Shown here: piece by piece, positions 1-16,726 of the stretch
How the letters are laid out: every line of letters starts with the position of its first letter
Numbering within the stretch: the first letter of the stretch is position 1
Assembly (NCBI GenBank): GCA_038208905.1
Contig: JBBQYG010000083.1
Span: 1 to 16,726 of the forward strand
Reading direction: 5' to 3'
Length of the DNA stretch: 16,726 nt
From: Candidatus Sumerlaeia bacterium
Lineage (GTDB): Bacteria; Sumerlaeota; Sumerlaeia; SLMS01
Translations under genes and position numbers: made by a program
The notes under the pieces: model-generated
What the model saw: only the letters and a program-made list of their open reading frames with translations
Told to the model about the DNA's origin: nothing
Databases searched by the model: none

Positions 1-276
1 GAGCCGGAGGAGGCGCGGCGGCTGGCCCAGCGGCTCGAAATCCACTACACGCCCAAGCACGGAAGCTGGCTCAACATGGCGGAGATCGCGCTGCGCCTGC
101 TGGGCAGCCAATGCCTCTCGCGGCGATTCCCCGACCGCGAGGAGCTGAAGAAGCAGGTGGCCGCGTGGCAGGCGCGCAACGACGCCGCCCCGATGACGAC
201 GGACTGGCGCTTCACCACCCCCGACGCGCGCATCAAGCTCAAACGGCTCTACCCCAAGATCGAGGGCCCGGGTACT
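1..276 (+). mobile_element. 3' end of an IS630-family transposase (cut by the window edge, probably decayed)
   Basis: Frame 1 reads EPEEARRLAQRLEIHYTPKHGSWLNMAEI...CLSRRFPDREELKKQVAAWQ...DWRFTTPDARIKLKRLYPKIE, the typical C-terminus of IS630 DDE transposases (HYTPKHGSWLNMAE motif). The stop normally found shortly after LKRLYP is missing and the frame runs on to 438. GGGTACT at 269-275 resembles an element end. Confidence 0.85.
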
Positions 277-352
277 GCGTGGAACTGGCCGGATGGGACA
301 GTATGCATACTCCTATTATTCAGGGCCAATGCGGCGAAAAAAAGACGGTCGC

Positions 353-506
353 CACCGAGTTCACAGAGAGCACGGAGACAAAGAAGAGTGGGAGGAATCG
401 TCAGAGGAATCTGTGAAGCCCGTGGATGGTCGGTTTGATCCGCCTCCCCGACATCCGGGACTGGCCTACACGAAATCGAAATCTGCCAAATCCGCGCCAT
501 CCGCGG
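353..506. repeat. Cluster of three triple-9-mer (CRCRGAK-NN x3) intergenic repeats
   Basis: 353-377 (+) caccgag-tt-cacagag-ag-cacggag; 400-424 (-) cacgggc-tt-cacagat-tc-ctctgac; 481-505 (-) cgcggat-gg-cgcggat-tt-ggcagat. Confidence 0.65.
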
Positions 507-511
507 CCAAC

Positions 512-1621
512 TCAGTTGTTTTTCGGCGGCACCATCGACTCCCAATTCGGTTCCGTGGCGCGCTGGCGCAGGTAGTGATCCACGAGGACCAACGCCGTCA
601 TGGCCTCGACCATCGGCACGGCGCGCGGCAGGACGCAGGGATCGTGGCGGCCGCGGGGCATGAGTTCCACTTCCTCGCCGCGCTGGTTCACGGTCTGCTG
701 CTTCTGGAGGATCGTCGCCACGGGCTTGAACGCGACGCGGAGGGTGATCGGCTCTCCGTTGCTGATGCCGCCCTGGATGCCACCGCTGCGGTTGGTGCGC
801 GTGGCGATGTGGCCGTCGGGATTGTGGAAGAGGTCGTTGTGCTCGCTGCCGAGGAGATAGGTGCCGTCGAAGCCGCTCCCGCTCTCGAAGCCCTTCGCCG
901 CGGGGAGCGACAGCATCGCCTTCGCGAGGTCGGCCTCCAGCTTGTCGAACACCGGCTCGCCGAGGCCCGCGGGCACCCCGCGCGCCACGCAATCCACGGT
1001 GCCGCCGATGGAGTCTCCGTTGCTCTTCACTTCCTTGATGAAGGCGATCATGCGCTCGGCCACGGGGCCATCGGGGCAGCGGACGATATTGCTCTCCACC
1101 ATCGCCTGAGAAACGGTGGCCGGATCGACGGTCGCCTCGATGTCCTTCACGCGGGAAACCCACGCGACGATCTCCACGCCGAGGGCGGCGAGCACCTTCT
1201 TCGCCACGGCTCCGGCGGCAACGCGGCCAATGGTCTCCCGCGCGGAGGACCGCCCGCCGCCGCGCCAGTTACGGATGCCGTACTTGGCCTCGTAGGTGAA
1301 GTCGGCGTGGCTGGGGCGATAGACTTCCTTGAACGGCTCGTAGTCGCTGCCGCGCGCGTCCTGGTTCTTGATGATGATGCAGATCGGCGTGCCAAGGGTC
1401 CGGCCCTCGAAGACGCCGCTGACGATCTCCGCCGTGTCGGGTTCCGCGCGGGCCGTGGTGATCACGCTCTGGCCGGGGCGGCGGCGGTCGAGTTCGGCCT
1501 GAATCTCCTCCGCCGTGATCGGCACCCGAGGCGGGCACCCATCGATCACCACGCCGACGGCTCCGCCGTGGCTTTCACCAAAGGTGGCGATGCGAAAGAG
1601 CGTTCCGAATTGGGAGGACAT
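512..1621 (-). CDS. aroC: Chorismate synthase
   Basis: Motifs [48 protein letters not shown] and GRHDPCV. Start placed at MSSQFG (1621) by family N-terminus; the extension to 1834 in the ORF track is unlikely. Confidence 0.98.
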
Positions 1622-1837
1622 GGCGGGTTCCGGGGCCGGGGAATCGTGAGACGGGGGATTATTGGCCGGGGCGAGGTCGCGGCAAGGAGGAACGAACGGA
1701 GGGCCGCGGATTTCGCGGTTTGGGGCGGATGAAAAGAGGGAGGGGGACGTCAGCGTCCGAGGCCGTCGGATCATGCAGAACGTCCTGACTAAGGTTTTGA
1801 GGCCGTGCGGTTTCGTAGAAACCCTGGGAGGCAAACC

Positions 1838-2470
1838 ATGGACGCAGACTTTCGACTATCGCAAAGCCACAAAAGAGCAATCGGCCAAATGCCTGTCTCC
1901 GCGAGGAGGATGATTGCGGCAAGACATCTCTTCAGGCTGTCGTGCGATATGAGGTTCGATCTGGGTAAAGGCAACAAAGCGGCAGCACTGGCCCGTGCGA
2001 TTCTTGCCGGCTTACGGGCCGCTTGTCGCGAAACTACGGAACAGTTGAACCCGGCCCAGGAGAAGGTCGAGTTCATCGCATGGAATCACGAGCGGCCCCT
2101 CGATGAGATTCTCAAACTGGCAGCGACTACGGCCTGTTGCGAACTTCCCGATCGAATCGAGGAACTCGTCGGGGATGTGTGTGAAGACGCCGACGTTCTA
2201 GGGATACATAAAAGTCGCGACTTGGTTTCCGCCATCAAGACAGACGTGGACACCGTTGGCTCCCATCTACAGAACGGGTGCTTGGATATGAGCAAGGACC
2301 ATGAATATCTGTTCCATGGACTATGGTGGAACCCACCGCCGTCCTGGTATCATACAGCCACCCGGAACAGGCCAGTTTCGGTGCATTGCCCTCACGGCAC
2401 TCACACTCCGACGGACAGAGAATCAAGTCGCAGTCGAGTCTCTTGGACGGCATTCCTCCCGACTGGATAG
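1838..2470 (+). CDS. Hypothetical protein (about 210 aa), atypical codon usage
   Basis: ATG at 1838 is preceded by a good RBS (GGGAGG, 1826-1831). The N-terminal two-thirds look helical. More A/T-ending codons than in neighbouring genes. No recognisable family. Confidence 0.55.
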
Positions 2471-2543
2471 CCCGGCGCCCCGCGTCCCCTTCATCGCAAA
2501 TCCGCCTTTCATCCGCGCCACCCGCGGCAGGCCGTTCGTTCTC

Positions 2544-2576
2544 GCATTGACAGGTCCGGCGCCCGAGGCACCATGC
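2544..2576 (+). promoter_or_regulatory. Putative sigma70-type promoter, copy A (TTGACA-N16-CACCAT)
   Basis: Perfect TTGACA at 2547-2552. The whole GCATTGACAGG-N15-ACCATGC motif recurs at 3327-3359. Confidence 0.5.
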
Positions 2577-2644
2577 CCTCCGCGATGGCTTGGTCGGCCA
2601 TGGATATCCCCGTGTATAGACGCTCACCAACAGGCGCGGAATAG

Positions 2645-3301
2645 ATGACGGCCACATCAACCTTCGAAATTGTCATGGGAGTGGTCCTGCTCTCGCTTTG
2701 GGCGATTCTGCCACTCGCCGTTGGCGCCATGTCGGCGTTTTCCTTCCGTCGCGGCATCGAGTTCGTGTCGGAGCCCAGCAAACGCGCGACTCCGGTGACG
2801 GCGTGGTCGATGTTTGGTCCGCGCGTCCTTCGGAGGATGCGGTGGCCCTTGGTTGTGCTGGCGCTGGGCTGCGCGGCGTTGAGCACCGGCCCCGTGTGGA
2901 GCGGGGAGGAGACGACGTGGGCCAATTATATCCTGAGCGCCCTGATTTCCAGCATCCCGCTGAGCTATGTGCTGCTGCACACGGCGCTGCTCCTCCTCGT
3001 CGCACCGCGTATTCGTAGTGCGCTGGCGCTGGCGCTGGTGTGCTGTGGCGGTGCAGTGGTATGCATGCTTGCCGTGACGGCTGCCGGCTCGCTGCTGCCG
3101 CGATCGATGACGTATATCGACCTGATGGGCGACACCGGATGGGTGGGATTTTCACCGCCTCCGGGCACGCGGCCGCTCGGAGGCCTTGCGGGTTTCTCCA
3201 CCCTTCCGGGCTACCTCCTCATCTTTGCGGTGGTGGCTTGCGCCCTGGCCGCGTGGCGCGCGAGGCGCATGGGCGAGGCGTGGTTCCGGTTCCCGGAGTA
3301 G
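2645..3301 (+). CDS. Hypothetical integral membrane protein (about 5 TM helices)
   Basis: The 218-aa ORF has about five hydrophobic segments (IVMGVVLLSLWAILPLAVG; WPLVVLALGCAAL; YILSALISSIPLSYVLLHTALLLLVA; ALALALVCCGGAVVCMLAV; YLLIFAVVACALAAW) and fills the gap between its neighbours. Confidence 0.75.
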   Translation: MTATSTFEIVMGVVLLSLWAILPLAVGAMSAFSFRRGIEFVSEPSKRATPVTAWSMFGPRVLRRMRWPLVVLALGCAALSTGPVWSGEETTWANYILSALISSIPLSYVLLHTALLLLVAPRIRSALALALVCCGGAVVCMLAVTAAGSLLPRSMTYIDLMGDTGWVGFSPPPGTRPLGGLAGFSTLPGYLLIFAVVACALAAWRARRMGEAWFRFPE

Positions 3302-3326
3302 CTGACAAGCCCCCGGGCACCAGATT

Positions 3327-3359
3327 GCATTGACAGGGCGGGGGGCGCGGGGACCATGC
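3327..3359 (+). promoter_or_regulatory. Putative sigma70-type promoter, copy B (TTGACA-N16-GACCAT)
   Basis: Perfect TTGACA at 3330-3335, with the same flanks and spacing as 2544-2576. Confidence 0.5.
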
Positions 3360-3397
3360 GCCCCGCCGCGTCGCCTTGGACGCGGACGCCCCGAGGG

Positions 3398-4210
3398 ATG
3401 GTTCTTGCCGCGTTGTCCCAGCAGATCGAAACAGCCGCCGTCGCCCCCTGGTGGGAGAGCTATTTCTCCGCGCAGTATGGCGCCCTGTATCGCGGGCCGC
3501 TGGCGCCGGAGCTCTCCACGGAGGACGACGTGGAGACGGTGGCGCGCCTGTTTTCGGGGAGCGCGGCGCCGGTGCTGGATGTGGGCTGTGGATACGGGCG
3601 GCATTTGGACCGGGCCCGGCGCGCGGGAGTTCCGGCGGTTGGGTTGGAGTATTCCGCCGCGCTGCTGAACCTGCTGCCAAGGCGCGCCCGCAAGGCGGCG
3701 ATTCGGGGGGATATGCGGTCGCTTCCGTTTGCGGGCGGGGCGCTGGGCGGGGCGTGGATGCTCTTCAATACTTTTGGATATTTCGACGACGCGGAAAACG
3801 AGGGCGTGCTGGCCGGGCTGGCGCGCGTTCTGGCGCCGGGCGCCCGCCTGTTGATGGACGCCCCGGCGCGTTCCGCGATGGTGGCGACGGTGAGGGACGT
3901 TCCCTCGGTCATCCGCATGCAGGAGCGCGTCTCCATCCAGGAGAACTGGACCATCGACTCCACAGGCAAGCGCCTGAATTCCGCCGGGCAGTGGGTGCTG
4001 GGCGGGGTGGTGCAGACGTGGGCAATGTCGCTCAGGCTCTATACGCCGGCGGAACTGGAGCGGCTGCTGCGCCGCGCGGGCTTCGCCGGAGAGATCGAGA
4101 TTCGCCCGCTGGAGGAGTTGACGGCCCTTGGAACGGGCGATCCGGCGCCCAAGACCACCGACGCCCTTTGGCGCCGGACAACCAACATGGCGGTGCTGGC
4201 GGCGCGCTAG
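3398..4210 (+). CDS. Class I SAM-dependent methyltransferase
   Basis: Motif I VLDVGCGYGRH, then VGLEYS, IRGDMRSLPF, FNTFGYF, VLAPGARLLMD and LRLYTPAEL. The start is uncertain (3356, 3398 or slightly downstream). ATG 3356 lies inside the putative -10 element, so 3398 is preferred. Confidence 0.88.
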   Translation: MVLAALSQQIETAAVAPWWESYFSAQYGALYRGPLAPELSTEDDVETVARLFSGSAAPVLDVGCGYGRHLDRARRAGVPAVGLEYSAALLNLLPRRARKAAIRGDMRSLPFAGGALGGAWMLFNTFGYFDDAENEGVLAGLARVLAPGARLLMDAPARSAMVATVRDVPSVIRMQERVSIQENWTIDSTGKRLNSAGQWVLGGVVQTWAMSLRLYTPAELERLLRRAGFAGEIEIRPLEELTALGTGDPAPKTTDALWRRTTNMAVLAAR

Positions 4211-4321
4211 CCCTGTGATTTTTTCGCGAGCGGGCCACATCGGCATTGATTCGCGAAACCCCGCGGGGCGAAATCCCACCCGCACGACCCCAAGGTTTCC
4301 CCCAGGAGGATCCCCAGCACG

Positions 4322-6304
<1,983 letters not shown>

Positions 6305-6318
6305 GGCGCGCTCGCGCC

Positions 6319-7449
6319 TCAGCCGCCCTTGAACAAGTGGTCGGTCAGCCAGCCCTCGATCAGCCAATCCCGCCCGAATGCTTGAAGGGTGGGATTGGAC
6401 AGATCGAGGGCTTGCGACATTTCGGCATTCGGAGTCGGAAGCGCGATGGGACCGAGGGCGGCGGGCCCGCCGCCGGCAAGCCGCGGGGCGATCCACGCCT
6501 CCACGCGATCAACGAGGCCCGCCTCCAGAAACGATCCCGCCACCGCGCGGCCACCCTCCACCGTGAGGGACTGAATTTCGCGCGCGCGGAGATGAAACAT
6601 CACGTCGGCCAGCGACACGCCGCGCGGCCCGCGGGCGACGCGGAGGACCTCGGCGCCGGCCCGGCGGAGCGGCTCCTCCAGATCGACGCGAGCATCATCG
6701 CAGCAAATAACCAGAGCCGGGCTGTCGCCACCCTCGGTTAGAAACCGCGCATCGGGGGTGAGGCGCAGGGCGCTATCGAGAACGATGCGCACCAGAGGCG
6801 GACCCGCCGGATTGTCAACGCGCGCGGTCAGGCGAGCGTCATCGCGCAGCACGGTCTCGATGCCGGCCAGCACCGCGTCCTGGGTCGAGCGGCGGCGGTG
6901 GACCTCTGCGCGGGCCTCTTCCGCGGTGATCCATTTCGAGTCGCCGCCGGGCACCGCCGTGCAGCCGTCCAGCGTCATCGCCCACTTCAGCGTGACCAGC
7001 GGCCTGCCGAGCCCGTGAAAGGTGACGAAGGCGGGATTGATCAAGGCCGCCTCCACGCCGCGGAGCCCCACCTGCACGGACACGCCGGCCGCCTGCAGTA
7101 TCTCCACGCCGCCACGGGCCGCCGCATGGGGATCGCGCATCGCCACCACCGCTCGCGCGATGCCGGCGGCGATCAGGGCCTCGCTGCATGGGCCCGTGCG
7201 GCCTTGGTGATTGCAGGGTTCCAGCGTGACGTACATGGTGGCGCCGCGCACGTCGCGGCCCGCCTGGCTGGCATCGCGGAGCGCATCGATCTCCGCGTGG
7301 GGCTGACCGGCGCGGCGGTGAAAGCCTTCGCCGAGGATGTCGCCCCCAGCGGACACGATCACCGCGCCCACGCACGGATTCGGCCGCGTGAGTCCCTGCG
7401 CGCGCGCGGCCAGTTCCAGCGCGCGGCCCATCAGTTCATGGGGTGTCAT
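6319..7449 (-). CDS. ribD: Bifunctional diaminohydroxyphosphoribosylaminopyrimidine deaminase / 5-amino-6-(5-phosphoribosylamino)uracil reductase
   Basis: Deaminase motifs PNPCVGAV, HAE and YVTLEPCNHQGRTGPC. Reductase motifs LKWAMTLDG, SKWIT, VEGG and LVDRV. Confidence 0.97.
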   Translation of the reverse strand: MTPHELMGRALELAARAQGLTRPNPCVGAVIVSAGGDILGEGFHRRAGQPHAEIDALRDASQAGRDVRGATMYVTLEPCNHQGRTGPCSEALIAAGIARAVVAMRDPHAAARGGVEILQAAGVSVQVGLRGVEAALINPAFVTFHGLGRPLVTLKWAMTLDGCTAVPGGDSKWITAEEARAEVHRRRSTQDAVLAGIETVLRDDARLTARVDNPAGPPLVRIVLDSALRLTPDARFLTEGGDSPALVICCDDARVDLEEPLRRAGAEVLRVARGPRGVSLADVMFHLRAREIQSLTVEGGRAVAGSFLEAGLVDRVEAWIAPRLAGGGPAALGPIALPTPNAEMSQALDLSNPTLQAFGRDWLIEGWLTDHLFKGG

Positions 7450-7477
7450 CGGATGGAGGAGGGGAACAACGGCGATT

Positions 7478-7980
<503 letters not shown>

Positions 7981-8020
7981 GAAAAGAACGGATGACCGAC
8001 CGGGCCAAGGCGGCCCATCG

Positions 8021-8071
8021 CCTGCCCTTCCCTGTCGTTCACTGCCGTTTCCCTGCCTTTCCCTGCCGTTA
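8021..8071. repeat. Tandem array of five imperfect 10-mers (consensus CCTGCCGTTC)
   Basis: cctgcccttc / cctgtcgttc / actgccgttt / c / cctgcctttc / cctgccgtta; the last unit overlaps the Hsp70 stop codon. Confidence 0.8.
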
Positions 8072-9826
8072 CGCTCCCGCTTCGATCTCCGTCATCACGC
8101 GGAGCACATCGTCGATGATGTCGTTGATGGCTTCCTCGTCGCCGGCTTCGATGGCGTTGCGGAGCTGGGTGGTCTGGGTCTTGAGGTCGCGCGTCATCGG
8201 ATGGGCGCCGGAGACGGCCATGACGGACTCGGCGCGTTCGATGATATTGCGGGCCTCGTCGCTGCGGGATTCCTTGATGCGGTCCTGCAGCATCTTGGTC
8301 ACGCGCTCGCGGGCTTCCTTGATCATGCGGTGCTTCTCGGGATCGCTCAGGCGGCTGTCTGTGGCCTGGATGGTGACGGCCTTCTCGACGCCGGTGGCAA
8401 GGTCCTCCGCGCGCACCTCCAGGATGCGGTCCGGGTTGAGGCGGAACGTCACCTCGATGCGCGGCACGCCGCGGGGCGCGGGGGTGATGCCCTCGATGCG
8501 GAGCAGGTCGAGGAAGGTGTTCTCCGAGGCGACGTTGCTTTCGCCCTCGTAGATCGGGAAGCTTATGGCCTCTTGGAAGTCGCGCGTCGTGGTGAAGATG
8601 TCCTTGGCCTCGGTGGGATACGTCGAGTTGCGCTCGATGATCGTTCCCATCTGGTCGTTCTGCAGGCCAACGCCGAGGGAGAACGGCGTCATGTGGATGA
8701 TGACGGGGCGATCCTTCCCTTGGTAGCGCGTGGCGTAGCTATCAGCGAGGTCGCCCTCCAGCGGGGCGAGCACGATGGTCTGCACCGCGGCGCCCATCGC
8801 CACGACTTCCTCGGGGGAAATGTCGCGGTGGGCGTTGCGGCCGCTGAACTCGCGGACGATGCGCTGCACCATCGGGATGCGCGTGGAACCACCGACCAGG
8901 AGCACATTGGTGATCTCGCCGACGGGCATCCCGGCGTCCTTGAGGGCGGCATCCATGGGGCCGCGCGTCGCCTGGACCAGGTCGCCGATCAGTTCCTCGA
9001 ACTTCTCCCGCGTCAGCACGTGGTCCAAGGTCATGGGACCCTTCTGCGTCATGGTGATCGCCTCGACGAGGATGTGGGTCTCCTTGAGTTCGGAGAGCTC
9101 GATCTTCGCCTCTTCCGCCGCTTCGCGCAGGCGCTGCTTGGCGATTGGGTCCTCGGTCAGGTCCACGCCAGTCTCGTTCTTGAAGACACTTATCAGGTAT
9201 TCGACGATGCGCCTGTCGAAGTCGTCGCCGCCCAGGCTGGTGTTGCCGCTGATGGCGCGGACCTGGAAGACGCCGGAAAGAATCTCGATGATGCTGACGT
9301 CGAACGTGCCGCCGCCAAGATCGTACACCAGGAGGATCTGGTCCTCGTCCTTGTCGAGGCCATAGGCGAGCGCCGCGGCGGTGGGCTCGTCGATGACGCG
9401 GCGGACGGTGAGGCCGGCGATCTCCCCGGCGTCCTTGGTGGCCGCGCGCTGGGTCTCGGTAAAGTAGGCGGGCACGGTGATCACCGCCTGGGTGATCTCC
9501 TCGCCAAAGTAGTCCTGAGTATCCTGCCGCAGCTTCTGCAGGATCATCGCGCTGATTTCCTGGGGCGTGAACTCCTTCCCCTCGATGCGGACGCGGTGGT
9601 TGGTGCCCATGTGGCGCTTGATGCTGAAGACCGTGCGGCCCACGTTCATGATGGCGCCGCGCTTGGCCTTCTTGCCGACGAGGATATCACCGGACTTGGT
9701 GAAGCCGACGACGGATGGAGTGAGCCGCTCCCCCAGGCTGTTGGGAACGATGAAGGGGCCGTTCTTCTCCATGACGGAGACCACCGAGTTGGTGGTGCCG
9801 AGGTCGATTCCGATGATCCTGCCCAT
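8069..9826 (-). CDS. Hsp70/DnaK-family chaperone, divergent paralogue (585 aa)
   Basis: GIDLGTTNS, TPSVV, SIKR, TVPAYF, EPTAAALAYG, YDLGGGTFDVS, LGGDDFD, AKIELS, LVGGSTRIP, TPFSLG and APRGVPRIEVTF. RBS AGGAGA at 9837-9842 (-). Linker and substrate-binding residues are non-canonical, so it is probably not the housekeeping dnaK. Confidence 0.96.
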   Translation of the reverse strand: MGRIIGIDLGTTNSVVSVMEKNGPFIVPNSLGERLTPSVVGFTKSGDILVGKKAKRGAIMNVGRTVFSIKRHMGTNHRVRIEGKEFTPQEISAMILQKLRQDTQDYFGEEITQAVITVPAYFTETQRAATKDAGEIAGLTVRRVIDEPTAAALAYGLDKDEDQILLVYDLGGGTFDVSIIEILSGVFQVRAISGNTSLGGDDFDRRIVEYLISVFKNETGVDLTEDPIAKQRLREAAEEAKIELSELKETHILVEAITMTQKGPMTLDHVLTREKFEELIGDLVQATRGPMDAALKDAGMPVGEITNVLLVGGSTRIPMVQRIVREFSGRNAHRDISPEEVVAMGAAVQTIVLAPLEGDLADSYATRYQGKDRPVIIHMTPFSLGVGLQNDQMGTIIERNSTYPTEAKDIFTTTRDFQEAISFPIYEGESNVASENTFLDLLRIEGITPAPRGVPRIEVTFRLNPDRILEVRAEDLATGVEKAVTIQATDSRLSDPEKHRMIKEARERVTKMLQDRIKESRSDEARNIIERAESVMAVSGAHPMTRDLKTQTTQLRNAIEAGDEEAINDIIDDVLRVMTEIEAGA

Positions 9827-9847
9827 GGCTCGTGAGTCTCCTGTAGG

Positions 9848-10414
9848 TTATTGAGCGACGACCACTTTGGCGTCCCTCACCAATTTGCCGCGAAAGAAAT
9901 ATCCGCGTTGCTGCTCCCGGACAATGGTATTCGGCGCGAATTCGCCGCGCGGCACCAGCGCCGTGACATCGTGCAACTCAAAGTCCACCTCGCAGCCCAC
10001 CGACGTGATCGGCACAAGGCCGATGCCCTCCAGCGTCCTGAGCAGGCGCACCCGGAGCGCGGAAACTGTCGCCATCCAATTGGCGAACGTCTCGTCCTTC
10101 TGGGCCACGCTCTCTCCAAACTCCACGATCCGGTCCAAGGCGTCAAGAGAGGGTAGCATCGATTTGGCGATCTGGCGGATTTCCGCCTCGGAGGAGCCGG
10201 TCGCCGCGCCCGGGGCGACCCGGGGGGCATCCGCCGCCCGCCGCCGCTCCGCCGCCGCCTTCAACGAATCCACCTGGCGATTCAACTCCGCCAGCACCGC
10301 CGTCACCGCGCCCGCAAGGTCCACCTCCGGCGCCAACTCCGTCTGCACCGGCAGCCGCTCCGCCGTGGGATCGAAGGTTCCCTTCCACATCCAGCGGTTC
10401 AGGGCGGCAAGCAT
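9848..10414 (-). CDS. GrpE-like nucleotide exchange factor (divergent)
   Basis: MLPSLDALDR (cf. LLPVLDNLER), long helices, then GCEVDFELHDV and IVREQQRGYFFRGKLVRDAKVVV (cf. GExFDPxxHEA and QKGY..RxLRPAxVxV). Lies 21 bp upstream of the Hsp70 gene. Confidence 0.9.
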   Translation of the reverse strand: MLAALNRWMWKGTFDPTAERLPVQTELAPEVDLAGAVTAVLAELNRQVDSLKAAAERRRAADAPRVAPGAATGSSEAEIRQIAKSMLPSLDALDRIVEFGESVAQKDETFANWMATVSALRVRLLRTLEGIGLVPITSVGCEVDFELHDVTALVPRGEFAPNTIVREQQRGYFFRGKLVRDAKVVVAQ

Positions 10415-10424
10415 TGGCGGGGCC

Positions 10425-11864
10425 TTATCGCTTCATTCTCAGGTCGGTGATCGCCTTCTTGGCCACCTGGTTCTTGGGATCGAGCGTCAGCACCTGCTGG
10501 TACTCCGCCAGTGCGCTGCGCACGTCGCCCTTCATGTCATAGGTGGCGGCGATCTCCAGGTGCACCTCGGCGCTTTTGGGCATCAGCGCCAGGAGCTGCT
10601 TGAAGTGAACCAGCGCCTGGGTGAAGATGCCCTTGGACCGGAAAGCCTTCCCCATGTTCAGGTGCGCCTTCACCAGGTGCTCCCGCGTGGTGGGGTTCTT
10701 GGGATCGATGGACATGCTGCGTTTCCAGCAGTTGAACGCCTCGTCCTTTTGCCCGCTGTTGAGCATCGCCCAGCCCAGCAGGTTCCACACGTCGGTATTC
10801 TTGGGGTGCTTGCGGGTGAGGATTTGCAGTTCCTCGCGGGCCTCGGCGAAGAGCTTCTCCTCCATCAACTTGTTGCAGAGCTGGAAGTGGGCGTCGAAGT
10901 CGTCGGGGTTTAGCTTCACGATGTCCCGGTTGCGTTCGATGCTGGCCGAGGCCGTTGGCGGCGCGGGCGGGCCGGAGGCGGCGAGCTTGGGCACCGCCGT
11001 GGAGGATCCACCCGTCGGGCGGGGCGCCGGCGGACCGAGCTTGGGCACCGCCGCGGAGGAGGCCACCGGCACGGGCTGGGACACGCGCACCTGGGCCGCC
11101 GAGCGGCGCGGCGCCGAGGCGATCAGGTCGGAGATGTCCTCCTGGTGGCCAAGCGCCTCCGTCAGCAGAAACCGCATGTAGTCGTTCGTGGGGTCGCGCT
11201 CGAGCTGGCGCTTCCACCGGGCCATGACTTCCTCCCAGTAGCGCACAGTGCGCACGGAATCGCGGCAGCGCTCTGAAAGGATCGCAAGGTTGTGGATGAT
11301 CTCCGTGCTGTCGGGGTCCATCTTGAGCGCCCGCTCCAGCAGCTCGATCGCCTCCTCGTTCAGGCCATGCAGCGCATAGGAAATCCCGAGGTTCGAGCAA
11401 GCGAGTTCGAGGTTGTGGCGCGCCCGCGCGTGGGAGGGCTCGTGCTCGAGCACCTCGGACCAATCGCGGATCGCCTCGCCCAGCAGCTTGCGCGTGACCA
11501 GATAGTGGGCCCGGGAAAACAGCACGCGCAGCAGGGCGGACTTCAGGTCGTCGTTCATGATGTGCGCCAGATAATCCCGACGCACCTTGTTGACCATCTC
11601 GTCGTCGGGCGGTTCCGGATCGCGCCACTTCTCGTCCTCCTGAAACAGGTACTCGCCCTGGGCCATGTTGAAGGAAAGGATGTCTTCCTTGGCGCGCGAC
11701 TTCACCTGCCGCAGGCGGTCATAGGCCTGCTGGATGACCATGAAGCGCTCTGTATGCTTTTCCGGGTCGTACTTCTTGACCAGATTGACGTAGGCCGCCT
11801 TGACCTCTTTCTCCGTGGAACTCTTGGGGATTCCAAGGATGGCGTAGGCGCTGTTCTCGATCAT
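10425..11864 (-). CDS. J-domain (HPD replaced by DPE) plus two TPR blocks separated by a Pro/Ala/Ser-rich linker (479 aa)
   Basis: MIENSAYAILGIPKSSTEKEVKAAYVNLVKKYDPEK...FMVIQQAYDRL aligns without gaps to the DnaJ N-terminus. TPR-like units include EAIELLERALKMDPDS, EAFNCWKRSMSIDPKN and ALAEYQQVLTLDPKN. Start placed at 11864 by J-domain register. Confidence 0.9.
   Translation of the reverse strand: MIENSAYAILGIPKSSTEKEVKAAYVNLVKKYDPEKHTERFMVIQQAYDRLRQVKSRAKEDILSFNMAQGEYLFQEDEKWRDPEPPDDEMVNKVRRDYLAHIMNDDLKSALLRVLFSRAHYLVTRKLLGEAIRDWSEVLEHEPSHARARHNLELACSNLGISYALHGLNEEAIELLERALKMDPDSTEIIHNLAILSERCRDSVRTVRYWEEVMARWKRQLERDPTNDYMRFLLTEALGHQEDISDLIASAPRRSAAQVRVSQPVPVASSAAVPKLGPPAPRPTGGSSTAVPKLAASGPPAPPTASASIERNRDIVKLNPDDFDAHFQLCNKLMEEKLFAEAREELQILTRKHPKNTDVWNLLGWAMLNSGQKDEAFNCWKRSMSIDPKNPTTREHLVKAHLNMGKAFRSKGIFTQALVHFKQLLALMPKSAEVHLEIAATYDMKGDVRSALAEYQQVLTLDPKNQVAKKAITDLRMKR
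10982..11060. repeat. 25-bp intragenic direct repeat (period 54 bp) encoding SS(A/T)AVPKL twice
   Basis: cgagcttgggcaccgccgtggagga (10982-11006) and cgagcttgggcaccgccgcggagga (11036-11060), one mismatch. Confidence 0.9.
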
Positions 11865-12047
11865 GGAATCTATCCGGTCTTCTGGTCGCTGGCTGGGGGA
11901 GGCGCCGAAGCCCTCCCGATGGACCCGGGCTGGGGCCCCGATAGGGAGAACGGGGGCGAGGCCAGCATGACTCCGTCCCCTCTGGTGTCGAGTAAAGGCC
12001 ACCCTCCGCACAGAGCAAGGAAAAACCCGGTGGCAGGGAACGGCGCG

Positions 12048-13046
12048 TCACACCGCCAGGCGCGCCGCCAGCTTCACCGCCGCGATGATGCTGCCCAGGC
12101 TCGCCGTCCCCGTTCCGGCGATGTCATAGGCGGTGCCGTGGTCGGGGCTGGTGCGCGGGAACGGAAGTCCCATCGTAACGTTCACGCCGTCCTCGAAGCT
12201 GACCATCTTGAAGGGGATCAGCCCCTGATCGTGGTACATGCAAAGGTGCGCCTGATACTTGCGCACTGACACGGGCGTAAAGGCCGAGTCGGGCACCACG
12301 GGGCCCTCCGCGTCGTAGCCTTCCTCGCGCAGGAGCCGCACCGCGGGCTCGATGATCTCGTCGTCCTCCGTGCCGAGAAGGCCGCTCTCACCCGAGTGGG
12401 GGTTCAGGCCCAGCACGGCGATCCGGGGCTTCTGGCCGCGAAGGCGCTCCACCGCGTCGGCAAGCAGCTCCCCCACGGCAACGATGCGCGCGGTATCCAG
12501 CGAGCCGGGGACCGACGCCAGCGACTGGTGAATCGTGACCAGGCCGACGGCGAGGCGGTCGCTGTACATCATCATGGCGTAGTTGGGAGAGGCGGTGGCC
12601 TCCCCGAAGATCTCCGTGTGGCCGGGCGCCTCGATACCGCCCAGGCTAAGCGCCAGCTTGTTGATCGGCGCCGTGGTCACGCCCTGGATCGCGCCGGACC
12701 ACGCAAGGCGGATCGACGCGCGTATATACTCGTAGCAGGCGCGCCCGCCCTCCGCGCAGGGGAGCGCCATCGTCACGGGCTCCGCAAGGAATCCGCAGTC
12801 CACCATCTCGATGGCGTCCCCGGGCACCGGCGTGGAGGAGAGCGCGTCGGCCACGGTGGCCTCTGTATAGACGGCGAATTCGCGATCGCAGCGCGCCACC
12901 GGGCGGATGGCCTCCAGCACCGATCTGTCACCGATCAGCACCGGGCGGCACACGGTGCGGATCTCCCGCAGCCCAGCCACGCGCAGGGCGATCTCCGGCC
13001 CGATGCCGGCGGGGTCTCCGATGGTGATGCCGATGGTAGGTAGCAT
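12048..13046 (-). CDS. pdxA: 4-hydroxythreonine-4-phosphate dehydrogenase (PdxA/PdxA2 family)
   Basis: GDPAGIGPE, TAPINK, GHTE, VTIH, LNPHSGE, MYHDQGLIPFK and RTSPDHGTAYDIAG. Start placed at MLPTIG (13046). Confidence 0.95.
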   Translation of the reverse strand: MLPTIGITIGDPAGIGPEIALRVAGLREIRTVCRPVLIGDRSVLEAIRPVARCDREFAVYTEATVADALSSTPVPGDAIEMVDCGFLAEPVTMALPCAEGGRACYEYIRASIRLAWSGAIQGVTTAPINKLALSLGGIEAPGHTEIFGEATASPNYAMMMYSDRLAVGLVTIHQSLASVPGSLDTARIVAVGELLADAVERLRGQKPRIAVLGLNPHSGESGLLGTEDDEIIEPAVRLLREEGYDAEGPVVPDSAFTPVSVRKYQAHLCMYHDQGLIPFKMVSFEDGVNVTMGLPFPRTSPDHGTAYDIAGTGTASLGSIIAAVKLAARLAV

Positions 13047-13208
13047 GGGCGGGGCCCTTTTTTTGGAGATGTGGGAGTTATGGAACACTCACGGCGAGAG
13101 GTTGAATCATCGCAGAGGGCGCCCCGGCCCGGCAAGCCAAGCCCCGAAACAGGCTCCAATCGGTCGTTGTGATCAAAAAGAGCCACACGGGCCGTTGTTG
13201 GACCGACT

Positions 13209-13217
13209 TGATAAAAT
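13209..13217 (+). promoter_or_regulatory. Putative extended -10 promoter element for glnA (TG-A-TAAAAT)
   Basis: TGATAAAAT matches TGnTAnnnT within an AT-rich patch of the pdxA/glnA divergent region. No good -35 element. Confidence 0.45.
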
Positions 13218-13383
13218 TTAACCAGCACGTGGCCCTTTCTTTCCTGCTGATTTCGCTGGAGCACCCGCAAAGCGGTTCTTCTAATGCGCCCCACGTTTGG
13301 GTGCCCGCCGGGGCGCCCGGCGCCGCCGGAGGGGTTTTCGTCTCCCTCGGCCCACTTCCACCCAAAGGAGAGGCTTCGCGAAG

Positions 13384-14811
13384 ATGAAACCTTCCGAGGT
13401 ATTCCAGCTCATCAAGTCGAAGAATGTCCGCTTCGTCGATTTCAAGTTCACCGACATGCCGGGCCTTCAGCAGCACTTCACCTGTCCCGTCGCCGATGTT
13501 GACGAGAGCATCTTCACCGAAGGCCACGGCTTCGACGGTTCCTCCATCCGCGGATGGCGCGCCATCAACGAATCCGACATGCTCCTGATCCCCGATCCCG
13601 CCACGGCGATGATCGATCCCTTCTGCGATATTCCCACGCTCTCCATGGTGGGCAACGTCGTCGATCCCCTCACCCGCGAGAAGTACAACCGCGACCCCCG
13701 CAACATCGCCCTCAACGCCGAGGCCTACCTCAAGAGCACCGGCCTGGGCGACGTCTCCTTCTTCGGCCCCGAGCTTGAGTTCTTCCTCTTCTCCGAAGTC
13801 CGCTACGAGTCCGGCCCCTCCGGCAGCTTCTACGTCGTTGACAGCCCCGAGGCCGCCTGGAACTCCGGCAAGGACGACCGCGAGGACTATGGCCGCCCCA
13901 ACCTGGGCGGCAAGATCCGCCACAAGGAAGGCTACTTCCCCCTTCCCCCCACCGACACCCTGCAGAACGTCCGCAACGAGATGGTCGATGTGATGGAGAA
14001 GTGCGGCATCCACGTGGAGACGCACCACCACGAGGTCGCCACCGCCGGGCAGTGCGAGATCGACATGCGCTTCGACGAGCTGCTCAAGATGGCCGACAAG
14101 TCGCTCCTCTACAAGTACATCATCAAGAACGTCGCGGTGAAGCACAACCTCTCCGCCTGCTTCATGCCCAAGCCCATCTATGGCGACAACGGCTCCGGCA
14201 TGCACACCCACATCTCCATCTGGAAGGGTGGCAAGAACCTGATGGCCGGAAACGGCTATGCGGGCCTTTCGGAGTTCGCCCTGCACTTCATCGGCGGCCT
14301 GCTCAAGCACGCCCCCGCGCTGCTCGCCCTCACCAACCCGACGACCAACAGCTACAAGCGCCTGGTCCCCGGCTACGAGGCCCCCGTCAACCTCGCCTAC
14401 TCCCAGCGCAACCGCTCCGCCGCGATCCGCATCCCCATGTACAGCACCAGCGAGAAGTCCAAGCGCGTCGAGTTCCGCTGCCCCGATCCCCTTGCCAACC
14501 CCTACCTCGCCTTCCCCGCCCTCCTCATGGCCGGGCTGGACGGCGTCCAGAACAAGATCGACCCGGGCAAGCCCCTCGACAAGAACATCTACGACCTCCC
14601 CGCCGAGGAAGCCAAGCGCGTCCCCAAGGCGCCGGGCTCCCTGGAAGCCGCCCTCGACGCCCTCGAAGCCGACCACGAGTTCCTCTGCAAGGGCGACGTG
14701 TTCACCCACGACCTCATCGAGTCCTACATCGAGTTCAAGCGTAAGGACGAAGTGGACGCCATGCGCCTCCGCCCCCACCCCCACGAGTTCGTCCTGTACT
14801 ACAACCAGTAA
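13384..14811 (+). CDS. glnA: Glutamine synthetase type I (GSI-beta, adenylylation Tyr motif present)
   Basis: [82 protein letters not shown] and [21 protein letters not shown] at 13364-13373 supports ATG 13384. Confidence 0.99.
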
Positions 14812-14838
14812 CCCGCCACACAGACCGCATGATGGAAC

Positions 14839-14876
14839 GCGCCCCCCGGAGAAGGAATCCGGGGGGCGCTGTTATT
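14839..14876 (+). terminator. Intrinsic terminator-like hairpin after glnA
   Basis: Perfect 12-bp stem GCGCCCCCCGGA / TCCGGGGGGCGC with a 7-nt loop, followed by TGTTATT; lies between convergent genes. Confidence 0.75.
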
Positions 14877-14934
14877 GTAGCACGGCGCGTCTCGCCCGTG
14901 CTCCGCGAATGACCGCGGCGGCGACGGCCCCTAC
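14877..14934. repeat. GTAG-type REP-like element with an inverted partner ending in CTAC
   Basis: GTAG at 14877 overlaps the hairpin AGCACGG-N10-CCGTGCT (14879-14902). A GC-rich segment ends in CTAC at 14931-14934. Confidence 0.5.
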
Positions 14935-14958
14935 CTTCGGGGCCGCCCATCCCGCCGT

Positions 14959-16656
14959 TCAACCCGACCCATCGCCGCCGCGCCGCTCGCGAATCAGGGC
15001 CTGGGCCCGATCCACATTCCCTTGCGCGATGCCGCGATAGTATTCCAACCCCGGCTGGGTGAACACCTCCAGCGCCGCGCGATAGGCCGCCACCGCCTCC
15101 TCCAGCCTCGCCGTCCCGCTCTCCCGCCCGCCGAGGGTCGCGAGGGCGTTGCCGAGGTTGTTCTGCGTCATCGCCCAGTCGAGGGGAACGCGCTCGCGAG
15201 GATACTCCTTCAAGATGCTATTCAGAAGGGCGATCTCTTCCTCGAGCGCTTCGTTGTCCCCCTTATCTACTCCTTGGTTGTGCAATGCGTCCGCCGCGCG
15301 TTGGCGATAAGTTCGGGCCGCTGTGGGGTCATGCTCGGACATCAGCTTGAAGGCCTCGCCGAAGAGATTGGCTGCCTCCCGGTATGCCCATCGGAGGAGC
15401 GCCGCCTCGGCGCGCGTGGCGCGGATATCGGCAGCATCTCGATCTTGGCGATTAAGCTCCTCGCGCAGCAGCAGCCGCGACTCGTCCACCTTCTGTTGAA
15501 CACCAATCAGGAGTCGTTCCGCCTCAACAAGTCGCCCTTCCGTGAGCGCCGCTCGGGCGAGCCGCAACACCTCGCCAGCCTCGCGGGAAAAGAGTCCCAA
15601 CCTCGCAAGCCGCTCTTCTAGTACTTTGTATCGCGTGGCGAATTCCGTGAGTTTCTCCGGCCATTTCTCGAAGGACACCTCATCACCCTTCAACTGGACA
15701 AGACAGGCACCGATGGCCCCTTTCGCGATTCCCAGTTCTAGGCTAAGTTTCTCGTTTCTCGCTGTTACGTCTGGGAGAATTGCGAGTATGAGGCCCAGCT
15801 TTCCCTTGATATCCCCGATTCCGGACTCCATCCGGTCGAGCTGCGGTTTCATATCACTGATACTGCGCTCCAGAAGTAGAATCCCGGAGTCCAGTCCCGC
15901 TAGATGACACTTCAACTCCTTGCGTGTGACACCAACGGCGTGGAGGAGTACGTGTTGGCCTTGCTCCGCCTCGCCCTGAATCTGACGCAGCACCGCAAGC
16001 GTGGTCTTCTGTCCGCCCAGAATCTCCTCCGTCGCGCTAAGCTGGAAGGCGCGCATCTTCACTTCGTCGTGCTCGAGGACCTGCTTGAAGTCATGCACGA
16101 ACCAGCGGGGAAGTTCGCGGACGACATAGTCCCGGATGGAGTCGCGGTAGGAGAGATAGCCGAGTCCGGCCTCGTCGATGATGGCATCGGCGAGTTCCCG
16201 CCATGCTTCCTCCGAGAAGATGGCATCGCCCTCTCGCGCGGCGACGAGGAGGAGCGGCAGGTGGGGCTCCGAGGCAGCGGCGAACCCAGTGAGTTCCGCC
16301 GCTGCGATGCGCTTCCACACGCGCATCGCGGCCGGGCCGAGGCTATCGAGCTTGGCCGCCTCGTCGGGAAACTTTTCCTTCAGCCGCATCGTGAAGAAGA
16401 GCTCCATCGACTCGCCGACGGCGGCGACCAGATCCTCGCTGCGGAGCACGTTCTCTGCCTGGGGCGAGCGAGTGATCCGCTTATCGATCTCGCTGGCGAT
16501 GAGGTTGCCCGCGATACCTGCGCCGGCGCGAATGACCTCAAGAGCGAGTGCCGCACCACTCGCGACGCCCGCAGGCGTAGCGATCAAGGCCCCAATGGCA
16601 ATGCTCGCCCCCATGGTGACCAGTGATCCGGCGCAGATGCAGAAGTTTCGATTCAT
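14959..16656 (-). CDS. Hypothetical protein: unknown N-terminal domain, coiled coil and C-terminal TPR region of the RERVPLDWAMTQNNLG type (565 aa)
   Basis: The C-terminal GDNEALEE..RERVPLDWAMTQNNLGNALATLGGRESGTARLEEAVAAYRAALE is a recognisable TPR-type repeat. The central region is heptad-rich and the N-terminus is Gly/Ala-rich and hydrophobic. Alternative start at 16614. Confidence 0.85.
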   Translation of the reverse strand: MNRNFCICAGSLVTMGASIAIGALIATPAGVASGAALALEVIRAGAGIAGNLIASEIDKRITRSPQAENVLRSEDLVAAVGESMELFFTMRLKEKFPDEAAKLDSLGPAAMRVWKRIAAAELTGFAAASEPHLPLLLVAAREGDAIFSEEAWRELADAIIDEAGLGYLSYRDSIRDYVVRELPRWFVHDFKQVLEHDEVKMRAFQLSATEEILGGQKTTLAVLRQIQGEAEQGQHVLLHAVGVTRKELKCHLAGLDSGILLLERSISDMKPQLDRMESGIGDIKGKLGLILAILPDVTARNEKLSLELGIAKGAIGACLVQLKGDEVSFEKWPEKLTEFATRYKVLEERLARLGLFSREAGEVLRLARAALTEGRLVEAERLLIGVQQKVDESRLLLREELNRQDRDAADIRATRAEAALLRWAYREAANLFGEAFKLMSEHDPTAARTYRQRAADALHNQGVDKGDNEALEEEIALLNSILKEYPRERVPLDWAMTQNNLGNALATLGGRESGTARLEEAVAAYRAALEVFTQPGLEYYRGIAQGNVDRAQALIRERRGGDGSG

Positions 16657-16726
16657 CGATACCGTCCCGCCCAGTCTGGTTCCAACTCAGGATGGGCCCA
16701 CCCTATCGTGCGGCGTGGGATTCGCA

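Follow-up and report, generated by a model that had tools for sequence, protein, structure and literature searches.

Dedicated Hsp70/J pairs of bacteria include HscA–HscB and the E. coli system of HscC with DjlB and DjlC. HscC is a specialised Hsp70 whose private J partners carry HPE in place of HPD, and it is reported not to be stimulated by DnaJ, CbpA or HscB (PMC8215388). According to the same work, HscA needs no nucleotide exchange factor, and HscC has none, its GrpE contacts being lost (PMC8215388). For Myxococcus xanthus, a second Hsp70, MxDnaK2, is described in one operon with a dedicated GrpE directly upstream (MXAN_6672–MXAN_6671); it is not heat-induced, its clients lean toward membrane proteins, and its linker is almost identical to that of MxDnaK1—the description of this operon reporting neither a non-HPD J partner nor a J protein with TPRs (PMC11019930). 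Type IV proteins such as Pam16 and DNAJB13 are eukaryotic and have a recognisable J fold in which HPD is non-conservatively replaced, none being described there as encoded with a matching Hsp70; DNAJC7 (TPR2) and DNAJC3 (p58IPK) combine TPR modules and a J domain in one co-chaperone, TPRs first and J domain last (PMC13254874). Such rare replacements of HPD have been called enigmatic—accidents or products of selection (PMC13254874).

Here, we analyse a 16,726-nt contig of a Sumerlaeota genome (the window), on which three co-oriented minus-strand genes encode a J protein with TPR blocks (J-TPR), a GrpE-like protein and an Hsp70 paralogue (Hsp70-S). Like HscC, Hsp70-S is shortened and, by alignment, lacks the lobe I segment of the nucleotide-binding domain that spans residues 76–101 in E. 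coli DnaK. However, HscC retains D393 and N170, both changed in Hsp70-S, and its partners keep His33, whereas J-TPR reads DPE; the operon of Hsp70-S also includes a GrpE-like gene, as in MxDnaK2 but unlike in HscA and HscC. In contrast to MxDnaK2, the linker of Hsp70-S is altered. Compared with Pam16 and DNAJB13, the motif of J-TPR is fixed throughout a phylum, and its operon also encodes an Hsp70 whose matching surface has changed; compared with DNAJC7 and DNAJC3, J-TPR is bacterial, its J domain is N-terminal and its motif is DPE. DNAJC7 and DNAJC3 carry HPD. We consider it probable (about 60%) that the locus encodes a dedicated Hsp70 system—vertically inherited, near-universal in Sumerlaeota and present alongside canonical DnaK/DnaJ/GrpE—whose J–Hsp70 interface has been reshaped on both sides.

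Genes and proteins of the locus

11865..12047, minus: region upstream of the J-TPR start, 183 nt, 3' of pdxA
10425..11864, minus: J-TPR co-chaperone gene, 479 residues (N-terminal J-like domain, TPR block 1, disordered Pro/Ala/Ser linker, TPR block 2)
11676..11864, minus: J-like domain, residues 1–63 (Pfam DnaJ 44.3 bits at residues 6–59; alignment to E. coli DnaJ)
11760..11768, minus: codons of D33-P34-E35 at the HPD place (alignment of 142 distinct J domains)
11115..11603, minus: TPR block 1, residues 88–250 (Pfam and AlphaFold2 model)
10953..11114, minus: low-complexity linker, residues 251–304 (pLDDT <50 at 262–293; length varies among homologues)
10431..10952, minus: TPR block 2, residues 305–478 (Pfam and AlphaFold2 model)
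9848..10414, minus: GrpE-like nucleotide exchange factor gene, 188 residues (Pfam GrpE 69.7 bits; alignment)
8069..9826, minus: Hsp70-S gene, 585 residues (Hsp70 paralogue; lid short, acidic tail absent)
8708..8767, minus: clade-specific insertion ahead of the interdomain linker, about residues 354–373 (alignment)
8690..8707, minus: interdomain linker P374-V-I-I-H378-M379 at the place of VLLLDV (H378 corresponds to E. coli D393; His in 47/47)

The open reading frame of J-TPR extends over 10425..12011, and the in-frame ATG at 11864 is backed by the N-termini of 120 homologues. Gaps of 10 nt before the GrpE-like gene and 21 nt, containing AGGAG, before the Hsp70 gene confirm on the DNA the layout given in a preliminary description of this locus. 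That description had also found no heat-shock operator upstream, and its view holds: the 183-nt region contains no consensus promoter, CIRCE or HAIR, a CIRCE scan tolerating up to three mismatches to the consensus used gave no match, and the single HAIR-like match, with three mismatches to the consensus used, lies within the Hsp70 gene (9083–9103) and was equalled by 49 of 200 shuffles. The host-like codon usage noted there is likewise reflected in GC3, which amounts to 0.83–0.90 in the three chaperone genes and 0.82–0.91 in speA, ribD, pdxA and glnA.

J-TPR belongs to the J-domain family by profile (PF00226, E = 1.9e-11, cut-off 27.8 bits) and by fold, with helices at 18–31 and 38–52 in an AlphaFold2 model of pLDDT 89.3. 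Pfam otherwise returned many TPR families and neither a DnaJ C-terminal nor a zinc-finger family. Hence, J-TPR lacks the G/F region, zinc finger and C-terminal client-binding domains of class A/B DnaJ proteins and bears, as first described, two TPR blocks, which the model shows as helical on either side of a disordered stretch; a fold search found generic TPR superhelices and nothing else. Homologues measure 425–531 residues. The sequence KKYDPEKH matches KYHPD in E. coli DnaJ position by position, D33-P34-E35 standing for H33-P34-D35—so that the exchange of HPD for DPE reported earlier is real—and the loop after the motif is six residues shorter. Without the HPD that classes A–C carry between helices II and III, J-TPR is by its sequence a type IV J protein as PMC13254874 defines this type.

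The GrpE-like protein matches Pfam GrpE (PF01025, E = 3e-19, cut-off 25.8 bits) over residues 38–188, whereas its best score against NCBIfam GrpE equivalogs, 46.3, lies far below their cut-offs of at least 137. It retains LLPxLDxxDR, GY..G..lRdAkVvV and most C-terminal GrpE motifs, and diverges most in the N-terminal helix, whose motif is lost; the altered beta-domain of the preliminary description was thus an overstatement.

Hsp70-S is a full-length Hsp70 (PF00012, E = 4.6e-176, 587 bits, cut-off 20.6) that falls short of the DnaK equivalogs NF001413 (643.8, cut-off 648) and TIGR02350 (622.3, cut-off 822.55), carries PVIIHM where DnaK has VLLLD, and lies in trees outside the group of E. coli DnaK and the genome's own DnaK. 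The tree places S-type proteins in a well-supported clade of their own (12/12 at 100/99; 19/19 at SH-aLRT 99 in another tree). Among 1.84 billion representatives, one full-length S-type match was found (897 bits), the next full-length ones reaching at most 507 bits and 55% identity. Among the 150 listed matches, His in the position of D393 is confined to three, all S-type; in the other 57 listed matches with a recognisable linker, this position is Asp in 55 and Glu in two. An AlphaFold2 model of Hsp70-S was of low quality (pLDDT 61.8) and left unused.

Two further known identities were considered for Hsp70-S. HscA is ruled out by its equivalog score (TIGR01991, 444.7, cut-off 708.55), and E. 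coli HscA pairs with another protein of the genome (C77, 100/100). HscC is rejected as well: it stands apart from Hsp70-S in both trees—on a long branch whose placement is unsure—and Hsp70-S has a GrpE-like gene and a DPE partner. The NCBIfam output for Hsp70-S contained no HscC profile.

The genome encodes five full-length Hsp70 proteins—Hsp70-S, a canonical DnaK (C109) that clusters with DnaK, the HscA-like C77 and two more paralogues—and three GrpE proteins. Hsp70-S is thus not its only Hsp70, and the canonical Hsp70, J and GrpE genes that the preliminary description proposed to look for are present. Seven proteins match the J domain, and all but J-TPR read HPD; among these six, C26 has a zinc finger, C1 a G/F region, and C134 is HscB-like, so the counterparts of HscA–HscB are encoded separately.

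Distribution in Sumerlaeota

J-TPR occurs in 72 of the 75 Sumerlaeota genomes, nearly always in single copy, including all 43 high-quality genomes and all 18 families. Of 59 J-TPR loci, 42 retain J, GrpE-like and Hsp70 in this order, and in five more J is followed by Hsp70 with GrpE-like absent, which links J-TPR to Hsp70 in 47/59; in twelve loci neither gene adjoins J, and J-TPR is unlinked from Hsp70 in about 10. All five genomes tested in which J-TPR stands apart encode an S-type Hsp70 at another site (best match 63–70% identity); in G079, only two partial frames (63% and 57%) were found. These unlinked Hsp70 genes have a GrpE-like gene directly upstream in three of the four loci that include upstream sequence. 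Median identities to the proteins of the window are 73% (Hsp70), 41% (J) and 39% (GrpE-like protein). Genes flanking the module vary among loci, with no mobile-element signature seen. Hence, the three genes appear to be a core gene set rather than a mobile or defence island.

The motif, too, is conserved across the phylum. Among 142 distinct J domains, D33 is found in 140, P34 in 141 and E35 in 142, and HPD in none. In the deepest lineages (L057, L064), the J motif reads HPPE and not DPE, yet His378 and Asp146 are present in Hsp70, so the changes in J and Hsp70 were not strictly simultaneous. These counts are not independent, as the sequences are kin and one ancestral event accounts for most of them.

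Changes at the putative J–Hsp70 interface

In canonical pairs, H33 contacts L391 of the linker and D35 contacts R167, while Y25, K26 and F47 contact R167, E217, L391 and L392 (PMC13012618). R167 is itself paired with D393 and D481, and the Asp of HPD competes with both (PMC7289447).

On the Hsp70 side, N170D, D393H, E402G, G406D, Q442E and G482R are present in 47/47 members at positions invariant across seven reference Hsp70 proteins; E217 has given way to Q (39 members) or R (eight), L391/L392 are replaced by I/V, and D477 by R/K. The deviations described earlier next to an intact ATPase are therefore real and clade-wide: D8, K70, R167, E171, D194, T199, D201 and D481 are retained in 47/47. 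Several changed positions (N170D, D393H, E217Q/R, the VIIH linker) coincide with places tied to J-domain action. On the J side, H33D, D35E, a hydrophobic residue for K26, K48M, K51Q and the shortened loop are found. J-domain helix III contacts D477/D479. Judging by charge, K26 might pair with E217, and K48/K51 with D477/D479. Changes on both sides suggest that J-TPR and Hsp70-S are probably private to each other.

A different reading, which we regard as rather unlikely, takes the J-like domain as a pseudo-J domain (type IV) that no longer triggers ATP hydrolysis, J-TPR serving as scaffold, adaptor or brake, as Pam16 does for Pam18, with Hsp70-S driven by substrate alone or by an HPD J protein of the genome, three of which have no assigned role (C192, C45, C25). 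H33Q (QPD) and D35N (HPN) abolish stimulation in canonical systems, and HPE is the sole tolerated variant given in PMC13254874; DPE may hence be inactive. Pam16 (DKE/DKS) inhibits its partner (PMC13254874), and in simulations H33A still binds while activation is blocked (PMC13012618). However, the motif has not decayed: D-P-E-x-H is fixed in 140–142 of 142 sequences across the phylum, speaking for a function of this loop that is under selection. Against inactivity also stand the retained contact residues Y25 and F47, the operon linkage, and an Hsp70 altered at the very residues that HPD addresses (D393, L391/392, E217, N170), with R167 and D481 unchanged.

It is improbable that Hsp70-S has no clients of its own and, similar to Hsp110, merely assists canonical DnaK. 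Prokaryotic DnaK paralogues with altered linkers—'DnaK derivates'—were proposed to lose J activation and may be DnaK co-chaperones (PMC13580251), and the linker of Hsp70-S is altered. Nevertheless, V-I-I keeps this linker hydrophobic, the protein has a complete substrate-binding domain, which is its best-conserved part (67–90% identity), and the locus encodes both an exchange factor and a J-like protein, neither of which a mere exchange factor of DnaK would need.

A mobile stress or anti-phage island, suggested in the preliminary description and recalling the TPR proteins of some defence systems, is highly implausible, because J-TPR is near-universal and nearly always single-copy, the three genes are host-like in GC3, Hsp70-S forms a single clade, and a PADLOC search with the three proteins gave two weak TPR matches for J-TPR (E about 1e-4) and no family for the Hsp70 or GrpE-like protein. 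The further chaperone genes, the conserved operon and the clade-wide Hsp70 changes fit the self-contained module proposed there, as a co-evolved one; a phage or stress role is unlikely.

Proposed function and significance

For a dedicated Hsp70 system, we propose that Hsp70-S keeps a working ATPase and substrate-binding domain, is targeted by J-TPR as its own partner and would be reset by the GrpE-type factor of its operon. The J domain would dock at the junction of nucleotide-binding domain, linker and substrate-binding domain via the interface altered on both sides, stimulating ATP hydrolysis in insulation from DnaK, while the TPR blocks might bind a specific client or partner. Tentatively, Hsp70-S, its DPE-bearing J-TPR and its GrpE could represent a class of prokaryotic Hsp70 machine not described so far, the fourth beside DnaK, HscA and HscC—with a naturally orthogonal J/Hsp70 pair in which key (HPD) and lock (linker Asp393, E217, N170) were rewritten together for work at the membrane with a zinc-ribbon–TPR protein.

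A non-HPD motif fixed phylum-wide, beside an Hsp70 changed at the residues HPD normally addresses, offers a natural test case of how an Hsp70 and its helper alter their contact surface together, and brings the question of HPD replacements within reach of swapping four or five purified proteins. If active and private, the pair would show how Hsp70 networks can be mutually insulated, serve as a naturally occurring model for building orthogonal chaperones and add a class with its own exchange factor to the DnaK/HscA/HscC scheme. It also argues against a loss of J control in all bacterial DnaK derivatives with altered linkers.

As candidate partner or client, the best lead is the zinc-ribbon–TPR protein, a single-pass membrane protein whose gene lies 3' of Hsp70 in 18 of 47 loci, a position it would also have had in the ancestral operon.

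The three genes and their genomic setting

Judged from its sequences, the module most likely runs a dedicated Hsp70 cycle built from three components. In this cycle, the S-type Hsp70 (Hsp70-S) would hydrolyze ATP and hold a client, the GrpE-like factor would reset it, and J-TPR—a co-chaperone with an N-terminal J-like domain and two TPR blocks—would pick or deliver the client via these blocks and act on Hsp70-S through a reshaped J loop. The genes are:

10425-11864, minus strand: J-TPR, 479 aa; Pfam DnaJ and TPR families
9848-10414, minus strand: GrpE-like, 188 aa; Pfam GrpE, 3e-19
8069-9826, minus strand: Hsp70, 585 aa; Pfam HSP70, 4.6e-176

The window is a complete contig of a draft genome (4.24 Mb, 93.9% complete). 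ORFs, Pfam, and alignment confirm the preliminary description of three co-oriented genes with gaps of 10 and 21 nt, the latter containing AGGAG, and of a DPE motif in the J domain. For J-TPR, the ATG at 11864 matches the N-termini of 120 homologues, and a longer GTG frame extends to 12011. Pfam finds neither the DnaJ C-terminal nor the zinc-finger family in this protein, which bears TPRs instead, as had been described. The codon usage is host-like, as was also claimed: GC3 of the module genes is 0.83-0.90, like that of the neighboring speA, ribD, pdxA, and glnA (Pfam). The genes pdxA and ribD beside the module are conserved in no other locus examined.

The reported lack of heat-shock operators holds as well. 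CIRCE is absent from the window, and the sole HAIR-like site falls within the Hsp70 gene, at chance level. A promoter scan gave no promoter-like site, terminator-like sites number two—fewer than in shuffled sequence—and no Rfam family was found across the entire window. The 620 bp that separate the stop codon of Hsp70 from the start of ribD (7450-8068) lack a convincing gene and any Rfam match, an FMN riboswitch for ribD included, and contain a terminator-like hairpin at 8007-7993 (minus strand). Elsewhere in the window, a 565-aa ORF (14959-16656, minus strand) matches no Pfam, NCBIfam, or PADLOC family; its GC3 of 0.74 is below that of its neighbors, and its C-terminal part appears TPR-like by eye.

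Hsp70-S is not the only Hsp70 of this genome, which encodes a canonical set and, in total, five full-length Hsp70 genes, three GrpE genes, and seven J-domain matches. In a tree, the 633-aa DnaK (C109) clusters with E. coli DnaK, and an HscA-like protein (C77) clusters with E. coli HscA at 100/100. The two further paralogues, C170 and C43, carry the normal linkers LLLLDV and VTLLDV. All six remaining J proteins carry HPD; among them, C26 is a zinc-finger DnaJ of class A, C1 belongs to class B and is encoded beside a GrpE gene, and C134 is HscB-like and encoded on a different contig from the HscA-like gene. The C43 paralogue (locus L003, about 21000-24750) is a 1253-aa fusion protein. It begins with the nucleotide-binding and beta domains of an Hsp70, continues through a long stretch of low complexity into TPR-like helices, and ends in a region like a Ser/Thr protein kinase, for which the alignment shows the kinase motifs HRDIKPxN and DFG.

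Conservation in the phylum and place among Hsp70s

Named homologues of J-TPR and Hsp70-S come from Candidatus Sumerlaeota (BRC1) assemblies and are annotated in generic terms only ('tetratricopeptide repeat protein', 'molecular chaperone DnaK', 'Hsp70 family protein'). A J-TPR profile matches 72 of 75 genomes of the phylum, 43/43 high-quality ones, and 18/18 families, nearly always in single copy. Gene order was compared at one genome per species; of 63 loci, four (L070-L073) were dropped as TPR-only chance matches. In 42 of the remaining 59, J-TPR, GrpE-like, and Hsp70 follow in this order on the same strand, so that the gene order seen here proves to be conserved. In five, Hsp70 directly follows J-TPR with no GrpE-like gene between, and in 12 neither partner adjoins J-TPR, a contig end explaining two of these. 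Where J-TPR is unlinked, an S-type Hsp70 is found elsewhere in the genome in all five cases tested (best match 63-70% identity), although in G079 only as two partial frames, and in three of the four loci with upstream sequence this Hsp70 is directly preceded by a GrpE-like gene. Median identity to the proteins of the window is 73% for Hsp70, 41% for J-TPR, and 39% for GrpE-like. In one assembly (G047), the three-gene module is present twice in full, on separate contigs (L013 and L014); both Hsp70s are 84% identical to that of the window and are sisters in clustering, which is explained either by a recent duplication or by a bin that mixes two strains.

The S-type Hsp70s form a clade of their own, apart from DnaK and HscA, in the tree that had been proposed at the outset. 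A careful tree of 43 rows—with 12 of 47 S-type sequences and 24 of 148 library representatives chosen—unites all 12 S-type rows at 100/99, and a quick tree of 78 rows, which kept the 52 of 148 representatives with 560-665 aa and a normal N-terminus, unites 19/19 at SH-aLRT 99. The clade lies outside both the E. coli DnaK and HscA groups; HscC is a long branch of uncertain place. Among 1.84 billion representatives, the S-type clade is represented by two fragments and a single full-length row (897 bits, 70% identity); the full-length rows ranked next stay at or below 507 bits and 55% identity. A strict pattern recognized 60 linkers in the best 150 rows, with Asp in 55, Glu in 2, and His in 3—the last being the S-type rows.

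The sister row of this clade is another short, atypical Hsp70 (P0299; 584 aa, 43% identity) with R167A, N170D, another long insertion, and a VAVPR linker. A search of metagenome contigs for its lineage returned two short loci, of which L089 was rejected as an unrelated tandem of Hsp70 genes. In the other (L088, 225-1665), a 127-aa ORF resembling the C-terminal part of GrpE precedes the Hsp70 of a close P0299 relative; hence, more such GrpE-like/Hsp70 pairs may exist.

A J/Hsp70 interface probably changed on both sides

Residues are numbered here after E. coli DnaJ and DnaK. In alignment to E. coli DnaJ, D33-P34-E35 falls exactly over H33-P34-D35, and HPD occurs in none of 142 distinct J domains. 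Position 33 is D in 140 (N and P once each), position 34 is P in 141, position 35 is E in all 142, and position 37 is H in 141. The lysines of DnaJ are replaced at position 26 by V (115), I (19), or F (7), at position 48 by M (130), and at position 51 by Q (129); positions 25 (Y or F) and 47 (F) are kept, and positions 39-44 are deleted. HPE makes up about 1% of the roughly 280,000 J proteins of a published survey, in which DPE goes without mention (PMC10410713); sequences lacking a complete HPD were excluded from that study. Fold searches with a model of J-TPR returned generic TPR superhelices only (e.g., OGT, SPY, APC/C), and in the ESM Atlas the J region gave nothing but J-domain leads, all below 0.9.

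On the deepest J-TPR branch, L057 and L064 (genes at 6001-7287 and 6001-7302) read HPPE where the others have [YF]DPE, with D for H37 and K/I/R in place of R46/M48/Q51. This suggests that the DPE form descended from an ordinary HPD domain, and HPPE may be an intermediate between the two. The Hsp70s of both loci already carry the VVH linker; by this comparison of sequences, the linker histidine of Hsp70-S (His378, E. coli D393) is older than the DPE form. The preliminary description had proposed a simultaneous change of both partners: the J motif and the J-contact residues of Hsp70 are indeed both altered, but His378 predates DPE.

Hsp70-S aligns best to Gram-positive-type DnaK structures. It lacks E. 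coli residues 79-103, the same segment that is absent from HscC and many non-proteobacterial DnaKs (PMC8215388). Ahead of the linker sits an insertion of about 12 residues; the lid is short, without an acidic tail. An AlphaFold2 model from a shallow alignment (pLDDT 61.8) was set aside. Residues were compared between 47 clade members and seven references (E. coli DnaK, HscA, and HscC; C109, C170, C43, and C77 of the same genome). D8, K70, E171, D194, T199, and D201 are kept in 47/47, in agreement with the retention of ATPase residues described earlier, and so are R71, R151, R167, T173, N415, T417, Q433, and D481. N170D, D393H, E402G, G406D, Q442E, and G482R are likewise found in 47/47, at sites identical across all seven references. 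L397F, A429T, and I438F are present in every member too. V389 is P (41) or M (6), L391 is I (35) or V (12), L392 is I (39) or V (8), and E217 is Q (39) or R (8). In DnaK, D477 and D479 are contacted by J-domain helix III; in the clade, the former is R or K in 45/47 and the latter N, T, or S in 46/47.

In simulations that start from the DnaK–DnaJ crystal structure, J residues D35, K26, Y25, H33, and F47 touch R167, E217, L391, and L392, with H33 in contact with linker L391 and D35 with R167 (PMC13012618). Ion pairs join R167 to D393 of the linker and to D481, and the Asp of HPD competes with both (PMC7289447). Compared with this canonical interface, the module retains R167 and D481, whereas the linker partner of R167 is His and the His of HPD is Asp. 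Charge is lost at E217 on the Hsp70 side and at K26 on the J side, from which we infer a K26–E217 pairing. This pattern fits, but does not prove, an interface rewritten on both sides. The main rival explanation takes the DPE domain as an inactive pseudo-J domain and J-TPR as an adaptor or brake (PMC13254874).

For the GrpE-like protein, the stress previously laid on its beta-domain is only partly right. The protein is divergent—above the Pfam GrpE cut-off and below all NCBIfam GrpE cut-offs—but the C-terminal GrpE motifs are mostly kept (LLPxLDxxDR, the GY..G..lRdAkVvV end, and G..VD...H.V as its version of FDP..H.A), while the N-terminal helix motif is lost (AEmENlRRR in E. coli).

Function and a candidate membrane partner

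As a further rival, Hsp70-S could be an Hsp110-like helper of DnaK (PMC13580251). A defense or mobile island can practically be dismissed, and the phage or stress target first suggested is unlikely, given the near-universal, mostly single-copy presence in the phylum, the GC3 shared with neighboring genes, and a PADLOC check that gave no more than weak TPR matches. The module, read as a dedicated cycle, belongs among dedicated Hsp70 systems; unusual are its phylum-wide fixation of a non-HPD motif, the matching changes in Hsp70-S, and the predicted private exchange factor. We found no description of it in the literature on Sumerlaeota and Hsp70 (no match), J proteins, or Hsp70 paralogues, though such proteins may be listed in the study of bacterial J proteins by Barriot et al. 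2020 or its supplements; two published genome descriptions of Sumerlaeota do not mention DnaK, Hsp70, or GrpE.

In 18 of the 47 loci holding the Hsp70, it is directly followed on its strand by a gene whose product, about 530-670 aa long, starts with a zinc ribbon of four cysteines. A TPR pair, a single membrane helix, and a long tail of helices or TPRs come after it in this order. Examples, and the copy in the genome of the window, are:

L057, 9718-11400: zinc-ribbon-TPR gene following Hsp70
L055, 8494-10206: zinc-ribbon-TPR gene following Hsp70
C16, 27059-28903: zinc-ribbon-TPR gene of the same genome, outside the window

Since the deepest branches are among the 18, the ancestral operon probably included this gene. 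Its N-terminal part was detected in 62/75 genomes of the phylum and 39/43 high-quality ones. Within family f3, this query found it in none of six genomes of genera g11, g15, and g16 and in 5/5 of g12, g13, g14, and g17. The former are exactly the genera whose loci also lack the GrpE-like gene: four of five genomes hold two GrpEs rather than three (G040 has two and a fragment), while four of five sister genomes hold three (G041 has four matches). GrpE-less loci are interspersed with GrpE-bearing ones on the Hsp70 tree and the forks are weak; hence, the joint loss of both genes might correspond to anything from one to three events. A functional link of the zinc-ribbon-TPR protein to the module is a lead, not proof. 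Inspection of the neighbors of the C16 gene showed nothing telling.

This membrane protein suggests that the dedicated cycle acts at the inner face of the membrane. The module thereby recalls HscC with its membrane-anchored DjlB/DjlC (PMC8215388), and likewise MxDnaK2, which has its own GrpE in the operon and favors membrane proteins (PMC11019930).

Follow-up and report, generated by a model that had tools for sequence, protein, structure and literature searches.

We detected a three-gene chaperone operon on the minus strand of the window, the whole 16,726-nucleotide stretch of Candidatus Sumerlaeia bacterium DNA that was analysed (contig JBBQYG010000083.1). The operon encodes a J-TPR co-chaperone (10,425 to 11,864; 479 aa from a Met at 11,864, a start chosen through comparison with orthologs), a divergent GrpE-like nucleotide exchange factor (9,848 to 10,414; 188 aa) and, as the last of the three genes, a divergent Hsp70 (8,069 to 9,826; 585 aa). 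Orthologs of the Hsp70 were present in 59 of 61 Sumerlaeota genomes, and within the phylum a clear gap lies between these orthologs, at 63% identity or more, and the paralogs, at 48% or less. The J-TPR gene was linked to the GrpE and Hsp70 genes at 47 of the 61 loci, and in six genomes it was found unlinked, elsewhere in the genome, with DPE in place of the canonical HPD tripeptide; GrpE relatives accounted for 51 ORFs of the 61 loci. The three-gene chaperone module is conserved across the phylum Sumerlaeota. Comparison of the window with Rfam returned no family at gathering score, a scan for promoters and terminators gave nothing exceeding shuffled controls, and our literature searches found no paper on this Sumerlaeota Hsp70/J-TPR system.

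The Hsp70 matched Pfam PF00012 (HSP70; E 4.6e-176) over residues 4-581, spanning the NBD, linker, SBD-beta and lid, and its AF2 model (pLDDT 88.9, pTM 0.85) was closer to the ATP-state structures 4b9q and 5nro (TM 0.88-0.89) than to the ADP-state structure 2kho (TM 0.55), so the two-domain fold is predicted to be capable of ATP-state docking. In our trees the protein separates from the same genome's own DnaK, and it missed the NCBIfam DnaK equivalog cut-offs (643.8 vs 648 for PRK00290, 622.3 vs 822.55 for TIGR02350). Scores slightly under these cut-offs might be expected of a degenerating paralog carrying random substitutions, but we regard decay or chance as very improbable, contradicted as it is by reading frames intact at every locus read, by 63-90% identity among orthologs across the phylum and by the invariance of catalytic and variant residues alike.

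Residues were numbered after E. coli DnaK, with the window translation aligned to DnaK structures and to E. coli K-12 DnaK, and the ortholog set held 61 sequences (60 loci from 56 other genomes plus the window), with coverage varying by column. The alignment bore out the first-pass annotation on the four substitutions that it had read by eye and on the retention of K70, R151, K155, R167, E171, T199, Q378 and P419. Among the orthologs, R167 was found in 58/58, D481 in 59/59, P419 in 61/61 and Q378 in 57/61, with K70, E171, D194, T199, D201 and R151 each in 58/58 and K155 in 56/58 (Q and R once each). With these catalytic and allosteric residues intact, including R167, D481, Q378 and P419, the Hsp70 is predicted to be a working ATPase of normal architecture.

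The substitutions fall around these retained residues. The linker, DVLLLD393V in DnaK, reads RPVIIH-M in place of the conserved motif with Asp393, putting a His (D393H; residue 378, codon CAC, 8,693 to 8,695) in a predicted beta-strand, VIIHM (residues 375-379; 8,690 to 8,704), that is docked in the model as in the ATP state. His393 was present in all 61 orthologs; elsewhere, cytosolic Hsp70, Grp78, Hsp110 and Grp170 retain D393, according to the available text of PMC6843406. In the NBD, IIN170EP has become VIDEP (N170D; Asp146, 9,389 to 9,391), with Asp in all 58 orthologs covering the column, and FE217V has become FQV (E217Q; Gln188, 9,263 to 9,265), a position that reads Q in 41 orthologs, R in 16, K in two and H in one, and Glu in none. 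In the SBD, TFD477IDADG has become TFRLNPDR (D477R; Arg462, 8,441 to 8,443), with R in 36 orthologs, K in 21 and T and H once each. The substrate pocket is altered as well (M404Q/E, A429T, I438F). A 19-residue insert of conserved sequence precedes the linker (residues 354-372; 8,711 to 8,767) and is predicted to be disordered (pLDDT 46-55); this insert and the retention of D481 were both absent from the first-pass annotation. When the 150 closest representatives of 50%-identity clusters were aligned automatically, His393 was found in only three, all from this orthogroup; this alignment misplaced residue 393 in at least one sequence bearing an insert, P0187, where we re-placed it by eye and with MAFFT. 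The Hsp70 substitutions were not common among these 150 representatives in systems whose J partners keep HPD, the finding that would have spoken against a link to the partner.

The partner protein consists of an N-terminal J domain (approximately residues 1-65; 11,670 to 11,864) followed by two TPR blocks, as detected with Pfam, where PF00226 (DnaJ) scored 44 bits vs a cut-off of 27.8. The AF2 model has helices at residues 6-10, 18-31, 38-52 and 54-63, and Foldseek matched the domain to other J domains, including 5nro_B (rmsd 1.9 over 62 columns), with E-values of only 1e-3 to 1e-2. Its loop reads KKYDPEKH where DnaJ has KYHPDRN and thus lacks the HPD tripeptide: D33-P34-E35-K36-H37 (11,754 to 11,768) replaces H-P-D-R-N, and V26, N27 and M48 replace K26, R27 and K48 of DnaJ. 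Across 55 partner J domains, position 33 was D in 49, N in three, P in two and T in one, and never His, while Glu35 was found in all 55 and P34 in 54. The linked partners also kept K22 (47/47), an aromatic residue at 25 (Y/F/W, 47/47) and at 47 (F/Y, 47/47), and shared H37 (46/47). A word-based search started from the J region yielded 47 proteins; those to which a source gives a name are all labelled TPR, DnaJ-domain or hypothetical, and the organisms given are Sumerlaeota/Sumerlaeia, one Poribacteria or plain "bacterium". The GrpE-like protein, encoded by one of three GrpE genes in the genome, scored 69.7 bits with PF01025 vs a cut-off of 25.8 and fell below every NCBIfam GrpE equivalog cut-off (best 46.3 vs 212).

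HPD is found in ~99% of J domains (PMC13580251, in the text available), and a 2026 review describes as "enigmatic", in the part accessible to us, the question of whether natural deviations from it are accidents or products of selection (PMC13254874). Here the deviation was clearly selected, being fixed phylum-wide with Pro34 and Glu35 kept. The genome encodes five Hsp70 paralogs and seven J domains; the other four Hsp70s retain D393, N170 and E217, and the other six J domains retain HPD. The H393/D170 Hsp70 and the J-TPR protein without His33 and with Glu35 were found together, without exception, in the genomes in which both were readable, including those in which the genes are unlinked. All of these changes trace to one ancient branch, and the co-occurrence is without independent replicate; as material for covariation, the key states are fixed on that branch, and the within-clade variation at 217, 477, J19 and J27 amounts to only ~3 independent changes. 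The first-pass annotation had proposed compensatory co-evolution of J protein and Hsp70, and the fixed, lineage-specific changes on both partners at the J-docking and linker site, always found together, lend this broad form of the claim partial support.

The specific residue pairs that it had proposed fared less well. Core contacts between J domain and DnaK are given in the available text of PMC8215388 as D35 with R167 and Q378, P34 with P419, and H33 with L391. In the published DnaK-J structure, as far as the descriptions accessible to us go, H33 forms its bond with the L391 backbone carbonyl and the D393-R167 pair lies within DnaK, D477 has K48 rather than K26 or R27 as its partner, E217 is contacted by Y25 and K26, and R27 by D208. 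Because the published contacts pair otherwise, the proposed pairs are not swaps of known contacts. Because K48 has become Met rather than an acid, D477R removes a salt bridge and does not amount to the charge reversal that had been suggested.

The remaining pair, J H33D with linker D393H, would amount to a direct exchange of hydrogen-bond donor and acceptor, with linker His393 donating to Asp or Asn at J33. His393 and a J33 other than His always occur together, D or N fills J33 in 52 of the 55 partners and both are possible acceptors, and published descriptions, in the parts we could consult, place H33, D35, R167, L391 and D393 in one small cluster with H33 and D35 facing the same way, so the side chains of 33 and 393 could plausibly meet. 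The known partners of these two residues differ, however, H33 engaging the L391 backbone and D393 engaging R167, and J33 varies under an invariant His393: P33 (two sequences) and T33 (one sequence) occur with it unchanged, and the deep-branching genome G002 pairs N33 with it. The co-occurrence in this claim stands, but as a direct polarity swap we consider it rather unlikely.

A family sister to this orthogroup (n = 18) bears on how the linker change may have arisen. Its members have Pro at 393, lack R167 and D481, and carry Asp170 in 18 of 18, and three trees, built with FastTree or quick IQ-TREE only, gave the sister relation support values of 99 (SH-aLRT or SH-like). A scan of genome contigs with P0187 for the context of this family gave relatives at ~40% identity only, and a metagenome scan yielded a single contig of 1.7 kb, on which a GrpE-like ORF lies upstream and a J gene would not fit. 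Because N170D is common to the sister family with Pro393, it is older than D393H. This order favours compensation within the Hsp70, if perhaps only as the initial step, a possibility that the first-pass annotation had raised for D393H. Taken as the whole explanation, Asp170 would have replaced Asp393 as the partner of R167, freeing position 393, and the J changes would be separate specificity or drift. Fixation of N170D in both families (58/58 with His393, 18/18 with Pro393) agrees with this, as does E. coli HscC, which keeps N170 and D393 with HPE partners and so indicates that Glu35 alone needs no such changes. Yet Asp170 also occurs in the sister family without R167 and so is not simply an R167 partner, and neither the invariance of His specifically at 393 across the phylum nor the absence of His33 from all 55 partners is explained; we judge internal compensation alone to be possible, if on the unlikely side.

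The loss of R167, D393 and D481 together in the sister family also suggests that the lineage may be drifting off J control rather than rewiring it. The DPE domain could then be a non-stimulating, J-like partner of the "type IV" kind that tethers or regulates in the manner of Pam16, with the Hsp70 cycling without J-triggered hydrolysis. In the text available of PMC13254874, all HPD variants except HPE abolish ATPase stimulation in all systems tested, HPE, as in DjlB and DjlC, is a natural variant that is tolerated (also PMC10410713), and the DKE of Pam16 at the same site inhibits; the accessible parts of PMC4595643 describe DnaK-D393A as uncoupled and defective in both allosteric directions, and DnaK derivatives with modified linkers are presumed to have lost J activation (PMC13580251, as available). 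An unused switch would not be expected to stay strictly conserved, however, as this one does both in the Hsp70 (R167, Q378, P419 and D481) and in the J domain (P34, E35, Y25 and F47), and the system's own GrpE points to a nucleotide cycle under regulation. We therefore see a non-stimulating partner as improbable, less so than decay.

Our preferred explanation, towards which we lean without great confidence, is a private, co-adapted Hsp70 system in which the R167-centred J switch has been rewired on both partners. On the Hsp70 side, the polar cluster at R167 has been rebuilt, with the linker Asp exchanged for His and a new Asp170 placed one helical turn from R167, and the acidic J-docking positions 217 and 477 are now neutral or basic. 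The J domain retains its fold with P34, Glu35, Y25, F47 and K22 and has lost H33, K26, R27 and K48. From the conserved positions and predicted folds we infer that it still docks at the junction of NBD, linker and SBD and uses Glu35 to trigger the R167 switch, thereby stimulating the ATPase; what His33 does elsewhere would either come from the Hsp70, through His393 and perhaps Asp170, or no longer be needed. The same cell has four other Hsp70s and six HPD J-proteins, from which the pair may be insulated, and a special set of clients would be handled with the help of the pair's own exchange factor, the altered substrate pocket and targeting by the TPR domain. Counted against the rewired switch are the unfixed J33, the D393A defect, the reviews of HPD variants and the origin of all changes on a single branch.

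Several known systems resemble this one in part. One is E. coli HscC with DjlB and DjlC, also a divergent, specialised Hsp70 with its own class C J proteins whose motif is not HPD (djlB and djlC of E. coli K-12 both read HPE), and HscC likewise has the short NBD form without the loop carrying D208 and D211. Unlike the Sumerlaeota pair, HscC retains N170, D393 and E217 and DjlB and DjlC retain His33, and the Sumerlaeota proteins fell outside HscC and DjlC membership; HscC is also described as lacking a GrpE in the available text of PMC8215388, whereas the Sumerlaeota system has its own, and its partner, in contrast to DjlB and DjlC, is a TPR protein. HscA-HscB and fungal Ssq1-Jac1/Hsc20 are dedicated pairs whose interfaces have co-evolved off the DnaK-DnaJ pattern at the same docking junction, but their J proteins retain HPD and their Hsp70s the linker Asp (D429 in Ssq1), according to the parts of PMC7289447 we could consult.

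Pam16/Tim16 and other "type IV" J proteins share a J fold that has lost the His, with DKE in yeast Pam16 vs DPE here (PMC13254874, available text). Pam16 binds another J domain and lacks the Pro, as far as those descriptions go, whereas the Sumerlaeota J domain keeps Pro34 and Glu35 and is encoded together with a cognate Hsp70 and GrpE in one operon. The bacterial "DnaK derivates" are likewise extra Hsp70 paralogs among several, with linkers departing from DVLLLD; they often lack parts of the SBD and are presumed to be J-independent (PMC13580251, in the text accessible), unlike the Sumerlaeota Hsp70 with its full architecture, R167 switch and cognate J and GrpE genes. J plus TPR is among the 12 commonest J-protein architectures in the available text of PMC10410713, and in the portions of the DnaJ-TPR class C literature accessible to us we found no DPE member with a matched Hsp70.

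In Sumerlaeota, then, a cognate Hsp70 has changed at residues around the J switch within a simple three-gene operon, offering a natural test case for the role of His33 and for whether the other partner can supply that role. A functional J/Hsp70 pair without the His of HPD, in which His393 bonds Asp or Asn33 and Glu35 engages R167, is an outcome we hold as doubtful; if true, it would represent an orthogonal chaperone circuit with no cross-activation by canonical DnaJ and DnaK. If the putative insulation holds, the pair would also be a ready-made orthogonal Hsp70 circuit.

We found genes for a J-domain/TPR (J-TPR) protein (10425-11864, 479 aa counted from the Met common to orthologs; Pfam DnaJ and TPR), a GrpE-like protein (9848-10414; Pfam GrpE) and an Hsp70 (8069-9826, 585 aa; Pfam HSP70) mutually adjacent on the minus strand of the window, whose contig belongs to a genome of 4.2 Mb in 301 contigs; the source names of near-identical proteins lead to Candidatus Sumerlaeota. 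All three products were divergent by NCBI curated models: the Hsp70 fell narrowly below the DnaK equivalog cut-offs (643.8 vs 648; 622 vs 822.55), and the GrpE-like protein scored far below each GrpE equivalog cut-off. At 479 aa, the J-TPR protein exceeds most of its orthologs (426-430 aa) by about 50 residues, the extra length being a Pro/Ala/Ser-rich spacer that separates two TPR blocks. In total, this genome encodes five full-length Hsp70 paralogs along with seven J domains; the other four Hsp70s retain D393, N170 and E217 (E. coli DnaK numbering), and the other six J domains retain HPD. One of the five, on contig C43 of the same genome (20986-24753, minus strand), is a 1255-aa open frame running from an Hsp70 NBD, linker and SBD-beta through a long low-complexity stretch and TPR-like repeats to a Ser/Thr protein kinase domain at the C-terminus, identified by eye from its kinase motifs; frames of 1150-1330 aa that match it in further Sumerlaeota genomes suggest that the fusion is conserved.

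Elsewhere in the window we detected a speA-like arginine decarboxylase gene (4322-6304, plus strand) and glnA (13297-14811, plus strand). Very long minus-strand frames opposite these two (3152-6496 and 13078-14784) have low-complexity translations and were rejected as genes, being shadow frames of a GC-rich genome. Open frames of 479 aa (293-1732, plus), 221 aa (1805-2470, plus), 218 aa (2645-3301, plus) and 565 aa (14959-16656, minus; C-terminus helical and TPR-like by eye) had no Pfam match at E 0.01. The Hsp70 stop is separated from the start of ribD (6319-7449, minus) by about 620 bases (7450-8068); no Rfam family reached its gathering score there, hence no FMN riboswitch was detected, and the ORF at 7446-8042 had no Pfam match.

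Alignment to solved DnaK structures and E. coli K-12 DnaK recovered every Hsp70 substitution that the first-pass annotation had listed, including D393H (8693-8695), N170D (9389-9391), E217Q (9263-9265) and D477R (8441-8443), all on the minus strand, and the residues it had listed as retained are so. It had overlooked that D481 is also retained, and that a 19-residue insert (residues 354-372; 8711-8767, minus) lies immediately N-terminal to the linker. Orthologs of this Hsp70, at least 63% identical, occur in 59 of 61 Sumerlaeota genomes (the exceptions being G003 and G058, the latter 75% complete), with a clear gap to the paralogs at 48% or less; genomes G046 and G049 hold an extra copy without an adjoining GrpE or J gene. 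Across 61 sequences (60 loci from 56 genomes plus the window), His393 and P419 are invariant and Q378 is kept in 57, while Asp170 is present in all 58 orthologs covering the column, R167 in 58/58 and D481 in 59/59. Position 217 is never Glu (Gln in 41, Arg in 16, Lys in two, His in one), and position 477 is Arg in 36, Lys in 21, and Thr and His in one each. An exhaustive search without profiles, covering 1.84 billion cluster representatives, recovered the orthogroup as what is essentially a single cluster at 50% identity; within the top 150 representatives His393 was confined to the orthogroup's three members, the automatic alignment misplacing 393 in insert-bearing sequences.

The partner J domain reads D33-P34-E35-K36-H37, compared with H-P-D-R-N in DnaJ, and V26, N27 and M48 replace K26, R27 and K48. 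A J-TPR gene with a readable N-terminus lies upstream of the Hsp70 in 47 of 61 loci and is absent upstream in eight loci whose upstream sequence exceeds 3 kb; genome-wide searches of G007, G024, G011, G040, G009 and G026 found an unlinked J-TPR reading DPE. Relocation of the J-TPR gene away from GrpE and Hsp70, with DPE kept, is seen in two families of the phylum (loci L088, L090, L092, L094, L095, L097). Among 55 J domains, position 33 is Asp in 49, Asn in three, Pro in two, Thr in one and His in none, Glu35 is invariant and Pro34 is kept in 54; the deep-branching genomes G003 and G002 have DNE and NPE, respectively. In G003, the one genome of another class, the DNE J-TPR gene (contig C206; L121/L125) adjoins, without an intervening GrpE, a downstream frame that starts like the window Hsp70, contains masked bases and has an unrelated end, possibly a misassembly or broken gene.

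A review of the DnaK-J structure describes H33 hydrogen-bonding the L391 backbone carbonyl, P34 packing on P419, D35 binding R167 and Q378, and K48 forming a salt bridge with D477 (PMC8215388). Y25 and K26 contact E217, R27 contacts D208 and M30 contacts T215 (PMC13012618; bioRxiv 2020.03.25.008359). Within DnaK, D393 and D481 pair with R167, for which D35 competes (PMC7289447); D393A is described as defective in both allosteric directions (PMC4595643), and D393 as kept even in Hsp110 and Grp170 (PMC6843406). HPE, found in DjlB and DjlC, is reported as the sole HPD variant tolerated so far, others being termed 'type IV' and presumed inactive, and yeast Pam16 has DKE at the motif (PMC10410713; PMC13254874). 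The K-12 sequences we checked confirm HPE in DjlB and DjlC and N170, D393 and E217 in their partner HscC, so Glu35 alone demands none of the Hsp70 changes seen here.

The first-pass annotation read the changes in both partners as possibly compensatory, which is partly borne out. They are not simple charge swaps: K48 becomes Met rather than an acid, and most orthologs have Glu in place of J R27, with Gln or Arg at 217, and these residues do not pair consistently. A direct contact between J Asp33 and linker His393, also proposed there, seems to us rather unlikely. His393 and a J domain lacking His33 always occur together, residue 33 is Asp or Asn, both potential hydrogen-bond acceptors, in 52 of 55 J domains, and the literature places H33, D35, R167, L391 and D393 in a single cluster; however, the canonical partner of each residue is another residue, His393 is unchanged where 33 is Pro or Thr, and in the deepest lineage Asn33 and Asn37 stand beside His393. 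Another possibility is a swap within the J loop itself: 46 of the 47 linked J domains carry His37, and the remaining one, L083, lacks Asp33 too, while its Hsp70 alone has Arg394.

The annotation had alternatively proposed that N170D could compensate D393H internally. The His393 family was monophyletic in three trees (FastTree, 81 rows; IQ-TREE quick LG+G4, 33 rows; IQ-TREE quick site-mixture model), with P0187, a long branch, as sister (support 99). A search from P0187 yielded a sister family of 18 sequences (P0187, P0338-P0354), one named Candidatus Brocadiae; a GrpE-like ORF lies directly upstream in the single contig seen. In all 18, Asp170 is accompanied by a long insert before the linker, R167 is replaced by Ala, Thr or Met, positions 393-394 are Pro-Arg, D481 is Ser, and Glu217 is retained. 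Because N170D and the insert are common to both families, both predate the replacement of D393. The daughter lineages then diverged, the sister dismantling the R167 triad and the window lineage keeping R167 and D481 and fixing His393. A part for Asp170 in internal readjustment is thus supported by this order of events, and N170D as a response to D393H is weakened.

AlphaFold2 models, built without templates from our own alignments, place the Hsp70 in the ATP-type docked state (pTM 0.85; TM-score 0.88-0.89 to 4b9q, 7ko2 and 5nro vs 0.55 to 2kho), with the VIIHM linker as a strand. The J model has four J helices, with YDPEKH within the helix II-III loop, and fits solved J domains including a DnaK-bound one (rmsd 1.9 A over 62 columns), albeit with weak Foldseek E-values (1e-3 to 1e-2). 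The pre-linker insert is predicted to be disordered (pLDDT 46-55) despite its conservation across the phylum in a pattern like LAPLxGxxExTLAxRYGxEKP, and so looks like a linear binding motif; that it binds the TPR domain is speculation. The substrate pocket is also changed (M404Q/E, A429T, V436I, I438F), and the conservation of these changes points to what may be a special client range.

In its likely way of working, this system resembles the dedicated Hsp70/J pairs HscC-DjlB/C, HscA-HscB and Ssq1-Jac1, and the review terms 'DnaK derivates' and 'type IV J proteins' cover it. Literature searches found no published description of a His393 Hsp70/DPE J-TPR system. What sets it apart from all of these is the combination of four features: a J motif lacking His and otherwise intact, a matching Hsp70 in which the near-universal Asp of the linker is replaced, a GrpE of its own and phylum-wide conservation. 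Residues that carry the J signal are kept in the Hsp70 (R167, Q378, P419, D481) and in the J domain (P34, an acid at 35, Y25, F47, K22), while electrostatic-steering residues are lost from the Hsp70 (E217, D477) and steering and His-contact residues from the J domain (K26, R27, K48, H33), all of which the canonical pair of the same genome retains. Signal residues kept and steering changed on both partners is the pattern that would be expected, from sequence, of a private, insulated pair.

Follow-up and report, generated by a model that had tools for sequence, protein, structure and literature searches.

Three genes lie in order on the minus strand of the window, the 16,726-nt stretch of contig JBBQYG010000083.1 (assembly GCA_038208905.1, Candidatus Sumerlaeia bacterium) that was analysed here. 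They encode a 479-aa J-like/TPR protein (10425..11864; translation, Pfam), a GrpE-like nucleotide exchange factor of 188 aa (9848..10414; Pfam GrpE, PF01025) and a specialised Hsp70 of 585 aa (8069..9826; Pfam HSP70). Translation of the first open reading frame from Met 11864 begins MIENSAYAILGIPKSSTEKEVKAAYVNLVKKYDPEKHTERFMVIQQAYDRL..., and this start was preferred over an in-frame GTG upstream at 12011 because homologues begin within a few residues of 11864. The protein is made up of an amino-terminal J-type domain, a conserved segment (residues about 57–140) and TPR repeats (about 150–250 and 305–475), the two TPR blocks being separated by a Pro/Ala-rich spacer; the Pfam TPR family matches include TPR_2 at 103.8 bits. 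The GrpE-like gene starts 10 nt past the stop of the J-like gene. Its product scored 69.7 bits with Pfam GrpE (cut-off 25.8), which makes it the weakest of three GrpE matches in the genome, and it fell far below the cut-offs of all NCBIfam GrpE equivalogs. Upstream, a 183-nt spacer (11865..12047, minus strand, from the coordinates) between pdxA and the J-like gene is the presumed promoter region of the unit; no sigma-70-like promoter was found in 7400–12300, and a scan of the whole window that allowed up to 3 mismatches gave no CIRCE-like element. For the J-like protein, a PADLOC search for a link to defence systems returned weak TPR matches only; the GrpE-like protein and the Hsp70 had no match.

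The J-type domain was assigned to residues 1–63 of the J-like/TPR protein (11676..11864, minus strand) by Pfam PF00226, AlphaFold2 (AF2) and Foldseek. The Pfam DnaJ profile search, which the preliminary description had proposed, gave a score of 44.3 bits (cut-off 27.8, E 1.9e-11), with residues 6–59 on profile positions 2–61 of 63. That description had placed the domain at 11712–11864, a span that holds for helices I–III but falls short of the full extent of the domain, which reaches about 11676. Residues 1–38 were colinear in BLASTP with residues 1–38 of E. coli DnaJ (from NC_000913), followed by a 6-residue gap before helix III. Because this stretch is ungapped, Y7, I9-L10-G11, A24-Y25, L28 and K31-Y32 are in register with DnaJ, as had been claimed from the letters. 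Translation and alignments also bear out the two departures noted at the outset: the codons at 11760..11768 (minus strand) encode D33-P34-E35 in place of H33-P34-D35, so that the His-Pro-Asp loop motif of a strict J-domain reads D-P-E here, and K26 and R27 are V and N. In HMMER alignments with solved J-domains, 'kydpek' stands under 'kyhpdk'.

The AF2 model of this region (mean pLDDT 82) has helices at residues 6–10, 18–31, 38–52 and 54–63, with helix II (18–31) and helix III (38–52) linked by a short loop, and thus contains the helix II–loop–helix III hairpin of the four-helix J fold. The top Foldseek matches in the PDB were all J-domains, with an rmsd of 1.6–1.9 Å over about 60 columns (2och among them, rmsd 1.7 Å, TM(target) 0.82), at E values of which the best was 0.02 and none reached 0.001. 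A failure to predict a J fold had been named beforehand as evidence against a J-type domain; both AF2 and Foldseek predict one.

A search for relatives of the J-like/TPR protein returned 54 homologues. DPE was present in 52/52 homologues, at overall identities of 39–68%, and D33, P34, E35, H37, T38 and M42 were all invariant in this set. At the DNA level, synonymous codons have turned over at all three motif positions in the 52 genes: D is GAC in 25 and GAT in 27, P is CCG in 24, CCC in 20, CCA in 5 and CCT in 3, and E is GAA in 22 and GAG in 30. Conservation within the protein was highest in the J region, where residues 29–44 include 8 invariant columns, compared with a mean column identity of 49% over the whole alignment. 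The gene was found in 70 of 75 Sumerlaeota genomes and in all 43 of the high-quality ones. Outside the motif, position 26 was V, I or F in 52/52 homologues, position 27 was never basic, the K48 equivalent was M in 52/52 and the K51 equivalent Q in 50/52; the basic residue at position 22 (K/R) was retained in every case. The remaining five clear J-domains of the same genome all have HPD and are encoded on other contigs.

With two of the three HPD positions changed and four of the five basic residues of helices II and III lost, the domain could be taken for the decayed J-domain of a TPR protein that has ceased to cooperate with any Hsp70. Decay would have left residues 33–35 random among orthologues, as the preliminary description had pointed out, and they are far from random. 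Since the motif and its flanks are invariant while their codons turn over, and since the gene is nearly universal in the phylum, we conclude from these alignments that the DPE motif is under purifying selection and does not mark a degenerate HPD domain. This explanation is thus effectively refuted, and the conserved synteny with an Hsp70 gene and the high conservation of the J region point the same way.

To what extent the three genes form a unit was judged from 51 related loci. J-like, GrpE-like and Hsp70 genes followed one another in this order on one strand in 36 of them, and in 5 the J-like gene was followed directly by the Hsp70 gene. Within the available DNA, neither a GrpE-like nor an Hsp70 gene lay beside the J-like gene in the other 10; among these non-adjacent loci, the pair of GrpE-like and signature Hsp70 genes was located elsewhere in four of the five genomes tested. 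No further recurrent neighbour, including a second J gene, was seen around the J-like genes of the related loci compared, and no Fe-S genes occur in the context of the unit. As adjacent dnaK and dnaJ genes are common, adjacency alone is weak evidence of a dedicated pair.

The Hsp70 itself matched Pfam HSP70 with 587 bits over profile positions 1–593 of 599. It shares 43% identity with the genome's canonical DnaK and scored 643.8 bits with the NCBIfam DnaK model PRK00290, just under the equivalog cut-off of 648, and 622.3 bits with TIGR02350, for which the cut-off is 822.55; in a quick tree it fell in a separate Hsp70 clade (SH-aLRT 100). Its interdomain linker (residues 365–378; 8693..8734, minus strand, by alignment) is extended by an 11-residue insertion and has PVIIH in place of the VLLLD of DnaK. 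The final residue, H378, corresponds to E. coli D393, and this position is H in 41/41 orthologues with data. Likewise, D146 (codon at 9389..9391, minus strand, by alignment), three residues past the retained R143 (E. coli R167), corresponds to N170; the position is D in 41/41 orthologues, whereas E. coli DnaK and each of the genome's four other Hsp70 paralogues have N there. At the E217 position, Q was found in 34/41 orthologues and R in 7/41, and at the D477 position R or K in 38/40. Where a DnaK would be recognised by a VLLLD linker, N170, E217 and D477, the present protein has PVIIH with an insertion, D170, Q217 and R477 (E. coli numbering here and below, except in the co-fold). N170, D393 and E217 are kept in the four other paralogues of the genome. 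The loss of D211 is not specific to the Hsp70 of the unit, because D211 falls in a 4-residue deletion that the genome's canonical DnaK has as well. Kept, on the other hand, are E206, R167, Q378 (40/41), P419, D481, K70 and T199, as well as D8, R151 and D201.

According to the account of the DnaJ–DnaK interface in PMC8215388, J residues R22, K26, R27, K48 and K51 face DnaK E206, D211, E217 and D477; H33 contacts the L391 carbonyl, P34 contacts P419 and D35 contacts R167 and Q378. Set against that account, the alignments indicate that both sides of the published J/Hsp70 interface are changed.

A different view of such a linker would be that the Hsp70 is a J-unresponsive 'DnaK derivative' that helps the canonical DnaK, for instance as an Hsp110-like exchange factor, with the J-like/TPR protein as an accessory rather than an ATPase trigger. 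A 2026 review (PMC13580251) puts forward a role of this kind for those DnaK paralogues of bacteria in which the linker is highly modified, and the 11-residue insertion and D393H amount to a strong modification. For the present protein we regard it as improbable, given that a full substrate-binding domain and lid are retained along with the residues for catalysis and allostery (D8, K70, R151, R167, T199, D201, P419 and D481), that the hydrophobic linker core (VII), a predicted J contact, is kept, and that an exchange factor would need no GrpE-like gene of its own.

Beyond the homologues described above, the domain is, as judged from alignments, a branch of a widespread class of short-loop J-type domains, here called xPE, which includes E. 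coli DjlB and DjlC (HPE). The triads PPE, SPE, TPE, NPE, DPE and HPE occur in it; throughout the class P34 and E35 are unchanged and residue 33 varies, Asp33 being fixed in the present lineage. The preliminary description had missed both the existence of this large class, of which the motif is one branch, and the variability of residue 33 within it. Loci with [S/N]PE were gathered with a 7-sequence alignment and loci with FPPE with a degenerate DNA pattern. A same-strand Hsp70 gene adjoined 58 of the 72 former and 70 of the 79 latter, in many phyla in both cases, and xPE members thus appear, from their gene neighbourhoods, to be usually encoded beside non-DnaK Hsp70s. The alignment of the PPE group also carries a C-terminal SEC-C-like cysteine motif; 80 loci found by that motif were uninformative on J-like domains and were discarded. 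PMC10410713 puts the share of J-domains with HPE at about 1%. We found no paper on DPE or xPE J-like domains or on a Sumerlaeota Hsp70; such variants could be listed in Barriot et al. 2020, a survey of bacterial J proteins that PMC8215388 cites, or in the supplements of PMC10410713.

The same class allowed one pairing to be discarded. A strict charge swap between D33 of the J-type domain and H393 of the Hsp70 was considered and rejected: in 16 Omnitrophota-type loci with S or N at J position 33, the Hsp70 keeps the identical H393/D170/Q217/R477 signature. Because these loci share the signature, the changes in the Hsp70 are not tied to D33 itself, and because residue 33 varies across the xPE class, a specific D33–H393 swap is unsupported. 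One linker residue (373 in the numbering of the present Hsp70) does track D33, being K or R in 38/40 D33 loci and G in 16/16 S/N33 loci, which amounts to a single phylogenetic contrast.

The preliminary description had proposed a co-fold with the adjacent Hsp70 in the ATP state. The Hsp70 was co-folded with J residues 1–80, ATP and Mg. The runs gave ipSAE values of 0.71, 0.73 and 0.73, compared with 0.02 for the best of three controls. Of the pairs used for calibration, 58 of 80 solved complexes and 2 of 110 mismatched pairs attain that mark; the calibration does not extend to the custom alignments and small molecules used in this co-fold. At least 82% of contacts were shared among the runs, and the partner pLDDT was 71. 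In the predicted complex J residues 26, 29 and 30 contact Hsp70 183–186 (E. coli 212–215), linker residues 375–377 contact J residues 29–30, 33–34 and 45, and P404 (E. coli P419) contacts J residues 34, 38, 41 and 42; R143 (E. coli R167) and H378 (E. coli D393) were absent from the confident contacts. The proposed co-fold thus placed the domain in the canonical J pose, at an ipSAE of 0.73 that may reflect recall of the solved complex 5NRO.

Taken together, homology, predicted fold, purifying selection, synteny, interface changes on two sides and predicted docking suggest that the J-type domain acts as an orthogonal activator of its own Hsp70, made together with a GrpE-type factor of its own. 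We hold this to be the probable reading of the sequence and model evidence. It coincides with one of two options in the preliminary description, a J-domain re-wired for the neighbouring Hsp70, which is now favoured by synteny, by the changes on the Hsp70 side, by the co-fold pose and by kinship with DjlB/DjlC. The domain would dock at the usual Hsp70 site, where nucleotide-binding domain, linker and beta-subdomain meet, with the charge pairs K26/R27–E217 and K48–D477 giving way to non-charged or reversed residues in both partners. P34 would pack against the conserved beta-subdomain proline, and E35 may substitute for D35 towards the retained arginine (R167). Docking would then trigger ATP hydrolysis in the Hsp70 of the unit only, the changed surfaces would insulate the pair from the DnaK/DnaJ system, and the TPR part may bring clients or determine location.

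The absence of the histidine weighs against this activator reading. H33Q abolishes stimulation in every canonical system tested, as stated in passages of PMC8215388 and PMC13254874, and according to the former binding can persist when stimulation is lost. The domain could then be a non-stimulating tether, scaffold or brake, similar in concept to Pam16, that anchors the TPR protein to the Hsp70 or to another J-protein, or that maintains the ATP state of the Hsp70 pending the arrival of a client. In line with this, the relevant passage of a 2026 review (PMC13254874) calls non-HPD J-domains presumably non-functional 'type IV' and describes Pam16 (DKE) as an inhibitor of Pam18, the predicted docking shows binding at most and not activation, and the conserved tail of the Hsp70, which ends in E[IVM]EA[GAS]A, could offer the TPR part a second point of attachment that does not depend on the J-type domain. 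Such a role would, however, leave the private Hsp70 without an activator of its own, because the conserved unit has no second, HPD-type J gene, and the J surface of this Hsp70 has diverged (E217, D477, D393, N170), which argues against service by the HPD proteins of the genome. Moreover, the closest characterised relatives, with HPE (DjlC), are reported as activators (PMC8215388), a mere tether would tolerate change in a catalytic loop whose P34 and E35 are invariant across the xPE class, and Pam16 works through pairing with Pam18, a type of partner not seen in the unit. We therefore rate a tether or brake as unlikely, if less so than a DnaK derivative.

One review holds HPD to be essential and HPE its sole tolerated replacement, with other deviations, whether accidental or selected, termed 'enigmatic' (PMC13254874), and another suggests a loss of J-domain control in those bacterial DnaK paralogues whose linkers are altered (PMC13580251). 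The locus bears on both statements: a motif that is neither HPD nor has a histidine is under strong purifying selection, and the genes encoded with it supply a matching Hsp70 and a dedicated exchange factor. The locus also leads to the large xPE class beside specialised Hsp70s in many phyla. More tentatively, the J-like/TPR, GrpE-like and Hsp70 unit (Sumerlaeota, Omnitrophota-type) may represent a fourth bacterial Hsp70 machine beside DnaK, HscA and HscC, with an activator that has no histidine, and xPE domains may be private keys for mutually insulated Hsp70 systems. J-triggered hydrolysis would then need only Pro34 and an acidic residue 35, given a co-adapted Hsp70 linker region; we consider this wider proposal possible rather than probable. 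The questions touched are the indispensability of His33, the encoding of J/Hsp70 specificity, bacteria with multiple Hsp70s and the design of orthogonal chaperone pairs. The unit consists of three small soluble proteins and is amenable to direct expression and assay.

Among known systems, Pam16/Tim16 resembles the domain in having a J fold without HPD and Glu as the third motif residue (DKE, as given in the pertinent passage of PMC13254874). It lacks the Pro34 that is kept here, and it binds the J-domain of an HPD partner, Pam18, for which the conserved unit has no counterpart gene. Specific sequence kinship was not detected, with no Pam16 chain among the 51 PDB sequence matches of the J-type domain. 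TPR repeats and a J-type domain are also combined in the eukaryotic DNAJC7 and DNAJC3, whose J-domain is C-terminal and has HPD, whereas it is N-terminal with DPE here. 'DnaJ-TPR' is listed among the most populated class C architectures in PMC10410713.

The HscB/HscA pair of Fe-S assembly offers a similar concept, that of a bacterial J/Hsp70 pair that is private and co-encoded. HscB is described as a functional J-domain partner of HscA, with no departure from HPD reported in the passage of PMC8215388 that treats it, and has no sequence kinship with the present domain beyond the J fold; HscB structures ranked low in Foldseek (prob 0.84–0.91), and its Fe-S role has no parallel in the gene context here. 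The likeness to DnaJ–DnaK (PDB 5NRO) is closer, comprising the same fold, the register to residue 38, the same predicted docking site, including the contact of P34 with the beta-subdomain proline (contacts as given in PMC8215388), and the conserved R22-type basic residue and E206. Compared with DnaJ, however, HPD has become DPE, K26, R27, K48 and K51 are lost and the loop is 6 residues shorter; compared with DnaK, E217 and D477 are no longer acids and D393 is lost.

The closest parallel is with DjlB and DjlC of E. coli, which share Glu35 and the same short loop. The alignment with DjlB 3–58 and DjlC 3–47 is ungapped through motif, loop and helix III, the sole gap with DjlB being of one residue late in helix III. 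Both are also encoded near a non-DnaK Hsp70, and the ATPase of HscC is stimulated only by DjlC, in an exclusive pairing, according to PMC8215388. DjlB and DjlC nevertheless keep His33, where Asp stands in 52/52 homologues here, and they are described in the same source as tail-anchored membrane proteins, whereas the rest of the present protein consists of TPR repeats. Nor is the Hsp70 of the HscC type: its identity is 31% with HscC and 44% with DnaK, it lies in a different clade of the quick tree, and HscC is without its D393H, N170D and linker insertion. Finally, a dedicated GrpE-like gene sets the present unit apart from DjlB/DjlC–HscC.

The minus-strand gene at 11864-10425 encodes a 479-aa protein (hereafter the J-like protein) whose N-terminal 59 residues matched the Pfam DnaJ family with 44.3 bits (cut-off 27.8; E 1.9e-11), the remainder being assigned by Pfam to TPR repeats. 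Its residues 1-38 aligned position for position and without offset with E. coli DnaJ (sequence from NC_000913), after which a 6-residue gap precedes helix III. In this register, D33-P34-E35 (codons 11768-11760, minus strand) takes the place of HPD, with V at position 26 and N at position 27, all as initially proposed and confirmed here by translation, BLAST-type alignment to DnaJ and HMMER, whose alignments set "kydpek" under the "kyhpdk" of solved J-domains. The preliminary description was also right in calling this a J-type domain, but its span of 11712-11864 was too short, the domain ending near 11676. A J fold was predicted by AlphaFold2 for residues 1-140 (mean pLDDT 82; helices 6-10, 18-31, 38-52 and 54-63), and the closest PDB look-alikes found by Foldseek were all J-domains (rmsd 1.6-1.9 Å over ~60 columns), with E-values of 0.02 or weaker, as expected from the smallness of the domain.

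A word-indexed search with residues 1-140 retrieved 54 homologous proteins (41-69% identity over this segment), the named sources of which are Candidatus Sumerlaeota. When 52 of them were aligned, D33, P34, E35, H37, T38, R40, M42 and I44 were invariant, with whole-protein identity to the J-like protein of the window of only 39-68%. Codons at the motif, counted in the window and 51 genome loci, varied synonymously (GAC 25/GAT 27; four Pro codons; GAA 22/GAG 30). Decay of an HPD motif, which would leave positions 33-35 random among orthologues, is effectively excluded by the fixation of DPE in 52/52 despite these codon changes. A profile built from residues 1-140 found matches, nearly always single, in 70 of 75 phylum genomes (E ≤ 1e-20), including all 43 of high quality. 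These comparisons indicate that the J-like gene belongs to the core genes of the phylum and is subject to strong purifying selection.

A GrpE-like gene (10414-9848, minus strand; Pfam GrpE 69.7 bits) starts 10 nt past the J-like gene, and 21 nt past the end of the GrpE-like gene lies an Hsp70 gene (9826-8069, minus strand; Pfam HSP70 587 bits), hereafter the operon Hsp70. The three genes keep order and strand at 36 of 51 related loci; at five, Hsp70 directly follows the J-like gene, and at ten neither partner was found within the surrounding DNA. Four of five genomes searched from those ten carry an orthologous Hsp70 elsewhere (66-70% identity) preceded by a GrpE-like gene, and in the fifth, contig ends interrupt its two copies. 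One sub-lineage (loci L024, L031, L033 and L064) has the J-like and Hsp70 genes ~200 nt apart without a GrpE-like gene, which is therefore not obligatory in the unit. ORF clustering over 71 loci identified as recurrent genes only those of the unit (71, 56 and 52 loci); other recurrent "ORFs" were antisense shadows or lineage-specific neighbours. In the window, the unit is surrounded by housekeeping genes (chorismate synthase, arginine decarboxylase, RibD, PdxA, glutamine synthetase). Two genes upstream of the unit, with glnA on the other strand in between, a 565-aa ORF (14959-16656, minus strand) shows a probable N-terminal membrane segment in its translation and only weak TPR-like Pfam matches (TPR_10, E 0.013); no recurrence in related loci was seen for it by ORF clustering, nor any relation to the unit. 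A terminator-like hairpin (8007-7993) directly follows the Hsp70 stop codon. Between Hsp70 and ribD, a 198-aa ORF (7446-8042, minus strand) of low-complexity appearance overlaps the ribD start, has no Pfam match and is probably not a gene.

The same genome holds five full-length Hsp70 genes, three GrpE matches and seven J-domain matches, and its five other clear J-domains all have HPD. The operon Hsp70 shares 43% identity with the best DnaK of this genome and scores slightly below the NCBIfam DnaK cut-off (643.8 vs 648). In a quick maximum-likelihood tree, rooted at the midpoint only, operon Hsp70s of Sumerlaeota and Omnitrophota type (14 rows) formed one clade (SH-aLRT 100) that has a long stem and is separate both from DnaK/HscA and from an HscC-like group. 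Besides the canonical DnaK (contig C109), three further full-length paralogues lie on contigs C170, C43 and C77; that of C43 sits within a 1255-aa open frame, which suggests a fusion, and the quick tree places that of C77 with E. coli HscA. The operon Hsp70 ends, after a variable lid, in a conserved short tail (8069-8120; ...E-[I/V/M]-E-[A/S]-[G/A/S]-[A/G]) that is also seen at the equivalent place in 30 related loci and, with the adjacent TPR co-chaperone gene, is reminiscent of how the EEVD tail of eukaryotic Hsp70 pairs with TPR.

In the solved complex of E. coli DnaK with the DnaJ J-domain (5NRO), as described in excerpts of PMC8215388, J residues R22, K26, R27, K48 and K51 lie opposite DnaK E206, D211, E217 and D477, H33 is bonded to the backbone of linker residue L391, P34 packs on P419, and D35 is bonded to R167 and Q378; within DnaK, R167 pairs with D393 and D481, and D35 competes for it (PMC7289447, in excerpt). 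Both faces are altered here (E. coli numbering). On the J side, position 26 is V/I/F in 52/52, position 27 is basic in none of the 52 homologues, and the equivalents of K48 and K51 are Met (52/52) and Gln (50/52), with K/R kept at position 22 (52/52). On the Hsp70 side, E217 is Q (34/41) or R (7/41), D477 is R/K (38/40), D479 N/T (39/40), D393 H (41/41), N170 D (41/41), N147 T (40/42) and G482 R (40/40), and ~11 residues are inserted directly ahead of the hydrophobic core of the linker. N170, D393 and E217 are kept by the four other Hsp70 paralogues of the genome, and the operon Hsp70 itself keeps E206, R167, Q378 (40/41), P419, D481, D8, K70, R151, T199 and D201. Loss of D211 was not counted, because the 4-residue deletion removing it also occurs in the canonical DnaK of this genome. 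We consider it fairly probable that the unit works as a private, co-adapted machine of J protein, Hsp70 and GrpE; the DPE domain would still trigger the Hsp70 encoded with it, and insulation from DnaK/DnaJ would come from the altered surfaces. That the operon Hsp70 is instead an Hsp110-like helper appears quite improbable, since its substrate-binding domain is complete and a GrpE of its own accompanies it.

A simple swap between D33 and H393 was ruled out, because the Hsp70 signature is common to lineages with D33 and with S/N33. One Hsp70 position does track residue 33: the residue two places ahead of the linker core is K/R in 38/40 Sumerlaeota loci (with D33) and G in 16/16 Omnitrophota-type loci (with S/N33). 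This single evolutionary contrast fits a putative D33-K/R373 salt bridge; the Hsp70 residue concerned was not named in the co-fold interface.

Co-folding of the operon Hsp70 (31-row alignment) with J-like residues 1-80 (52-row alignment), ATP and Mg gave ipSAE values of 0.71, 0.73 and 0.73, against 0.00, 0.02 and 0.01 for three controls, passing a mark attained by 58/80 solved complexes and 2/110 mismatched pairs. Runs had at least 82% of contacts in common (partner pLDDT 71). Predicted contacts, in E. coli numbering, join helix II residues 26, 29 and 30 to the subdomain IIa strand 212-215, residues 33-34 to the linker core, P34, T38, F41 and M42 to the P419 equivalent, and T38 to Hsp70 479-480; neither the R167-equivalent arginine nor H378 (D393 in DnaK) was among the confidently named contacts. 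The modelled pose is that of 5NRO, and because a complex of this kind is solved the pass may be recall, so that the prediction shows likeness and supports binding, no more. A J-like domain acting as a non-stimulating tether or brake, rather than as a trigger, seems unlikely to us, though less so than an Hsp110-like role. Right after the J-type domain, a conserved segment (11445-11695, J-like residues 57-140; R-A-x-E-D-x-x-T-x-N-x-x-x-G-E-F-L-F-x-x-x-E) has R57, E60, D61, G70, F74 and E78 invariant or nearly so, and a small hairpin is predicted in it with low confidence (pLDDT 53, residues 61-70). It may serve as a pseudo-substrate or as an additional contact with Hsp70; in the co-fold of residues 1-80 it was not part of the interface.

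Searching 1.84 billion representatives with a profile returned 24,445 matches at E ≤ 0.001, 16 of them at E ≤ 1e-30. Among the best 150 of the 24,445, the triads at the HPD position were PPE (46), HPD (23), SPE (21), DPE (15), TPE (15), NPE (13), HPE (3), GPE (2), PPD (2) and others (9), one match having no residues aligned. Many PPE/TPE/SPE J-like proteins (400-470 aa; P0106, P0112, P0119 and the rest of alignment A5) end in a cysteine motif, presumably of the SEC-C zinc type. A scan for [S/N]PE-type domains gave 72 loci, 58 with an adjoining same-strand Hsp70. The full unit was present in 16, of Omnitrophota type, whose Hsp70 carries exactly the window signature (T147, D170, Q217, H393, R477, N479, R482 and the linker insertion). 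The remaining loci belong to Planctomycetota, Myxococcota, Cyanobacteria, Bacillota and further phyla; their Hsp70s retain D393, N170 (replaced by T at three Paenibacillus loci) and, for the most part, E217 (D at three loci), have other linker variants, and are in some cases HscC-like, as in a Paenibacillus protein (44% identity). An FPPE-type DNA pattern gave 79 loci in many phyla, of which 70 have an Hsp70 gene on the same strand no more than 2 kb away (47 upstream, 23 downstream) and nine lack one, five of these on incomplete DNA. As selection was by motif, neither scan informs on the rate of adjacency for HPD genes, which is also common.

Literature searches returned no description of a DPE J-like/Hsp70 unit; Barriot et al. 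2020, a survey of bacterial J proteins, and the supplements of PMC10410713 could still bear on its novelty. According to excerpts of two sources, HPE occurs in ~1% of J-domains, E. coli DjlB and DjlC among them (PMC10410713), and DjlC alone stimulates HscC (PMC8215388). The J-like domain has Glu35 and the short loop in common with DjlB/DjlC, and these features hence define a class of which one member or more is functional. The replacement of His33 is what is new in the J-like domain.
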